Source: a virus
Length of the DNA stretch: 64,000 bases
IMG/VR virus record: IMGVR_UViG_3300021599_000885
Strand: one strand, 5' to 3'
In this document: piece by piece, positions 1 to 64,000 of the stretch
Numbering within the stretch: the first letter of the stretch is position 1
How the letters are laid out: the number at the start of each line of letters is the position of its first letter
Made by a program: the position numbers and the translations under genes
Notes under the pieces: model-generated
What the model was told of the DNA's origin: nothing
What the model saw: the letters and a program-made list of their open reading frames with translations, nothing else
The model's database searches: none

Positions 1-388
1 GTCCTGTTACATCCTCATAGTCTTGTAGTTTACCATGTTTGAAGTGAAGTTTCAACCTAGGCCAATCTTCCCATTTACCCTTCCATTGTTCTGGGTATAT
101 TTCAATGTATTTTGTAATAATGTGAACAGCAAACTTACCGTGCTTTCCTGTAGGTATCCACTCATAGTTTAAGAAAAGATGTTTATCATTATATCGTGGA
201 TCATCTTTTTCAATAACCTCAAATGTAGAAGTTCCTTTATAATCACCACACCACAAATAACCAGCAGGATCTATCCAGAAGTGAGTCATGGTTCCACTAT
301 AACCTTCCTCAATATCTTTGGTTTGGTTTATATCCATGAAAGGTTCTGGTAGGGGATAACTACTCTTCACCCAGTCAAACATTCCCAT
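1..388 (-). CDS. hypothetical phage protein, partial (runs off left edge)
   Basis: ATG at 388 (MGMFDWVKSSYPLPEPF...), open to the window edge; GGAG RBS upstream; not in ORF track. Confidence 0.75.
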   Translation of the reverse strand, partial: MGMFDWVKSSYPLPEPFMDINQTKDIEEGYSGTMTHFWIDPAGYLWCGDYKGTSTFEVIEKDDPRYNDKHLFLNYEWIPTGKHGKFAVHIITKYIEIYPEQWKGKWEDWPRLKLHFKHGKLQDYEDVTG

Positions 389-403
389 TAGATTTTCTCC
401 AAA

Positions 404-625
404 TCACAGCAGGTTAGGGCATTTAGTAGCAACAACAGCAAGGGCAGTGACTTCAATCGCAGGAGATTTGTTAATAACTTTCCTCACATTATTCCCACCA
501 AACTTATCATTTGCTTTGGAATAGGCAATAAGAACAGACTTAAGAGTATCCATACCCTGTGCTTTCGCAGCACAGAAGTCACCAGCAACAAAATTAAGTA
601 ATGTGAGTAGTGTGAGTTCGGTCAT
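404..625 (-). CDS. hypothetical protein
   Basis: 73 aa ORF in tightly packed co-oriented array. Confidence 0.65.
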   Translation of the reverse strand: MTELTLLTLLNFVAGDFCAAKAQGMDTLKSVLIAYSKANDKFGGNNVRKVINKSPAIEVTALAVVATKCPNLL

Positions 626-810
626 TGTCTTAGGTAGTTTGTTTTTTCTGTATCAAAATAAGTCCATTTTGCTATTTTAAGGCACATCCGAATTGTTTGA
701 TGTTCACGAGCATACAATTCCCAGTCACCTTTACACATAGCATTGTATCGCCTTTGATAGGCACATTGCCAAACATCACGAAAGATTTTATCTTTTTCAG
801 TCAAAGACAT
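622..810 (-). CDS. hypothetical protein
   Basis: 62 aa, ATGA overlap with next gene. Confidence 0.65.
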   Translation of the reverse strand: MSLTEKDKIFRDVWQCAYQRRYNAMCKGDWELYAREHQTIRMCLKIAKWTYFDTEKTNYLRQ

Positions 811-986
811 ATCTTTTCACCACAAATCCACTGCTTTCCATTACGATGGAGTTCATAATAACCAATCCAGTCACGCTTCACATAAAGATAATGTGTGCCG
901 TCTTCTCTCTCACAAATAAAGTCACACTTGTGAGGAGAATAGAGACGAAGTTCAATTACCTTGTCGTTTTTGTTCAGCATATTCAA
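801..986 (-). CDS. hypothetical protein
   Basis: 61 aa, overlaps neighbours in operon fashion. Confidence 0.55.
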   Translation of the reverse strand: MNMLNKNDKVIELRLYSPHKCDFICEREDGTHYLYVKRDWIGYYELHRNGKQWICGEKICL

Positions 987-1095
987 TCACAATTTTCTTG
1001 TGCTCTTTATACTTATCAGTTACAAGAACGGTGTAAAGTTTTCCACCAAGTTCTTCTGCTACTGTTTCCAGCAGGGTTTGTTGTTCAGGAGTCAT
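952..1095 (-). CDS. hypothetical protein (47 aa, MTPEQQTLLETVAEELGGK...)
   Basis: read manually; fills gap between neighbours. Confidence 0.6.
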   Translation of the reverse strand: MTPEQQTLLETVAEELGGKLYTVLVTDKYKEHKKIVIEYAEQKRQGN

Positions 1096-1096
1096 A

Positions 1097-1348
1097 TTAA
1101 GAAATAGATTTTAAACCGTCAATAACTTCTTGAAACTTATCGGCACGGGTCTTATGCTCCGCAACATTTTGTCCAAGCACATCCACAATATCGTCCAGGA
1201 TTACATCCACTGGAGCATCAGTATCAAAGTATTGTTGGATTGCTTCGGAAAGATATCTCCTCCGACTCCATTCCATACTGTAGGGTTTGTAGTCCATGAC
1301 GATAGAGTATTTGCTAGGTATTATAGGGTCTTTAATCTTCATTGTCAA
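1097..1348 (-). CDS. hypothetical protein
   Basis: 83 aa ORF in array. Confidence 0.65.
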   Translation of the reverse strand: MTMKIKDPIIPSKYSIVMDYKPYSMEWSRRRYLSEAIQQYFDTDAPVDVILDDIVDVLGQNVAEHKTRADKFQEVIDGLKSIS

Positions 1349-1550
1349 GCTCTCTCAAGTAATCAGTCCACCAATCAGGATCTTTCTGCATTTTCCAGTT
1401 AGGAACATCAAGACCACGCTCAAAATACCACTGCCAGATTGCCTGCTCAATTATTTCTTTTGTTTCAATAATCTTCGCCTTCCTCATCAGAGTCTCCATA
1501 TGGGTCTTCCACATAAGGTCCGTGTGGTCGTTTGGCGTCATCTCTGACAT
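1332..1550 (-). CDS. hypothetical protein
   Basis: ORF in array; start uncertain. Confidence 0.5.
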   Translation of the reverse strand: MSEMTPNDHTDLMWKTHMETLMRKAKIIETKEIIEQAIWQWYFERGLDVPNWKMQKDPDWWTDYLRELDNED

Positions 1551-1656
1551 ACTTCTGCTCCATATTAACAGTAGCAATCCATACTGAGAGTTTCATCACT
1601 AACCATATCGTAAAAAGGGGTAAAAAACAGAGTGATAAAATTATAACATTTTTCAT
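1465..1656 (-). CDS. small membrane protein
   Basis: N-terminal hydrophobic helix, acidic tail; ATGA coupling to upstream gene. Confidence 0.6.
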   Translation of the reverse strand: MKNVIILSLCFLPLFTIWLVMKLSVWIATVNMEQKYVRDDAKRPHGPYVEDPYGDSDEEGEDY

Positions 1657-2240
1657 ACAAATACATGCGATATTGCATTAAAACTAACAACTATTCGGTT
1701 ATCCATACTATTATCAAAGGAACCATGTTTCAACCAACCAGGAAATAGTATTAGGTCACAATTCTTTGGTTGTATCCAAAAAGTTTCATAGTTGTACCAG
1801 TTTCTCTCCAAGTAGAACTGGTTTGAAATATATGGGTTTGGTGTTGAGAAGTTTAGTTTTCCCCCCTCTTCAGTTATATTTAAGTACAAAGCACCAGAAA
1901 CTTCAGCATTTGGATGCGTATGATACTTCAATACACTATTAGAGTTCTGTATATTTGCCCAGGTATTAAAAATCTTAAGAGGTGGCAAACCAAATATCTT
2001 ACCATACTCATTTACAGACTGCTCTAAACGGTTCAGTAACTGTTTACCTAAGTCCTTATTGATTTCTTTCTTGTAGTAGTGTGTAGAAGAAGCGTCACCA
2101 GACAGTGCTGAATGTTGATGATACTTTGCATTTTTTAGTTTGTCACACAATCTTACCCTTTCTTCATCATTGATGAAGTTTGAAATATGTGATACTGGAA
2201 CAGGAAATGCTTCTATCAGTTTCTTGTCTTCGTCATTCAT
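1653..2240 (-). CDS. 2OG-Fe(II) oxygenase (TIGR02466-like)
   Basis: WANI..HTHPN..SGALY..LILFPGWLKH..RIVVSFN motifs. Confidence 0.9.
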   Translation of the reverse strand: MNDEDKKLIEAFPVPVSHISNFINDEERVRLCDKLKNAKYHQHSALSGDASSTHYYKKEINKDLGKQLLNRLEQSVNEYGKIFGLPPLKIFNTWANIQNSNSVLKYHTHPNAEVSGALYLNITEEGGKLNFSTPNPYISNQFYLERNWYNYETFWIQPKNCDLILFPGWLKHGSFDNSMDNRIVVSFNAISHVFV

Positions 2241-2437
2241 TCTTCAATCTCCCAGCATTTTTGGAACTTATCTCTCAACTCATTGATTTTAACATTATGT
2301 TGAAACTCCATAATGTGATCTTTTATTTCCTTCTCCTCATCAGTAAAGTCCATACGATATTTAAGTTTAGTATCAACAAGACGCACCATTTCCATATAGA
2401 ACTCAGTGCCTTTGTGAATAAACTCTTCGTAGGTCAT
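2237..2437 (-). CDS. hypothetical protein
   Basis: 66 aa, translationally coupled. Confidence 0.65.
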   Translation of the reverse strand: MTYEEFIHKGTEFYMEMVRLVDTKLKYRMDFTDEEKEIKDHIMEFQHNVKINELRDKFQKCWEIEE

Positions 2438-2676
2438 TCAAACAAACCGTTATCTTTCATATACTGAAGTGTTTCTTTCATACCACCAACATGCTTAAAC
2501 CCAATATTAATTTGAGGGTATTCAGCATCAGAACCAAACTCTGCTTCAAATCCTCTTTGAGTGAAGTGTTGGTTCAACTTATATTCAAGAAACTCACCAC
2601 CAAGTGCTCTTAAGAGCATACCAATACGCTCACACTCTTGACTTCCGTTAGAATAAATTACTGCTGTTTCAGTCAC
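2434..2676 (-). CDS. glutaredoxin-like protein (degenerate active site SQEC)
   Basis: AVIYS..QEC, F..EFG..AEYPQI..G.KHVGG thioredoxin-fold pattern; GTG start at 2676 chosen. Confidence 0.75.
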   Translation of the reverse strand: MTETAVIYSNGSQECERIGMLLRALGGEFLEYKLNQHFTQRGFEAEFGSDAEYPQINIGFKHVGGMKETLQYMKDNGLFE

Positions 2677-2986
2677 GCTGCCTCCAATCAGTTTCGTCAT
2701 CGTCTCTCTTAAACCAGTCAAGAAGATCGTCTGGACTATCAAAACCACGACGACCAAATCGCTCATGTCCTAAACCACCAATATCAAGTTGGTTCATAAA
2801 GTCATCCATATCGTCCATATCAGGATTCTCTGCTCTTCTTCTTGCCTGACGAAGTATTGTTGCAGCAGAACGATTAGACTTAGCAAGTTTTTCTGCCCAA
2901 ATCATATCTTCCAAACTCACTTCTTCGTGTAGAACAATCTTCTCACAAATTGCTTCAAGACGAAGACGATATTGCGTAGAGAGCAT
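2669..2986 (-). CDS. conserved cyanophage hypothetical protein
   Basis: MLSTQYRLRLEAIC... 105 aa. Confidence 0.75.
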   Translation of the reverse strand: MLSTQYRLRLEAICEKIVLHEEVSLEDMIWAEKLAKSNRSAATILRQARRRAENPDMDDMDDFMNQLDIGGLGHERFGRRGFDSPDDLLDWFKRDDDETDWRQRD

Positions 2987-3005
2987 ACTTTACTCCTGGT
3001 ATGGT

Positions 3006-3242
3006 CTATTTATTTTCATCAAAGTATTTCTGTAACTCTTTAGCGAGTTTCATAGAACGACGCCACATTAGATATTTTACCACAGGATTACGGGGATTGT
3101 GCGTAATCCACCACCACTGACGCTGAATGTATGCTTTTGCTAACCTATACACATAATAAAAAGCAGCGGCAACGCTCTCATCAGTTACGATGAAATACGC
3201 AGCCACTGCGAAAACAAACAGTAGAAATAGTTGATAGTTCAT
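3006..3242 (-). CDS. hypothetical membrane protein
   Basis: hydrophobic N-terminus, 78 aa. Confidence 0.65.
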   Translation of the reverse strand: MNYQLFLLFVFAVAAYFIVTDESVAAAFYYVYRLAKAYIQRQWWWITHNPRNPVVKYLMWRRSMKLAKELQKYFDENK

Positions 3243-3418
3243 GTACTAAACTCCTCACCTCTACGGGAGTTTAGATACTCAAGAACTTCTTGTCTCCATT
3301 CAAGTAACTCATTGTAACACTTTTGGTTGTGAGCACACTGTCTCAACTCATGGTCTGGTTTCAATACACTTTCAATAAACAATCCAAGAGCATCCTTGCG
3401 TTTTTGTTCTTTGTTCAT
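3239..3418 (-). CDS. hypothetical protein (59 aa, MNKEQKRKDALGLFIESV...)
   Basis: read manually; preceded by TAAATA at 3438-3443. Confidence 0.65.
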   Translation of the reverse strand: MNKEQKRKDALGLFIESVLKPDHELRQCAHNQKCYNELLEWRQEVLEYLNSRRGEEFST

Positions 3419-3445
3419 GAGTTGCTTTCAGTTATAGTATTTAAA

Positions 3446-3673
3446 CTACTTCTTCTTGGACTTTTTGATTTCCTTAAGAATGTAGCTCTTGGCGGCAGTA
3501 TAGTTTCGTGCTTCATGAACAACAGAACCATTGTTAATGATAGCAAAACCTTTAGAACCAATGATGGGAACCGCTGCCCACATTCCATCATTGGTTACAT
3601 AACCTTCAGGATCTCCTGTCTTTGGGTCAAGAATACCAGGACGATCGATGAAAGGTTTTTGAAATTTACCCAT
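3446..3673 (-). CDS. hypothetical protein
   Basis: 75 aa, TAATG coupling. Confidence 0.7.
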   Translation of the reverse strand: MGKFQKPFIDRPGILDPKTGDPEGYVTNDGMWAAVPIIGSKGFAIINNGSVVHEARNYTAAKSYILKEIKKSKKK

Positions 3674-3813
3674 TAGAATACAGCGGTAACGCCAATAACT
3701 TTAGCATTAGGATTACGGGCAAGTGCTACCTTTCGTGCTTCTTGATAGTCACGACAGATTACTTCCTCATAGAAGACTTGACCAGCAACAAAGAGTTGAA
3801 CTCGGCACTTCAT
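3673..3813 (-). CDS. conserved small cyanophage protein (46 aa, MKCRVQLFVAGQVFYEEV...)
   Basis: read manually; AGGA RBS and TATAAT upstream. Confidence 0.7.
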   Translation of the reverse strand: MKCRVQLFVAGQVFYEEVICRDYQEARKVALARNPNAKVIGVTAVF

Positions 3814-3851
3814 GGTAGTTTCCTTTCGGTGTTGGTATTATAGCAGAAAAG

Positions 3852-5021
3852 TCAGCGACGCACAACAGATACAGCAGGCAAACCCTGTTGGAAAACGGTG
3901 TCTACGACCGCTTGGACGCTCTTGGCGGTGCTGATGCCCACCTTATCGTAGACAGGCACACAGACGAGTCCAAAGGTCTTCTGAGCGCCTCCAAGACGGA
4001 TCACACGCCCGATAGACTGAGAGATTCCAATGTAGTCCATGTTACGCATAAACAGGACTGCCTCAAGTCCAGAGACATTGATACCTTCAGACAGAATAGA
4101 GTGGTGAAGAACCACAAACTTCTTGGAAGGATCTTTGCCCCAAGCATTCAGGGTATCAAAGAATACTTCACGGTTGACTTTCTGACCGTCAATAACACCA
4201 CCAGTCTTAGCAGTGATATACATGCAGGAATAACCACGCTCAGTCAACTCCTTACGGAAGTCAGACTCACTCAGCAGTTTGATAATCTGTTTGGTAGAAC
4301 GAGCACAGATCAGAATCTTACCCAGATCATTGTCGTCAATAGTATCCAGAAGATTCTGAGAGTCACGGTCAGCAATCATCTGTTTGTCCTGAACCATCTC
4401 AAGTTGCTTCACAACAACCTTAGGAGGAAGAATGTAACCTTCCTCAACCAACTTAGGAGCAGGAACATTACAGATGACTTTACCGTAGACTTCTACATCA
4501 TTCATCCCAGGCTTGGAAACAGTAAGAGAATGCTTAGGAGTAGCAGTGAAGAAATAGCAGCGGTTAGCAGTAGAAGAGAAGTGCTCCGTAGCAGGGAAAA
4601 AGTTACGTTGGACGGAATTGTGCGCTTCATCAAAGTAAATGCAGTCAACGTTGATGTCCGCCTCTTGAAGACGGGGCAGAGAGTGATAGGTAGTGAAGAT
4701 CAGTTGCTTGCGATATGCTTGCTTAGACCAGTTGTGAATAATAGCAGGGCGAGTGCTGCTGAAGTGATGAGTCTCACCACTATGAACGTGCATCACAGCA
4801 ACATCAGTGTGAAATTCAAGAAACTCAGCAGAGAGTTGCTCGGCAAGCAGGATACGAGGAGCAACTACAACAATGACTCCAGCATCATAAGCATTCAGAT
4901 AATCAAGAGAATCCTTGATCATGCACATAGTCTTACCACCGCCCGTAGGAACGATGATTTGACCCTTCTCAAACGCCAGCATAGCGTCAGTAGCATCCTG
5001 CTGGTGGGGACGGAGTTGCAT
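3852..5021 (-). CDS. superfamily-2 DEAH helicase (type III restriction Res-subunit-like)
   Basis: LRPHQ Q-motif, PTGGGKT, DEAH, TATP, LSEGINV, QSIGRVIR; start MQLRPHQ at 5021 after GAGG. Confidence 0.9.
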   Translation of the reverse strand: MQLRPHQQDATDAMLAFEKGQIIVPTGGGKTMCMIKDSLDYLNAYDAGVIVVVAPRILLAEQLSAEFLEFHTDVAVMHVHSGETHHFSSTRPAIIHNWSKQAYRKQLIFTTYHSLPRLQEADINVDCIYFDEAHNSVQRNFFPATEHFSSTANRCYFFTATPKHSLTVSKPGMNDVEVYGKVICNVPAPKLVEEGYILPPKVVVKQLEMVQDKQMIADRDSQNLLDTIDDNDLGKILICARSTKQIIKLLSESDFRKELTERGYSCMYITAKTGGVIDGQKVNREVFFDTLNAWGKDPSKKFVVLHHSILSEGINVSGLEAVLFMRNMDYIGISQSIGRVIRLGGAQKTFGLVCVPVYDKVGISTAKSVQAVVDTVFQQGLPAVSVVRR

Positions 5022-5167
5022 CACTTCCTCATCGACGATAGACTTATTATAGCACGGAGGGGACTCTACCGATGAACCCTGTGCCAGTTTCATAACTGTC
5101 CCTTTAAGAGCTCATACTCTCATCTTCAACCGGGACAAAGGTAGTCTACAGGGTTTTTATGAGTTCG

Positions 5168-5533
5168 TCAAGTGTTTTCTTTCCAGTCACTAATATGACT
5201 CAACTCATGCTTAGTTTCCTCATCAAAACTATCAACAATAGTTTCATATTCATCCTCTGCCCATTTTCTATCTGATTCTTCCCATTTACCTAAGGGACAA
5301 GAAGCAGCAGAGAACTTTACTTTAGCAGCAAGAAAGCAACCACATTCTTTACATCTGTGTTGAATATCATCATAGGCAGGACAAGCCCTACAGGTGTTTA
5401 TTCTTGCTCTCTGGATACCTTCAGACACGGCAACAGATGCTGTACCTTCAGCAAATGCTTTTCTTGCTATCTGTAGAGCAAAAGAAGCTAAGTTCTTACC
5501 TTGTTGTGATAAAGAAGGATACTCGTTTTCCAT
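5168..5533 (-). CDS. Cys-rich small protein (DUF6171-like)
   Basis: R..TC.AC......RCKECGCFL..K......CPLGKW. Confidence 0.75.
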   Translation of the reverse strand: MENEYPSLSQQGKNLASFALQIARKAFAEGTASVAVSEGIQRARINTCRACPAYDDIQHRCKECGCFLAAKVKFSAASCPLGKWEESDRKWAEDEYETIVDSFDEETKHELSHISDWKENT

Positions 5534-5560
5534 TACAAACCATCATCTAGTTTATGTATC

Positions 5561-6739
5561 TTACTTCAGACCAAGGTATGCAGAGTCAACTCCATTAGCA
5601 GTATCAATAGTATATCCAGAACCTGCTACTGCTCTACCTGCCGTTCCTCCTAATGTACCTGAAGCACCTGCCAATCCATTTGTGCGGTTTCCGTTAACAC
5701 CAGTATTTCCAGTATCACCATTTTCACCATTTTGTCCCCAAGTTCCACCATCTCCACCATCTCCACCTTTTCCACCAGCTCCTGCATTAGTTCCACCAGC
5801 AGAACCACCTACACCAGTTCCACCAAATGTTCTGGACTGTAGGTAACCTTGACCCAATCCGCCATCTGCGCCATCACCGCCAGCACCACCGTCTGTATTA
5901 ACAGTATAAGATACTGTTCTATCATAGAAACAGCAGAAACATTCTCCAGGGGTTCCTAATGCTCCACCACAGCAGTTATCTCCATTACCTTGTCTGCCGC
6001 TACAATACTGTCCACCGGGGCAACCACAATTACCAGGACCACCTCTACTATATCCAGTTCCTACTCGTTCTGTATAACTGACAGTATATTGACCTCCACC
6101 ACCTGTTCCACCATCTCCACCACCTCCGCCGCCACCGCCGCCGCCGTAGACTTGTGCAGAGGCACCAGAAGTCCTTACAGTAACTGTTCCGGTACTATTT
6201 GTGTTGATATAGAGAGCATCACCACCATCTCCACCATTTATCGTTTCTGTTCCTGCAGATCCTCCATCACCAAGTATTACTCCAGTGATAAGAAGTAATA
6301 CATTATAAACGGCAGTAGCATTTAGACTTGCTGCTGGTGTTGATGTAGTTGTTGACCCACTGGTTCCAGATAAATAAACTCTTTTTTCAATATTATATTG
6401 TAAGTTTGAATTCCAGAGTGAGGATGCTGCAATATTTAAGTTTAAATCTGTGTCAGATCCTTGTGTTAAATCATAATATTTTATAGAATTTCTAAACTGG
6501 GATAATTTTAAGTTACTTGATGTTGATATTCCACCACTCAAGGGTCCAGAAGTTCTATTTTCAGTACAATCTGGAACTATTGGTTCTGCTGTATTAACAT
6601 TCGTATTTCTTCTAAGTTCAGATGCTTTTATGTTTCCTGATGATGTCCTCTTAAAGTTAGTTCTTAGGGAACTAAAAGATATAGATCCAGAAGCATAAAA
6701 AGGACCTGTTTCACTTGTTGTCGTTCTTGTTAAAGACAT
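5561..6739 (-). CDS. Gly-rich tail-fibre adhesin (gp38-like) with Cys-rich insert
   Basis: polyglycine motifs flanking an 8-Cys insert; follows fibre genes. Confidence 0.65.
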   Translation of the reverse strand: MSLTRTTTSETGPFYASGSISFSSLRTNFKRTSSGNIKASELRRNTNVNTAEPIVPDCTENRTSGPLSGGISTSSNLKLSQFRNSIKYYDLTQGSDTDLNLNIAASSLWNSNLQYNIEKRVYLSGTSGSTTTSTPAASLNATAVYNVLLLITGVILGDGGSAGTETINGGDGGDALYINTNSTGTVTVRTSGASAQVYGGGGGGGGGGDGGTGGGGQYTVSYTERVGTGYSRGGPGNCGCPGGQYCSGRQGNGDNCCGGALGTPGECFCCFYDRTVSYTVNTDGGAGGDGADGGLGQGYLQSRTFGGTGVGGSAGGTNAGAGGKGGDGGDGGTWGQNGENGDTGNTGVNGNRTNGLAGASGTLGGTAGRAVAGSGYTIDTANGVDSAYLGLK

Positions 6740-8388
6740 TAGAATAATCGAAGTGAAGTTGAACCAACACCTGGTACAGTAAATATAACTCTGCTTGGTG
6801 ATGTTCCATAGGTTATCTGAACAAACTCAGTTCCAACACCACTACTAATAAATCCACTAGTAGAACGAACTGAGAATGATGTAACATATCCACTAGCAAC
6901 GTTCATTCCATCCGTCAATGTTAATGTATTTGCACGAATACCATTATTTACAGTTAAACCAGTATCTTGGAATCCAGAGTCAGTTCCAACACCAACATTA
7001 GTTCCTAATCCAACAAAACTAGAACCATTAAAGTTTGCACTTCCAGTTACCTTCAGTGTACTGATAGTACTAACTCCAGAAGTGGTGTAGATGTTTGATG
7101 TTATAATAGGATCTAGATTTAAAGTTCCACTAATAGAACCAGCAACAGTTAAGTTACCACCAAACCAGGCATTGCCCGTAACTGTTGATGTACCAACAAC
7201 ATGTAACTTATGGGTTGGAATCGTCTGGTTAATACCAAGATTACCATCCCATGTTAGGGTCATTCTTTCGGAGTTAGTCTGACCATAAATCCACTTAAAG
7301 TTTCCAGTGCTACCAGCACCAGTACCATTGTGGAGTACAGTTCTAATATCTCCGGTATCATTGTTGATTAACTCTAGAGTCTTGCTTAAGTTACCAAATC
7401 TTAAAATAGCATTGCTGTTCCCAATACCTATAGACTGACCAATACTAATTCTAGATTGACTATCAGTAGAGATAACCTCAAGTAATGTAGCATTTGACTT
7501 TCTAATTTGGAAGTCTGATGTTGGTTCTGCTGTTCCTACTCCAATTCTTCCAGAGTCTAGTGCTGCAAAAGAAGTTCCACCAGTTCCAACGTGCAATAGT
7601 TTGGTAACAGTAGTGATACCAGATGGTGTTGCTGTAACTTCAATAGAATCTACTACAAGTTTAGATGCAGTTACTACTCCAACAGTAATATTTGGAGTTC
7701 CAATTAGTCCTCTTGCGGTTGTAGCAATACCAACGACATTTCCAGTTAAATCGCCAACAAATGTTGTTGCAGTAACGATACCACTATCAACAGTAACTGT
7801 ACCTACTTTTAGTGATGTGAATGTTGAAACTCCAGTAGAATAAACATCACCAACTAAACCACCTCTGAAAGTCCCATAGAAGTCAGATGCTGTTATGATA
7901 CCAGTTGCCTTAATACTTCCAGTTGAGTTAATACCAATACCATTTTGCGTATTTGGATTACCTCCAATTTGAAATACATATCTTGGATCTGTTGTTGCTA
8001 CGCCAACATTTCCAGCAGCGTAAATGCTAGTAAATCCTAAACCAACATCAACATCAACCCACTGTGACGTTGGAAGGTTACTTAGAGTTGAACCATCACC
8101 ATAAAATGAAACTACACCAGATACTGCCGTAACAATACCGCTAGAACTGATTGATAGGTTACCAATAGAAGCGGAGGTTAAAGTTGTAACACCACTTACA
8201 TTTAATGTTTTACTATGAAGTTGGTCTGCTGTTGCTAGTCCAACAACTTTGGCAGTTCCTCTTACGTCCAAAACTTCAGTTGGAATCGTGGTGCCGATTC
8301 CAACCAAACCGTTTGAATTTACAACTAAGTTATCATAATCAACCTGGACGCCATTACGAAAATTAAACGACTTTCTATAATCTGCCAT
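6739..8388 (-). CDS. tail fibre / virion structural protein
   Basis: VGIGTT.P, GIVTA..F.G repeats typical of cyanophage fibres; TAAATA at 8407-8412. Confidence 0.8.
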   Translation of the reverse strand: MADYRKSFNFRNGVQVDYDNLVVNSNGLVGIGTTIPTEVLDVRGTAKVVGLATADQLHSKTLNVSGVTTLTSASIGNLSISSSGIVTAVSGVVSFYGDGSTLSNLPTSQWVDVDVGLGFTSIYAAGNVGVATTDPRYVFQIGGNPNTQNGIGINSTGSIKATGIITASDFYGTFRGGLVGDVYSTGVSTFTSLKVGTVTVDSGIVTATTFVGDLTGNVVGIATTARGLIGTPNITVGVVTASKLVVDSIEVTATPSGITTVTKLLHVGTGGTSFAALDSGRIGVGTAEPTSDFQIRKSNATLLEVISTDSQSRISIGQSIGIGNSNAILRFGNLSKTLELINNDTGDIRTVLHNGTGAGSTGNFKWIYGQTNSERMTLTWDGNLGINQTIPTHKLHVVGTSTVTGNAWFGGNLTVAGSISGTLNLDPIITSNIYTTSGVSTISTLKVTGSANFNGSSFVGLGTNVGVGTDSGFQDTGLTVNNGIRANTLTLTDGMNVASGYVTSFSVRSTSGFISSGVGTEFVQITYGTSPSRVIFTVPGVGSTSLRLF

Positions 8389-8405
8389 CTTAGACGGTTT
8401 TTAAG

Positions 8406-11400
8406 TTATTTATGATTCTGGTCGTCAACCTTTCTAGAAAGTTCTTTAATAGCCTCAACCAGTAGAGGAACAATCTTATGGTAGTCAACCGCAAGGTAAC
8501 CATTATCTCTAGTTGTGACTGCCTCTGGTAGAATCTTCTCAATTTCTTGAGCGATAAGACCAACATCATGACCAGTCTTGTTGGACTTTTCATTCCAATC
8601 AAATGTGTTACCACTGATTGATAGAACCTTTTCTAGTGGATTATCAATTCTAGTGATGTTATCCTTCAATCTTTCGTCAGAAGACCAGAAAGCAGTAATA
8701 TCATCAGTTACGCTCAAGATACCAGTGATTGTTGTATTAGTTTGGATTGCAACAAGAGTGCTTCCACCATTTGCATTGAGTTTTAGATTTCCAGACTGAG
8801 TATCAATAGTATTGTCATCAGTAACGGCAATTTTAATGTTACCAAAACTACCAGCGGAAGAAACTAGAGTAGATGAAGAATCAATAACTAGATTTCCACT
8901 TACGGTTAGGTTTCCAGTTACATTAGCATTTCCACCAACATTCAAGTTCTTCGCAATACCAACACCACCACTAACTGTGACTGCACCAGTACTGAAATCA
9001 GTTGACTGTGTAGTATCAGTTACTTTTAGTGGTGCAGAAATAGTAGTTGTATCATTAATTTTAACTTCTTTGTTGAACTTAACTGGACCATCAAACTGAG
9101 ACAGAACAGTACCAGAGTTTCCACCTTCAACTAGAAGTCTTTGCTTAACAATAACTTCATCAAATACAACACTCAAACTAGAAGGATCTTCACCAGTTAT
9201 TGTTGGTACTGGAATATCAAATACTTCTTCTTGACCAGTAGCAGAGTTAATCTTCTTATTACCAATGAAGAAGTCGCCAACGCTGTTCATACCAGTATAA
9301 ACAACGATACCGCAGTTCTTCTCTTGTGCTTGTGCGAGGTAGTCTTCCTTATCACTCAGACTCTTGACCTGAACTTGTGGAAGTGCAGTTGAATAGTTAC
9401 CTGGACCATAACCAAGATATTCAAATGTATGTCCAGAAGCACGTAAGTATGAAGGTCTACGGAACTCAATAGCCTTAGGTGTGATCTTCTTAATAAGAGC
9501 ACCACCAGAATGGTTTTGCTTCAGAGTTCCTAAAGCACCACGAATAACACTGACTTCATTGTTACCAGAACCAGCAAGAGTGCTGGTTACAACTCTCATA
9601 ATCTCATCATCAACTTGGATATATGAACCAAGTTCAAATCTATTGGTAGTTGAAATACCAGAGTTTGTAGTTTTAATATGAAGTGTAGTCTGATTGGAGA
9701 TATTAGACTGAAGAATAGCAGTCTCGTTTCCGTAGAAGAAGAATCCTCTTGCTCCAAGATTCTCACCATCAACATCAGAGGTCTTATCATTGGAAGATAG
9801 ACCATGCTTCAACAGATACTTAGGAGAAGTAAGTGATGCACTCGTCTTAGCACTAACTGTTGTGGTTGTGATACCAGTAACTAGATAGTCGCCTAAGTTT
9901 TGATCTGTAGAGTTCTTAACGGTGAGTCTATTACCAACCACAAAACCATGAGGTTCAGACATTGTAAAGGTGGTAATACCAGTTGCTGAAGTAAATGCTG
10001 AAGAAGAAACAGTTAGTTCAGGTGCAATGTTCAGTAGATATTGCCCTTGAACAATTCTTGGATCCTTATCAGTAATAGCAATAGCAACTTGATTTTTAGC
10101 AGGAACACCAGTAATACGATAGTATCCACCAGCAGTTGTTCCAATACCTGTGATTTGAACGGTATTACCAATAACTGTTGAAATACCAGCAGTTGTTACA
10201 GTTAAACCAGCGCCTACTCCACCACCAATTCTTCCAGTATCAAAGTCTAGTTCTTCGCCATTTGTATAACCAGAACCACCAACAGTAATATCTACAGAGG
10301 ATACAGCATTACCAGCAACTGTTACAGTGGCGGTAGCGCCATCCCAAGTTGATGTTCCATTATTAAAGAGTTTTACATTATAGTAAGTTCCATTGGTATA
10401 TCCACTACCACCAGTAAAGGAACTATAAGTTACAATTCCATTAAAACCATGCTCTCTAGCGAATGTTAAAGTTGCAACTCCAACAGTTGCACTTGGGAAT
10501 GAAGTTGTAACTCCAGTGATAGGAAGACCAATACCAAGAGCTGGGAGTAAAATATCAACAGTTTCTCTTGTAAGACTCTTCTTAAGATCATCAGTTACAA
10601 CATCGCCAATAGGAGATCTCTTAGCGTATGTTTTACTTGAGTTTGGATTATCACTGATATTATCTCTATCCAACTGTGGATATAGATCTTTAACATTTTG
10701 ACTATAGGAATGTCCAGTGAATTCAGTTTCAACAGTATTACCAGCATTTAACACATACAAGTGATAAACACCATCTTGAACATCCTTAATATATGGAGAG
10801 ATGACCTCGTTTCTATAAACATAGAAGTTCTCATTCCAATCATTTCTTTCTAATCTTGGAAGAGCAGTTGTTCTACTGCTTGTATCATTTGTAAATGAAC
10901 CAGTAGAATGAGTTATACCATAAACATCTGCTGTTGAGTGAGTAAATGTCTTATCATCAACTACAGAAGCAACAGTAAATACTCCATTATATCCCTTATT
11001 AACAGTTCCAGCAGTGTTTCCAGTGCTGGTTACATTTCTGATGATAATCTTCTCACCAACTCTTACATTATGTGGTAGTTCTGTAATAACAGTAACTGTA
11101 GAAGAACTCGTTGAGCAGGTGCTGATGAATCTTGGGTTTCTGTTATAATCATAGTCAGATGTTGTAATTCCAGTAGCAGTAAAGTCAGCGTTAGATCTTG
11201 CTCCAGTAGTGCTGGACTCCTGAATAACAAATCCTTCTTCTGGATCCTTTGCATTATCAAACTCTTTTGGAACTACAACTCTAAACTTATAGAGTTTCTC
11301 ATCAAGACTTCTTGGATCTTCTGTTCTATTAAAGAATGATGGATTTGATGCAGAACCAAGAGTTCCAGTTCCTAGAGTATTAAATGCTGTGTAGATAGCA

Positions 11401-13655
11401 TTATTATGGGATGAATGAATAAACCAATTGTTATTTGCAGCATCAAACTGAATAGGTGAACCAATTTCACCAGCAGCCTTATCACTTACTCTACTAATAA
11501 CTTTAATATTCGTTCCACCATATAGTGTAATGAATGCACTATTCTCAGCATTCGTTGCTGAAGATGCTATCTTAATTTGAGTTGAAGACTCTTTAATAAC
11601 ATAATAAATGGTGTGTGGATTAATATTCTCTGGTAGGTCTCCACTATCACTGATGAGTAGAATCTTTTCACCAGTTAGTAAGTTATGTGTTCCAATAGTC
11701 AGAACGCTAGATGAAACGCTACTTACAGAGTATTGTTTAAATGAACTAGATGTTCCTAGAGCAGAGGTAATACCAGATGTGCTAATGGCATTATCAACCA
11801 TTAGGATATTTGCACTGTAGGTAGTTCCAGATCCAACGAACGATAGTTGATCGTTCAGTTTAGCACCAACTCTATAACCTTGAACAAGAACTGGTGGAGC
11901 AATGTTCTTATCATTGTAACCATAAAGATATAGATGGCTTGAAATACCAACAGAAGTTGTTAAACCAACATCTAGTTGTACCCAGTCAATACTCTCTTCT
12001 GTCGCTACAATTGCTTTTGGTGTAATAACAGAAGTAATAAATGCTTTATTGTCCTTCGCAAATGCTTCTGCCTTAAATCCTTCTGCGTTCAGTGAGAACT
12101 GACCAAAGTTTGAGTTAGAGTTTGTGATACTGAAGTCAGCACCAGTTCTACCATCAAAGTGATATGAAAAACCAATAGCAAATACAGAGACGACCTGAAT
12201 AAAGGCATCGTTCGAACCTTTAATATGACTAGATTCCCATCCAGTTCTATAGAGAGCATCAGAGTCTAGGTGATAAACTTTATTAGAATCTGTAGATGAA
12301 GATTCACTTGAAAGTGATGCACCAGTTACTTTAGAAACCGTAATACCTTCATACGCTCTAGAAGACTCATTATACTTAACAAATGCTCTGTCGTCTTTCT
12401 GTAGAGAAACAGCAGTAAACTGAGCAACAACCATCGAACGGAAACCAGATGCCTTAGCACCATCGGCATGAAGACCGTTCATACCATAAACTGAACGCAA
12501 GGAACAGTTAAAGATATATGGAGAAGCACCACCAACAGTATCAGTCTCGATAGTAACTGTTGCTCCAGAAGCACTAGGAGAAGCAGGAAGATTGTTTCTT
12601 ACAAATGGTAGTAGATAAGTAAACTGAGTTTCGCTGCTTACACTTTGAACTGTGGTTGATACATTATAGTCATCAACACTTACACCTTTAACTTTGATAG
12701 GTGTACCAGTTGTAAGACCATGTGCTGTAGATGTAGTAACTGTAATAACACTACCAGGAGTGAAACTATCTCCAGAAATAATGGTAGAGATATTAACTGG
12801 GTCAGCAGCAAATGCGCCAACAATTTCCCACTCAGAACGCTTCTTAGCAAAACCTAGTGGTTCAGCTGGCCACTTCTGGTCAATATTTCTGCCAGTTTCC
12901 GAATTAAATGCATTCGAAAGCTTGCTATAATACATGTCGAGGTCTGTAATGGAATATCCAGTAGGGATATTCACACCATCAGCATACTCAAAACAAGTTA
13001 GTTTGTGGTGAGAGAATGTTGGTTTTGACTGATTACCAGAACCAAAGTTTGATGCATCAGTATATACTAGACCACTCTGGTCACCATCAAAGATAGAAAA
13101 CTGCCAGAAGTAACAAGCACCTGTGATTCTGAAAATAGAAGAACCTGCTACATTAGTATCAGTTGGGTTTGGTACATACTTAGGACGAATCTTAGTCTTT
13201 CTAAGGTCTAAACCAACAATTGAAGTACCTCTAGGTACAACAACACCACCATGAATACTATTAAACTTATAAAGAATATTTTCTTGCTGCGTTAGATCAA
13301 ATACTGAAGATGATGTAAGAGTTAATTCTGTAGATGCTACGGTCTCTGAACCAGCTGGAGATACGGCAGTAGCAGTTCCACTTACATCTTTAATAGCATA
13401 TCCAGGTCTATTATCAATGACGTGTTCGCCAGGAAATAAAAGAATTGTAGTTTTCTCTACAATATCATTATCACTTCCCCTCAAATATGAGAATCTCGCT
13501 GCCTCTAGCAGTGCTCTCTGAATCGTTTTGAAAGGTTTTGTTAACGAATTACCTTGATTCTCGATAGAATCGGTAGCATCAAGGTCACTTGGGTTAACAT
13601 AGAGAATACGCCCTTCAGTATTCTTTATGAAATTTTCCAGTTTGTTTAAAGGCAT
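8406..13655 (-). CDS. large virion structural / tail fibre protein with C-terminal intramolecular chaperone (peptidase S74) domain
   Basis: 1749 aa; GNSLTKPFKTIQRAL, SGHTFEYLGYGPGNYS; C-terminal SDERLKDNI...GLIAQEIEKILPEAV...LVEAIKEL; TAAATA at 13688-13693. Confidence 0.85.
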   Translation of the reverse strand: MPLNKLENFIKNTEGRILYVNPSDLDATDSIENQGNSLTKPFKTIQRALLEAARFSYLRGSDNDIVEKTTILLFPGEHVIDNRPGYAIKDVSGTATAVSPAGSETVASTELTLTSSSVFDLTQQENILYKFNSIHGGVVVPRGTSIVGLDLRKTKIRPKYVPNPTDTNVAGSSIFRITGACYFWQFSIFDGDQSGLVYTDASNFGSGNQSKPTFSHHKLTCFEYADGVNIPTGYSITDLDMYYSKLSNAFNSETGRNIDQKWPAEPLGFAKKRSEWEIVGAFAADPVNISTIISGDSFTPGSVITVTTSTAHGLTTGTPIKVKGVSVDDYNVSTTVQSVSSETQFTYLLPFVRNNLPASPSASGATVTIETDTVGGASPYIFNCSLRSVYGMNGLHADGAKASGFRSMVVAQFTAVSLQKDDRAFVKYNESSRAYEGITVSKVTGASLSSESSSTDSNKVYHLDSDALYRTGWESSHIKGSNDAFIQVVSVFAIGFSYHFDGRTGADFSITNSNSNFGQFSLNAEGFKAEAFAKDNKAFITSVITPKAIVATEESIDWVQLDVGLTTSVGISSHLYLYGYNDKNIAPPVLVQGYRVGAKLNDQLSFVGSGTTYSANILMVDNAISTSGITSALGTSSSFKQYSVSSVSSSVLTIGTHNLLTGEKILLISDSGDLPENINPHTIYYVIKESSTQIKIASSATNAENSAFITLYGGTNIKVISRVSDKAAGEIGSPIQFDAANNNWFIHSSHNNAIYTAFNTLGTGTLGSASNPSFFNRTEDPRSLDEKLYKFRVVVPKEFDNAKDPEEGFVIQESSTTGARSNADFTATGITTSDYDYNRNPRFISTCSTSSSTVTVITELPHNVRVGEKIIIRNVTSTGNTAGTVNKGYNGVFTVASVVDDKTFTHSTADVYGITHSTGSFTNDTSSRTTALPRLERNDWNENFYVYRNEVISPYIKDVQDGVYHLYVLNAGNTVETEFTGHSYSQNVKDLYPQLDRDNISDNPNSSKTYAKRSPIGDVVTDDLKKSLTRETVDILLPALGIGLPITGVTTSFPSATVGVATLTFAREHGFNGIVTYSSFTGGSGYTNGTYYNVKLFNNGTSTWDGATATVTVAGNAVSSVDITVGGSGYTNGEELDFDTGRIGGGVGAGLTVTTAGISTVIGNTVQITGIGTTAGGYYRITGVPAKNQVAIAITDKDPRIVQGQYLLNIAPELTVSSSAFTSATGITTFTMSEPHGFVVGNRLTVKNSTDQNLGDYLVTGITTTTVSAKTSASLTSPKYLLKHGLSSNDKTSDVDGENLGARGFFFYGNETAILQSNISNQTTLHIKTTNSGISTTNRFELGSYIQVDDEIMRVVTSTLAGSGNNEVSVIRGALGTLKQNHSGGALIKKITPKAIEFRRPSYLRASGHTFEYLGYGPGNYSTALPQVQVKSLSDKEDYLAQAQEKNCGIVVYTGMNSVGDFFIGNKKINSATGQEEVFDIPVPTITGEDPSSLSVVFDEVIVKQRLLVEGGNSGTVLSQFDGPVKFNKEVKINDTTTISAPLKVTDTTQSTDFSTGAVTVSGGVGIAKNLNVGGNANVTGNLTVSGNLVIDSSSTLVSSAGSFGNIKIAVTDDNTIDTQSGNLKLNANGGSTLVAIQTNTTITGILSVTDDITAFWSSDERLKDNITRIDNPLEKVLSISGNTFDWNEKSNKTGHDVGLIAQEIEKILPEAVTTRDNGYLAVDYHKIVPLLVEAIKELSRKVDDQNHK

Positions 13656-13693
13656 CGGATTATATACGCCAATATATTTCTATGTTTTATTTA

Positions 13694-14008
13694 TCAACCC
13701 ATCAAATCTTCCTCATCGTGATAATATTCTAGTTCATCAGGCATATCTTCAGGGTTTTCTAGTTCTATCGGGAACATACAAGGATGCACTTCCTCATCTA
13801 TAAGGTAGAAAGAACTTCTGTATAAGTCGTCTGGTTCAAATGATCTTTCTTTATCTGCTAGTCTCTTAAGATCATCATCTTCCAAATGCCCATCAGGCAT
13901 CTCATCAAATGTGAATGGGACTTGATTAATGAAATACATTTTCACTATCATGCTGCCTTCGTTATACCAGCAGTACGCAGTGTCTATTCTATAAGACATA
14001 GGCTTCAC
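13694..14008 (-). CDS. conserved cyanophage hypothetical protein
   Basis: acidic 104 aa; TAAATA at 14021-14026. Confidence 0.75.
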   Translation of the reverse strand: MKPMSYRIDTAYCWYNEGSMIVKMYFINQVPFTFDEMPDGHLEDDDLKRLADKERSFEPDDLYRSSFYLIDEEVHPCMFPIELENPEDMPDELEYYHDEEDLMG

Positions 14009-14032
14009 TCCCGTATCTTATATTTATTTTTA

Positions 14033-14106
14033 TACCCACAGTCGGATTCGAACCGACACTGGAGGAGTTTTAAGCTCCCTATCTCTGCCTGTTGGATTAT
14101 GCGGGC
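14033..14106 (-). tRNA. trnL: tRNA-Leu(UAA), short variable region
   Basis: GCCCGCA..GGGAG-CTTAAAA-CTCCT..GTCGG-TTCGAAT-CCGAC-TGTGGGT-A cloverleaf; no encoded CCA. Confidence 0.85.
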
Positions 14107-14111
14107 GTAGG

Positions 14112-14185
14112 TGCAGGTTGCGAGGATCGAACTCGCCTTCGCAGAATTATGAGTTCTGAGCATTCTACCAGATTGCTAAACCTGC
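14112..14185 (-). tRNA. tRNA with CAU anticodon (elongator Met or lysidine-type Ile2)
   Basis: GCAGGTT..CAGAA-CTCATAA-TTCTG..GCGAG-TTCGATC-CTCGC-AACCTGC-A. Confidence 0.85.
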
Positions 14186-14288
14186 TTTATGTAATTGGGA
14201 AGAACATTGCCCTTCCCATACGACGCTACGGAAGATACCCGTAGTAGAAGTTGGCGTCTTTTTAGGCTATCTGCCTAACGACTACCAA
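14186..14288 (-). ncRNA. candidate structured spacer RNA between tRNAs
   Basis: three hairpins TTAGGC/GCCTAA, CTACGG/CCGTAG (loop GTATCTT) and TGGGAAG/CTTCCCA, with possible GTAGT/ATTAC closure. Confidence 0.45.
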
Positions 14289-14376
14289 TAGAAGTGGGTG
14301 GATTCGAACCACCTCAAAGCCGCTAATCTGGCGGAAAGAGTTTATAAGACTCCTCTGACTACCAAGTCTCACTTCC
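14289..14376 (-). tRNA. atypical tRNA, UAU anticodon (nominally Ile), long variable arm
   Basis: GGAAGTG/CACTTCT acceptor, GACT-TGGT-AGTC D arm, GGAGT-CTTATAA-ACTCT, CCGC/GCGG V arm, GGTGG-TTCGAAT-CCACC. Confidence 0.75.
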
Positions 14377-14388
14377 TAGATGATGAAC

Positions 14389-14562
14389 TTACTGAGCTTC
14401 GTTGTTTAACTCAGTGTGTATTCGTATAAGTTCATCATCGGCAGGCATCATAACTGCTGCCTTACCATCTTCTCCAATGATACCAATGTGCTCTCCTTGT
14501 TCTACTCGTTCTAGGAGAGCATCAAAGTTTTCTTCCCACTCTTTTACAGTAAACACTTCCAT
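14389..14562 (-). CDS. Phd/YefM antitoxin-like small protein (57 aa)
   Basis: MEVFTVKEWEENFDALLERVEQGEHIGIIGEDGKAAVMMP matches the Phd N-terminal pattern; read manually. Confidence 0.65.
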   Translation of the reverse strand: MEVFTVKEWEENFDALLERVEQGEHIGIIGEDGKAAVMMPADDELIRIHTELNNEAQ

Positions 14563-14564
14563 TA

Positions 14565-14759
14565 TTATTCTACAGCAATATCAGCGTATTCGATTTGATG
14601 AGGTTCAAGGTTAGCAGTAACAACTTCCAGGACATTCATAAACTCCTGAACAGTTTCACACTCTACCATTTTCTCATTACCTTCATCACTAATGAGAAGG
14701 AAAGAGCGAGTGCAGACATCAATAACAATGCCCAGGACAGATTCTTGTGCGGTTCCCAT
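14565..14759 (-). CDS. conserved cyanophage hypothetical protein
   Basis: 64 aa, first gene after sigma70 promoter. Confidence 0.7.
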   Translation of the reverse strand: MGTAQESVLGIVIDVCTRSFLLISDEGNEKMVECETVQEFMNVLEVVTANLEPHQIEYADIAVE

Positions 14760-14784
14760 TGGATGTTCCGTTGATTACCTGAGT

Positions 14785-14813
14785 ATTATAGGGGGTCTGG
14801 GTCCTGGTGTCAA
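14785..14813 (-). promoter_or_regulatory. sigma70 early promoter for small genes and tRNA cluster
   Basis: TTGACA-N17-TATAAT. Confidence 0.85.
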
Positions 14814-14824
14814 GGGGTCTAGGC

Positions 14825-14854
14825 AAAAAAAGAGAGGGTGCTAAGACCCTCTCT
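14825..14854 (-). terminator. intrinsic terminator
   Basis: AGAGAGGGT-CTTAGC-ACCCTCTCT followed by U-run. Confidence 0.85.
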
Positions 14855-14856
14855 AG

Positions 14857-14925
14857 TAACCACCAACTCATCTCTCCCACCACAGAGAGGGTCTTCATTC
14901 CCAAAGATACAAGGATTTGAAAGAC
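14857..14925 (-). ncRNA. candidate structured RNA, copy 1 (repeat of 56726-56795)
   Basis: own promoter and terminator; two hairpins; 58/59 nt identical to copy 2. Confidence 0.65.
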
Positions 14926-14931
14926 TTGATT

Positions 14932-14960
14932 ATTATAAAGGATTATTTGGGGATTGTCAA
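14932..14960 (-). promoter_or_regulatory. sigma70 early promoter driving ncRNA copy 1
   Basis: TTGACA-N17-TATAAT consensus, ~6 nt upstream of the element. Confidence 0.9.
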
Positions 14961-14973
14961 GTCTAGTAATTTT

Positions 14974-15684
14974 TTAATTTAGAAAATCAATTTGCATACT
15001 GGGTATTTCTTTTTTAATCCATGAAACTAAATCATTAATTTCAGGACATAGATCACATAAGTCATCATCAATGATACCAAAAGAAGGGTATAAAGATTTT
15101 ACTGTACCTAAATTTGGTATCTCAGTTTCATTAATTGATTTTTCTTTCCCTATCAGACCAAAAGACTTCACATAAACATTAGATAGTTCATAGTTTTTTA
15201 CTCTATCTAAATTAAAGTGATCACATACTTTATCCATAGTTTCTTTTTTATTCTCAAAAAAACTATTTGATTCTACCCATAAGACATCACCAATATCACT
15301 TATCCATTGAACATTATTCAACCACATAAAAGTAATTTTCTCAAGATCAGTTGTAAACTGATATTCCTTTAAAGATGGGTGACAATGTTTTAGATGATGT
15401 TCATACTTTGTAGATACAATACGATTAATATAGTTTGATGATTTTATTTTAAACAGATGATGTTTTAATTTCCTATACAAGAAAACTTTTTTACCCGGTA
15501 GTTGATGTGAAAACGGACACCATCCACTTCCAAATTTAATAGTGGCATCATCAAGTTCCAACTCACCATTTAATAACCTAGAAGACCATGATGGTTCGCA
15601 ATAAACAGTTGTAGAATTCGCCAATAATGTTGCCATTAAAGTAGAACCACAGTGAGATGTGTGGTAAATTTGATTAATTTTCAT
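14974..15684 (-). CDS. P-loop/sulfotransferase-like hypothetical protein
   Basis: YHTSHCGSTL...VYCEP resembles the PAPS-binding loop; start MKINQ at 15684. Confidence 0.55.
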   Translation of the reverse strand: MKINQIYHTSHCGSTLMATLLANSTTVYCEPSWSSRLLNGELELDDATIKFGSGWCPFSHQLPGKKVFLYRKLKHHLFKIKSSNYINRIVSTKYEHHLKHCHPSLKEYQFTTDLEKITFMWLNNVQWISDIGDVLWVESNSFFENKKETMDKVCDHFNLDRVKNYELSNVYVKSFGLIGKEKSINETEIPNLGTVKSLYPSFGIIDDDLCDLCPEINDLVSWIKKEIPSMQIDFLN

Positions 15685-16249
15685 GTGCTTTTTGATAATC
15701 AATACCAAAGAAATGAGATATACAATATCTACCATTTCCAGAATAATAATCTGTATCTTCTATACTTACCCACTTAACTCCATGAGTAACATATGCACCA
15801 CCCGTAAACTTTCTAGGTTCTCTATTGAAATAACTGAACGCTAAAAAGTCATGATTTATATCAGTATGGGGAGCATAATAGTCTCCATCATGATAATATC
15901 TAACTTTTGTGTAGCAATAATTAGTGTTTAGAATTTTTTTATGTTGTGGAAACCTATCATAAAAGATATTCAAAAACCCATGATTGAATAACTTTTGAGT
16001 TACCGTTATAATATTGGAAAGATTTTTATCATTATAAGAGATATCTAATTGTATAGACCTAGATTTAGTTAAAATCTCTCCTGTTTCTGGATGAACTGCT
16101 CCATGAATGTATCCAGGATCGTACAATTTTCCTGGTTTAGTTAGAAAAATAAGTTCTTCCCAAATCAATTCTAATTCTTCATCAGTATAAAAATTTTCTA
16201 TGGTCAGATGAGGAAATGGATCTTTAAATATACTTATCTTTCTTTCCAT
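15674..16249 (-). CDS. 2OG-Fe(II) oxygenase (prolyl-4-hydroxylase-like), apparent internal in-frame deletion
   Basis: PFPH..IENFY, Y..GDYY.PHTD, FTGG directly joined to AYVTHGV, GRY. Confidence 0.75.
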   Translation of the reverse strand: MERKISIFKDPFPHLTIENFYTDEELELIWEELIFLTKPGKLYDPGYIHGAVHPETGEILTKSRSIQLDISYNDKNLSNIITVTQKLFNHGFLNIFYDRFPQHKKILNTNYCYTKVRYYHDGDYYAPHTDINHDFLAFSYFNREPRKFTGGAYVTHGVKWVSIEDTDYYSGNGRYCISHFFGIDYQKAHEN

Positions 16250-16275
16250 TATTAATAGACATTTTAAACATTATA

Positions 16276-16684
16276 TCAAGTATTTGATTGATTGTCAATT
16301 AAATCTAATACCCAAGATCTTTCTCCTTCAGAACCTTCAACTTGTTTCCAATCTGAAATAGATTCATCCCATTCATATTGATGAGTAGTCATTGGTTTTG
16401 GAAATGGTGGTCTCCATTTTTTTCTTTCTGGATCATACCACCACTGGTGGAATAAAAACTTGATGAACTTCATCATAGAAGTCACCTATCCCAGCATACT
16501 TATATCTAAAATTTGAATTATAAGAAGTTTGAACCCACTTTGTATCTTGTCCTAATAAGTTTTTATTGAATTGAATTCCAATCTCTTCTGACTCATTTCC
16601 ATTTTCATCCAAAATATCAGAGTTATTGACTACTGTTACTTGAAGTACTATATTATTTTCATCTAGTTCTGCGAAATGTGCCAT
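16276..16684 (-). pseudogene. split/frameshifted conserved phage protein (MAHFAELDENN family)
   Basis: N-part ends FIPP-VVV*; the expected W...W.PP.PKP...Y.WDE C-part continues in another frame (16276-16485). Confidence 0.6.
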
Positions 16685-16697
16685 AATTATTACTATA

Positions 16698-17549
16698 TTA
16701 AGTTACAGAGAATGTACCATTTGCGGTGAAATCGTGAATAGTATAAGGAGATCCACCAACAGTCGCTGTTGTTACAGTTCCTCCTGTTGCTCTTTGTGTA
16801 GATCCAGCATAGCGAACGATGACTCTTCCTGATCCACCAGAGAAAGTACCTGCAGGGCCCAAGTAATTTCCGATAGCATTTCTAGCACCACCCCCTGTAT
16901 TAGAAGCAGGTGATTGAGTCGTGGTTCCATCACCATTATTTCCGACACTACTCCATCCGGCACCACCCCCTCCAAAAGCAACTGTTAGTGAAGTCCCTCC
17001 TCTAAAAGTTGCTAAATCATAACCAGGTCCTCCAGCACCACCGACAGGATATGGTCCTGGACTACCAGCACCACCTTTTCCTCCACCACCTCCTGCTCCC
17101 CATTGCGCGTTACTAGTGGATGATCCACCAGAATTTCCTTGACCAGAAGTTCCGGATCCGCCGGCGCCACCACTGCTACCACCACTTCCAGATCCACCAG
17201 GTCGGCCTGTCCAGGCTACACCAGTATCACTTGCTGCTCCATATCCACCACCAACAGCATTAGAAGCACCAGTAAATGAAGTTGGAGATCCATCGGCAGA
17301 ACCACTTCCACCTCCACCAATTGTGACTGTAGAACTGCTTCCAGGATTTAATGTTGCCGAGTAAATATATAATCCCCCAGCACCACCCCCGCCGCCTCCA
17401 TAGTAATTTGGCCAATAAACATCGTCATCTCTAGCAATAGGATTAATTGCTAGAAGAGATGATGCTCCACCACCACCACCCATCATAAGAACTTCAACAC
17501 TCAATGGTGATGAAGATGATCCCATAAAAAATGATTGAATAATAGACAT
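16698..17549 (-). CDS. glycine-rich fibre-tip/structural protein
   Basis: VEVLMMGGGGG, GGGGAGG, GGSGRVIVRY, IHDFTANGTF. Confidence 0.8.
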   Translation of the reverse strand: MSIIQSFFMGSSSSPLSVEVLMMGGGGGASSLLAINPIARDDDVYWPNYYGGGGGGAGGLYIYSATLNPGSSSTVTIGGGGSGSADGSPTSFTGASNAVGGGYGAASDTGVAWTGRPGGSGSGGSSGGAGGSGTSGQGNSGGSSTSNAQWGAGGGGGKGGAGSPGPYPVGGAGGPGYDLATFRGGTSLTVAFGGGGAGWSSVGNNGDGTTTQSPASNTGGGARNAIGNYLGPAGTFSGGSGRVIVRYAGSTQRATGGTVTTATVGGSPYTIHDFTANGTFSVT

Positions 17550-17550
17550 A

Positions 17551-18432
17551 TTATGTTAATCCTGCTCCAAATATTACAAATGTATTAGACCCTACACACA
17601 AAATTGTACATACTCCATATTGTGCTAATGTTCTGTTTCCTGTATTTGCCGTTCCTGCTGAACGTAAAGTAGTAGATGCTCCTTGAGTAATTGTTTGATT
17701 ACTACCAGAATTATTATATATAGACACCGCATCTCCAACATTAAACACTGAGTTTGGAACAGTAACTCCACCAGTAGTTATTGATATATGCTTTCCAACA
17801 TCACCAGATACCAAAGTGTATCCTGTTGTTTGGGAATTTTGAGGAATTGTTGATGGTCCAGCAACACCTTGTGCACCCTGTGCGCCAGTAGCACCTGTGG
17901 AACCTTGAGCACCTTGAGCACCAGTAGCACCTGTGGAACCTTGAGCACCTGTAGATCCTTGTGCTCCTTGAGCACCAGTAGCACCTGTGGAACCTTGAGC
18001 ACTAGAACCTGTTGCACCCTGTGCACCTGTTGCTCCTGTACTTCCTTGTGCTCCAGTAGAACCTGTTGCACCCTGTGCTCCAGTTGCTCCAGTAGAACCT
18101 TGAGCACCTGTTGAACCTATACTACCTTGAGTTCCTTGAGCACCAGTAGCACCTTGAGCACCTGTAGATCCTTGAGCACCAGATCCAGTGGCACCTTGAG
18201 CACCTGTAGATCCTTGAGCACCAGCGGTTCCTTGAGCACCAGCGGTTCCTTGAGCACCAGATCCAGTGGCACCTTGAGCACCTTGAGCACCAGTAGTACC
18301 TGTGGAACCTTGAACACCTTGTGCTCCAGGGTCTGGTATTCGTTGCCAGGCAGTCCCATTCCATTGCCACCTACGCCCATTGGCGACATAATAATCGTTT
18401 AAACTAGGGCTGGATGGAAAATCTAGCGCCAT
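17551..18432 (-). CDS. collagen-like fibre protein
   Basis: [10 protein letters not shown]-domain, G-A-Q/G-S-T triplets, shared C-domain; TAAATA at 18452-18457. Confidence 0.85.
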
Positions 18433-18464
18433 TTATTACAAACTTTTTGATTATTTATTCTAGA

Positions 18465-20528
18465 TTATAAGTACCGAATAATTTGAGTAGCAGAAGCATC
18501 TGATATTGAAAGTGATGATGTGCTTGATGATCCAAGTGTTCCAAAGGATAGACTTGGTGTTGAAGATGTAATAGTTGGAGTAGAATCAGTTGTTGTATAA
18601 GATGCTAACGTAAATCCACCATACGTTCCAGTAAAAGAACCATCTATTGGAAGTTTTGCTACCATATGATCCCAATTTCCAGCAGTAGACTGATTCATAC
18701 CAACAAAGTAAATACTATTTCTAACAACATAAAGATGGTGAGAATTACTTTGTACAAAATTAGTTGAATGGGATATAGATCTCTTCCAAGAAATGTTTCC
18801 ATTGGATTGGTTATATTTAAAAAGAAAAGACCTGAGAACAACTGATGGACTTGTTTGTAGAAGAGATCCTCCAACGTAAAGATTGCCATCATCATCCAAA
18901 GTCATTGCTGTAGCATAGATTCTACTTTCAGAGCTATGCTTAATCTGCCATTGAATTACGCCAGAAGAATTTGTTTTCAATACATATCCATCATTATTAC
19001 TATCAATAGCACCCACAAATATATTTCCACTACTATCAACACATAATCCTCTAATTCCACTATTGGAAAGTATTGTAGAAAACTGTACCGTCTTTTGAAG
19101 AGTTCCCGATGAATTGAAATGAGAAACATTATTACCAAATCCAACATAAACATCATCAGTTGTTCTATCTACAAAAACAACCATTCCAGAGTAACCAGTA
19201 CCTGATGTTTTAGTCCACTGTAAAGTTCCTGAAGAATTATATTTTACAAGATACATTTGTTCATTACCGGCAGTTGCTGGAGAATTGACGTATCCAGTCC
19301 AATAAACATTTCCACTTGAATCACATCTTAAATCATAAGCTACATTATTAGCATATCCTGTTGTAATTTGTCTTTGCCATTGAATTGCTCCAGTCGAAGA
19401 GCTTAATTGCATTGTCCAGAACGGTTTGTATAATTCCGATGACTGAGCACCAAAGATGTAAATATTACCACTAGAATCAATATCTATTCCAAGACCATAT
19501 TCATAATTACCAGCACCAATATATTTTTGCCAAACAATCGCACCATATTCATTTATTTTATAGATAAACCAATCATCATGTCCACCACTTCCCCTATTTG
19601 TATCACCAAAACCATAGTAATGTCCATCATAATATACACCAGCAGTACCTCTCTCAAGACTACTATAACCAACACTACTTATCCAATACGAAGAATCTGG
19701 ATTAACTCCAGGTCCAGCATCATAAACTTCTGTAATTTGAGTAGAATTTAAAAGTGTTGCCCACGCTGCCGATTTATAGTATTTTCCACTAAAGGCACCA
19801 TCACCATAAACATCAGCACTTACACCATATCCAGTTCTAGATCCTACTGGAGTATTGACAGATTCAGTCTCAGTATAATTATCTTCAAAGGTTCCATTCA
19901 CATATAAACTAATTACACCAGAAGAATTGAATGTTATAGTTATATTATACAGAACTGAAGTTGAAAAAGTATAGTCAAATGTATGTTCTTCTTGCCATCC
20001 TGCTGTATAATCATAACTAGTGTATACAAGTTTTCCAGAAACAAAATAAAATCCAACATATCTTTGACCAGAACTTGGAATTGTATCTACTCCCATTAAA
20101 GCTTGTTTTGCAATATTATTGTGTTCATAAGTAACCCAAAATGTAAATGTCATACTACTATTTGGCCAATTCATTTGGTTTTTAGCGCCAATTGCTGGAC
20201 CAACAAAACCAGCAAGAACTCCAGAAGTATCAGGATTCCAATTATTATTCACAGACATATCCAAATATTCTCCATTAGAATTACTGGATAAAGTTGGATA
20301 ATAATTATATGGAGTTTCAGTTTGACCAAACCTAGAACCATTACGATTACTAGATCCTGCATTTACAGCAAAGGGATGTCCAGGTGCAAGACTTTGTAAA
20401 ATATTTCCATTAGGTCTGTTATATATCCCATACACACTACTAATATTATAATAATAAATACAATTCTCCAACGACGGAAGATCATTCAGTTGAGTATTAA
20501 ATATTGTATATTGTTGTGGATGACCCAT
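18465..20528 (-). CDS. LamG/concanavalin domain plus beta-propeller protein (putative adhesin)
   Basis: TFTFWV..ITITF..LYVNG..FSGKY LamG pattern; repeated DSSGNIY/G.LQW.K blades. Confidence 0.75.
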   Translation of the reverse strand: MGHPQQYTIFNTQLNDLPSLENCIYYYNISSVYGIYNRPNGNILQSLAPGHPFAVNAGSSNRNGSRFGQTETPYNYYPTLSSNSNGEYLDMSVNNNWNPDTSGVLAGFVGPAIGAKNQMNWPNSSMTFTFWVTYEHNNIAKQALMGVDTIPSSGQRYVGFYFVSGKLVYTSYDYTAGWQEEHTFDYTFSTSVLYNITITFNSSGVISLYVNGTFEDNYTETESVNTPVGSRTGYGVSADVYGDGAFSGKYYKSAAWATLLNSTQITEVYDAGPGVNPDSSYWISSVGYSSLERGTAGVYYDGHYYGFGDTNRGSGGHDDWFIYKINEYGAIVWQKYIGAGNYEYGLGIDIDSSGNIYIFGAQSSELYKPFWTMQLSSSTGAIQWQRQITTGYANNVAYDLRCDSSGNVYWTGYVNSPATAGNEQMYLVKYNSSGTLQWTKTSGTGYSGMVVFVDRTTDDVYVGFGNNVSHFNSSGTLQKTVQFSTILSNSGIRGLCVDSSGNIFVGAIDSNNDGYVLKTNSSGVIQWQIKHSSESRIYATAMTLDDDGNLYVGGSLLQTSPSVVLRSFLFKYNQSNGNISWKRSISHSTNFVQSNSHHLYVVRNSIYFVGMNQSTAGNWDHMVAKLPIDGSFTGTYGGFTLASYTTTDSTPTITSSTPSLSFGTLGSSSTSSLSISDASATQIIRYL

Positions 20529-21301
20529 TATACAAGACCAGCTCCACTAATGAAAAAAGTATCGGAAGATACGCAAATTACCGTAGCAATTCCTCTTTGA
20601 ATTAAAGATTTATTTCCTGTAGTAGAAGTTCCTGCAGTGTACATAGTAACACCAGATCCTTGAACTATTGATCTGGTTGCATTTGTGTTATTTACTATGG
20701 TTACAGTATCTCCAGCAGAAAATACTCCAGATGGAACGGTGATACTAATTGCTGCAGTAATTGAAATAATTTTACTATTATCTGATGCTACTAATGTATA
20801 ATTTGAAGACTTTTCATTAAGAGTTAGAGTTCCAGGTGAACCCTGTACACCTTGAGCACCTTGAGCACCAGTAGCACCTACAGCACCCTGAGCACCAGTA
20901 GCACCTTGAGCACCTATAGTACCTTGAGATCCTGATGCACCTGCAGCACCCTGAGCACCAGTAGCACCTACAGCACCCTGAGCACCAGTAGCACCAGTAG
21001 CACCTTGAGCACCAGCGGTTCCTTGTGCTCCTACTGAACCTTGTGCGCCAGTAGCACCTGTGGAACCTTGAGCACCAGTAGCACCTGTGGAACCTTGAGC
21101 ACCTTGAGCCCCTACAGCACCTTGAGCACCAGCGGTCCCTTGAGCACCTTGAGCACCAGTAGCACCTGTGGAACCTTGAGCACCTTGTGCTCCAGGATCA
21201 CCAAGTCTTACCCAAGCAGTTCCATTCCAACGCCAAGTAGCACCATTAGCGTTATACTCATCATTTAAAGTAGGACTAGCAGGAAAATTTAATGCAGCCA
21301 T
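20528..21301 (-). CDS. collagen-like fibre protein
   Basis: [11 protein letters not shown]-domain, GAQ repeats, shared C-domain; TAAATA at 21319-21324. Confidence 0.85.
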
Positions 21302-21425
21302 TATCTACGGTTTTTAGATATTTATTCTTAGCATGTAATTAGAAATGCAACATTAAATCTGTAACTTTTTTGCCAACCAATCACTTTAGTTAATATTAAT
21401 TAAGATTTTTATCATCAACAATAAA

Positions 21426-21581
21426 CTACCATTTCCCAACAGGACACGAAGAATTGCTAAGTCTTACCTTAATCGGCATAAAACACCCACACTTCTTACA
21501 CTGTCTAGTTGGTTTGAAGAAATGTTCGCACTGTAAGCAAAGTTTCATTCTATCAACAGCTAACTGAATTTTTTCATTCAT
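21426..21581 (-). CDS. Cys-rich small protein (DUF6171-like, 51 aa)
   Basis: MNEKIQLAVDRMKLCLQCEHFFKPTRQCKKCGCFMPIKVRLSNSSCPVGKW; paralogue of 5168-5533; read manually. Confidence 0.75.
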   Translation of the reverse strand: MNEKIQLAVDRMKLCLQCEHFFKPTRQCKKCGCFMPIKVRLSNSSCPVGKW

Positions 21582-22128
21582 TTTTCAATTGCTCCTCTGC
21601 AAGTTCTACGATTAAATCATCATTTTCAAAAATTAAACTTTCTATTGCATCTTCAACAGTAATACTATTTGTTACGACATATTCCTCAATTTTCTTATCC
21701 AACTCTTCTTTCAATCTATAATCATCATTTTTCTTGATAAAGTAATCTGCCATTACATATGATATGATAATTTGGTCTTTGTGAAAATTTGGTAGTGGTA
21801 AACCGCCATATAATTCAGTTGTAATTGGTGTTAAATCTACATCTGGAACATTATCACTAGTTGATGCTTGAGTTTGAATAGATTTTTCAAAAATTGTATT
21901 TGGCAATACAGAATTTTCCTTTCTAGTAGATTGCCTTTCTAAATCTACAGAAACATTCGAATTAATCAAAGTTTGTGGGTCTGGTATAAATTCTGGATCA
22001 TAATAAGATACTGCGTCATCAACATCTTCTAGAGAAAAATTTTCTCCAATAGGCACGATTGCCCACGAATTATCTTCAAACTCAACCCTGATTTGACCAG
22101 GAAGAACTTCTTTGATTATATACTTCAT
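21574..22128 (-). CDS. hypothetical protein
   Basis: 184 aa acidic; TAAATA at 22151-22156. Confidence 0.7.
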   Translation of the reverse strand: MKYIIKEVLPGQIRVEFEDNSWAIVPIGENFSLEDVDDAVSYYDPEFIPDPQTLINSNVSVDLERQSTRKENSVLPNTIFEKSIQTQASTSDNVPDVDLTPITTELYGGLPLPNFHKDQIIISYVMADYFIKKNDDYRLKEELDKKIEEYVVTNSITVEDAIESLIFENDDLIVELAEEQLKNE

Positions 22129-22153
22129 TATGTATCAATAAATTTACAAGTAT

Positions 22154-23014
22154 TTATCCTATTCTACCATTTCTTGTGCCATTTGCAACCCAAGTAACAT
22201 TTCCATTGTTAACGATATAAAATCCTGCTAAACCACCAGCAGTTCCTGCGGCACCAGACCCATTGTTGCCGTTTGCACCGGTGTTACCAGTATTACCACT
22301 GTTTCCGTAAGAACCACCAGTTCCACCTGTTCCACCAGCACCAGCATTTGTGCCACCTGCACTTCCAGAAGAACCAGATGCAGCAGCACCATCATAACCT
22401 TCACCTCTTCCACCATTACCACCAGAACCACCTGAGGTATAGTAAGTATTTGTATAGCAATATTTACATACTTTTTCCCATAATGTATAGTTTCTACCAT
22501 CACCACAAGCTCTTATTCTTCTACATTCATCTTGACAGTTACAAGGGTGTGGTGGATTTAATTGATAACAAGGCATACTGTTTCCGCTACAAACAGTATT
22601 TGCCCAATATGATTCTCCAGATGATTGATAATATCCTCCACCACCAGTGCCACCAACTCCTCCTCCTCCACCACCAGAGGAAATAGTGCCACGATTATCA
22701 ATGAAAATATTAGAGGCACCAGCATTAATAGCATTTCCACCAGTTCCACTATTTGCGGCACCACCAGCACCAAGAATAGAACCCTCATTTACCAAAAGTA
22801 TTCTTCCACCAAATCCTGACGGAATGTTTAAAGCATAATTTCCTGTGCTCGTGGCTCCAATAGTAACTCCACTAGCAATGACAACTCTTTTATTAATACC
22901 TGCTGAATACTTACTTGATCCAAAAAGAGTTTGTAAATTTAAATTCTCTTGATTGGTTGTAATGTGATGAATTAATTCTGAAGATAGTAAATGAGGAACA
23001 GATGCAATAGTCAT
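22154..23014 (-). CDS. Gly-rich gp38-like adhesin with Cys-rich insert
   Basis: VVIASGVTIG..L.NEGSILGAGG..IDNRGTISSGGGGG pattern; 8-Cys insert. Confidence 0.7.
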   Translation of the reverse strand: MTIASVPHLLSSELIHHITTNQENLNLQTLFGSSKYSAGINKRVVIASGVTIGATSTGNYALNIPSGFGGRILLVNEGSILGAGGAANSGTGGNAINAGASNIFIDNRGTISSGGGGGGVGGTGGGGYYQSSGESYWANTVCSGNSMPCYQLNPPHPCNCQDECRRIRACGDGRNYTLWEKVCKYCYTNTYYTSGGSGGNGGRGEGYDGAAASGSSGSAGGTNAGAGGTGGTGGSYGNSGNTGNTGANGNNGSGAAGTAGGLAGFYIVNNGNVTWVANGTRNGRIG

Positions 23015-23017
23015 AAA

Positions 23018-24577
23018 TTACAACAATCCGCTACCAGAAATTACAAATTCGTTACTTGCTATACATAAAACCGTTGCCAAACCTCTTTGCTGTAAAGTTC
23101 TATTGCCAGTATCAGAAGTTCCAGGAAGTCTTAATGTTGTAGAAGTACCCTGTGTGATTGTTTGTGAAGAAGCGGAGTTATTGTAAATTAATACGGTATT
23201 TCCTGCAGTAAAAGTATCAGAAGGAACAGTAACTCCTCCTGCAGTTATACTTATAATAGTTCCAGCGTCTCCTGCAACTAAAACATATGATGAAGATTTT
23301 GTGGTTACAGTTAGAGGTCTTGTTCCATCGGATCCTTGAGCACCTGCCGTACCTTGAGCACCTTGAGCACCAGTAGCACCCTGACGACCTTGAGCACCCT
23401 GTGCTCCTACTGAACCTTGAGCACCTATAGTACCTTGAGCACCTATAGTACCTTGAGATCCTGCGGTTCCTTGAGCACCTTGAGCACCAGTAGTACCTTG
23501 AGATCCTGATGCACCTGCGGTTCCTTGAGCACCTTGAGCACCAGTAGCACCTTGAGCACCTATAGTACCTTGAGATCCTGATGTACCTGCCGTACCTTGA
23601 GCACCTTGAGCACCTGCGGTTCCTTGAGCACCTTGAGCACCTGTAGATCCTTGTGCTCCTACTGAACCTTGAGCACCAGTAGCACCTTGAGCACCTGTAG
23701 ATCCTTGTGCTCCTACTGCACCTTGAGCACCTTGATAACCTTGTGCTCCTTGTGGTCCAGCAGTACCTTGAGCACCTGTAGATCCTTGTGGTCCTTCAAT
23801 AGCATTGCTTGCCGTAACCCATTGAGATGTGTCTGCATCTTCATAGTAAACGTAAAGGTTACCAGACTCACTATTCCACCAAAGATCGCCTGGTTGTGGT
23901 GATGATGGAGATGATGTTGATATTTGTACTAGTGTATCAGAACTATTTGCAGATACCCATTGAGAACTAGAACCATCATTATAATATACTTTTAAATCTC
24001 CAGTATCACTTTCCCACCATAAGTCTCCAATATTTGGAGAACTTGGAGCAGTATCGCTAATAGTTACAGTCTCACTACCACCAGATGTTTCAACCCACTG
24101 TTCACTATTTCCATCCTGATAGTAAAGATATAGTTCACCTACATCACTATCCCACCAAAGATCTCCCTGACTTACTCCACTTGGTGGTTCTGCACTAACA
24201 GTAACTCTGGGAGATATTGTAATTGTAGAAATAGATCCACTTGCAATGGCAGTTACACCAGTTCCTACAAAGTTTAGTTTTGATATACTATTGGCAGTTC
24301 CAACAAGAAATCCTTCGTCAAAGATACTTATTCCACCAGGTTGTAAACCAGGCTGTTCCTGCCAGTATCTATCATAAGTTGTACCGTTATTAACGGTAAT
24401 CAACTGATAATACTTATCAGCAAGTGGTATTAATTTTTCTCCAACATAACCTAAGTTGGGTTCGACCTCACCTGGATGAACATATAAATGACGGTCTGAA
24501 GATAACGCTTCAGTTCCTGCTATCTTTACTCTACCACTTATATATCGCTGTGTCGGCTTTCTTGTATTATCTGCCAT
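23018..24577 (-). CDS. collagen-like fibre protein with three GDLWW repeats
   Basis: 3x (P..GDLWW.S..G.L..YY.D....QWV), GAQ collagen, shared C-domain. Confidence 0.85.
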   Translation of the reverse strand: MADNTRKPTQRYISGRVKIAGTEALSSDRHLYVHPGEVEPNLGYVGEKLIPLADKYYQLITVNNGTTYDRYWQEQPGLQPGGISIFDEGFLVGTANSISKLNFVGTGVTAIASGSISTITISPRVTVSAEPPSGVSQGDLWWDSDVGELYLYYQDGNSEQWVETSGGSETVTISDTAPSSPNIGDLWWESDTGDLKVYYNDGSSSQWVSANSSDTLVQISTSSPSSPQPGDLWWNSESGNLYVYYEDADTSQWVTASNAIEGPQGSTGAQGTAGPQGAQGYQGAQGAVGAQGSTGAQGATGAQGSVGAQGSTGAQGAQGTAGAQGAQGTAGTSGSQGTIGAQGATGAQGAQGTAGASGSQGTTGAQGAQGTAGSQGTIGAQGTIGAQGSVGAQGAQGRQGATGAQGAQGTAGAQGSDGTRPLTVTTKSSSYVLVAGDAGTIISITAGGVTVPSDTFTAGNTVLIYNNSASSQTITQGTSTTLRLPGTSDTGNRTLQQRGLATVLCIASNEFVISGSGLL

Positions 24578-24583
24578 TTCTTA

Positions 24584-25243
24584 TTAAGTGGTGCTATTTT
24601 CTAGGAAACTACCAATAAATTCCATTTGTAGTGGACCAACAAGACCGCCGCTTACATATGTATGGATAATTCCATTGGCGCTTCCTACAGTTGTTGTGAA
24701 TGTTTTCGAACCTCCAACATCACTAGTTATGTTGTCTACAACATAAGACTTTTGTGGACTTGGGAAAATAGTTGTGGTAATACCAGAACCTGATGGGCAG
24801 GTCATAGCAATACCAGACATAGTGATATCAGAACCAACAGTAAAGTTATGTGCTGTTAAAGTTGTAATAGTTGAAACACCAGTTGGTTCATCATAAGTTA
24901 CATTTGTAATCGTTACAATACCAGTCTGTGTTCCAGTGATATAAAGTCTATCTAGAACTGTAGCAGTTTTTTCTAAAACCAAACGACCATCAATAAGAAT
25001 AGCAGCATCGTTTGGTGGAACTTCAATATTTTTTATAATTCTAATATCTCTTGTATTACCTGTACTTCTACTTTCTCTTCTGTGTATCAGAGTTGTAGTC
25101 GGATAGGTTCCAACTCCCACATTAGATACTTGTGCATAGAGTAAAATAGCAGAAGTGCCTGTAGGGACCTCGTATATTTTCTGTTCTCCTGGAGCCACAG
25201 GAACAGCGACTGTAAGAAACTTATTGACTGGTGCGATTGCCAT
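24584..25243 (-). CDS. virion structural protein
   Basis: 219 aa in fibre operon. Confidence 0.75.
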   Translation of the reverse strand: MAIAPVNKFLTVAVPVAPGEQKIYEVPTGTSAILLYAQVSNVGVGTYPTTTLIHRRESRSTGNTRDIRIIKNIEVPPNDAAILIDGRLVLEKTATVLDRLYITGTQTGIVTITNVTYDEPTGVSTITTLTAHNFTVGSDITMSGIAMTCPSGSGITTTIFPSPQKSYVVDNITSDVGGSKTFTTTVGSANGIIHTYVSGGLVGPLQMEFIGSFLENSTT

Positions 25244-25252
25244 CTTATCTTA

Positions 25253-28200
25253 TTATCCTCCCAAAGCAAGTATCAGTGGTGTTAAGTTTGCTTGTATCGC
25301 TCTGTTAAAGTCTCTTCCAGAAATAGTAGAGGTAGTTTGGTCAATAGTTAGTCCTTGTCCAATTCTAAAGTTTCCTTTTTGATCTGTGCTGGTGAATGGA
25401 ATTTGACCGCCATTAATAGCAACTATTTCATTTTCAGGAATAGGCACACCACCCTGGAAGGGGTTTGCTCTATTTATGTCTGTACCAGCACCGATATATT
25501 CAAAGGAGTGAGAACTGGTGATGATTCTACTTAGTCTTCTCAGTGAAACACTCACACCAACACCAACAGAATAAGGAACAAATTCATTGAAAGTAACAGT
25601 TGTAACACCAGTATTTGTTGGTTCTGTTGCAGTGTTTATAGTGTAAAGTATTGGATCCGTAATCGCTTCGGCAGTTGCTCCACCAGAACCAGAAATGGTG
25701 ATAACAATATCCTGTTGATTAGATCCACTACCTGCGGGAAGGAAGTTTCTACCACTAGCAATAATATCAATAGAACTAATAGTTCCGGCAGCACTCACAT
25801 TAGCAGATAGTTCGGCAAGAATTCCTTCAGGACCAAATGGTGCAGATACAGTTACATTAGGAGGAGCTGATGCACTATATCCAGAACCTCCATTGGTAAC
25901 ATTAATTGTTCTAATAGTTCTAAGTGGTTCCATAACAATACCACTCTTTCCTCCAGTATTAACATAATCGTCAAGGTTTATCTTGAAGAAAGCACCCTGA
26001 CCATCAAATGGTTTTCTTATATTCGATAGATCATCTCTCATATCGAAGAAGGTATAAGTATCTTGTTCCGCAGCAACTGTTGTCCCAGTAGTAATTCCAG
26101 TAAACTCATCACCACTGGTTCCATCAGCATACAAACCATAATCACCAAATGAGGAGTTAGAGTTTGTTAGGTCACATTGTCCACCACTACCAGCAAAGAT
26201 ACCAATCTTAGAGTTGATAGTAAAAATAGAAACTAACTGAGCATATGCTTTGTTAGTGATAGAAACGCCAATACCATTTTGGTTATATTGAGTAAATGAG
26301 TCACAAACCATACACTTGAGGTCTTGCCCAAGATTATTAGTTCCGGTAAAGGCAGCAGCAACATGGTCTCCGTCTATCTTCATACCAATACTGTTACTCA
26401 TAAAGTTCGTACAGTTACGAACATATGGAGATCTCCATCTTCCACTTGGACCTTCATTGCAAGGACCAGGATCCAAGAAACCAGATCTAGCACTACCAAT
26501 ACCAGCTGGTGGTGGGAAAGCAACAGCAGCACCAGTAATAGACAATGGTGCAGAATCATCATAAGGATCTTTACTGTAAGCAAAACTCAAACTATCAATC
26601 AAACATCCTCTTCTAACATAAAAGACATCATCATTGTTTTGTGGGTAAATAGTAACCAGTCTTAAGTCTTGACCAATAACCGAAACATCAGTTCTTAAAC
26701 CAATAGGATTGTTCTCAGCATAAACACCAGAGCGAACCATAATAGTATCGCCAGGTTGTGCTGCTTCAGCGGCGGAACCGATAGTTAGTTTTGCTGAACC
26801 TTCTGTTCTACCATCATTATCATCGTTACCATACTTAGAAACCCAGATAATGTTTCTAGAGTCAGCACCTGCAGGAGCCCAAACAATCTTACCATTTGGT
26901 GCTGTTGTGGTAAAACCAATAGTGGTGAATGCAGATGCACCAAGTTGAATAATATTAGTAACAATACCTGCACAAACAGTAATAGCAGAAACAACATTAG
27001 AACAACCGCCTGGATCAGTGTTGAAACCAACAGCAGGGTCGTCTTGTAATGTTAGATCACGAATGAGAGAAACACTATTGCCTACACCCTGATAAGATCT
27101 TGGTGCTGGTAAGTTATTGATAACATATCTTGCTACTTGAGCAGCAGTCGTGATAGCAACAATAGTTGCTTCCTTGATACTGTAACCGTTTATATCAGTT
27201 CCAGTGATGTGCTGTAGAGTTGCTCCATTATAATAAGACTGACCAGCACCAACACAACGGGAGTTACCACCTCTTGTGATATCATAGGTAATAGCTTTCA
27301 GAATATCCTTAATATCATCCTTACAGGAAGTGTAGTCTGCCGAAGATAGGGCAAATGCTGGACTCTTATAGTCTGTACTTGTTAAGAAACCAATAGATTC
27401 ATTAGCAATGTAGTCTAAGTTTAGTCGTATTAGGTTTGCGGCATCATAGAATCTTCCACCAATAATGTTTCCTGTCGTATCAACTCCAACAGTTGTTAGG
27501 ACATTTCTTGGAACCTGATACTTTTCAGTTCTAAATCCAACATTATCATTTAGATCATATAATGCCTGCTGGAAGCGAACATCTTTTTGGAAGTCAACTG
27601 CTCTTGTTGGAGTTGTGCTGTTGAAACCAATATCACCAGATGCATTAGTAGCAATAACTGTAGCAGCAGATCCAACCTGTAAAGATCCATCAATACCCAA
27701 AGCATTGGTTGATGGGTTATATGTAATACCACTATCAACTCTTACAGTCTCACTTGTTTGACTAGTTGAGTTTTCAACAAATGGAATGAAGAAGTCTTGG
27801 TTTGTGAGAGTCTCAGTAGTTTGAATGAATGTAGAAATGCCTGCTCTAGCGGCATTTGTTGCGAAACCTGCTACTGTAGCAAATCCAGACTGGATAGCAA
27901 AGGTAGCAATACCTGATACTGTAGAGAAACCAGACTGAATAGCAAAAGTCGATATACCAGATACAGTAGCAAATCCTGCCTGAATAGCAAACGTTGAGAT
28001 TCCTGCTACTGTTGCGAAACCTGCTTGAATAGCAAAAGTCGATATACCAGATACGGTAGCAAATCCTGCTTGAATAGCAAAAGTAGAGATGCCTGATACT
28101 GTAGAGAAGCCAGACTGAATAGCGTATGTAGCAATGCCTGATACTGTAGAGAAACCAGACTGGATAGCAAACGTTGAGATTCCTGCTACTGTAGAGAAAC

Positions 28201-29167
28201 CTGCCCTATCTGCATATGTAGCAATACCAGAGTTATTTGCGTATATTGCTGTTGTTGCTGTACCTACAATAAGATTATTATGTACTCTCAGTGGAGCATC
28301 TATTCTAACCAACTGAGTAAATGTTGATACCCCAGATACTCTCAGTTCATCCCTGAACCAAGCAATTCCGTTAACATCAAGCTGTGTTTGTGGGGAAATT
28401 ACATTAACACCAACATTAACTGTTGTGTGAATACCAGCACCATTTCTTATCCAATGGTCTATGATATTAACATCAAGGACATTGGAGTCTGAAGTATTTA
28501 CTGTAGCATTAACAACGTCTCCACCACTACCATTACCAATGAAGTTAATAGTTGTAAATGAACCAACACCGACGTTTATACCTTCATTTCGTGCGAAGAA
28601 TCCATCAGTCTTAGCATTTGGTGGTGCAGAAATCCAACGAATACCATTAGCATCGCGGGATAGGAAGTATCCATTATCACCAGGAAAGTTAGCAGAGTCA
28701 AAGATATTCCTAACAATACGAATAGAGTTACCAATATCAAGTAGTTGTTCAGGTAACGTGCTTCCAATACCAATATTACCAGCGCGGGATCCAGTAGCAA
28801 AACCAACTAAGTAATTAGTTCCGCCATCACTAGTAAGTTCAAAACGTTGTCTGACTGTAGCAATTCCAACATCAATATTATCTACATCTAGTGTTCCTAG
28901 AATGTTAACATCGGTTTGGAAAGTAGCAGTGTTTCCAAAAGAAACTACGCTATTAAATTGAGATGCTCCTATGAAAGTAGAGAGACCTGCTACATATAGG
29001 TCATTTATATTTGCTTGGTTATTAACAGTAAGATTATCAAGAGTTAAATCATCTCCAAGACCTTCAAAGTCATAATAAAGTTTTCCGTAAATGTATACGT
29101 CTTTGAAGAACTTAGCGTCTTCATTAAAATATGACTCTTGTCCTTGTACCCAGATGTTTTCTGCCAT
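25253..29167 (-). CDS. tail fibre / baseplate-attached structural protein
   Basis: 1304 aa; VSKYGNDDNDG..LTI..A beta-helix start; SSHSFEYIGAG; TDQKGNFRIG C-terminus. Confidence 0.8.
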   Translation of the reverse strand: MAENIWVQGQESYFNEDAKFFKDVYIYGKLYYDFEGLGDDLTLDNLTVNNQANINDLYVAGLSTFIGASQFNSVVSFGNTATFQTDVNILGTLDVDNIDVGIATVRQRFELTSDGGTNYLVGFATGSRAGNIGIGSTLPEQLLDIGNSIRIVRNIFDSANFPGDNGYFLSRDANGIRWISAPPNAKTDGFFARNEGINVGVGSFTTINFIGNGSGGDVVNATVNTSDSNVLDVNIIDHWIRNGAGIHTTVNVGVNVISPQTQLDVNGIAWFRDELRVSGVSTFTQLVRIDAPLRVHNNLIVGTATTAIYANNSGIATYADRAGFSTVAGISTFAIQSGFSTVSGIATYAIQSGFSTVSGISTFAIQAGFATVSGISTFAIQAGFATVAGISTFAIQAGFATVSGISTFAIQSGFSTVSGIATFAIQSGFATVAGFATNAARAGISTFIQTTETLTNQDFFIPFVENSTSQTSETVRVDSGITYNPSTNALGIDGSLQVGSAATVIATNASGDIGFNSTTPTRAVDFQKDVRFQQALYDLNDNVGFRTEKYQVPRNVLTTVGVDTTGNIIGGRFYDAANLIRLNLDYIANESIGFLTSTDYKSPAFALSSADYTSCKDDIKDILKAITYDITRGGNSRCVGAGQSYYNGATLQHITGTDINGYSIKEATIVAITTAAQVARYVINNLPAPRSYQGVGNSVSLIRDLTLQDDPAVGFNTDPGGCSNVVSAITVCAGIVTNIIQLGASAFTTIGFTTTAPNGKIVWAPAGADSRNIIWVSKYGNDDNDGRTEGSAKLTIGSAAEAAQPGDTIMVRSGVYAENNPIGLRTDVSVIGQDLRLVTIYPQNNDDVFYVRRGCLIDSLSFAYSKDPYDDSAPLSITGAAVAFPPPAGIGSARSGFLDPGPCNEGPSGRWRSPYVRNCTNFMSNSIGMKIDGDHVAAAFTGTNNLGQDLKCMVCDSFTQYNQNGIGVSITNKAYAQLVSIFTINSKIGIFAGSGGQCDLTNSNSSFGDYGLYADGTSGDEFTGITTGTTVAAEQDTYTFFDMRDDLSNIRKPFDGQGAFFKINLDDYVNTGGKSGIVMEPLRTIRTINVTNGGSGYSASAPPNVTVSAPFGPEGILAELSANVSAAGTISSIDIIASGRNFLPAGSGSNQQDIVITISGSGGATAEAITDPILYTINTATEPTNTGVTTVTFNEFVPYSVGVGVSVSLRRLSRIITSSHSFEYIGAGTDINRANPFQGGVPIPENEIVAINGGQIPFTSTDQKGNFRIGQGLTIDQTTSTISGRDFNRAIQANLTPLILALGG
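27836..28230 (-). repeat. ~45-nt (15-aa) tandem repeat AGF(S/A)TV(A/S)GISTFAIQ, about 7-8 units
   Basis: visible in protein and DNA; boundaries approximate. Confidence 0.85.
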
Positions 29168-29168
29168 C

Positions 29169-29714
29169 TTATCCTATGAATAATCCAAGTGCTTTTAGTA
29201 TTACTCCACCACCAACAAAGGAGTTGGCGAAGACTTTAAATAAAAACTGTTTCTGTGGTGGAACCATACTTCCTGTTAGTGCATCAGATTCAATACTGTT
29301 CCCTTGAAACCTCATGTTAGCGGCATCAACAATAAAATCATTACCAGCCACATATTCGAGATCACCATTAGACTCAACTACTACATTATTACCCGATATG
29401 CGAATATTTCCAGTTCTATCTGCTGTTATTGATACATTACCACGTCTAGCGTGAATTAGAATGTTCTCACTTTTGTCGCCAGAACGCTCTCCAGCAACCA
29501 TTTCAATGGATTCGTCGGAGTTTAGAATAAATTTTCCAGCATCCGTAATGTCGATAGAAGTTTTTAAATTCTTATCGGATACTGTATATAAAAAATAATT
29601 GGAAGCTCCCAAATATCCAAAGGAAGGATTACATATTTCTTCCCTTACTTTTGGGTTATAAGAGATACACTCTCTCAAATACCAGTTTTGTTTATCTTCT
29701 GGGCGCTTTGCCAT
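29169..29714 (-). CDS. gp5 C-terminal-like spike-associated protein
   Basis: beta-strand repeats (NVSITADRTGNIRISGNNVVVE) directly after gp5. Confidence 0.55.
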   Translation of the reverse strand: MAKRPEDKQNWYLRECISYNPKVREEICNPSFGYLGASNYFLYTVSDKNLKTSIDITDAGKFILNSDESIEMVAGERSGDKSENILIHARRGNVSITADRTGNIRISGNNVVVESNGDLEYVAGNDFIVDAANMRFQGNSIESDALTGSMVPPQKQFLFKVFANSFVGGGVILKALGLFIG

Positions 29715-31766
29715 TTAGGTAATACAATCAATTACTTGCTTAACTTCTCCATCAAATGGTGGTCTTTCTCCTAGGTTAGCAGCAAGGATTGCTCCAGAAC
29801 CATTCTTTGAAATGACCTCAAGTACAGGAATATTAGTTACATCTCTACTATTTATTGGGGTCACCTTGATGATAGCACCAGACTGGATAAGAACATCATA
29901 CTCATTTCCTTGGTCATCAACTACAGTATCTCCATCTTCAAAGTCTTGCCCTGGATCAATAACTGTTACGCTATCAACAACATATGGAATCTCTTTATCT
30001 GCTGGATAGTTCTCACCCTCAGACACAACATAAATGGTATCTACCTGACCATTCTTAACAATAGCTCTAGCAATAGCACCATATCCTTGGTTACAACTAT
30101 CTACAACTTCTACAAATGGTGGGAAGGTATATCCACTTCCTGGATTGGTTACCTTAACACTTATAATACTTCCTGTTTTATACTTATCTTCACCGATAAT
30201 ACCACCAAGAATAGGAACAGCACTTGCTCCTGTACCACCCCCACCAAAAATATTGATCTTTGGTGGTCCACAAACAATTGGTGGTCCAGTATAACAAGAA
30301 CCAAGATCACCAATAAAGTTTGGATCTTTAACTGTTCCAGATATGAAGTCATATGCTCCAGCAATATCTTGAACTCCGTCTAATGGGAAACCAGCAAGCT
30401 TTGCTGCTGTTGATATTGACTTAGCAGTATTAGCATTATCAATAATTCCTTTGAGATCTGGCTCATCTTGAAATACTGGTCCATATCCTAGTTTATATTT
30501 GCAAGCGCCATACTTGTCTTTCTGATTCTTTTTATTACAAGACTTAAGACCAACAAGTCCAAGAAGTGCATCAATACCATTCCGTAGTAGACCCTCAACA
30601 CTAAAGTCTTCGAAGAATTGAAGAATCTTAGATATTCCATTAATTGCTGGTAGCAATGCATTATCAATAAGACCAATAATACCATTGATCATTGCACCGA
30701 CAGTTTGATCAGCAACACAATCGACAAAGTTTAGGACATTATTAGCAATAGACTTTAAAAGATCTTTTACAAGATTAAATACTTTGTCTAAGATTTGATT
30801 AACAATACAAGGGATAAGATCTTGAAGTATTTTTACTGGTTGAAGCATAGCAGTTTGTGCCGCTACTCCAGCAAGGTGTGCTGCTACTGGATTTAAAGTT
30901 GCAGCGAAGACTGTAGCATATACAGAAGCATAGAGAAGATCAAGACCCTTGCTTAGAATTGGTTCAAGTTTCTTAAATAACTTATTAATCATACCACTGA
31001 TCATTTTGGTTGCAGCGGTAGTTATTTGTTCTGCCCTAATATCAATCTCTCTATCTACCCAGTCTCTATAATACTCAAGTCCCTCATCAAACTGTGCCTT
31101 TAAGTCTTGGAGAAACTTAACAAATCCTTCAATAGCATTTTTGATCTTGGTAATTGTTCCTTTATTACCTTTAGTATCTTCACCTTCTGTACCACAAGGT
31201 AATCGTATCACCTTTCCATCAGAAGTTCTCTTTGCTGCTGGATTGCTTGGATCTACCTTTTTAGCATCAGAAGGACTAACACCTATTGGTTGTTTTGCAG
31301 TTGCAGCATTCTGATCTCCAGACTCACTCTTTGATAGTGAGCCTTTCGCTGGTTCTTTGATATACTTATTGTATCCGGAGAATGGTGCGAATGGTAGTTT
31401 CTCACCATCCTTTACAGCGTCGATTGAATTGGCGAATGCACCCATAATAACTGGATGCTGACCATCTGCTCCATCTAGAAAGAAACCAATTACAGTATCA
31501 CCAGGGTTAAAACGAATACTCTTGAATGTATTTGCCGAACCAGTTCCATGACCTGGTGGTAGCATCACATGTGCCCATGGTAAGTCCTCATTACTTAGTT
31601 CCGCTTCACTATAAGGATGATATCCCATAATGCGGACTTTATATCTAATGCCCCAACCTGGACCAGTTGCTTGTTGGTCCCATGATTCAATAGGTGGAAT
31701 CTGCCCTATCCACCAAACAAATCCATCTCTGCCTACAAAATTAGTTTTAAGTGAAAGATCTTCCAT
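29715..31766 (-). CDS. gp5: baseplate hub / central spike gp5-like
   Basis: FVGRDGFVWWIGQI, RYKVRIMGYHP..LPWA, VIGFFLDG..Q.PVIMG OB-fold motifs. Confidence 0.9.
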   Translation of the reverse strand: MEDLSLKTNFVGRDGFVWWIGQIPPIESWDQQATGPGWGIRYKVRIMGYHPYSEAELSNEDLPWAHVMLPPGHGTGSANTFKSIRFNPGDTVIGFFLDGADGQHPVIMGAFANSIDAVKDGEKLPFAPFSGYNKYIKEPAKGSLSKSESGDQNAATAKQPIGVSPSDAKKVDPSNPAAKRTSDGKVIRLPCGTEGEDTKGNKGTITKIKNAIEGFVKFLQDLKAQFDEGLEYYRDWVDREIDIRAEQITTAATKMISGMINKLFKKLEPILSKGLDLLYASVYATVFAATLNPVAAHLAGVAAQTAMLQPVKILQDLIPCIVNQILDKVFNLVKDLLKSIANNVLNFVDCVADQTVGAMINGIIGLIDNALLPAINGISKILQFFEDFSVEGLLRNGIDALLGLVGLKSCNKKNQKDKYGACKYKLGYGPVFQDEPDLKGIIDNANTAKSISTAAKLAGFPLDGVQDIAGAYDFISGTVKDPNFIGDLGSCYTGPPIVCGPPKINIFGGGGTGASAVPILGGIIGEDKYKTGSIISVKVTNPGSGYTFPPFVEVVDSCNQGYGAIARAIVKNGQVDTIYVVSEGENYPADKEIPYVVDSVTVIDPGQDFEDGDTVVDDQGNEYDVLIQSGAIIKVTPINSRDVTNIPVLEVISKNGSGAILAANLGERPPFDGEVKQVIDCIT

Positions 31767-31775
31767 TTGTTACTT

Positions 31776-33065
31776 TTAAATATCCCTGAATGTATCTCTA
31801 AGTAGCTTCATTGATGTTAGAGATTGTGTACCATCAAAATAATGACAGAGTTCTTTTATCATATATAGACCACTATTCTCAGGGTCAAAATCATTACTGT
31901 TTGCTGAAATTTTAAGGAAATTGCATCGTATAACATCACCAGATCTTAAATTATTATTTAATGGAACAGTCATATTGAGTGTTTGCATGAACAAATAATT
32001 GTATCTAAAGAAAGCGTCTCTTTGATATAACTTAGCATCATTACCAGGTTGTTTGCTCACATCTTTCTCCAACACACCAACATCGAGAACTGATGAGATA
32101 ATTCTACTTGGAACAGTGTCAAAAGAGAAGTTACCAGAACCAAAAATTTTAGGAATATCTGGATCGTCACCAAGGAATGTTGCGTTCTTAGCAAAATCAG
32201 TTATTGTTCTCTTTCCTTCTTGCTGAAGACTAAACTTACTTTGATATGGATCATATTCAGTAAAGAATGATGCATACGTTCCTAGTCTAAGTTTTTCTAA
32301 TAAGTCATTATTTCTATTAACAGAATAACTCAATATCCTTTGATCAGTTGACTTCTCAATATCTTGGTCCTCTTGATGATAATATTCTGCTTTTGGACTT
32401 GCTTTTCCATCAATAATAAGTTTGTCGATAGATCTGAAGTTGTATCCATCTATAGTTTCATAGAAAAAGTATCCAGGAACATTGGTATCTGGAATAGACT
32501 TTGATGCTAACCAAGTCAGAACATCGAAAGGTCTTCTCAAGTTTCCAATAAAACTATATTGATTACTAACGACATCAGATTTCAATGTTTTTTGAGATTG
32601 TAAACCTTCCTTTATAATGTTTTCTATATGATCAGTTATTTGAGCTCTTGGAAATTTTTTGTATAGTCTTGAAGTTTCATTAGTAATTGCTTCTCTTGAT
32701 ACTAACTTTAATGTAAATGTTTCTCTTTGACCTTCTCTGATAACATTTGTAATTTTAGAGACGTACAATGGTTCATCAACAAGATCAATACCAGATTTAT
32801 TTTTATCACTGTTACCAGCAATTTTTATGAATACTCTTTCGCCACCTCTTAACGGAAGACCACTGTAGATTGACTGCAATGAACCATCTTTTCCAGGAAT
32901 TGTTCCTCCCGTATTAGATACGGTAATCTCTGCTGTGATAGTTGGTGAAAAAACATCTTCATAATATTTGATAGCAACTACACCGAGTCTCATATCAATG
33001 GTTCTTGTACCATCACCAGACTCTATGGTAATTTGTTCGAATATTGATGCGTCTCTTGCTGCCAT
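31776..33065 (-). CDS. baseplate hub protein (gp27-like tail protein)
   Basis: YYEDVFSPTI, LPLRGGE, YFFYET.DG.NFRSID, SGLYMIKELCH. Confidence 0.75.
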   Translation of the reverse strand: MAARDASIFEQITIESGDGTRTIDMRLGVVAIKYYEDVFSPTITAEITVSNTGGTIPGKDGSLQSIYSGLPLRGGERVFIKIAGNSDKNKSGIDLVDEPLYVSKITNVIREGQRETFTLKLVSREAITNETSRLYKKFPRAQITDHIENIIKEGLQSQKTLKSDVVSNQYSFIGNLRRPFDVLTWLASKSIPDTNVPGYFFYETIDGYNFRSIDKLIIDGKASPKAEYYHQEDQDIEKSTDQRILSYSVNRNNDLLEKLRLGTYASFFTEYDPYQSKFSLQQEGKRTITDFAKNATFLGDDPDIPKIFGSGNFSFDTVPSRIISSVLDVGVLEKDVSKQPGNDAKLYQRDAFFRYNYLFMQTLNMTVPLNNNLRSGDVIRCNFLKISANSNDFDPENSGLYMIKELCHYFDGTQSLTSMKLLRDTFRDI

Positions 33066-34619
33066 TTATACTACACTAGAAAGGAACTTATTTTTTATAT
33101 TATTACTATTTACCCCAGCAACTATAATAACAGAACCACTATTTGTTTCTCCACCAACATATTCTGTTTGCTTTACAGTATTATTTAAAATTAAAGTATT
33201 TGTTCTTGGTTGTGGTTTTGCATTTTGCAAAGCCATAGCAAGTTGAGATGAATAGTCTTTTTTAGATGAACCTACCCATTCACCAATTTTTGGAGACTTA
33301 GGATCTCCAGGAATTCCGGGAGCACCCTCTTTACTCGCATCAGGCATAGCAGTATTTCGTTTTGGGGGGCTTTTTGGTGGTGGTGCTTGTGGTTGTGGTT
33401 TTGGTAGGTTAAGTGATGCTGGACCACTAAGCATCGGATCTTTGGATGGATCCACAAGGAACTGGTTATCTTGGTTTGTACCACGCCAGACGGAACCAGG
33501 AATTATTCCATTAGCATCTGCCCGAATATTATTTCGTGGATCGCTATCACTATTAACTGCCCTAACTGTTGCTGGACTACCTCTAAACTCTAGAGCACCG
33601 CCAACAAATTTTGCTGCACTTGCTTGTCTTTTTGGATCGGATAGAAGACTAATAACTTTTAATAGAGTTGCCTGACTTTGACCAGACCATGCAGATGCTT
33701 GCCCTAAAGTACGTATTGATTTAAATGCTCCACTACCTCTAGTGTACACACCTTGAAACTGTCCGGGAGCACCAAGAACATCAGTATAGTTAGTACCATA
33801 TCCAGGGTGTGCAACTCTATTAGCAACCACCTGCAGCATGTCGGCGTATCCCTGGTCACTACTACCTTCTGTGGTGAGTGCCGCAGCGATACGATACATT
33901 TCAGCAGACTTTGGATCTGGAAGTTGTGCTGAACCTCCTCCAGGATCTACTCCACCACCTCCACCATCATCACTACCTCTATCAAATTCATAATCCTCAA
34001 TTCCAAGTAATTTCTTAACATCCTGCTTAAGTAAAAGTATTACAGAATTTATTGAATTATCCATTTGGACGAAGGAATCCTTCATTTGATTCATTCCTTT
34101 GTCTACTGCTACTCTTACAGCATTAAAATCAAATCTAACAAGACCAGAAGAAATTTCACCAACCATATCACCAAATCCTATCAAAAAGTTTTGAAGACCC
34201 TCTCTAAAATTATTGAGATATTGGAAATATGTCTTCATCCTCTCAATGAGAGCTTGAGCCATTTTAATGATATTTGGGAGATTGGTCAAAGCCCATCCAA
34301 CTAGTAATGTTCCAAGAAAATCAAGTATTCTACCCAAGAAACCTCTTGTGCTATTTGCTACAGCACTAGTAGATCTTGATATTGCACCCTGAATTGATGA
34401 TGCCTCTACAATATCCTCTCTTTCTTTTCTTCTTGTCGCTTCTCTTCTCTGATTAAATGCTTTTATACTCGCTGAAAAAGATTTTCTCTTATTTGTTGTA
34501 GACTGTATAATTGTTGTTCTAACAGTTGCAGCAGATTCTCTTGTCCTAAGAAGACTTTTGTTAAGTCCAGATAAAGACTTATTAATGCTAGTTACATTTA
34601 TGGAAGAACGATACGCCAT
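33066..34619 (-). CDS. tail-associated protein with SleB/Hydrolase_2-like cell wall hydrolase domain
   Basis: helical N-terminus; AAALTTEG..QVVANRV..YG..TDVL.APGQFQG. Confidence 0.7.
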   Translation of the reverse strand: MAYRSSINVTSINKSLSGLNKSLLRTRESAATVRTTIIQSTTNKRKSFSASIKAFNQRREATRRKEREDIVEASSIQGAISRSTSAVANSTRGFLGRILDFLGTLLVGWALTNLPNIIKMAQALIERMKTYFQYLNNFREGLQNFLIGFGDMVGEISSGLVRFDFNAVRVAVDKGMNQMKDSFVQMDNSINSVILLLKQDVKKLLGIEDYEFDRGSDDGGGGGVDPGGGSAQLPDPKSAEMYRIAAALTTEGSSDQGYADMLQVVANRVAHPGYGTNYTDVLGAPGQFQGVYTRGSGAFKSIRTLGQASAWSGQSQATLLKVISLLSDPKRQASAAKFVGGALEFRGSPATVRAVNSDSDPRNNIRADANGIIPGSVWRGTNQDNQFLVDPSKDPMLSGPASLNLPKPQPQAPPPKSPPKRNTAMPDASKEGAPGIPGDPKSPKIGEWVGSSKKDYSSQLAMALQNAKPQPRTNTLILNNTVKQTEYVGGETNSGSVIIVAGVNSNNIKNKFLSSVV

Positions 34620-34624
34620 TTAAC

Positions 34625-36037
34625 TTATGCCCATCCAGTATTAAAGTAACGATACGAAGTATACTTGTGAAAATTATCTGGATCTGAAGTAGCAATGCTA
34701 GGCAGATAGTTAGCAGAACCTAGATCTTGTGTTGGTACATTTCTTGCACTAGCAGTAGATTCATTATTAATTACTGTTACATTACCTCCAGAGTCTGAAC
34801 TTTTTAATGACTGGAGATTATCATTAGATTTTTTTGGTGGTGCATTTATTTCTGGAGATGGTGTTTTAAATAATGGTCCTTGTCCAGTAAACGCATCTAG
34901 TAAATTAATCTCTGTATTCAAGAATGGATTATCTTTACCAATATCGCTTCCCTTATAAAATTCCTTACCAAGACCAATCAATGCTGGAATAGCAAATGTT
35001 CCAGCTATTGTTAACGGTATTGTGAATTTTGGACCTAGAACATAGTTTAATGCTGATAGAGCACCGCCAGCAGCAAAACCTGTACCAGAACCAGCGATCA
35101 TTTCACCAACAGATGATCCAAAAAGCGTATCGTATATTGCAGACGCACCTGCAGCGAATAAACCACCTTTAAGTACTGATGAACCAAAAGGACTTCCTTT
35201 AGAACCAGATGAAGCAGGTGGAGCTCCACTAGATCCTGCTTTACCTCCAGGTGAAGTTTTTGCTGGTGGTGCTGATGGTTTTGGTTTTGTTGGAGTTGGT
35301 TTTGTTTTTGGTTTTAAACCTATTCCTGCCGCTATACCTGCAGCAGCAGTTTTAACTAAATTGAGTAGTGCAGCAACAGGTCTAATTAATAAGTTTCTAA
35401 AAATAGAACTACCCAACTTAGAAGTAAGTCTGGTAAGATAACCAAGTATAGTTCTAAATCCACCACTAAACAATAAGAAAATACCAGTTACAACACCAAT
35501 ATTCTTCAAGAACTTTTGCTTAAGTTCTTCTAGTCTTTCTTTATCACCAGATATCAAGGCACTAATAGTTGATAGCGCCATATTTCCTAGGAAACCACCT
35601 AGGAGAATCATAAAGAAGCTTGATAATCTACCTAGAGTAAATCTTGCTTTATCGCCAACTTTTTTAATCGGAGTCAAAAGAGCAGACTGCATTTTGCGTT
35701 CAACGACGCTTTCTTTACCTTCTCTGATTTTCTGCTCTGCTAAGATTTCTTCCTGTCTTATCTTCTGAGATTCTCTTGCCTGATCTAATGCAGAATCTTC
35801 TCTTACTCTTTCAGCAATACCATTCAGAGAAGCACTTAGAGCACTAACTTGATTACTAAGATTTATAAGGGAAGAATTAATATTATCAAAAGCAAGTCTA
35901 TTCTGCTGCAGCGCAAGCGTAGTTCCATAATCTTCCCTTGGCTGTTGGTCTTGGGGACGATTCAGAAACGAAAAAGAGGATACTCTAGTTCTTCTTACTC
36001 TTAAACCAGTTGTGATTGGCGATGAAAACTCAGCCAT
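34625..36037 (-). CDS. tape-measure-like / baseplate hub-associated protein
   Basis: coiled coil plus hydrophobic Gly/Ala helices; position after gp51. Confidence 0.55.
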   Translation of the reverse strand: MAEFSSPITTGLRVRRTRVSSFSFLNRPQDQQPREDYGTTLALQQNRLAFDNINSSLINLSNQVSALSASLNGIAERVREDSALDQARESQKIRQEEILAEQKIREGKESVVERKMQSALLTPIKKVGDKARFTLGRLSSFFMILLGGFLGNMALSTISALISGDKERLEELKQKFLKNIGVVTGIFLLFSGGFRTILGYLTRLTSKLGSSIFRNLLIRPVAALLNLVKTAAAGIAAGIGLKPKTKPTPTKPKPSAPPAKTSPGGKAGSSGAPPASSGSKGSPFGSSVLKGGLFAAGASAIYDTLFGSSVGEMIAGSGTGFAAGGALSALNYVLGPKFTIPLTIAGTFAIPALIGLGKEFYKGSDIGKDNPFLNTEINLLDAFTGQGPLFKTPSPEINAPPKKSNDNLQSLKSSDSGGNVTVINNESTASARNVPTQDLGSANYLPSIATSDPDNFHKYTSYRYFNTGWA

Positions 36038-36212
36038 TTAGTTCAGATTGCTGTTGTTTTAAATTTTCTTCCTCAATATATTGTTTTAGGAAAGTGAGAT
36101 AAACTTCTCTTTCCCAAGGTATCATATTCTCTAGTTCAGTCAATGAGTATTTATGATGCTGCATCAAGGCAAAATTTATCTTGTAGTATGACTCAAGATC
36201 TTCATGAGCCAT
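36030..36212 (-). CDS. gp51: baseplate hub assembly catalyst gp51-like
   Basis: YY..NFALMQHHKYSLTELENMIPWEREVY. Confidence 0.85.
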   Translation of the reverse strand: MAHEDLESYYKINFALMQHHKYSLTELENMIPWEREVYLTFLKQYIEEENLKQQQSELNG

Positions 36213-36214
36213 AC

Positions 36215-36931
36215 TTACCCGAAAAAAGCATTTAATCCCTCCAGAACAATTTCATTTTCAACCTTTGTATTTGGATTCATCACCGTAACAGTATGAGACA
36301 ATTTTGGCATTGTCTCAAAGAATGTTTCAATCTCTTTGAATTGTTTTGAACTCAACTGCTCAAGAAATTCTCTAAGTTCTTTCTTAGAACAGTCCGATGC
36401 TGACCAAGACTCTTCCTCAGAATAGACTTGCTCAATGCAGGAAGAGATTAGATCAAAAGTATTATCTAAGTTTAGCTCTTCGGTGCTGAAATTATTTTTC
36501 ACAAATTCTTCCATAGATGGATACTTCATCCTCAGAATAAGATCATTATCAAGTTTGATATCTCTATTATGGTTCTTTCCAGTCTCAACTTTGATATCAT
36601 CTAAGTTGATTGTTACGGGAACTTGGGTAGTTCCATCATCTGGACATGTTACAATAACTTCCACTTCTTCGCCAACAGATTTACCTCTGATGTTCAAAAA
36701 GATATATTCAATATCAAATGTAGACAGTTGTTCGATTTTAATTCCTCTGCTTAGGATACAGTTAGAAATAACTTCCTTAACAGCATTTGTGATTTGCTTA
36801 TCATCTTCGCTTTCCATTGCGATGATAAGAATCTTTTCTTCTCTTACAAGAAAAGGGCGATATCTAATTTTCTTTCCATTAGAAGGAAGTTCCAACTCAT
36901 AGGTTGGTGTAGATATTTTTGGTAAAGGCAT
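36215..36931 (-). CDS. gp26: baseplate hub subunit gp26
   Basis: MPLPKI.TPTYEL.LPS..K.I.YRPFLVREEK, FDIEY.FL.IR.KSVGE; TAAATA at 36958-36963. Confidence 0.9.
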   Translation of the reverse strand: MPLPKISTPTYELELPSNGKKIRYRPFLVREEKILIIAMESEDDKQITNAVKEVISNCILSRGIKIEQLSTFDIEYIFLNIRGKSVGEEVEVIVTCPDDGTTQVPVTINLDDIKVETGKNHNRDIKLDNDLILRMKYPSMEEFVKNNFSTEELNLDNTFDLISSCIEQVYSEEESWSASDCSKKELREFLEQLSSKQFKEIETFFETMPKLSHTVTVMNPNTKVENEIVLEGLNAFFG

Positions 36932-36960
36932 AACAACCCAAAAAGTTCAGTTAAAAATAT

Positions 36961-37761
36961 TTATCTAGGTCCATAGGGGCTATTGTAGACTTGTCCCTTG
37001 TTAAGTGCTTCAGCATAAGTCATACCTTCAGGAATAAATCTAACTCCACCAGCCTGAGCAGCACCAGCAGAAACTGGAACATATCTCTGTCCTTCATTAC
37101 CAGTTGATTGATTTGAATTATCATTTTTCTTATTATCATCAGTTCCTCTGTGAATAGAGTAACTATCACTTCTACCACAAATATATCTGTCGTAACTAAA
37201 GCGTACTGATGCTTTTAATATCTCCGATGCATCATATTTCACTACTGTTGATGAAAGATCTCTTGGAAAAAGACCCCAGAAAGTATATTCTATATCTTCT
37301 TTATAATCTCTATCAAACTTAATAATTTTTGTTTGGTTTGATTTATAATCTTCTGGATATTCCATCCTAAAATAATAATCATCAGATGCTTTTCTATGTG
37401 CGGATCCATTAGAAATGAAGTCCATCCAATGTTCTAAGAACTTCAGAGTTTTATACTCATTATCAACATAAAACTCAAGACCTATCTCAGTAAACAATCT
37501 TGTGTGAGCCATATTTTCAACGACTCCCATAAAGTTTCCCTTAATATTCGCAGTAGCAAGAGCACTTCCAGGTAACGAAGCAGAATAGCACAGAAGTCCT
37601 GATGTCTCAGTAATAAACCTATAACCAACTCCACGGACATTCAAATGTTGTCTTAAAGGTAATGGTAGACCACCAAAAACAACCTGATAATGTGAAGTTT
37701 GCGCTAGATTTGTTAGTGCTGGTTTAAAATCCGATATCCTTCTTGGTCTAGGTGCTGCCAC
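36961..37761 (-). CDS. tail tube initiator / gp19-gp54 family protein
   Basis: LC..ASLPG, F.E.WMDFI, Y.F.GLFP, V.FSYDRY. Confidence 0.75.
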   Translation of the reverse strand: MAAPRPRRISDFKPALTNLAQTSHYQVVFGGLPLPLRQHLNVRGVGYRFITETSGLLCYSASLPGSALATANIKGNFMGVVENMAHTRLFTEIGLEFYVDNEYKTLKFLEHWMDFISNGSAHRKASDDYYFRMEYPEDYKSNQTKIIKFDRDYKEDIEYTFWGLFPRDLSSTVVKYDASEILKASVRFSYDRYICGRSDSYSIHRGTDDNKKNDNSNQSTGNEGQRYVPVSAGAAQAGGVRFIPEGMTYAEALNKGQVYNSPYGPR

Positions 37762-37763
37762 TC

Positions 37764-37801
37764 TAAATACCTTATACGAGTCTTACATTATTAGTTATTT
37801 A
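37764..37801. promoter_or_regulatory. divergent, overlapping T4-type late promoters
   Basis: TAAATA on + at 37764-37769 and on - at 37796-37801. Confidence 0.75.
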
Positions 37802-37802
37802 G

Positions 37803-38240
37803 ATGGCATATAAGGGAAAGTATCAACCTTCTAACCCAAAAAAATACAAAGGTGACCCATCAAATATAATCTATAGATCATTATGGGAAAGAAAGTTTTG
37901 TCGTTACTGTGATAATAACCCAAATATATTAGAATGGGGTAGTGAAGAAATGTATGTGTGGTATAAGTCTCCAGTAGACAATAAACCACATAGATATTTT
38001 CCAGACTTTTACATTAAAGTAAAAGAATCAACTGGAAACATTAAAAAGTATATTATTGAGATTAAACCTCTACGTCAAACTGCACCTCCACCAAAACCAA
38101 AGAGACAAACTCAAGGTTACTTGCGTGAGGCATACGAGTATGCTAAAAACCAGGCAAAGTGGGAAGCAGCAAAAGAATGGTGTCTTGATAGGGGTTATGA
38201 GTTCAGAGTCTTTACTGAGAAAGAATTAGGTATCAAGTAA
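37803..38240 (+). CDS. gp4: head completion nuclease gp4
   Basis: YKGKY.P.NP.KYKGD..IIYRSLWE, HRYFPDF, IEIKP, NQAKWEAA. Confidence 0.95.
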   Translation: MAYKGKYQPSNPKKYKGDPSNIIYRSLWERKFCRYCDNNPNILEWGSEEMYVWYKSPVDNKPHRYFPDFYIKVKESTGNIKKYIIEIKPLRQTAPPPKPKRQTQGYLREAYEYAKNQAKWEAAKEWCLDRGYEFRVFTEKELGIK

Positions 38241-38647
38241 TGCCTAGAAAGACAGTCAAGCAACAAACAACAAAAAGACCCACAGATACGGATACAAATG
38301 TAAACCGAGTCCGTGGGATAAGTGATAGTATTATTGGTATCAAAGACCCTGATGATATTATGGTAGAACTCTTAGCAGTTCTAAATGAAGGACCTAAGAT
38401 ACCTGAAGCAGGTAAGATTTATATCTTTGTTTACAGCGCCAAGACAGCATCACTGAACTATGATCAAAACCCTTTTGTTGCTGTTACTGATGTATTCCAG
38501 TGGGGTTTTCGTGGTCTGAACTTCCATTGGGGTGAGACCAGACAATATACTTGGAATGAAGTTGCTGGTGGGTTGTATGAAGTCTATCCATCGGAAGTGA
38601 AAGATTTGCAGATGATACCTTTTGCTAATTTTCGACTAAATACTTAA
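38240..38647 (+). CDS. gp2: DNA end protector gp2-like
   Basis: GK.Y.FVY.AKT..YDQ.P.V, GFRGLNFHW. Confidence 0.75.
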   Translation: MPRKTVKQQTTKRPTDTDTNVNRVRGISDSIIGIKDPDDIMVELLAVLNEGPKIPEAGKIYIFVYSAKTASLNYDQNPFVAVTDVFQWGFRGLNFHWGETRQYTWNEVAGGLYEVYPSEVKDLQMIPFANFRLNT

Positions 38648-38656
38648 AAAACATAA

Positions 38657-39733
38657 ATGGCGATACCCTTAGATGTAATTCCATATCAAGGAAATCAACC
38701 AAATTCACCTAAACCTGGAGAGAAAGCAACTGCTCAAAAGGACAAGGTTTTAAGGTATCCATATGCTAGAATCGATAACGACTCTGATTATTTGAGAATT
38801 GAGATAATCAAATATGAGTCTCCAGCAATTAACTTAGATTCTCTTTTTGATGTTCCAACAGATCAGAATGTAGAAAATCCAACTGTAAAAATAAAAGAGA
38901 AGGCAAACTTTCAATTACCTACGATATCTTCAAAAGTAGAAGAAACTAAAAGAACGAAAGGAATACTTCATACAATTTATCTACCAATACCAGAACAAAT
39001 AGGTGATACCACACAAATTAGTTGGGGAGAGGGAAAATTAAATCCAGCAGAAGCCTTTGGTATTGGTTTTGGTAATCAATTTCAAGATAATCCAACAGCA
39101 GCATTAAATGCTGCCCTAAAGGCGTTGACGGATGGAGTAAGTGGAATTGGAGCTGATTCACAAGCATTGAAAGCCATACAGAATGTTGTTTCCTCTACCG
39201 CAATTGGTGTCTTAGGTGGTAACGTAAGTGCTAATGAATTAATTTCAAGAGCAACTGGTCAAGTATTTAATCCAAACCTGGAACTATTATTTGATGGTGT
39301 TGGTCTTAGAAATTTCCAGTTTAGCTTTGAATTCTTTCCAAGAAATAAGAAAGAAGCGGAACAAGTCATTCTTATTATTCGTACCCTGAAAGCAAGAATG
39401 AGTGCTAAGAAAAACGCAAGTGGAAACTCTAAGATTCAAGGTGTCTTCATTTCCGCTCCAGATCTTTTCCAACTGACTTATATGAAAGGTGGTAAAAACC
39501 ACCCAATATTGAATAAGTTTAAACCAATGGCTCTGGTAGATCTACAAGTGAACTACACAGGTTCTGGAACTTATTCAACCTTCTGGGATGGAACACCAAC
39601 TCATATAACAATGTCTTTATCATTTAAAGAACTTAATCCAATATACTTTGAAGATTATAACGAGGAGCAATATAGTGGTCCATATGCTCCAGGTGAAGAT
39701 CCAGTGAACCAAGGTCATGCTGTAGGTTACTAA
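38657..39733 (+). CDS. gp48: baseplate tail-tube cap gp48
   Basis: LRYP, IYLPIP, NPNLELLFDG..LR.F.F.F, L.F.EL.P; TAAATA at 38637-38642. Confidence 0.9.
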   Translation: MAIPLDVIPYQGNQPNSPKPGEKATAQKDKVLRYPYARIDNDSDYLRIEIIKYESPAINLDSLFDVPTDQNVENPTVKIKEKANFQLPTISSKVEETKRTKGILHTIYLPIPEQIGDTTQISWGEGKLNPAEAFGIGFGNQFQDNPTAALNAALKALTDGVSGIGADSQALKAIQNVVSSTAIGVLGGNVSANELISRATGQVFNPNLELLFDGVGLRNFQFSFEFFPRNKKEAEQVILIIRTLKARMSAKKNASGNSKIQGVFISAPDLFQLTYMKGGKNHPILNKFKPMALVDLQVNYTGSGTYSTFWDGTPTHITMSLSFKELNPIYFEDYNEEQYSGPYAPGEDPVNQGHAVGY

Positions 39734-39734
39734 A

Positions 39735-40385
39735 ATGAGTTACTTTAGAGAACTACCAGACTTATTCTATCAGTCCCCATTTAAAGATAGAACTTCATCT
39801 ACCGAATATGTAAGAGTAAAGAATCTTTTTAGAAGAGTCAAACTTCGTGATGACTTACAGAATGTTTTTACTCTATTCAACAAATACCAAATCCAACAAG
39901 GAGAAAGACCAGAAACTGTCGCCAATAGACTTTATGGTGACGTATCTTATGATTGGGTTGTTCTTTTAACCGCTGGTATTGTAAATGTTAGAGACCAGTG
40001 GCCACTTTCAGATTACGAACTTTATAAGTATGCAGAAAATAAGTATGGTAGTAATCTGAATACAATTAGATTCTATGAAACAACTGAAGTGAAAGATTCT
40101 TCTGGAAGGCTTATTCTTCCTAAAGGTAAAGTTGTAGATTCAAATTTCTCAATTCCAAATCCAAATATACCAACAGCAAATTTAAATCCTGTTGGTGGTG
40201 TTACTAACTATGAGTATGAAGTAAGACTAAATGAGCAAAAGAGACAGGTCTATCTATTAAAACCAGACTACCTACAACTCTATCTTAGTGATATGAGAAG
40301 AATTATGAAGTATGAAAAGTCTTCTCAATATATCAATAAGCAACTTGCTGCTACTGAAAATACTAGAAACACTTCACCACAGTAA
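39735..40385 (+). CDS. gp53: baseplate wedge subunit gp53
   Basis: YFRELP, VKNLFRR, GERPETVA..LYGD..YDWVVLL, NYEYE. Confidence 0.9.
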   Translation: MSYFRELPDLFYQSPFKDRTSSTEYVRVKNLFRRVKLRDDLQNVFTLFNKYQIQQGERPETVANRLYGDVSYDWVVLLTAGIVNVRDQWPLSDYELYKYAENKYGSNLNTIRFYETTEVKDSSGRLILPKGKVVDSNFSIPNPNIPTANLNPVGGVTNYEYEVRLNEQKRQVYLLKPDYLQLYLSDMRRIMKYEKSSQYINKQLAATENTRNTSPQ

Positions 40386-40961
40386 CTCTAAATTCTTATC
40401 AAATATCATCACATATCGGTGTTTGCGGGAGCGTTCTTTCCATTCTCCTGCAGCACCTTTAATTTTGCCTCTAGAGTGTTTAGTTCCGTCTGCATAGTAG
40501 AAATCTTTCTTTGGGTCTGTGAGTCCGCAATACTTAAAGTTACAAGCGCGATAGATTGTACCAGAATGAAAATCACTATCAGCGTAAGAGATGACTGCTT
40601 TAACTTCAGTATCCTTCCGTAACTGTCTAATCGCTCTTGAAACAAACCAAGAAGTGATATTATATTCTGCTCGTTGGGTTTCAGGGTGTACGCAAAGGCG
40701 TGAAAGTTCAAAGAGTCCTTCTTGCTCATTTCGTGCTAGTCCAAATGCTCCTTGTGCTACTTCTGGGACAGGGAGACCTGTAAAGATACAGACTCCTTTA
40801 ATACCACCAATATTCAGTGGGCTAAAATCATTGCTCTCATATAAACCGTAGTTATATCCGCTCTTAAATCCTTTAGAAAAGTCCTTAAGATAATGAAACC
40901 GCAGAAGTAACTCTGCGGCTTCGGATTTACTTACACGGTCAATGTAATAATCTGTTTTCAC
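40374..40961 (-). CDS. Mom-like GNAT DNA modification protein
   Basis: FHYL, ELSRLC, SWFVSRAI, ISYAD..HSGTIYRACNF.Y.G. Confidence 0.8.
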   Translation of the reverse strand: MKTDYYIDRVSKSEAAELLLRFHYLKDFSKGFKSGYNYGLYESNDFSPLNIGGIKGVCIFTGLPVPEVAQGAFGLARNEQEGLFELSRLCVHPETQRAEYNITSWFVSRAIRQLRKDTEVKAVISYADSDFHSGTIYRACNFKYCGLTDPKKDFYYADGTKHSRGKIKGAAGEWKERSRKHRYVMIFDKNLELLW

Positions 40962-41022
40962 TTGAACAGTAAATTAATGTATGCTGCTACAACTAAAAGT
41001 ATTAGGCAGATTTGATTATACT

Positions 41023-41952
41023 TCACTCTTCAGCAAGTCGTGCAAAGTAAGAAAGAGTATCATCATCCTCATCTTCGTCAGCAGAAGATACAGTGCGAGT
41101 AGGTTGAAGAGAATTCAGTTCTCCACGAAGATCTTCCGTGAGTTCACGGGAAGAACCACGAGTGTATTCTTCTTCTTCACCCTCATCAGGATCTTGATAG
41201 CGAGGAGTGCCCTTGTTACCAAGAACATAGTCAAGGCGCTTCTTCAGATCATCATAAGACTTGAACTGATCAGCAGCAACAAGTTCAGCGAGAGAATACT
41301 GCTTCTTCCAGATTGCTTCCATCGCATCGTCATCTTCCAGAAGAGCATCGGGACGAGCAAACTCACTGGAGTCGTAGTTACGATAACCAGCAACGTTCTT
41401 TGCCTTCAGTTTGAAGTTAGCACCCTGCCAGAAATCGAACGGATCAATTGCTTCCTCATCCTCAAACTCAGGTTGCATCGCAGCAGTGAGTTTGTCGAAG
41501 ATCTTCTTACCGAACTTATACAGGAAGACTTTACCTTCGTTAGAGGGGTTAGCGGGATCCTTGACCACATAGATGTTAGCAATGTAAGTCAGTTTACGCT
41601 TCTGTTTACGTGCCTGTTCTTTACCCACATCAGTGCCGTTGTTCCACAGCATCGTGTTGTGCTCAGACACAGGATCCTTCTGACCCAGAGTGGTCAGAGA
41701 GTTCTCAATATACCAACCACCAGGACCTTGGAATGCGTGACTGTAGAGTTTCACGAACGGAAGGTCCTCACCGTTCGGAGCAGGCAGGAAACGGATGACG
41801 GCATAACCATTGCCGCTCTTATCACATTCTAGTTTCCACAGGCGCTCATCGCCACTGGAACCGCCATTGTTATTCATTTTTTCGACTTCCTTGACCAGTT
41901 TTGCGGTCAGGGAGCCAAGCTTAGATTGCTTCTTAAGGTCTGCGAAAGACAT
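41023..41952 (-). CDS. gp32: single-stranded DNA-binding protein gp32
   Basis: DKSGNGYAVIRFLP, WYIENSLTT, KFGKKIFDK, DFWQGANFKLK, acidic tail. Confidence 0.97.
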   Translation of the reverse strand: MSFADLKKQSKLGSLTAKLVKEVEKMNNNGGSSGDERLWKLECDKSGNGYAVIRFLPAPNGEDLPFVKLYSHAFQGPGGWYIENSLTTLGQKDPVSEHNTMLWNNGTDVGKEQARKQKRKLTYIANIYVVKDPANPSNEGKVFLYKFGKKIFDKLTAAMQPEFEDEEAIDPFDFWQGANFKLKAKNVAGYRNYDSSEFARPDALLEDDDAMEAIWKKQYSLAELVAADQFKSYDDLKKRLDYVLGNKGTPRYQDPDEGEEEEYTRGSSRELTEDLRGELNSLQPTRTVSSADEDEDDDTLSYFARLAEE

Positions 41953-41995
41953 TTGGATTACCTCGGATTAATTGGATTCGGGGGATTACTCGGAT

Positions 41996-42024
41996 AGTAT
42001 AACAGGGATGCCCTCAGTCGTCAA
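41996..42024 (-). promoter_or_regulatory. sigma70 promoter for gp32
   Basis: TTGACG-N17-TATACT. Confidence 0.8.
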
Positions 42025-42346
42025 GATATTGCTTGAGGGATTCGATTGTCTGATTCATACTGTCGAATAAAACTTGCATATCGGTCTCTGGTGGGAATCC
42101 CATCAGTGCTACCGATTTGCGAAGATTCTCTTTCATCTCAACCGCCTGTGGGTCATCTGAAAGAGACAATCTAGTATACATGATCCTTTGCTTTTCTAGC
42201 AAGGTCTGTAACTTTTCAACGTGTTCTTTCTTGGTTTCATTATCCATTACACCAAAGGTAAGGATACTTCCATAGATTTGTTCTTGAAGATTATTAATTT
42301 CTTCAAGTTCTTCTTGAATAATATCGGATTTAAAAAATTCACTCAT
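42014..42346 (-). CDS. DUF1825-like protein
   Basis: FF.S.I.QEEL, L.EKQ..MY.RLSLSDDP.A. Confidence 0.75.
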   Translation of the reverse strand: MSEFFKSDIIQEELEEINNLQEQIYGSILTFGVMDNETKKEHVEKLQTLLEKQRIMYTRLSLSDDPQAVEMKENLRKSVALMGFPPETDMQVLFDSMNQTIESLKQYLDD

Positions 42347-42929
42347 TGATAATGGACCGCAAAATCTTTCGGTAGTTGAACACATCAATATTTAGGAATG
42401 GGGAATATTTTTTCAATTTCAAACTTACGGTTTCCCACACAGGGTCCAGAAGTTTCTTATCAAAATCGTTTGAGAAATGGAATATTTTTTCGTAGATTGT
42501 GAAAGTTTCTAGCGATAGTTGCCCGCTTAGAAACTTTTTGAGTATCGGAGGGTGACCTTTGGTACAGTTGAACAAACTCTCTAACTCGTTCTCCGATAAC
42601 AATTCGTTGCTTTGCTCTTTGAATAAGTAGGTCAAACTCTGTTGACGCCTCATCCACTCTGCGTATGTTCTTTCGCCAGAATTGATAATTTCTCCAATCC
42701 ATAAGTTTTGTGGGTTGTCTGCGGATACAAAATTTGCAAGTAGAAAGTCTTTGACTTCCTCATCAGAATATTTACGGCTGGTCTTCTCAAACCAGTATTT
42801 GTCTTTACGTTTATTGAAAGAAGTCACAGTTGCCCGTGACTTTCCTCCATACTTAAAAAAGTCATATTTACTGTTCGTAAAATGACTTTTCATCGAAAGA
42901 TAAGTTTGATAAGTTTCAAATGGTGACAT
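42339..42929 (-). CDS. gp59: helicase loader gp59
   Basis: Y..YL.MK.HF...YDFFKY.GK, F.KRKDKY.FEK. Confidence 0.9.
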   Translation of the reverse strand: MSPFETYQTYLSMKSHFTNSKYDFFKYGGKSRATVTSFNKRKDKYWFEKTSRKYSDEEVKDFLLANFVSADNPQNLWIGEIINSGERTYAEWMRRQQSLTYLFKEQSNELLSENELESLFNCTKGHPPILKKFLSGQLSLETFTIYEKIFHFSNDFDKKLLDPVWETVSLKLKKYSPFLNIDVFNYRKILRSIINE

Positions 42930-42944
42930 AATAAACTTCAAAAA

Positions 42945-43460
42945 TTACTTTCCTCCCCAAGCAGTATATCTTGATTTTTCAGTATCACTCCATTGTCTAG
43001 CAACAAAGTCTTTACCAACACCAGTTCCCTCAACTCCCTTTAGTTTTGAAAGAACTTTTGGTGGGGTATAACCACCGCCATATACAGAAGAAATGCTAAA
43101 TCCAGCTCTTGCTAAATCATTGCGAATTGAGGAACTCATTGCTCTTTCTCCAATCTTATCATCAGAGAAACCTTTTTGTACCCCACCAGAAGGTCTATAC
43201 ATTGGGATATCAAATGCTCTATCAGAATAGTGCCTTGATCCTTTAGAGTGCTTTCCTCCAGAGGTGGAACCAATCTCCCAACCCTGTTTTTTCATCCATG
43301 CTATAGCAGCATCTCTAGTCTTTTTATCATCAAACTCCAAATGATCATGATAATTTTTACCACCATGACTTGGATCATATCCTCCGTGAGTTTCGTCACC
43401 AGTGATATATCCAGCTTTCATTTCGTTTATTACAGATATAAACTGATTAAACGTTTTCAT
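42945..43460 (-). CDS. putative internal head protein with peptidase M15-like motifs
   Basis: MKTFNQFISVINE capsid-targeting-like N-terminus; SRHYSDRAFD and HDHLEF motifs; TAAATA at 43479-43484. Confidence 0.6.
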   Translation of the reverse strand: MKTFNQFISVINEMKAGYITGDETHGGYDPSHGGKNYHDHLEFDDKKTRDAAIAWMKKQGWEIGSTSGGKHSKGSRHYSDRAFDIPMYRPSGGVQKGFSDDKIGERAMSSSIRNDLARAGFSISSVYGGGYTPPKVLSKLKGVEGTGVGKDFVARQWSDTEKSRYTAWGGK

Positions 43461-43486
43461 TTGAAGTTGTCTTTTATGTATTTAGT

Positions 43487-43747
43487 TTACAGAGGAAGTT
43501 TTGCCTTCGAAGTCTTCTTCATAAAGTTGAGACGGATAGCATCCCACTTCAATCTCTCTTTTAATGGTTTTGAGATAAGCTTCGTGACTGATTCTACCTC
43601 AAGACTGTTAATTTCACAATAGTGACAGATAGCATCAATGTAGTTGAAGTTTTCTTCAATCACAATCTTCTCAATTTCAAGAGCGAATTTAGAAGGAGTC
43701 AGAAACTTACTTTCTATTGCTTGTTCTAGTTCTTTGTTATTTTCCAT
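43487..43747 (-). CDS. gp33: late transcription coactivator gp33
   Basis: KFALEIE.IV...NYIDAI..YCE.N.LE.E...KLISKPLKE.L..DA..LNF; start MENNKE at 43747. Confidence 0.9.
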   Translation of the reverse strand: MENNKELEQAIESKFLTPSKFALEIEKIVIEENFNYIDAICHYCEINSLEVESVTKLISKPLKERLKWDAIRLNFMKKTSKAKLPL

Positions 43748-44414
43748 AGAGTTCCAGTTTATCTCTAACAAACTTTCTAATGTATTCGCTGAGAAGTTTG
43801 ATGTACTTTGATTTGTCTCGTTCTTCATAGACGACGCATTCTCCATTTTCACAAGCCATGATGATTACAAGTTTTTTAACTGAAATACCAGTCAGTTCGT
43901 ACAGCATACATCCGTAAGCCATACATTGAACAAAATAGTGTTCGATCCACTCTCGTGGTTTTGGTTTTTTAGAAGTCTTAAAGTCGATTATAGCTAACTC
44001 ACCGTCATATTCAGCGATGCAGTCAACTGTCCCAGCAATACCTAGTTGCTTACTATATAGGGACCCTTCAAGGGCGTAAATATTATTTATACGATTTAAG
44101 TCTGATTTTGAAATTTTAAAGAGGAAATCAGAAATTGGTTGTACTTTTGGTAGTTCTTCATTCTTCAGATGATGTTCTACCAGAGTATGCATGTCTGTAC
44201 CACGACTTGTTGCTGCCTTCGTGATACGATCTGCTTCTTCATCACCGACTTTCTTTCTCCAGTTGACGAAAATCTCCCTATTAAAATGACTGGTCACCGA
44301 AGTGATGGAGACCAGTCTAAGAAGTTCTTCTTCTGTAGGAACTCTGTAATACCTTACACCATCAATAGTCTCCCTCTCAAGTTGAGGGAGATCAATATCA
44401 ACATGACTGAACAT
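43737..44414 (-). CDS. PD-(D/E)XK exonuclease (Cas4-like)
   Basis: SITSV, RGT.MH..E, AGTVDC, IIDFKTS, YFVQ..AY. Confidence 0.9.
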   Translation of the reverse strand: MFSHVDIDLPQLERETIDGVRYYRVPTEEELLRLVSITSVTSHFNREIFVNWRKKVGDEEADRITKAATSRGTDMHTLVEHHLKNEELPKVQPISDFLFKISKSDLNRINNIYALEGSLYSKQLGIAGTVDCIAEYDGELAIIDFKTSKKPKPREWIEHYFVQCMAYGCMLYELTGISVKKLVIIMACENGECVVYEERDKSKYIKLLSEYIRKFVRDKLELYGK

Positions 44415-45172
44415 TAAAAACCTGCTTCCATTTTTGCGAGAATGTATTCTTTAACAAGTCCAGAGCGGACAATATCATCAACCCCAAATTCAATTATATC
44501 AAAAGAAGGCATTTTACGCAATACACTCATAAAATCATGAATACCATTACGCTCATTTGACTTCTGCAAATCAGACTGAACCGCATCACCACAGAAACAA
44601 ATTCTAGTATTTTCACCAACACGAGTGATAATAGAGTCTAATTCATGGAAGTTTAGGTTCTGATATTCATCAACAATAATAATAGAGTTATCAAGTGTAG
44701 TTCCACGAAGGAACGAAGTACTCCAAAACTTGATTGTTTCTTGTGACTTGAGATTACCATAGAGCATCTCGAAATCAGCATCACTAGGCATCTGGAACAT
44801 ATATTTCACCATATTCTTATAAGGAATTTGGTAAATATCCGCCTTATCTTCATGAGAACCAGGAAGGAACCCAATCTCTCTGGTAGCAACTAGAGAACGA
44901 ACAAGGTAAATGCGTTCATAAGGTGTATGTTCATTCAATACATCTTGAAGAGCATTATAAAGTGTGATAAAGGTTTTACCAGTACCAGCACAACCATATG
45001 CTACTAAATGTTTACCTTCTTGATAGGAATTAAATAATCTTTTTTGATTATCCGTAAGGGGATCAATATCAATAAGGTAATCGGAACTTAGAGGTTTCTT
45101 CCTCTTCATCTGCTTTGCAGTGAGACCAACCCCGATAGGTTGCTCTGCAGACGATCTTTTTCTTCTTGCCAT
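44414..45172 (-). CDS. phoH: PhoH family ATPase
   Basis: G.AGTGKT, IGFLPG, FLRGTTL, DE.QN, TRVGE, GD..QSDL, DIVRSGLV. Confidence 0.95.
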   Translation of the reverse strand: MARRKRSSAEQPIGVGLTAKQMKRKKPLSSDYLIDIDPLTDNQKRLFNSYQEGKHLVAYGCAGTGKTFITLYNALQDVLNEHTPYERIYLVRSLVATREIGFLPGSHEDKADIYQIPYKNMVKYMFQMPSDADFEMLYGNLKSQETIKFWSTSFLRGTTLDNSIIIVDEYQNLNFHELDSIITRVGENTRICFCGDAVQSDLQKSNERNGIHDFMSVLRKMPSFDIIEFGVDDIVRSGLVKEYILAKMEAGF

Positions 45173-45429
45173 TAGATTTTGTTTACTTTAGAACCAGGCA
45201 TTTTCGCTGCACGGTGCAGCACATCGTTCCATCCAGGATTCTTCTTCCTGAGTTTGTCCTTCCACTCACCCACTTCACCAGGTTGTGGGCAGGTAGAAGG
45301 ATCAGACCAGTCTCGAATCCATTCTGGATTTTCCACTTTCCACTGGTCCCATTCGTTGACGCTCATCGTCACTTCTTTTTGTTCACCAGTTTCTTTGTGG
45401 ACTACAGGATATGTTGCCAAAATTTTCAC
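45172..45429 (-). CDS. conserved cyanophage protein upstream of phoH
   Basis: ATYPV...TGE..E, PGW..VL; TAAATA at 45448-45453. Confidence 0.75.
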   Translation of the reverse strand: MKILATYPVVHKETGEQKEVTMSVNEWDQWKVENPEWIRDWSDPSTCPQPGEVGEWKDKLRKKNPGWNDVLHRAAKMPGSKVNKI

Positions 45430-45446
45430 CTCCTAATGATATGAAC

Positions 45447-46025
45447 TTATTTATTGTTTAAATGAGAAGATATTTTCATAATATGATTGGTAAAATCTTC
45501 CAAAGATAAATCCCACTTCATCACATTACAAATTTTACAGCAAGGGGTACAATTATCTTCTGTATAACCTTTAGTACTATCAATCCTATCAATTCCAGTA
45601 TATAAAAAATCACCGCCAGTTTTTGATTGCGATTTTTTTACGGAAGATAATGAATCACCACAATAAGAACAAGATTTTACTACATTTTCTGTAAAAAAAT
45701 TTACATCAATGTCAAAGTTTAATCCTCTTCTATTAGCAGAAGTTCTATATGTGGAGTATAGGTCGTTTTTTGCGGCTTCACCATAAGATAATTTCCAAGG
45801 CATATTTTTTGCCCCTTTTGATTTCCAAGTAGATACATCTCTTTGAGAACATCCACAAGAATATCTTCTTCTTATGTTAAAACTATACATTTCTTTAGTC
45901 CCACCACATATAGAACATTTTACTTTCCCTTTAACATGATGACCTGGACCTTTTGCTGGTATTACATCCAATACGGTAAAGTTGCCTATGACATCTCCAA
46001 CACTAATAGATGATTTTCTTCCCAT
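45447..46025 (-). mobile_element. free-standing HNH homing endonuclease
   Basis: C..CG, SCGC N-domain; CSYCG, GIDRIDS.KGY..DN..PCC..CN.MK; AT-rich insertion after thyX. Confidence 0.85.
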
Positions 46026-46029
46026 AGTA

Positions 46030-46072
46030 GTAATGTATCCAACTACTTATATTTATAATATGGATACATTAC
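46030..46072 (-). promoter_or_regulatory. 12-bp hairpin with late promoter in loop upstream of HNH
   Basis: GTAATGTATCCA/TGGATACATTAC with TATAAATA at 46050-46057. Confidence 0.8.
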
Positions 46073-46722
46073 AGAACCCATTGATTTTCTACTCCCCCAA
46101 GTGCTTCTGTACAGATAGGAAATTGCTCGGCAAAGATTTTTTTACATTCTTTAGCAATATCCATATGCTCTTTTTGCGTTCCATTTTTTTCTCGGAGTGC
46201 AATATATGTGATCCAAGACCTGCAACTACCCGCCATATAAAGACGAGTAGGAGTCGCCAGAGGAAGCACAAAGCGAGCAGACTCTTTTGCTACTCCGTGA
46301 GCAAGAAGTTCCTTGTAGAGGCGCATACCCTCCGCAAAATGGTCTTGAATCTTACTTTGTAGCGTCAGTTTTTCATATTCGCCAATATCATCAATAGAGT
46401 TTTGACGATTCTTGGTATCCTGACGACGAAGATCGGGAACGGGAATATACTCTGAAATCAGTGAAGTATCAGCATAGCGTTGTGAGAACTCTTGATATGT
46501 GAAACTACGGTGACGCAAAATTTGAGCTGCGATACCACGATTGGTTTCAATCTCAAGAGTCATAAAACTCTGCTCAAACACAGACCAATGGTTGTGCTTG
46601 ATGCAATAAGCAAGCAACTTGGAATAGTTTTCGTTGTCTTGATTTGCAGGATTACTGACTCTTGCTACATACGCCATTGTCTTTTCGGCGTCTGGAGTTA
46701 CACTAACCAGTTTTACAGTCAT
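46069..46722 (-). CDS. thyX: FAD-dependent thymidylate synthase
   Basis: HWSVFE, QILRHRSFTYQEFSQRY, KE.ARFVLP, TQKEH. Confidence 0.97.
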   Translation of the reverse strand: MTVKLVSVTPDAEKTMAYVARVSNPANQDNENYSKLLAYCIKHNHWSVFEQSFMTLEIETNRGIAAQILRHRSFTYQEFSQRYADTSLISEYIPVPDLRRQDTKNRQNSIDDIGEYEKLTLQSKIQDHFAEGMRLYKELLAHGVAKESARFVLPLATPTRLYMAGSCRSWITYIALREKNGTQKEHMDIAKECKKIFAEQFPICTEALGGVENQWVL

Positions 46723-46883
46723 TTACCAAATCCTTTTGATGTTTTCTTTTCTAAGTCTGCGAGTTGTTCTTTCAACTCACGAAGTTGCACTTTCATCTCA
46801 CGAATCTTTTCATCGGTATAGAGATGGTCTTGCTTGATGAGACGCTCAAGCAACTTTACAAGTTTTTTAGATCTACTAGTCAT
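46719..46883 (-). CDS. small coiled-coil protein (54 aa, ends KGFGK)
   Basis: read manually; coupled to thyX start. Confidence 0.7.
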   Translation of the reverse strand: MTSRSKKLVKLLERLIKQDHLYTDEKIREMKVQLRELKEQLADLEKKTSKGFGK

Positions 46884-47053
46884 TAATCTGCATATCCATC
46901 ATCATCGTCAAAAATTTCATCGTAGTCTTGTAGACCTACTTTTACTTCCTCATAGTTGAGATAACTCTGAGTATCAGAGTATACTTCAGCTTTGAGAGAA
47001 TCTACAAGTAATTCAAGATTACGGACGATGAGTTTAAGTTTTTCTTTGTCCAT
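46883..47053 (-). CDS. conserved cyanophage hypothetical protein
   Basis: MDKEKLKLIVRNLELLVDSLKAEVYSD. Confidence 0.75.
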   Translation of the reverse strand: MDKEKLKLIVRNLELLVDSLKAEVYSDTQSYLNYEEVKVGLQDYDEIFDDDDGYAD

Positions 47054-47083
47054 AAGATAGGGTTCTCTCAACTCATTTTACAC

Positions 47084-47111
47084 AAAAAAAGGGAGGTCGT
47101 CAAGACCTCCC
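47084..47111 (-). terminator. intrinsic terminator
   Basis: GGGAGGTC-TTGAC-GACCTCCC followed by U7. Confidence 0.85.
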
Positions 47112-47118
47112 CATCTTA

Positions 47119-47292
47119 TTACTCACTCAGCATATTTCTACATACCCGTTTACAAGTTTGTTGGTCATCATCACATTCTATTAGACAGTTAAAATAATCA
47201 TTGACTAACTCCATTTCATCATTACAACGGTCAACTGTTTGCTCAAAGTGTCGCCATTCTGCAAGTTGATTGTAAGAGACAAGGTTGTGCAT
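47119..47292 (-). CDS. small Cys-containing cyanobacterial/cyanophage protein
   Basis: MHNLVSYNQLAEW...YFNCLIECDDDQQTCKRVCR. Confidence 0.7.
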   Translation of the reverse strand: MHNLVSYNQLAEWRHFEQTVDRCNDEMELVNDYFNCLIECDDDQQTCKRVCRNMLSE

Positions 47293-47429
47293 AATGTCCT
47301 CCACGCACAAGGATAATCATAACAAATAATTTTCGCTCATTTGTATGACCTCATTATTCTACCATATGTATATTAGATATGTTACTTAGGATACAAAAAT
47401 TTATGCCTATTAGAGAAACTTATAGACAT

Positions 47430-47457
47430 AAAAAAAGAGGGAGAGTCAATCTCCCTC
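47430..47457 (-). terminator. intrinsic terminator ending riboswitch/DUF4278 operon
   Basis: GAGGGAGA-TTGAC-TCTCCCTC followed by U7. Confidence 0.85.
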
Positions 47458-47601
47458 AAACTTAAACATTTTTTCAAACCACTCATCTAGATGAATAGTA
47501 TAACAGGACCAATAATTACAACCCCTGTATGTTAGTTGATAGCAAGCAGGAGGTCTATTGTCCTTATCCATATCATCATAATGATATTTGTAGTTGTCCA
47601 T
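47446..47601 (-). CDS. small protein with LTYRG motif (DUF4278-related, 51 aa)
   Basis: MDNYKYHYDDMDKDNRPPACYQLTYRGCNYWSCY...; TAATG coupling; read manually. Confidence 0.65.
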   Translation of the reverse strand: MDNYKYHYDDMDKDNRPPACYQLTYRGCNYWSCYTIHLDEWFEKMFKFEGD

Positions 47602-47687
47602 TATTTGTCCAACCACTGAACATACATTGATAAAAATACGGTTGTTAAAGCAATCGCAGCAGTAGTTGATACCATGAACTGTACCAT
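47601..47687 (-). CDS. 28-aa single-pass membrane microprotein
   Basis: MVQFMVSTTAAIALTTVFLSMYVQWLDK; TAATG coupling at both ends. Confidence 0.6.
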   Translation of the reverse strand: MVQFMVSTTAAIALTTVFLSMYVQWLDK

Positions 47688-47785
47688 TACCTTGCTCCTA
47701 CTAATTGTGCTAGTTGGGCTTGATGACGACGCTCTTCTTTTTGTTTTTGCTCTTTAATGATTTGCAAGAAGTTTAGTTTCTTCAT
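47687..47785 (-). CDS. 32-aa basic helical microprotein
   Basis: MKKLNFLQIIKEQKQKEERRHQAQLAQLVGAR; AAGGAGG RBS, ATGA coupling. Confidence 0.65.
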   Translation of the reverse strand: MKKLNFLQIIKEQKQKEERRHQAQLAQLVGAR

Positions 47786-47919
47786 TTGTGCCCCTCCTTT
47801 ACATACTTAACACCACGATAGGTTTCGTTGTATTGTTGGGGTTGTTGCATCATCTGTTGTTGATATGCGATACGCTTTTCGGTATCGTATTCAGCACCAC
47901 GATAAACTACTTTCGACAT
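47782..47919 (-). CDS. DUF4278-like protein (45 aa)
   Basis: MSKVVYRGAEYDT...ETYRGVKY (two YRG motifs); AGGAG RBS; directly 3' of the riboswitch-like RNA. Confidence 0.8.
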   Translation of the reverse strand: MSKVVYRGAEYDTEKRIAYQQQMMQQPQQYNETYRGVKYVKEGHK

Positions 47920-47953
47920 TGGTTTTCTCCTAAAGAAATGAGATGGTTAGTCC

Positions 47954-48125
47954 CGTTCCTTCAGTCGGCTTTTGCGTCTATGAAACAACCTTTCTTTGTG
48001 ACTTGTTCAATTTCTAATATGAGACCAATTTTTTCATGGTCAGTGACGAAGTTACTAGCATTAACTCTACTAATGAGAAGTTGTGCCTGTAAGCAAGATA
48101 AAAAGAGTTGCTCCATAGATGAACG
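47954..48125 (-). ncRNA. glutamine riboswitch (glnA motif)-like unit 2 with ORF in P2 loop
   Basis: ATCGTTC-A-TCTATGGAGCAAC...GTTGTTTCATAGA-CGCAAAAGCCGACTGAAG-GAACG. Confidence 0.75.
47961..48116 (-). CDS. 51-aa riboswitch-embedded protein
   Basis: MEQLFLSCLQAQLLISRVNASNFVTDHEKIGLILEIEQVTKKGCFIDAKAD; read manually; homologous to 48165-48371. Confidence 0.7.
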   Translation of the reverse strand: MEQLFLSCLQAQLLISRVNASNFVTDHEKIGLILEIEQVTKKGCFIDAKAD

Positions 48126-48128
48126 ATC

Positions 48129-48381
48129 CGTTCCGAGTCGGCTTACTTGCGTCCTATTCAGTTTTTAGCACCTTTGAACAACATCCTTTCGGAGTTCTAA
48201 TAGCAATCGGTCTTCTCTTCTTTGGTCTACTACATCGTCGTTTTTAACGATGTCCATTAGTTCCCACGCTGCGTCACAACTTATAGTCACAGGATATGGA
48301 TTCTGTATAAGTCGTGGCGTTGAAACAGAAAGAAGTGGAACCCATGCTAAAAGCAAAAGTGCTTTAGTCATAGGATGAACG
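48129..48381 (-). ncRNA. glutamine riboswitch (glnA motif)-like unit 1 with ORF in P2 loop
   Basis: CGTTC-A-TCCTAT...ATAGGA-CGCAAGTAAGCCGACTCG-GAACG. Confidence 0.7.
48165..48371 (-). CDS. 68-aa riboswitch-embedded protein with signal-peptide-like N-terminus
   Basis: MTKALLLLAWVPLLSV...ISCDAAWELM...LLLELRKDVVQRC. Confidence 0.7.
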   Translation of the reverse strand: MTKALLLLAWVPLLSVSTPRLIQNPYPVTISCDAAWELMDIVKNDDVVDQRREDRLLLELRKDVVQRC

Positions 48382-48437
48382 TTAGGGGATTATTATACCC
48401 CTATTCATCCTATATAGGTCTTATATGTGTGAAAACA

Positions 48438-48451
48438 GTAACATAAGATAC
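48438..48451. promoter_or_regulatory. putative NtcA binding site
   Basis: GTA-ACATAAGA-TAC (GTA-N8-TAC), between two TATAAT boxes (48466-48471 and 48392-48397, minus strand). Confidence 0.65.
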
Positions 48452-48546
48452 TAAATGGTATCTATATTATACTAAAAAGCGTGAAGATTTGTGAAAACCC
48501 TCACGCAAGAAAATTTTGCCGGAAAAATTATTAGCGATATTGGAAA

Positions 48547-48807
48547 CTACTTTCGCTTTTTCTTTTCAGGCACATTATAACCCCATGACTTTGGATTGAC
48601 TGTACCTTGAGTCCAATCCATTCGTCTTACATCACGATACTTATCCCAATAGTGGTCAAAGATATCAGAGCGAAGACCTTGAACTACATCAAACTTTTCT
48701 TCATCATTATCACCATAAGATACTAGATAAGAATCTCTTGGAAGACTCTTATCGTCAGCAAAAGAAGGATCACAATTTATGTGAATAATATTGATACCCT
48801 TTCCCAT
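48547..48807 (-). CDS. conserved cyanophage hypothetical protein
   Basis: CDP..A.D..LP.DSYLV.Y, IFD.YWDKY. Confidence 0.75.
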   Translation of the reverse strand: MGKGINIIHINCDPSFADDKSLPRDSYLVSYGDNDEEKFDVVQGLRSDIFDHYWDKYRDVRRMDWTQGTVNPKSWGYNVPEKKKRK

Positions 48808-48808
48808 A

Positions 48809-49423
48809 TCAAGAACGATTGCCCCACTGAATATCGGGGAATGCTTCAGCAACATCATCCTGAGTAAGATTGTATTTGTCGGTTAGTTTTTTATCTTTTA
48901 CAAGACAAATAATCTCTGCTTCAAGTGGGTGTAAACCTTGGAGAAGATTGATAAACATACTTTCTCTACGAATGCTGTTCATACTATCATTACCACCTTT
49001 CACAAAGAAATAAAAGTTCTTCGCCTCTTTACGAATAGTAGTTCTAGCCTGCTGATCAGTCACTCCCATTGAGAATGAACCAGTCTCATACATTCTACGT
49101 GTCTCTTGACTGATTTTGGTAGAAAGTGTACCAGAGTTTACAGTTTGTTCATCATAAGAGGAATATGGAACTTCCCCTGGTGGAAGAACACTTACAACAC
49201 TCTCATCAAAGTTCCAAATGAGGATGATCTTAAGAGACATATCCTCATATTTTTTCAGAACTTCGACTTTTTTTGCTTTGGTTTTTTGTTTCGATACTAG
49301 ATCAAGAACCTCAAAAACCAGTGGATTATTAGGGAGTTCTAGTGAGGTAGAAACCTTAACAGTCCTTGGTTTTGTATTGGTAGTGTTACTCGTCGTCTTC
49401 TTCGTCGTTGATTTCGTAGTCAT
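48809..49423 (-). CDS. conserved T4-like cyanophage protein (DUF6433-like)
   Basis: IWNFDES..S.LP.GEVPY, RRESMFI.LL.GLHP.EA. Confidence 0.8.
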   Translation of the reverse strand: MTTKSTTKKTTSNTTNTKPRTVKVSTSLELPNNPLVFEVLDLVSKQKTKAKKVEVLKKYEDMSLKIILIWNFDESVVSVLPPGEVPYSSYDEQTVNSGTLSTKISQETRRMYETGSFSMGVTDQQARTTIRKEAKNFYFFVKGGNDSMNSIRRESMFINLLQGLHPLEAEIICLVKDKKLTDKYNLTQDDVAEAFPDIQWGNRS

Positions 49424-49616
49424 GATAGTTTTCAAAGTTAAATGCAATCACCTCATCTGGAATCAGGTTACCCTGGTTATCGAACATTTCGGGGTGAGGT
49501 CTTGGAATCTCCCGATAGTTCATCATATATTCTCTTGCTACCCAACCACCTATAAGTCCCACAATAAGAAACAATACGGTCATGAATGAACCAAAAACTA
49601 GACTAACTGCTAACAT
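49386..49616 (-). CDS. small membrane protein (cyanophage conserved)
   Basis: TM helix then HPEMFD..GN.IPDE. Confidence 0.75.
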   Translation of the reverse strand: MLAVSLVFGSFMTVLFLIVGLIGGWVAREYMMNYREIPRPHPEMFDNQGNLIPDEVIAFNFENYHDYEINDEEDDE

Positions 49617-49854
49617 TTCTTTTGCCTCGGGAAACTACTATTCTTTTCCTTGACTTAAAGGAAAATTCAAAATAGATGGTAACTTCCCGATTCAGAAAGC
49701 AAACCATCTTTTCGAAGATGATATGGAATGGTTGCGTTTGCTTTCTCTTACCTCCATTAAGCAGTAAATCAACGCCACGGTTTACGTGACTCTTGTTTTT
49801 ATTTATGTTATGACTTGATGACTTGTTGTTCTTTGAGGAATCTGATTGTGTCAA
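49603..49854 (-). CDS. hypothetical protein
   Basis: NRGV.L.L, REVT.YFEF; start uncertain. Confidence 0.55.
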   Translation of the reverse strand: MTQSDSSKNNKSSSHNINKNKSHVNRGVDLLLNGGKRKQTQPFHIIFEKMVCFLNREVTIYFEFSFKSRKRIVVSRGKRNVSS

Positions 49855-50050
49855 CGGAACCTCCTAGCTTTTTATCATCACAAATAACCTGAGGGAAGGT
49901 AGAACCTTCACCAAATTCAGAATAGAATTCTTCTCTAGTAAAGTCCTCACTAAGAGTATACACGACAAACTGAGTGTTTGTCAACTCTAAGACTTTTTTT
50001 ACTTTGTCGCAATATGGACAACCTTCTTTTGAGTAAACTGTAAAATTCAT
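49808..50050 (-). CDS. nrdC: glutaredoxin
   Basis: VYSKEGCPYC, TFPQV, LGG. Confidence 0.9.
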   Translation of the reverse strand: MNFTVYSKEGCPYCDKVKKVLELTNTQFVVYTLSEDFTREEFYSEFGEGSTFPQVICDDKKLGGSVDTIRFLKEQQVIKS

Positions 50051-50052
50051 TT

Positions 50053-50637
50053 TTAGTCGAAAAAGAAAATGTGAAAGAGTCGTGAATCTTCTTTGGTTTG
50101 ACCAAAGTATTTTGATGCTGCGTGAATATTTTGAGCGTCAAAGATGAATAGTCTATTGAAGACATTACCAATAGAGTCAACTAACTCAAACTTGGTTTCA
50201 TCGTAAAAACCACCAGCAAATACATCATCCGTAAAGTTGGGGTCACCAGTTCTCCTAGCACCATTCTTACTAGCGTAAAGAGAAGTTCCTGTACAATAAG
50301 GAGCATCTGGGTTGAGATATATCATAGCAGCCCAGGTTTGACCATCGTGATGATAGACAAGGGCATCTTGTGAGGTACAGTATTGAAAACGACCACACAT
50401 TCCATGAGACTCCCATTCACGGATTTTGATACCCATGATTTTTTCAAATGCTTCTTTTGTTCCAGGAACGAAGTATTGTTCTTTTGAACGACTTCCTTTG
50501 AAATAATTTAAATCTTCAGAAAACTCTTGCTGAAGAGCAAATTCTCTTACAGCATATGGGTTAGCATAAAAATTATCAACAACCCATATAGTTTTCTGCG
50601 ACTGTCTATTTATTGATGAGACTGGAAGGTATTTCAT
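50053..50637 (-). CDS. 2OG-Fe(II) oxygenase-like (DUF6445-like)
   Basis: VVDNFY.NP..VRE.AL, HHD, AAMIYL.PD, GTS, NRL.IFD...H, RLF..FFFD. Confidence 0.8.
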   Translation of the reverse strand: MKYLPVSSINRQSQKTIWVVDNFYANPYAVREFALQQEFSEDLNYFKGSRSKEQYFVPGTKEAFEKIMGIKIREWESHGMCGRFQYCTSQDALVYHHDGQTWAAMIYLNPDAPYCTGTSLYASKNGARRTGDPNFTDDVFAGGFYDETKFELVDSIGNVFNRLFIFDAQNIHAASKYFGQTKEDSRLFHIFFFD

Positions 50638-50638
50638 A

Positions 50639-51754
50639 TCAATTGCATAAGTTTTCACATACGATTTGATGAAGCGATTTTCCATAATCACCGGTATCTA
50701 TATAATAGTTACTATTGACAAGGAAGTGATATGTGGGAAAAGGATTAACTCTGCTCGGATCAATCAATCTTTCCGTCTGCATCTTCATCATCTGATAATC
50801 ACCTAAAGTTCTGTAGCACTCAGATAATCCCACAAGATGTTCATTTCTTGGTGGACACCATTCTTCTGCACGAATATAGCAGTCAATTGCTTTTTCAAAA
50901 TTATTGCAAGTTCGATTCAAGTCTCCCATAGCACATAAAGTAAAATATGCCATCTCATCAATACCAGTTACATATCCAAGTTGATGATAATTAAATCGAT
51001 AATTCAGATACTCTTCATAATAAAATAAAGCACGACGTGCCATCTCCTGATTATGCGTTTCACCTAAAGGATAAGTACCATAAGCAGCATCATTATAACT
51101 TTTAGCAATATACCAGAAGTGATAAACATCCTCTAGCATTGTGTTGTTGGAAATGTGTTGGTTCTCAAGTTCAACAGCATCAGTAAAGAACTTAGTTGGA
51201 TTTACCCAAGTCCGACCATCGTTAATAATGATGTGTCTAAATCCTCTTGCCAGACTTATTCTTGGAAACTCTTCTCCCGTTGGAACACATCCAGGTTTCA
51301 GAATACACTCGTGCCTCTTGTCGTGCCTAAACCTCCAGGGAATTTTTGTATTCCATAGACGGCAACGATACCAAATACAATTATCAGACTGTGCCGTAAC
51401 ATCCCAGGCATCAATTGAAGTATCTTCTAAAACACTCCAATCAAAGTCATCATCAACGTGTAGTTGTTCATCAGCATCAATTCTGAATAACCAGTCACAA
51501 CCGTGGTCAGTCTCTGTACATTTCTGAACCAAGTCATCACTATTCCAACCAGGATAGTGCCATTCTACATTGTAGGTAAATCCAGGAATACCTTTTTGTT
51601 GAAAAAAGTCTTCAACCATCTGTTGAGTGCGGTCGTTACCATTACACTGGATAATCCAATAGTCAATGTGCTTATAACAAGAATTAAGCATTCTCTCAAC
51701 GACGTGCTCCTCATTTCCAAGCATTACATTGAGACATAGTTTAGTTTTCTTCAT
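50639..51754 (-). CDS. GT2 glycosyltransferase with TPR C-terminus
   Basis: LNVM..NE.H..ERML.S, IDADE, HE, FWYIAKSY, TPR helices. Confidence 0.85.
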   Translation of the reverse strand: MKKTKLCLNVMLGNEEHVVERMLNSCYKHIDYWIIQCNGNDRTQQMVEDFFQQKGIPGFTYNVEWHYPGWNSDDLVQKCTETDHGCDWLFRIDADEQLHVDDDFDWSVLEDTSIDAWDVTAQSDNCIWYRCRLWNTKIPWRFRHDKRHECILKPGCVPTGEEFPRISLARGFRHIIINDGRTWVNPTKFFTDAVELENQHISNNTMLEDVYHFWYIAKSYNDAAYGTYPLGETHNQEMARRALFYYEEYLNYRFNYHQLGYVTGIDEMAYFTLCAMGDLNRTCNNFEKAIDCYIRAEEWCPPRNEHLVGLSECYRTLGDYQMMKMQTERLIDPSRVNPFPTYHFLVNSNYYIDTGDYGKSLHQIVCENLCN

Positions 51755-52776
51755 GGCGTTAAAATAGAATCAGATAGTCCAAGTTTCTTCAGTTTTTTAG
51801 CAGTCTTGATGATGGTTTCATCAATCGTCAGATATTCATAAGTAGCAGTTCTTCCAGTGAATACTGTGTTCTTTTCTGCCTGCATCAGAGGTTCATACAG
51901 TCTGAACTGACTGAGATACTCACCAAATATCATTGGATAATATGGATTGTTCACACCATCAACGTGAGGAACAGGATACTCTCTTGTGACAATTGTTGTT
52001 TCTACATCCTGTTTATACCAGTAGGAATGGTCAATTGCACGGTTCCATCCATTCTCTTTATTACATTCATTCAGTTGAATATAAAGAGTTTTAGGGCAAT
52101 AGACGTGTTCAAAATTCAAAGAGCGATAAGTTAATTCGCCAAACTGATAATCAAAGTAATTATCAACCTTACCAGTATAAACCAACAGGTCACACTTGTC
52201 TTTCAGTTTTCTCCACTCATCTCTGGGTGTATCCAAATGAACGGGGATACCATCCAGAATGTTTTCAAACATCCGAACAAATCCATACTTAGGAAGACCC
52301 TGATACTTGTTATTCACAAAGTAAGTTTCTTCACCAGGATTTCTTACTGCTAGTCGTGCAAGAATACTCTGAGGAAGTTCCTCAAAGGGAGTATTCCACA
52401 TCTTTTCAGAATAATCCCTGAAGACTAAATCAATAATTTCTTCATCAGAAAGTCGTCGTCCAATAATTCTATCAGACGTATCATTATAAGGAATGGGGAT
52501 TTTACCCAGTTTAGTATTTGCCCAGACCTTGACTGAGAAATCATTAAACTCCGAAAACTGATGCAACCAGTTCCAGACTTTCTCACTATTAGTATGAATT
52601 GCGTGTGGACCATGTGCATGGACAATACAACGGGTCTTTTCATCAATATAGTCGTAGCAATTACCAGAAATATAAGATCTAGTTTCAAATACTTCTACAT
52701 CCCACCCATTATCTTTTAAAATTCTAGCGGCAGTTGAACCTGCTGTTCCTGCGCCGATTACATATGCAAGTGCCAT
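51751..52776 (-). CDS. glf: UDP-galactopyranose mutase
   Basis: IGAG.AG, SGNCYD, HGPH..HT, YSEK.W, YQGLP..G, LTYRSL, REYP, PYYP, GR.ATY.Y. Confidence 0.9.
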   Translation of the reverse strand: MALAYVIGAGTAGSTAARILKDNGWDVEVFETRSYISGNCYDYIDEKTRCIVHAHGPHAIHTNSEKVWNWLHQFSEFNDFSVKVWANTKLGKIPIPYNDTSDRIIGRRLSDEEIIDLVFRDYSEKMWNTPFEELPQSILARLAVRNPGEETYFVNNKYQGLPKYGFVRMFENILDGIPVHLDTPRDEWRKLKDKCDLLVYTGKVDNYFDYQFGELTYRSLNFEHVYCPKTLYIQLNECNKENGWNRAIDHSYWYKQDVETTIVTREYPVPHVDGVNNPYYPMIFGEYLSQFRLYEPLMQAEKNTVFTGRTATYEYLTIDETIIKTAKKLKKLGLSDSILTP

Positions 52777-52781
52777 AAAAA

Positions 52782-54014
52782 TTAAATTGCAAGAATTCCA
52801 GGGAAACGTTCTTCATCCTTAATTGCTGTCAACCAAGCAGTGACAACAGGAATATGTGGTGCCATTTCCCAAGTATTTAACCGATACGTTTGAAAGCGAA
52901 TATCATAGTTTCTAATGAAGTTTGCTAGCTGTTTGTTGGTATAATACCAGAAACTATGTTCATTCCAGAAGCTAACGTGAGTTGGGTCTTGGAATGCACC
53001 CCTACCATCAGTAGAAGGAACCTCAATCATTGCCCAACCACCGTGTGCAAGGACCCGATGAATTTCTCTCATTGACTTAACAGGGTCTCTCAGGTGCTCT
53101 AGAACATGACTTGCATTCAAAACACCAACACTATTATCAGGAAGTGGGATGCCATCATTCAGGTCACAAGTAATATCAGCACCCTCCTGGTCAATGGTTA
53201 CATAACCAGGACGAGGATAAAGTCCACCACCAATATCAACTTTCAGAAGTCCACGGTCTTCTGCATCTTTCTCTGCAAGTTGATATCCATACTCATAATA
53301 AAGGTCTACGGTCTTAGTTTGAATTTGAGCATTTCTTTCTAGGTAAGTATTGTCACCATAAACCCTATAGATGTAAAGAGGTTTTTGAATATGATACATC
53401 TTCGTATTCAGATAGGTTCTTATCATCAACTCGTGGTCATCACATATACTTAATTGAACATTATGCCCACCGATTGATTGATAAACACTCCTTCTCCAAG
53501 ATCTAACATGGTCAGGAGAATACCAGATGAATGATAATGCCTGACTAGTTGGACGCCAAGAGTTCATCACATAACGGTCTTTACCACGAAAATTGTAGAA
53601 GTAGTAAGACCAACCATGCTGCTCATTATAAGGAACAAAGTTATCATCATACACAGCAACATCACTGTACACAAAACCAACACTCTCGTCTTGGTATGCC
53701 TTGTTAAGTTCTTCCAGACAGTCTGGTGTGATCATATCATCATGGTCAACTTCCACAAGGACATCACCAGAACCAAGATGGAATGCCTTGCTCTTGTGAA
53801 ACCCAACGTTAGGATTATTTTCATTACACTCGTAGATCTTTACCCTCCCATCATTCTCAATTTCTGGAGAGAGTTTGCTACGGTTAAACTTACCATTCAA
53901 CCACAAAATCCACTCCCAGTTCTCATAAGTCTGAGCACACAGACTTTCGTAGAGTTCTTGAAGGTAGGGAGTGTTCTTGTGGGATGGCGAAATAATGCTG
54001 AACTTATAATCCAT
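52782..54014 (-). CDS. GT2 glycosyltransferase plus SAM methyltransferase fusion
   Basis: FSIISP, VDHDD, DDHEL; DIGGG, SHVLEHL, EIHRVL..GG, FQDPTH. Confidence 0.88.
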   Translation of the reverse strand: MDYKFSIISPSHKNTPYLQELYESLCAQTYENWEWILWLNGKFNRSKLSPEIENDGRVKIYECNENNPNVGFHKSKAFHLGSGDVLVEVDHDDMITPDCLEELNKAYQDESVGFVYSDVAVYDDNFVPYNEQHGWSYYFYNFRGKDRYVMNSWRPTSQALSFIWYSPDHVRSWRRSVYQSIGGHNVQLSICDDHELMIRTYLNTKMYHIQKPLYIYRVYGDNTYLERNAQIQTKTVDLYYEYGYQLAEKDAEDRGLLKVDIGGGLYPRPGYVTIDQEGADITCDLNDGIPLPDNSVGVLNASHVLEHLRDPVKSMREIHRVLAHGGWAMIEVPSTDGRGAFQDPTHVSFWNEHSFWYYTNKQLANFIRNYDIRFQTYRLNTWEMAPHIPVVTAWLTAIKDEERFPGILAI

Positions 54015-54045
54015 TCAAGTAAAGGTGATATAGAAGTATTATACC

Positions 54046-54363
54046 TTATGTAGTTGGTTCAGTCAAACTATTTTTTGAAATTTTTGAAACTACTTTTTTT
54101 AACTGATCATTCACTAGATATGGTAGTTCAGTTCCCCTCATGTTCTGAATATAAATTTTTCTACCATCAATATATTTTTTACCATTATCTGGTTTGTAAA
54201 GACCACCCACTAAAGTTATAGGTAGTTTTTCTATCTCACAATTAACCGCATCTAAATCACAATAAAAATTATCAAGTATACTAATATCAGTCAAACCATA
54301 ATTTATGGTTGTGACATTCAACTTCTCACTTAACTTAAAAACATCATTATCAAAAAATATCAT
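54046..54363 (-). pseudogene. C-terminally truncated DUF6445-like oxygenase fragment
   Basis: ILDNFY.D.D.V...DGR N-half only, ends at a TTGACT-N17-TATAAT promoter; no HxD. Confidence 0.5.
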
Positions 54364-54364
54364 A

Positions 54365-54880
54365 TTAATCTGGTTTAGTTGGCCAATTCTCGTGATTTAA
54401 ATCATTAACCATTGGTTTTGGATCACTAATAATAACTGGGAGATCTCGCAATATCTGACGATATGTTGCCCACTCATCTTTCTTTTCTTCTGTTAGTGGG
54501 GAATCTGGAGATTGAGTCCAATCACATCTAGATAAAAGACTATCTCTTATATTTCTAAATTCTTTCCAGTAATTTCTTGCTGCTTCCAATGCCAATTCTT
54601 CTAAAATTTTTTTCTCCTCATTCTCTTTATTTAATGCCTCAAGTTCAGTATCAATTCTTTCCTTTTCATTATTAAAATCCAAAACTGCCTGTTCAAAAAT
54701 ACCCAACTCCTCAATTCTTTTATTGGGAGATCCATCAATATACTCAATCTCACCCCAGGTATCATACCATTGAACAGCATGAATATTTGACGGAATCCAA
54801 GAAAAATCCTGTTCAATATTACGATAAAACTCATTATCAATTCCAATTGTTTTATCACTTGGAATAAGTGTAATTCTCAT
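54365..54880 (-). CDS. tail fibre assembly chaperone
   Basis: IHAVQW; R..RD.LL..CDWTQ.PDSPL...W..YRQ.LRDLP...WP.KP. Confidence 0.85.
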   Translation of the reverse strand: MRITLIPSDKTIGIDNEFYRNIEQDFSWIPSNIHAVQWYDTWGEIEYIDGSPNKRIEELGIFEQAVLDFNNEKERIDTELEALNKENEEKKILEELALEAARNYWKEFRNIRDSLLSRCDWTQSPDSPLTEEKKDEWATYRQILRDLPVIISDPKPMVNDLNHENWPTKPD

Positions 54881-55221
54881 TCTTCTTTACCTTCTTCTAA
54901 GATATTTATAGGTTGATTGAGTGGTGTAATTTGTGCAGGAATAATTTGTTGCTTAAGTGCTTCTTTATAAAGTTCTTGGTTTTGATAGTTTGCTCGCACA
55001 ACTTCATTCCTAAAACTCTCTACTGCTGCTCCAGTCTGATTTGATTTTTGTGCTATTTCAACTGCCATAAAAGGCATCCAAGTTACTGCACACCCCCACT
55101 CATCAACTGGTTCTCCTGTGTTTGGATTAGTACCTCTCATCTGAGTGTACCATGAACACTTAAGACCAATGCAGTCTTTCTTAATAAGTGGACAAAAGTT
55201 TCCTGGTTTAATTTTAGCCAT
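54877..55221 (-). CDS. conserved Cys-containing phage protein (fibre-associated)
   Basis: CPL.KK.C....C.W...RG.NP.TG..VDEWGCA, TGAAVESFRNE. Confidence 0.8.
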   Translation of the reverse strand: MAKIKPGNFCPLIKKDCIGLKCSWYTQMRGTNPNTGEPVDEWGCAVTWMPFMAVEIAQKSNQTGAAVESFRNEVVRANYQNQELYKEALKQQIIPAQITPLNQPINILEEGKEE

Positions 55222-55246
55222 ATCTAAAAATTATATTATATCAGTA

Positions 55247-56608
55247 TTAGTCTTTAGAAGCAATAATTAAGTCAACATATTGGACAGCAAAGTCCATTGC
55301 TGTACCTGTAAAAGATGCTGAACCAGACCAAGATGGATTAGTAAATCCGTGTCCGTGAGAGTTTCCACCACCAGTTGATGTGGTATTTGGGCTGAGACCA
55401 ACAATTGTACCACCACCGGCAAATCCTTGAGAACCACCTCCACCATTATCAAGCAAAAATTGCCCAGATGTTGATGAGTGGTTGTGGGATGGCATCTCTG
55501 AAGTGGTTAGTGTAGTATTACTTACAGAACCGCCAGAGTTAGATCCAGAAACCGAAACAGAACCAGATGGTGTCCTAGAAGCAAATACACTTGTAAATGC
55601 GGTCGTACCACCAGAACTTGCAGATCCACTTACTACTCTAAGTGCTTTATTATTATGAGTTGTTTGTTTGGTCCAACCAGTAGGTGCTGCTGTCTGTTGG
55701 AATAACATCAAAGTGCCTGATGCAAAAGTTATAGCGCCAGAAGTACCTTGAGATCCAACAGCACCCTGTGCACCTACAGCACCTTGAGCACCTGTAGATC
55801 CTTGAGCACCTTGAGTACCTGTAGATCCTTGAGCACCTTGAGCACCTATAGTACCTTGAGATCCTGATGTACCTGCGGTTCCTTGAGCACCTTGAGCACC
55901 TGTGGAACCTTGAGCACCTTGAGCACCTGTGGAACCTTGAGCACCTTGAGCACCTGTAGATCCTTGTGCTCCTACTGAACCTTGAGCACCAGTAGCACCT
56001 TGAGCACCAGTAGCACCTTGAGCACCTGTGGAACCTTGAGCACCAACTGTGCCTTGTACACCTGTAGATCCTTGAGCACCTACATCACCTTGAGCACCTT
56101 GAGCACCTACATCACCTTGAGCACCTGTGGAACCTTGAGATCCTGATGCACCTGCGGTTCCTTGAGCACCAGTAGCACCTTGAGCACCTTGAGCACCTAT
56201 AGTACCTTGAGATCCTGATGTACCTGCGGTTCCTTGAGCACCTTGAGCACCTTGAGCACCTTGAGCACCTTGAGCACCTTGAGCACCTGTAGATCCTTGT
56301 GCTCCTACTGAACCTTGAGCACCAACTGTGCCTTGTACACCTGTAGATCCTTGTGCTCCTACTGAACCTTGAGCACCTTGAGCACCTTCAGCACCTGTAG
56401 ATCCTTGAGCACCTTGATCCCCTACAGCACCTTGAGCACCTTGAGCACCTGTAGATCCTTGAGCACCTTGAGCACCTGTAGATCCTTGAGCACCTTGAGT
56501 TCCAGGTGTTCCCTGCCTAACCCAAGATGTTCCATTCCATATCCATCTGGAGTTACTAGATGTAAAAATATCATTTACTGATGGACTATCTGGAAAGTTT
56601 AGAGCCAT
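55247..56608 (-). CDS. collagen-like tail fibre with collar-like C-terminal domain
   Basis: [10 protein letters not shown]-domain; long GAQ run; F.Q..APTGW, TLT..EMPSH.H, VQYVD.IIA.KD; TAAATA at 56636-56641. Confidence 0.85.
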
Positions 56609-56664
56609 TATCTAACCACTATATTCCTTTCAAGTTATTTATCTTTTCTTTGAATTCTTAAAGG

Positions 56665-56693
56665 ATTATAACCAATATCATACATAAAGTCAA
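56665..56693 (-). promoter_or_regulatory. sigma70 promoter
   Basis: TTGACT-N17-TATAAT immediately after terminator. Confidence 0.7.
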
Positions 56694-56695
56694 AT

Positions 56696-56726
56696 AAAAA
56701 AAGAGAGTATAAAACTCTCCTTTTTT
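56696..56726 (-). terminator. intrinsic terminator after ncRNA copy 2
   Basis: A6-GGAGAG-TTTTATA-CTCTC followed by U7. Confidence 0.75.
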
Positions 56727-56795
56727 AACCACCAACTCACCTCTCCCACCACAGAGAGGGTCTTCATTCCCAAAGATACAAGGAATCTTGAAGAC
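56726..56795 (-). ncRNA. candidate structured RNA, copy 2 (repeat of 14857-14925)
   Basis: GTCTTCA/TGAAGAC and CCTCTCT/GGAGAGG stems; 58/59 nt identity to copy 1. Confidence 0.65.
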
Positions 56796-56819
56796 CTTAA
56801 AGAGAACGTACACCCATCA

Positions 56820-57089
56820 TCAAAGATTAGTTAACCAAATGTTTTCAGCAAGTTTTGCTTCGCCAGTTATAATTGCAGATTCTAGATCTGAAATATCTTC
56901 TCCAGAATCTACAATTTCTTGGTCAGTAACAACAAGTTTAAGGTGTCCAACATTACGATCAATATTAGATTTTAAGTCTTTGGAGGGCGTTTCTCCACCA
57001 TCTAATTTTTCAATAGCATCTTCAATCACCCAAACACTATCTTTAGCTACAGTAATTGTTTGCAAAATTTGTTCTTGAGTTCTTGCCAT
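56820..57089 (-). CDS. hypothetical protein
   Basis: A.DSV.VI...RNV.HL..V; AGGAG RBS. Confidence 0.75.
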   Translation of the reverse strand: MARTQEQILQTITVAKDSVWVIEDAIEKLDGGETPSKDLKSNIDRNVGHLKLVVTDQEIVDSGEDISDLESAIITGEAKLAENIWLTNL

Positions 57090-57092
57090 TTT

Positions 57093-58007
57093 TTAAGCTC
57101 CTATAAAGTTTTTTGAATCTTCAAAGACCTGATTATTTGCATTTATATTCAATTCAATATCTTCATAATCAATTGATTCAAGATCTCTCCAAAATTCAAG
57201 TCCTTTACATCTTGATAAGATTTCATCGGAAAGAATTTCTTTTGGAGATAAAGAAGTTTTTTTCAACTCCTTTCTAACATAATGCATATCACTTAAACCA
57301 TAAGTAGAGGCATCATTTTCCTCATTAATGTTAATAAGATTATCAAATTCGTGTTCATAATATTCTTCATCAAGAAACTCATAAATTTTCTTCATTGTTT
57401 TTTCTGGAAAACTAACAAGATCATCATATTCAACAAAATGCAAATATTTTTCCTGCCCTTTCGTTAGTACATCACGAATTCCCAAATAACTTTGTCCAAG
57501 AATTCCAGATTCACTTACAAGAAATTCACAACGATTATCATCCGTTAATAAAATATTAGATTTAACTAACATATCATCAATAAAGTTTATTTTTCCATTT
57601 ACTTCATATGGATTACGACGATGCATCGAAATAAAAGATGCTAAAATTTCATCAATGTTTCTAACAGGACAAATAATTTTTGGTGTAATTCCCAAGTAAC
57701 CTTCAATGTAATGAATTCGATTTACCCAAGATCTATTCTTGTCAAAAATTACTGGTTTTTTTACATCAAAATAATATTGATGAATAATATTGGAAATAAT
57801 CATTGATGCTTGTTCTGGTTTTGGATATGCCAAAAACAACTCGTCCTGAGACAATTGTTGTTCTAACATAATCATCAACCCAGTCACAGGAGAACTAGGA
57901 CCAGAATAAAACCTTGGATTTTGATTTAAAATGCTAGATAAAATTGTACTTCCAGAGCGAGGAAGTCCCGCCATAAAATAATAAGTTTTTTGCACTGGTT
58001 CTACCAT
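57093..58007 (-). CDS. sulfotransferase family protein
   Basis: GLPRSGST.L..ILNQNP, DKNR.W, KII..VR, VEYDDL...P. Confidence 0.88.
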   Translation of the reverse strand: MVEPVQKTYYFMAGLPRSGSTILSSILNQNPRFYSGPSSPVTGLMIMLEQQLSQDELFLAYPKPEQASMIISNIIHQYYFDVKKPVIFDKNRSWVNRIHYIEGYLGITPKIICPVRNIDEILASFISMHRRNPYEVNGKINFIDDMLVKSNILLTDDNRCEFLVSESGILGQSYLGIRDVLTKGQEKYLHFVEYDDLVSFPEKTMKKIYEFLDEEYYEHEFDNLININEENDASTYGLSDMHYVRKELKKTSLSPKEILSDEILSRCKGLEFWRDLESIDYEDIELNINANNQVFEDSKNFIGA

Positions 58008-58016
58008 AGACTTAAT

Positions 58017-58919
58017 TTACTGAGCATCAACGGATTTAACAATTTCATTAAAATCAAACAGTTCGGTTCCCTCTTCATAAGGATACTCAACTTCATTACC
58101 ATCAAAGTCAAAATCAAAAAGATAACTCCCCGGTAATTTAAAATCATATGGAACTGTTGTGGAGATATTATCATGCAGATCATATCCAAATACTTTTGGA
58201 CTAGTCCCATTCCAAAGAACTGTTGATTTTTTATTTAGTGCGGCAGCAGCATGTTGAACACAAGAATCAATTAAGATTCTTTTTTTAGCATGAAGAACAA
58301 TACTAAAGTATTCCATCAAAGATAAAGATTTTTCTGGTGTTGCAAAAATGTGCTCGACACCTTCTAGTTTTGGCGAATTAACTTTTGTAAGTTGAATAAT
58401 ATGATATTCAGATTTATAATAATCTACAAGTTTTTCTGCAAGATCAAATGGCATATCTCTTGTCCAAGAATATGGTTTCGAATCAGTGGTCATAACTCCA
58501 CCGTTAGTATGAATAATCATAACTGGTTTTTTTCGTTTCCAAACTTCTCTGGATATATTTTGTTGAAGTTTATTAAATCTTATTTCTGGTCTTTCTCTAG
58601 AATATTTAATACCATACATATCACACCAATTCTCAATTAAACGTTTACGTTTATGAATATGATTAGTTGTATAATATGGTTCATTATGAAATAGAATAGA
58701 ATCTTTATCTTGAATATATTCTTGATAAAAATACTGCGTTGTTCCTATGGTATAAACTCTATGAACATAAGGAAGATTTATAAAAATATCTGCATATGCA
58801 CAGACTATAACTAATTTACGATCTGGGTGATTTGCTTTAATTGCTTTTGCTACTGCGGTGGCCGCAATATGTTTTCCAATACCACCCTGCACATGAAAAA
58901 TACTATATTTTGATTTCAT
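58017..58919 (-). CDS. GT9-like (heptosyltransferase-like) glycosyltransferase
   Basis: GGIGK, IDS..QHAAAAL..KS.VLW..T.P..FGY. Confidence 0.75.
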   Translation of the reverse strand: MKSKYSIFHVQGGIGKHIAATAVAKAIKANHPDRKLVIVCAYADIFINLPYVHRVYTIGTTQYFYQEYIQDKDSILFHNEPYYTTNHIHKRKRLIENWCDMYGIKYSRERPEIRFNKLQQNISREVWKRKKPVMIIHTNGGVMTTDSKPYSWTRDMPFDLAEKLVDYYKSEYHIIQLTKVNSPKLEGVEHIFATPEKSLSLMEYFSIVLHAKKRILIDSCVQHAAAALNKKSTVLWNGTSPKVFGYDLHDNISTTVPYDFKLPGSYLFDFDFDGNEVEYPYEEGTELFDFNEIVKSVDAQ

Positions 58920-58979
58920 AAATGAATGATTAACTTGAATGGGTCTACTTATAAAATATTATTATCAATTTATGGTGCA

Positions 58980-60278
58980 TTATATTATATCATCTCTTTT
59001 TAAAACTGTCAATCCATTATTGTTTGTTTTATACTTATAAAATTTCCAGTGTGGATTCTTCATTACAAACTCAATAACCGCAGATAACAATCCTTTATCA
59101 TCTTTTCCATCTTCTCCTTTAAGACCAAATGTATATGTGTCATGAAATACAATATATTTTTGTGCCTTGTTTCCGTGAAGATTTAATTCCCGTTTAAGTT
59201 GATCATATATGTGAAAAGTATCAATAAACAATAAATCAGTCTCTTCAATTTCTATATCGAGAACATCTGCTTGAATATATTCCGCAGATTTTCCTTGTCG
59301 TTTAGCAAGATCAAAAAGTTTTTGAACATTTGAATCTAATATGATATCAAAGGAAAAAAGTTTAGCATTAGTGTTTAAAAATGCTCTAGTACTAACTCCT
59401 GTTCTAACTCCCATTTCCACTACGGTCTTACATTCTTTTGCTAATTCATAAAGTTCATGAACATTTTCGTTGATATCACTTGGTATTTTCCTTGCTCTTT
59501 GATACTCTAAATCAAATACACCTGATTTTATATTTTTATCTTTACGTTGATGTTCATAAAGTTTTATCATATTGTGTGGGATTTCCCAATTTTTTCCATT
59601 GATAAAATGATCATATGATATCAAGTTTTTTGAATCTAATTCAATTCTTTTTGAAATATCACTGTCGGGGTCTTCAAACTTTGTAAGTGTTTCCGAAATA
59701 GTTCCTTTAATTTTATTTGAATTAATCGCGTAAATGTTTTTTGCATATTGTACAAAAAAATCATCACCATACCAAACTTGATATAGAGATGGTATAACTT
59801 TATATGATTCTCTTAACATAAACATACAGATTCCGAATGCCCACGACTGACCTCCAATAGGTTTTGTGGGATCATAATTTAATTTTACAATCTCTTCTTT
59901 TGTATCAATATAATCATCAATTTTATAATTATTTTGCCTTCCCTGTAAATTTACACCAATCAAATCTCCATTTGAAAGATTAAAATCAATAATCATATCA
60001 AATATTTCTGATGACACTTTAATATCATCATTTAATATTCCAATAATTTTAGATTTTGATCGAAAATATCCCTCATTCCAAGCAGGATTTACAAAAATAT
60101 TTTTACCATATGAAATAATTTCAATTTTTGAGTGATTTAAAATCTCATAAGATGGTCTTTTTAATTTATTATTGTCAACGATAATAATTTTGTTAATTGA
60201 GTTATGACTTACATAAGTTTGCAAAGATTCTTCAAATTTATTTGCAAACCACATTGTTGGAATAATGAGATCGATCAT
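58980..60278 (-). CDS. GT2 glycosyltransferase plus class I methyltransferase fusion
   Basis: IIPT, IIIVDN, VNPAWN, LNDD, GDD; VEMGVR.G.ST, DLLFIDT.H, IVFHD. Confidence 0.85.
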   Translation of the reverse strand: MIDLIIPTMWFANKFEESLQTYVSHNSINKIIIVDNNKLKRPSYEILNHSKIEIISYGKNIFVNPAWNEGYFRSKSKIIGILNDDIKVSSEIFDMIIDFNLSNGDLIGVNLQGRQNNYKIDDYIDTKEEIVKLNYDPTKPIGGQSWAFGICMFMLRESYKVIPSLYQVWYGDDFFVQYAKNIYAINSNKIKGTISETLTKFEDPDSDISKRIELDSKNLISYDHFINGKNWEIPHNMIKLYEHQRKDKNIKSGVFDLEYQRARKIPSDINENVHELYELAKECKTVVEMGVRTGVSTRAFLNTNAKLFSFDIILDSNVQKLFDLAKRQGKSAEYIQADVLDIEIEETDLLFIDTFHIYDQLKRELNLHGNKAQKYIVFHDTYTFGLKGEDGKDDKGLLSAVIEFVMKNPHWKFYKYKTNNNGLTVLKRDDII

Positions 60279-60916
60279 AAATTATAACTCTTTTCAAAAT
60301 TTCCTTTATATATTTTATTTCCAATATGTGATACTGTGTGTTTTGGATTTAACCAAATATCATATCCCAATTCCTTTATTTTTCTAGTTAATGCGACATC
60401 CTCTCCGATAAAACTTCCATTTTCAAAGGTATATTCACAAATATTTTTTAAAGGACTGTTACGAAATAGTAATTCTGTGTTTGTATTCCACAAATCAATA
60501 ATAACCTTACGAGTCAATTTAAGAAATCCTGTCCCACATTTTTCAATTTTAATATATCCATCGGTATCTTTTTGAATGTCATTATTTAACCATACATTAT
60601 ATTTAATTTTTTTATCTTCCTTATTCACAACAGGTATTGTTATAACATCCTTTTCAGATTGAATAATTTCAATTAATGCTTTTTCATCCCAATATTCATC
60701 ATCATCAATAAACACCATTACATCATAATTATCAGTATAAGATAATTTAAATAACTCATTTCTAGCCATTGGAAGAATACTTTCATTAGCTAAAAAAACA
60801 CATCTAATATCTAAGTCATTTTTGATTCCTAATTTAATAGATTCACATAAACTGTGAACAAAATAAGCATCAACTTTTTGATCAAGGCATGGTGTAGCAA
60901 TTAAAACTTTTTTCAT
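60275..60916 (-). CDS. GT2-like glycosyltransferase
   Basis: VLIATP, S.L..ARN, FIDDD, GTGF, GEDV, GY.IW. Confidence 0.85.
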   Translation of the reverse strand: MKKVLIATPCLDQKVDAYFVHSLCESIKLGIKNDLDIRCVFLANESILPMARNELFKLSYTDNYDVMVFIDDDEYWDEKALIEIIQSEKDVITIPVVNKEDKKIKYNVWLNNDIQKDTDGYIKIEKCGTGFLKLTRKVIIDLWNTNTELLFRNSPLKNICEYTFENGSFIGEDVALTRKIKELGYDIWLNPKHTVSHIGNKIYKGNFEKSYNL

Positions 60917-60956
60917 ATATTCTCACGTATCATACAGTATGTATGAGACTATTATA

Positions 60957-63900
60957 TCACGAATTTTCCAATATATCCAATCTTGATTTTAATACATCAA
61001 CTTCCTCTGATAATTCCTTCACTGCATTTACAAGAACTGGAATCATATGATCTGATGTCAGTTTGAGATGCTCTGGATCATTTGAGTCTACAATAACAGG
61101 ATTTTCTCCTTCTGCTTCAAGGACATTCTGGGCACTGAATCCATACCTACGCTTTCCTTCTATGTCCTTTAATTCATCAGTATCACGGTCCTTAAAGGCA
61201 TATTCAATTGGAGTAATATTATGAAGGAAACCTCTACCATGAGGAACAGGTCCAAAAATGCACTTGTCACGGCAATCAGAAACTGCTGTCCAAGCAACCT
61301 GGATAAGAGCACATGCATGACTGTTGTTACCCATAATGATGTAATTGGATTCTGTTGTAACATTACAAAGTCCTGTAGAACCCGTTCCAGCATTTTGTCC
61401 GAAGAAAAGATTATTAGTTCCAGTGGTGTTGCAGTAACCAGCATTACGTCCAATAAAGGTGTTGTTGCATCCACTGGTGTTGCAGATACCAGTATAAGCT
61501 CCAATGAAGATGTTAAAGGTTCCACTGGTGTTGCGGAATCCAGCACATTGTCCAATGAAGTTGTTAAAGGCTCCAGTGGTGTTGCATTGACCGGCACTAA
61601 ATCCAATAAAGTTGTTATTGGATCCAGTGGTGTTGCTGAAACCAGCACATCGTCCAGCAAAGAAGTTAAAGGATCCACCGGTGTTGCAGTAACCAGCACT
61701 AAATCCAATAAAGTTGTTATTGGATCCAGTGGTGTTGCCGAAACCAGCATAAGCTCCAATGAAGGTGTTATTGGATCCAGTGGTGTTGTTGGATCCAGCA
61801 AGTCGTCCAATGAAGTTGTTGCAGGTTCCAATGGTGTTGGATTGACCAGCATTAGATCCAAAGAAGTTGTTGTTGGCTCCACTGGTGTTGCATCGACCAG
61901 CAAATCGTCCAAAGAAGTTGTTGTAGGATCCACTGGTGTTGCTGAAACCAGCACATTGTCCAGCAAAGAAGTTATGAGTTCCACTGGTGTTGCATCGACC
62001 AGCATTAGATCCAAAGAAGTTGTTGTTGGCTCCACCGATGTTGGATTGACCAGTATAAGCTCCAATGAAGTTGTTATTGGATCCAGTGGTGTTGCTGAAA
62101 CCAGCACATCGTCCAATGAAGTTGTTGCAGGTTCCAGTGGTGTTGCTATAACCAGCACTAAATCCAATGAAGTTGTTGTTAGTTCCAGTGCTGTTGTATC
62201 GACCAGCATAATTTCCAATGAAGTTGTTGTAGTTTCCAATGGTGTTGCGGAATCCAGCAAATCGTCCAAAGAAGTTGTTGTTAGTTCCAGTGCTGTTGCA
62301 TCGACCAGCACATTGTCCAATGAAGTTGTTGAAGGATCCAGTGGTGTTACAGGCACCAGCACCTTGTCCAATAAAGTTGTTATTGGATCCAGTGGTGTTA
62401 CAGGCACCAGCACATTGTCCAGCAAAGAAGTTAAAGGATCCACTGGTGTTGGATTGACCAGCACAATAACCAGCAAAGAAATTATTGAGTCCAGTGCCAC
62501 CAGTTCCTGCTTCTGAACTGTAAATGGTCCCACAAGAACCACTTAAAATGAATTCTCCACCGCCACCGACACCCCCTCCTGCAGGTCCTTGAGCACCTTG
62601 AGCACCAGTAGCACCAGCGGTTCCTTGAGCACCTTGAGCACCAGATCCAGTGGCACCTTGAGCACCTGTAGATCCTTGAGCACCTGTAGATCCTTGAGCA
62701 CCTTGAGTACCTGTAGATCCTTGAGCACCTGTAGATCCTTGAGCACCTTGAGCACCTTGAGCACCTTGAGCACCAGATCCACTGCCACCCTCTCCTGCAG
62801 GTCCTTGAGCACCTTGAGCACCAGTAGCACCTGTAGATCCTTGAGCACCAGTAGCACCTGTAGATCCTTGAGCACCAGATCCAGTGGCACCTTGAGCACC
62901 TGTAGATCCTTGAGCACCTGTAGATCCTTGAGCACCTTGAGCACCTGTAGATCCTTGTGCTCCTACTAAACCTTGAGCACCAGTAGCACCTTGAGCACCT
63001 TGAGCACCAGATCCACTGCCACCCTCTCCTGCAGGTCCTTGAGCACCTTGAGCACCTTCAGCACCAGCGGTTCCTTGAGCACCTTGAGCACCAGATCCAG
63101 TGGCACCTTGAGCACCTGTAGATCCTTGAGCACCTTGAGTACCTGTAGATCCTTGAGCACCTATAGATCCTTGAGCACCTGTAGATCCCTGAGCACCTTG
63201 AGCACCAGATCCAGTGGCACCTTGAGCACCTGTAGATCCTTGAGCACCTTGAGCACCTTCAGCACCAGCGGTTCCTTGAGCACCTTGAGCACCAGATCCA
63301 GTGGCACCTTGAGCACCTATAGATCCTTGAGCACCTGTAGATCCCTGAGCACCTTGAGCACCAGATCCAGTGGCACCTTGAGCACCTTGAGCACCTTCAG
63401 CACCAGCGGTTCCTTGAGCACCTTGAGCACCTGTAGATCCTTGAGCACCTACATCACCTTTATCACCAGTCCTAGCAAAGGTGATGATAACGTCTTCACT
63501 ATCACTGAATGAAGAAGCACTACCAGATACATATCCACAACTGACTGTGAAGTATCCAGTGTTCTCAGTCACACTAGAGATAGTGAACAGAGCAAAGTCG
63601 TCAGCATTCAGTCTATTAGAAATTCTAAAGTGACCCTTAATAGTAGAAGTAGAGTCATCAATAGTTCTTAAGAATGACTGAATATCTGTAGAGTTATCGT
63701 CAACATCATCAATGTATAGAACCGTAGCAGATGAAACTGTAGCGTTATTGAGCTTTAGTATTCCAGTTCCTGGGTCACTAGCAGTAATGTTTGTAGAGAA
63801 AGTATAGTCAAATGTAGCGCCACCGAAGTTACCATCAGCTCCTTGTGCTCCAACAGCACCCTGTGCACCTTGAGCACCAGCAGTTCCTTGAGCACCAGCG

Positions 63901-64000
63901 GTTCCTTGAGCACCTTCAGCACCAGTAGCACCTGTAGATCCTTGAGCACCAGATCCAGTGGCACCTTGAGCACCTGTAGATCCTTGAGCACCTGTAGATC
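60957..64000 (-). CDS. collagen-like tail fibre with Asn/Cys-rich 14-aa repeats and C-terminal S74 chaperone, partial (start beyond right edge)
   Basis: frame stays open from 63572 to 64000; GAQ collagen; NNFIG..AG.CNT.G repeats; SDCRDK...YGF.AQ...LVNAVKEL. Confidence 0.88.
61380..62500 (-). repeat. 42-nt (14-aa) tandem repeat N(N/T)F(I/F)GxxAGxxNTxG, about 26 units
   Basis: visible in protein and DNA; boundaries and count approximate. Confidence 0.9.

Follow-up and report, generated by a model that had tools for sequence, protein, structure and literature searches.

An undescribed structured RNA family of T4-like cyanophages, usually encoded upstream of nrdC and present in two displaced copies in an uncultured virus

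Several described systems resemble parts of the locus analyzed here, an RNA gene found twice within a 64,000-nt stretch of viral DNA (IMG/VR record IMGVR_UViG_3300021599_000885), hereafter the window. With the trans-acting small RNAs (sRNAs) of phages and prophages (review PMC12197685) it shares a self-contained unit of about 100 nt with its own sigma-70 promoter and a rho-independent 3' end, carried by a phage and presenting conserved single-stranded elements on stem-loops. It differs from them in lacking a sequence or Rfam relationship to any, and in its exposed motif, which is a repeated GGUGG. GcvB-type sRNAs have G/U-rich seeds and provide, for the G/U-rich elements of this RNA, a mechanistic analogy only; in cyanobacterial hosts Hfq-type sRNA biology is different.

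Cis-regulatory motifs of cyanophages include glnA, manA and wcaG (Weinberg et al. 2010, as cited in PMC12197685). Terminating riboswitches and attenuators, also found in cyanophages, have in common with our locus a structured leader and an intrinsic terminator upstream of a metabolic gene, but here no alternative pairing is conserved, the gene is set off from the terminator by a promoter, different genes are found downstream, and the Rfam models are unmatched.

On the other hand, T4-like phages carry composite terminator/early-promoter cassettes, termed PeSLs (Arbiol et al. 2010, PMC2839356; Comeau et al. 2014, PMC4122927), which have been proposed to drive gene shuffling in these phages (PMC2839356, PMC4122927). 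Shared with PeSLs are a near-perfect TTGACA-N17-TATAAT promoter beside stem-loop terminators, the location at the edges of hyperplastic regions, and the association with indels and gene shuffling, an association that fits the two displaced copies of the window. However, PeSLs are short and occur many times per genome, whereas here promoter and terminator enclose a covarying 70-nt RNA that is normally present as a single copy. The small stable RNAs C and D of phage T4 are encoded beside tRNA genes and have no known function. Like them, the RNA described here is a small non-coding RNA of a T4-like phage, with one copy of the window (copy 1) just upstream of a tRNA cluster; unlike them, it has its own promoter and terminator instead of being processed from a tRNA precursor, and its family is usually found beside nrdC, the likeness being one of description only.

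The RNA gene and its relatives

The first-pass annotation of the window had proposed, for the locus of copy 1, a structured RNA preceded by a perfect TTGACA-N17-TATAAT promoter, followed by an intrinsic terminator and devoid of any credible ORF. Reanalysis bore out this description (Table 1). The -35 (TTGACA, 14960-14955) and -10 (TATAAT, 14937-14932) boxes are separated by a spacer of 17 on the minus strand, the first base of hairpin 1 (G14925) lies 6 nt past the -10, and the terminator comes after hairpin 1, hairpin 2 and a G/U-rich tail, so that the predicted RNA measures about 100 nt. A 61-aa frame starting with TTG (14904-14719) extends across the terminator and the second promoter but is not coding, as homologues carry +2-nt indels, and variants of hairpin 2 differing by +2 nt rule out a conserved reading frame. 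A frame starting from an ATG within hairpin 1 was also discarded, being broken by +2-nt indels and stops in homologues. Refolding returned hairpin 2 as it had been described (CUCUCU/GGAGAG with a GUGGUG loop). Hairpin 1 was recovered as a hairpin but not with the 7-nt loop assigned to it, since the apical loop comprises 9-11 nt (UUGUAUCUUUG) and is the conserved UUGUAWCUUUG.

Table 1. Coordinates of the two RNA copies and of associated features in the window.
Feature	Coordinates	Strand	Remarks
Copy 1 promoter, TTGACA-N17-TATAAT	14932..14960	minus	sigma-70-type, 12/12 matches
Copy 1 hairpin 1	14891..14925	minus	7-8 bp outer stem, then internal loop and 3-bp inner stem
Copy 1 hairpin 2	14871..14890	minus	directly adjoins hairpin 1; stem CCUCUCU/GGAGAG(A), loop GUGGUG nearly invariant
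Copy 1 G/U-rich single-stranded tail	14855..14870	minus	variable linker, then conserved UGGUGGU (alignments)
Copy 1 intrinsic terminator	14825..14854	minus	9-bp stem (14854-14831), 6-nt loop, T7 to 14825
Second perfect promoter	14785..14813	minus	outside the RNA; serves DUF7294, Phd-like ORF and tRNA cluster
nrdC (glutaredoxin)	49811..50050	minus	usual gene downstream of the RNA in relatives
Copy 2 RNA	56695..56796	minus	repeat search and model R1; core 56722-56796
Copy 2 hairpin 1	56760..56795	minus	
Copy 2 hairpin 2	56740..56759	minus	
Copy 2 tail		minus	
Copy 2 terminator	56695..56727	minus	
Promoter TTGACT-N17-TATAAT	56665..56693	minus	right after copy 2 terminator; serves collagen-like tail-fibre gene 56608-55247

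The promoter of copy 1 is no chance match, because base composition predicts only 0.04 perfect (12/12) N17 promoters for the window, which contains five, each of them on the gene-sense strand. Their first -35 bases are at 1348, 14813, 14960, 16298 and 59012 (minus strand), co-oriented with the genes, and two further promoters, at 56693 and 54066, score 11/12. The perfect TTGACA-N17-TATAAT promoters look like the early promoter set of the phage. Copy 1 taken alone folds weakly (z = -1.46 with respect to shuffles), so the case for the RNA rests on comparison with its relatives. Copy 2 folds far better than its shuffles (z = -4.56).

Homologues were collected by exact-motif scans of IMG/VR (55, 61 and more than 104 loci) using two anchors, one in hairpin 1 and the other in hairpin 2 plus the tail, and therefore each part of the RNA was checked in a set unselected for that part; thus, the G/U-rich tail was judged in the set gathered via the hairpin 1 loop, which is unbiased for the tail. 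The apparent invariance of the anchored loops derives in part from this mode of collection, and the two anchor sets check each other. A scan of IMG/VR for a G-to-A variant of hairpin 1 yielded only five loci, all of them already in the set.

In an alignment of 43 diverse sequences (A3), 94% of the cells were paired under the proposed structure, compared to 46-60% in a control in which the partners were slid by 1-3 columns. Six pairs were changed on both sides, and none of 500 shuffles equaled the observed score. RNAalifold, unaided, found the same two hairpins with five compensatory pairs. Both hairpins covary: changes in hairpin 1 include G-C to A-U, C-G to U-A and, in the inner stem, C-G to U-A, with additional compensatory changes in the copy of Synechococcus phage S-SRM01, whereas in hairpin 2 pair 44-59 is split between C-G (27 sequences) and U-A (15-16), and pair 46-57 shows four double changes. 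The variants of the hairpin 2 stem are CCUCUCU/GGAGAGG, CCUUUCU/AGAAAGG, CCUCUUC/GAAGAGG and the extended CACUUCUCU/GGAGAGGUG. Three unpaired elements are nearly fixed, namely the hairpin 1 loop UUGUAWCUUUG, the hairpin 2 loop GUGGUG and the tail UGGUGGU, the linker before the latter being freely variable across homologues. That the stems change in a compensatory manner while the loops stay fixed suggests that selection acts on the fold of the RNA and not on DNA identity.

Two further candidate elements were rejected, a pseudoknot joining the tail to the loop of hairpin 1, since the linker varies without compensation, and a Shine-Dalgarno-like GAGGUGA after hairpin 2, which is not retained in the CCUUUCU/AGAAAGG variants.

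The family is present in at least 120 IMG/VR contigs and in one cultured phage, the freshwater Synechococcus phage S-SRM01. A search of the window with covariance model R1 detected exactly two copies, with 95.8 bits for copy 2 and 85.3 bits for copy 1, the next match scoring 17 bits. In four large virus contigs, of which three (207-236 kb) are rated complete, the same model found one copy apiece, and it found a single copy in S-SRM01 (MW015081, 10976-11053; 66 bits), a member recovered only through the covariance model, blastn having missed this phage. No homologue was found upstream of nrdC in the marine isolates Syn33, S-IOM18, S-T4 and S-SKS1, nor in the single-cell virus AG-345-L05. A search by exact match for the 19-nt core of hairpin 1 in 185,579 bacterial and archaeal species genomes revealed no true copy, only 10 single matches in unrelated MAGs, all attributable to chance.

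The comparison with Rfam gave no matching family, in agreement with the novelty put forward for this RNA from the start. At gathering thresholds over the whole window the element was unmatched, and with Rfam 15 at permissive E-values the element and six homologous loci gave chance matches only, which differed between homologues; the families covered include T-box, glnA, manA, wcaG, Yfr1/2 and small ribozymes. A blastn search with the element of the window against 50,697 phage records matched nothing. The RNA is absent from the text of the S-SRM01 genome paper (PMC8557907), and the family from that of a 2025 review of phage sRNAs (PMC12197685). These results show that the RNA family is real, undescribed and restricted to viruses, its carriers being T4-like cyanophages (Kyanoviridae) of an uncultured freshwater and estuarine group, together with S-SRM01.

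Genomic context and the two copies in the window

Among 71 unique contexts, a promoter-like site precedes the RNA in 67 and is perfect in 57, its -10 always ending 6 nt before hairpin 1, and a T-run follows the RNA in 65. A promoter is located 3' of the terminator in every context examined, with the motif TATAAAT before the next gene in 62 of the 71. This motif is the core of T4-type late promoters, and it is also found upstream of structural genes in the window. The promoter that follows the terminator is a perfect sigma-70 promoter at copy 1 and TTGACT-N17-TATAAT both at copy 2 and in contig L092.

In 106 of 119 instances (89%) the RNA is followed by nrdC, whose product in the relatives is an 80-aa glutaredoxin carrying a CPYC motif, and in 10 by another gene. 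The gene upstream is highly variable across contexts. With nrdC downstream and variable genes upstream, the RNA therefore normally lies where a variable region meets the nrdC block.

Some contigs depart from this layout. L116 (4364-4484, minus strand) carries the only homologue seen without a terminator and without TATAAAT before nrdC; there, a Shine-Dalgarno-like AAGGAG and then the start of nrdC come after the RNA, which would therefore be a true 5' leader. In L078, L087 and L095, a 212-aa ORF (MS(L/I)VASKS...) with its own TATAAAT occupies the place after the RNA terminator where nrdC usually begins, and could be an inserted mobile gene. In L003 (12582-12650, minus strand), and also in L113, a truncated RNA gene (55.5 bits), which keeps its promoter and hairpin 1 but only half of hairpin 2, is fused directly to Gly-rich coding-like sequence, which looks like a recombination scar within the RNA gene.

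In the window, nrdC has no RNA element directly upstream, and its start lies two bases beyond the stop codon of a 212-aa ORF (50691-50053). The C-terminus of this ORF resembles that of the ORF preceding the RNA in L072, L106 and L116, where the intergenic RNA cassette lies between the two genes; the cassette is missing there from the window. The two copies of the window precede unrelated genes, each with a terminator followed at once by an early promoter (Table 1).

No sigma-70 promoter was found upstream of copy 2, which is preceded by an 89-aa ORF ending at 56820. Its terminator stem is flanked by an A-run before and a T-run after, and could therefore terminate in both directions. Contig L092, collinear with the window, carries the RNA about 4 kb upstream of nrdC, with a promoter as on copy 1 and a downstream flank as on copy 2. 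Because of this collinearity and shared flank, copy 2 is the positional counterpart of the usual copy. The sequence comparison indicates that copy 2 has lost its promoter here and that inserted genes part it from nrdC; it may be a remnant, or be made by read-through only. The tail-fibre-like genes of the window contain many tandem repeats with a 9-nt period (collagen-like Gly-X-Y) and with a 45/51-nt period, in regions 17800-18400, 20700-21300, 23200-23800, 55800-56600 and 61300-63600; among these genes is that of a 1749-aa fibre with a C-terminal Peptidase_S74 chaperone domain (8406-13655).

By the same comparison, copy 1 appears as an extra, ectopic copy before an operon of DUF7294, a Phd-like ORF and tRNAs, which has kept its promoter and acquired an unusual terminator. 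The second promoter, between the terminator of copy 1 and the next ORFs, makes the RNA a separate unit, and S-SRM01, which has no RNA at the syntenic site, keeps this promoter there. The two ORFs within 14759-14389 (minus strand) encode a DUF7294 protein (64 aa) and a homologue of Phd/YefM-like antitoxins (57 aa; below the Pfam cut-off, phrog_375) with no evident toxin partner; the pair is also found in S-SRM01. Further downstream, ARAGORN reports an 88-nt tRNA-Ile at 14289-14376 (minus strand; anticodon TAT, position given as 31). With the Rfam tRNA model at gathering threshold, only the Met and Leu tRNAs next to it are recovered; this call may correspond to an unusual or degenerate tRNA.

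Proposed role and rival explanations

We favor, with a probability of about 0.6, a stand-alone sRNA that would be made early by the host polymerase and would act in trans via its exposed G/U-rich elements, a reading that the first-pass annotation had kept as a fallback and that the comparative data favor. What is found at the locus is a short non-coding unit bounded by its own promoter and terminator, as in stand-alone sRNAs, and independent of any one downstream gene. Host RNA polymerase with its primary sigma factor would initiate from the consensus promoter, some 6 nt ahead of hairpin 1, a promoter type from which the RNA is expected to be expressed early and strongly, and the RNA's own intrinsic terminator would end transcription to leave a product of about 100 nt. 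This product would fold into two adjacent hairpins with covarying stems and display the three conserved unpaired elements. The G/U-rich elements would then pair in trans with C/A-rich sites in host or phage mRNAs or, alternatively, the repeated GGUGG motif would hold a host or phage RNA-binding factor. Either mode could apply, and the data do not separate them. When the three exposed elements were scanned for duplexes with 110 translation-start regions of the window, only the RNA's own antisense rose above shuffled controls. The close linkage to nrdC could also point to a role in cis.

Possible, though doubtful, is that the RNA works as an early decoy, in which the twin GGUGG elements, exposed in the loop of hairpin 2 and in the 3' tail, would sequester a host protein that binds RNA, some component of defence, or host RNAs by their 3' ends. 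If this were true, a host function would be disabled during takeover, and the RNA would represent a new class of counter-measure RNAs in cyanobacterial phages.

The locus had originally been interpreted as a riboswitch or attenuator upstream of the tRNA cluster. In such a device, a two-hairpin domain would act as sensor and the junction would pair with the 5' arm of the terminator to allow read-through into nrdC in most phages or, here, into the tRNA operon. This interpretation arose from a 12-nt complementarity, and this is indeed present in copy 1: AAGACCCTCTCT (14895-14884) is the exact reverse complement of AGAGAGGGTCTT (14854-14843), the 5' arm of the terminator. To assess it across the family, 58 unique full-length homologues were folded both whole and cut just before the 3' arm of the terminator. 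In the cut transcript of copy 1 the junction pairing was preferred (-25.2 vs -16.3 kcal/mol). Across the family this pairing is not conserved: copy 1 is the extreme case (-8.9 kcal/mol), the gain in copy 2 is nil, and letting the terminator 5' arm pair upstream yields under 1 kcal/mol in 45 of the 58 and 3 kcal/mol or more in only four. Fifty-six of the 58 fold as hairpin 1, hairpin 2 and terminator. The 12-nt complementarity is found in copy 1 only, and the commonest variant in IMG/VR (GACCACUUCUCU) lacks any such complementarity. Because antiterminator pairing is not conserved in homologues, the outcome that the first-pass annotation itself had set as counting against function, an attenuator role is unsupported, and the terminator/antiterminator geometry of copy 1 is a local accident and no riboswitch.

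A cis-acting attenuator in the family at large is unlikely as well. The conserved order of promoter, structured RNA, terminator and gene, the frequency of nrdC as the next gene and the covarying two-hairpin domain that could serve as sensor agree with it, as do the strong alternative pairing of copy 1 and the leader-like arrangement of L116; moreover, the 5' arms of the terminators are always purine-rich, making weak pairing with the pyrimidine-rich 5' arm of hairpin 2 possible. However, besides the lack of conserved pairing, the promoter that follows the terminator in every context examined implies that the gene is not read only through the leader, the nrdC of the window has no element directly upstream while both copies precede unrelated genes, the class of the downstream gene is inconsistent, with 10 instances before other genes, and no Rfam riboswitch or T-box model matches.

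It is also improbable that the element is just a DNA-level mobile promoter/terminator cassette of the PeSL type, mediating recombinational shuffling in T4-like genomes and with an RNA devoid of function of its own. In favor of this, the element borders a hypervariable region and has genes of many kinds upstream, and the terminator of each window copy adjoins an early promoter, which is the PeSL layout (PMC2839356, PMC4122927). Recombination is further suggested by L092, in which the copy 1 promoter and the copy 2 downstream flank occur together, by the truncated copy of L003 fused to a Gly-rich frame, and by the ectopic duplicate in this genome. Against it, PeSLs are numerous in each genome, whereas the RNA is single-copy in four near-complete genomes and in S-SRM01, and PeSLs have no conserved transcribed core, in contrast to the 70-nt core with compensatory stems and fixed loops observed here. 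By analogy, shuffling of the PeSL type plausibly moved the RNA gene to its present positions, but it leaves the covarying core and the single-copy habit unexplained.

Two other explanations are very improbable. The put elements of phage HK022 consist of two hairpins just after an early promoter, through which the polymerase then resists terminators. A similar cis-acting RNA, modifying RNA polymerase so that early transcription passes its own and later terminators, might fit about 70 nt of two adjoining hairpins right after a strong early promoter and before a terminator, but a fresh promoter after every terminator would be redundant if read-through were the purpose, a terminator straight after an antiterminator would be purposeless, and copy 2 has no promoter. 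CRISPR repeats ending in AUUGAAAC are known, and a decoy against host defence, either as a CRISPR-repeat mimic (a solitary repeat unit or RNA anti-CRISPR) or as a mimic of antitoxin RNA, finds some echo in the 35-nt hairpin 1, with complementary ends and finishing in ...GAAUGAAGAC, loosely like those repeats, and in a phage-only gene with its own strong early promoter, but the matches to the 19-nt core in the 185,579 genomes were single and in no case formed arrays (exact match only), the covarying stem closes the whole of hairpin 1, and its 3' half is conserved and not spacer-like.

Significance for cyanophage biology

To our knowledge, cyanophages have yielded very few known non-coding RNAs so far, and this kind is not among them. 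The counts of nrdC linkage, the family-wide test of the antiterminator and the displaced and duplicated state of the gene are new here. The RNA gene is strongly conserved across a large set of uncultured T4-like cyanophages from freshwater and estuaries and, judging from its promoter sequence, its product is probably among the first and most abundant transcripts of the infection. As the cultured phage S-SRM01 carries it, detection, pull-down and mutation of the RNA are possible in a real phage-host pair. Its fixed site at the border between the hypervariable region and nrdC, together with its displacement and duplication in this genome, makes it a marker for cassette-driven gene shuffling.

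Follow-up and report, generated by a model that had tools for sequence, protein, structure and literature searches.

Glutamine riboswitches, tandem arrangements of them and single cases in phages are already known. In the crystal structure, the linchpin of the aptamer is a ligand-induced G23-C60 pair (PMC11477058, PMC6212724), and the glutamine contacts C1:G59, G22 and C58 have been named (PMC6698751). For the leader of Synechocystis gifB, it was proposed that the C60 region pairs with the Shine-Dalgarno sequence (PMC6212724). A survey of tandem riboswitches counted 157 glutamine doublets, and arrangements with an intervening ORF were left out by design (PMC9481103). In phages, glnA elements have been reported for S-CREM1 (PMC9964418), for two cyanophage aptamers (PMC5473149) and for Melnitz (PMC9004378); in the accessible parts of these reports, they were given as ordinary Rfam matches that are rare in phages, with no mention of interlocking or of loops filled with genes.

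The locus described here shares P1, P2, J2/3, the E-loop, P3 and the linchpin, as found in its outer core, with glutamine-I (RF01739) and the gifB leader (PMC6212724). With the latter, it also shares NtcA input, a DUF4278-type gene downstream and an anti-RBS helix formed with the 3' end of the aptamer. It differs from both in that its core is composed of halves of two repeats spanning approximately 430 nt, with a second, permuted core in P3; in addition, its linchpin is C-G, its P2 loops hold whole protein genes and it is encoded by a phage. Pocket nucleotides, the C...G letters at the long-range pair, the absence of an E-loop (here in the inner core) and a short DUF4278-like peptide downstream are shared with glutamine-II (Downstream-peptide, RF01704; PMC6698751).

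The window, that is, the whole stretch of 64,000 nucleotides that was analysed, is by its sequence part of a T4-like cyanophage genome. Its DNA matches were Synechococcus and Prochlorococcus myoviruses, and the best-matching sequencing runs were freshwater metagenomes. On the minus strand, the locus is bounded by a promoter region (~48500-48385) and a terminator (47457-47437), with thyX-like and phoH-like genes immediately downstream. A preliminary description had noted two glnA-like units here, each with a gene in its P2 loop, and all the elements that it listed were found where it had placed them. The core motif of the units occurred twice in the window and in none of 100 shuffled sequences, and the folding z-score of the region was -2.56. 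The features are as follows.

48466-48495, minus strand: upstream match to a sigma70-type promoter (11/12), a consensus match alone
48438-48451, minus strand: NtcA-type box GTA-N8-TAC, by sequence
48384-48402, minus strand: short inverted repeat with the -10 box (48397-48392); predicted start immediately 5' of outer P1
48381-48377, minus strand: P1-type strand of unit 1, being the 5' strand of outer P1 (C1 = 48381; partner 47958-47954)
48375-48370 with 48157-48152, minus strand: P2a (unit 1); its 5' strand overlaps the ATG of ORF1, and its 212-nt loop contains ORF1
48371-48165, minus strand: ORF1, 68 aa, hydrophobic N-terminus, two invariant Cys
48144-48151, minus strand: outer J2/3, with G22 (48150), linchpin C23 (48149) and the 5' half of the E-loop
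48136-48143, minus strand: first strand of P3, in an 8-bp duplex with 47970-47963 (two C-A mismatches), common to both cores
48121-48135, minus strand: inner permuted core, with a short J3/1, the P1 hairpin (48133-48129 with 48125-48121) and linchpin G (48128)
48125-48121, minus strand: P1-type strand of unit 2
48119-48106 with 47990-47977, minus strand: P2b (unit 2), 13-14 bp with 3 G-U; its 5' strand contains the ATG of ORF2, and its 3' strand lies inside ORF2
48116-47961, minus strand: ORF2, 51 aa, phrog_504, two-helix hairpin with two invariant Cys; its C-terminal codons and stop double as aptamer
47971-47976, minus strand: inner J2/3 (C23' = 47974), without the 5' half of the E-loop
47953-47970, minus strand: second strand of P3, J3/1 and 3' strand of outer P1, with the 3' half of the E-loop (47962-47959), P1 (47958-47954) and linchpin G60 (47953)
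47964-47956, minus strand: 5' strand of the predicted OFF helix, within the 3' strand of the aptamer
47938-47930 (region 47927-47938), minus strand: 3' strand of the OFF helix; it overlaps the Shine-Dalgarno sequence at 47931-47927, which belongs to the DUF4278-like gene
47782-47919, minus strand: DUF4278-like (IF17-like) gene, 45 aa, phrog_5049, the putative first regulated gene
47446-47785, minus strand: three further overlapping micro-ORFs of 32, 28 and 51 aa
47437-47457, minus strand: intrinsic terminator

Pattern scans of IMG/VR returned hundreds of related loci, which were parsed to 298 distinct double units; these loci are kin and were deliberately enriched for variants, and counts among them stand neither for independent events nor for population frequencies. 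Most matches of some pattern scans were due to chance (for example, L174-L186 and L190-L192) and were discarded. Scans for other P1 variants found none.

The preliminary description had read the locus as back-to-back aptamers, with P1 (CGTTC/GAACG) paired inside each unit. The 5' half of the E-loop was found in unit 1 only and the 3' half in unit 2 only; neither a single unit nor the inner core held a complete one, and as a sequence motif, it was complete only in the outer core formed across the units (48147-48144 with 47962-47960). Because the halves were divided between the units, strand exchange was suspected, and covariation then confirmed it. The outer linchpin, between position 23 of unit 1 and position 60 of unit 2, was Watson-Crick in 298/298 loci (207 C-G, the type of the window, and 91 G-C). 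The inner linchpin, between position 23 of unit 2 and position 60 of unit 1, was paired in 290/298 (272 C-G, 18 G-C) and unpaired in 8. Within units, linchpin pairing was found in just 194 and 193 of the 298. Two variable positions of P3 paired across units in 296/298 loci each, with three to four pair types (A-U, G-C, C-G, U-A), and within units in 131/298. The P1 strands were almost invariant, and the compensatory change of P1 pair 5 to U-A across units in three loci (L187, L189, L193) may have been a single event.

The cross-unit pattern was kept in the 125 loci that have ORF2 between the partners, with the outer linchpin paired in 125/125. Among haplotypes (n = 22), 16 were fully paired across units and 2 within units. 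On the ORF2 tree, the state of the linchpin changed at least three times, on well supported branches, and no mismatched outer pair was seen; therefore, one ancestral event is insufficient as an explanation. The nested covariation of linchpin, P3 and P1 across units, with four pairs covarying independently, contradicts independent back-to-back aptamers, and the assignment of P1 to single units was wrong, both P1 and P3 being paired otherwise. The folding energies of the nested and tandem folds (-112.6 vs -109.2 kcal/mol) barely discriminated between them and were given no weight.

Judged by this covariation, the RNA is one nested structure. In its outer core, unit 1 supplies the 5' half and unit 2 the 3' half (48381-48144 plus 47964-47953), and together they read as a complete glutamine-I aptamer. 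The inner core reads as a circularly permuted one, nested in the outer P3 and having its own covarying linchpin and no E-loop; since the pocket nucleotides and this linchpin are kept, it is probably a second pocket. We regard as nearly certain the architecture of an interlocked double aptamer with two protein genes in its P2 loops.

The identity of the element as glnA/glutamine-I had been proposed from motif resemblance, together with the expectation that long loops would hide it from standard covariance-model scans. That expectation was borne out, since Rfam returned nothing relevant at the locus, whether the window or the 3' half alone was scanned; a score of the native sequence below the RF01739 gathering threshold is to be expected from loops of 130-210 nt. 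The sole above-threshold Rfam matches in the window were two tRNA genes (14033-14185). Natural compact-loop relatives stood in for loop-deleted constructs in the Rfam glutamine (glnA) test. Compact relatives with the same core scored 35.1-38.8 bits, the Rfam gathering score being 35; the proposed identity thus passed loop shortening narrowly. In S-CREM1, the same double unit occurs in compact form, under the annotation of a glnA riboswitch. A P1 helix with C1:G59 and G2:C58, together with G22, is present in both cores. The three-way junction with P2 and P3 is also present, with covariation of P2 and, across units, of P3 (296/298).

The passengers were real protein-coding genes, as the preliminary description had held for both P2 loops. 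Their pooled dN/dS values (0.32 for ORF1 and 0.27 for ORF2) indicate purifying selection, length changes were in frame, and in ORF1, for which 251 homologues were collected, pN was below pS in 91/91 pairs. Among the 298 loci, 108 had two short P2 hairpins, 96 an ORF in unit 2 only, 60 an ORF in unit 1 only and 24 an ORF in both; 10 were incomplete. The passengers have in common a short hydrophobic start and two cysteines. Neither ORF1 nor ORF2 matched a family in Pfam or NCBIfam, and the Atlas matches of the passengers were unnamed viral clusters only. The structure model of ORF1 was poor (pLDDT 57), and that of ORF2 was a helical hairpin (pLDDT 84) without a distinctive match in the PDB (best Z 5.2). 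The pattern of two cysteines suggests, at the sequence level, that ORF1 and ORF2 are paralogues; the comparison of their profiles was not significant (hhalign probability 8-10%), and another family of unit 1 did match ORF2 (77%). Atypical passengers were observed in unit 2 of L106 and L151, and the one in L151 clustered with a family of unit 1; this suggests transfer of passengers from one loop to the other. P-SSM2 (L003:1500-1730) carries a 49-aa passenger gene without annotation in its GenBank record.

Conservation of P2 pairing across the ORFs had been named as a point to check, and it was seen in the related loci. Pairs 1-5 of P2b were paired in 96-100% of loci, with C-G, U-A, A-U and U-G types. 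Covariation across ORF2 gave 4.7 of 5 pairs, compared with 3.7 for shuffled partners, and 0/5000 shuffles reached the observed value; for P2a it was weaker (38/5000 shuffles). In other ORF families of unit 1, pair 4 of P2 was mismatched in some loci (76% paired), a mismatch that one marine family often shows. When the ensemble of the whole RNA was predicted, the pair probabilities of both P2 stems were 0.83-1.0, except for the outermost, 14th pair of P2b (0.2). Both ATGs lie in or overlap the 5' strand of P2, and the offset of the ATG in P2 was 3-7 in 209/209 ORF-bearing units. The ORF2 stop (TGA, 47963-47961) lies inside the conserved 3' segment, and in 119/125 loci the stop, TGA or TAA, fell on the identical letters of the aptamer. 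Aptamer variants that destroy this stop were rarer in loci with ORF2 (5/125 vs 65/173; Fisher p 6e-13, kinship ignored).

The DUF4278-like gene had been named as the first downstream gene, and the following analysis supports it as the target. Its match to DUF4278 (PF14105) was sub-threshold (E 0.0014; 19.4 bits, below the 25.3 cut-off), and in most loci a YRG-motif peptide comes next after the RNA. The RNA stands in leader position, with a platform predicted over the RBS of this gene. The OFF helix was predicted in 127 of 143 distinct platforms of the linchpin type of the window, compared with a mean of 31 and a maximum of 39 after shuffling, and its probability in the window was 0.95-1.0. Loci of the G/C type use a different helix, in which C60 and the next bases pair with the Shine-Dalgarno sequence. 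That two different helices cover the same Shine-Dalgarno sequence points to a translational ON switch. For the 3' strand of the aptamer, pairing in the outer core and pairing on the Shine-Dalgarno side are mutually exclusive. In the ligand-free model, the OFF helix forms alongside P2a, P2b and the hairpin of inner P1.

The whole is best explained as a phage translational glutamine ON riboswitch consisting of an interlocked double aptamer with genes in its P2 loops, an explanation that we consider likely. In the absence of glutamine, the RNA would form both P2 stems, the hairpin of inner P1 and the OFF helix, and translation of the downstream micro-operon would be poor. Glutamine would occupy one or both pockets, possibly cooperatively via the P3 common to both. 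Once bound, the ligand would favour the nested fold, drawing in the 3' strand and leaving the RBS of DUF4278 accessible, as in the gifB proposal. Passenger translation would need an open P2 and would be easiest during transcription, when the distant 3' arm has not yet been made. A ribosome translating ORF2 would have to pass P2b, then the inner junction and P3, and would terminate within the OFF helix, 42 nt ahead of the DUF4278 start; on its way it would take the liganded fold apart and would likewise expose the downstream site. Bound glutamine would damp initiation on ORF2, and the NtcA box would provide a second nitrogen input of either sign.

It had been suggested that folding of the aptamer buries the start codon of its own passenger. 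This idea is weakened and right only in part, because the P2 stems are predicted without ligand as well; prediction of P2 in both states weakens direct control of the passenger starts by ligand. Of the elements that could switch in the models, the helix covering the RBS of DUF4278 stands out most clearly. Since 108/298 loci are free of passengers, the switch does not need them.

Functional coupling of the switch to passenger translation appears to us slightly short of an even prospect. The passengers may instead be mere hitch-hikers of an interlocked glutamine switch, housed in a size-tolerant loop behind a strong nitrogen-linked promoter, with cross-talk limited to occasional interference. 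Such loop tolerance is suggested by the occurrence of all four layouts (neither ORF, either one or both) and by the engineered loop that took the place of L2 in the crystal construct (PMC5393176). The prediction of P2 without ligand also fits. The constant offset of the ATG, kept across several diverged ORF groups, and the fixation of the ORF2 stop within the switching strand argue against passive carriage, although few origins could explain both positions. Moreover, a ribosome on the ORF2 stop cannot coexist physically with either fold. Because the stop lies in the switching strand, translation and sensing would have to compete on one RNA, and because P2b, the inner junction and P3 all lie in the path of an ORF2 ribosome, its passage would be incompatible with both folds. 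We consider passive carriage a serious contender that is nevertheless somewhat doubtful.

Leader-peptide attenuators and uORF-linked riboswitches offer a parallel to such competition, since translation of an upstream ORF can alter the RNA structure that controls a downstream gene. In those systems, including fungal TPP uORFs (PMC10043782), the ORFs are intronic or flank the aptamer, whereas here conserved genes of 50-70 aa lie inside the aptamer, and one stop codon falls in the switching strand. The most far-reaching version of our interpretation is put forward tentatively: T4-like cyanophages may widely carry a cooperative two-pocket interlocked switch with exchangeable P2-loop genes and with translation wired in, glutamine lowering translation of the passenger and raising that of DUF4278, and the terminating ORF2 ribosome bypassing the ligand.

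The fold might be real and interlocked while responding to another ligand, or it might serve mainly as an element of transcript processing or stability. The linchpin is flipped relative to cellular glutamine-I, and the inner core has no E-loop, which would suit such a role; so would the RNA-library contigs of relatives, whose depth, although a poor guide to expression, was greater over unit 1 than further downstream. However, all of the named glutamine contacts were invariant, although these letters belonged to the search anchors and their invariance among relatives is thus no independent result. The DUF4278-like target, the NtcA box and the gifB-like anti-RBS platform are likewise in keeping with the glutamine circuit as known. 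A glutamine-binding RNA, the glutamine-II crystal construct (PMC6698751), also carries the flipped C...G letters where the linchpin lies, as read from its printed sequence; by this analogy and the named contacts, the flip should be no obstacle to glutamine. The glutamine-II model (RF01704) itself gave 15.3 bits for the compact S-CREM1 form (gathering score 33) and had no match in the window, where the glutamine-II pseudoknot and downstream P2 were not identified. We judge another ligand or role unlikely, and glutamine as the ligand with ON control of DUF4278 quite probable.

Two tandem aptamers that each fold on their own, as in pseudo-cooperative glutamine riboswitches, are scarcely credible here even though such tandems are common (PMC9481103), Rfam aligns single compact units slightly above threshold and the nearly invariant P1 strands permit either pairing on paper, because pairing within units fails where pairing across units holds (linchpin in ~105/298 loci and P3 in 167/298, or 35-56% of loci), each unit has only half an E-loop, and the probability of P1 within a unit was 0.0, compared with 0.83-0.95 for the inner P1 hairpin. 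The pseudo-cooperative tandems (PMC2864571; PMC9481103) also have two glnA-like repeats before one gene. The cellular tandems that were compared consist of two complete independent aptamers, whereas here the repeats are interlocked; among cellular glnA aptamers, including the SAR86 and SAR116 tandems, each was complete, with G23-C60 within the unit in 46/47. Two complete independent aptamers without an ORF between them, the hallmark of the pseudo-cooperative class, were not found at this locus.

No description of the interlocked fold or of P2-loop genes was found in the searchable literature, whose scope did not include two primary glutamine-riboswitch papers. From its sequence, the locus as a real, new architectural variant of the glutamine-I riboswitch is strongly supported. 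With a loose cut-off (E up to 1), 295 cyanophage records matched a compact query, and in 56 of these the match extended along most of the query. The view that phages rarely use riboswitches is challenged by these 295 loose matches, compared with the mere two cyanophage glutamine aptamers reported in PMC5473149. The locus likewise challenges the assumption that aptamers are compact non-coding domains, under which the tandem survey discarded cases with intervening ORFs (PMC9481103). The interlocked layout appears to be common in cyanophages and to be missed by standard RNA scans, and here it heads a small nitrogen-linked operon; searches that tolerate loops may reveal more hidden riboswitches. 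The fold would be a natural domain-swapped double aptamer, which predicts cooperativity. The locus also offers a handle on how cyanophages sense host nitrogen through NtcA and glutamine, and it may steer glutamine synthetase.

The nitrogen link extends to the promoter region. NtcA sites are known in cyanomyoviruses generally (PMC3037559). An exact NtcA box was found upstream in 215/273 related loci (shuffle mean 8.7, maximum 18), mostly 44-46 nt from the aptamer, and the -35 box was at 36-38 nt. The -35 box is degenerate in the window and consensus-like among relatives. RNA-library contigs of relatives from three studies were deep over 47681-48390 and near zero above ~48390, with neither strand nor start resolved; this drop-off is consistent with a transcript start near the aptamer. 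An inverted repeat of variable sequence was observed around the -10 box in most loci (mean -6.2 vs -1.1 kcal/mol for shuffled sequences). A late-promoter-like word (TAAATA/TATATA) directly past the -35 box was present in 213/273 loci, a count without shuffle control, and early and late transcripts may have different 5' ends.

Several minor observations concern the downstream operon. The 32-aa ORF (47687-47785) matched phrog_545 (E 6e-4). The N-terminal part of phrog_545 resembles this ORF and its C-terminal part the 45-aa ORF (47782-47919), in reversed order, and in the relatives L116 and L143 both parts occur in one peptide. The 51-aa ORF (47446-47601) contains an extra YRG motif. Directly past the riboswitch operon, there is a second NtcA-like box (47381-47394, one mismatch) with an extended -10, and behind it lies a gene for a Cys-rich protein of 57 aa (47119-47292; phrog_665, E 1e-28) with its own terminator.
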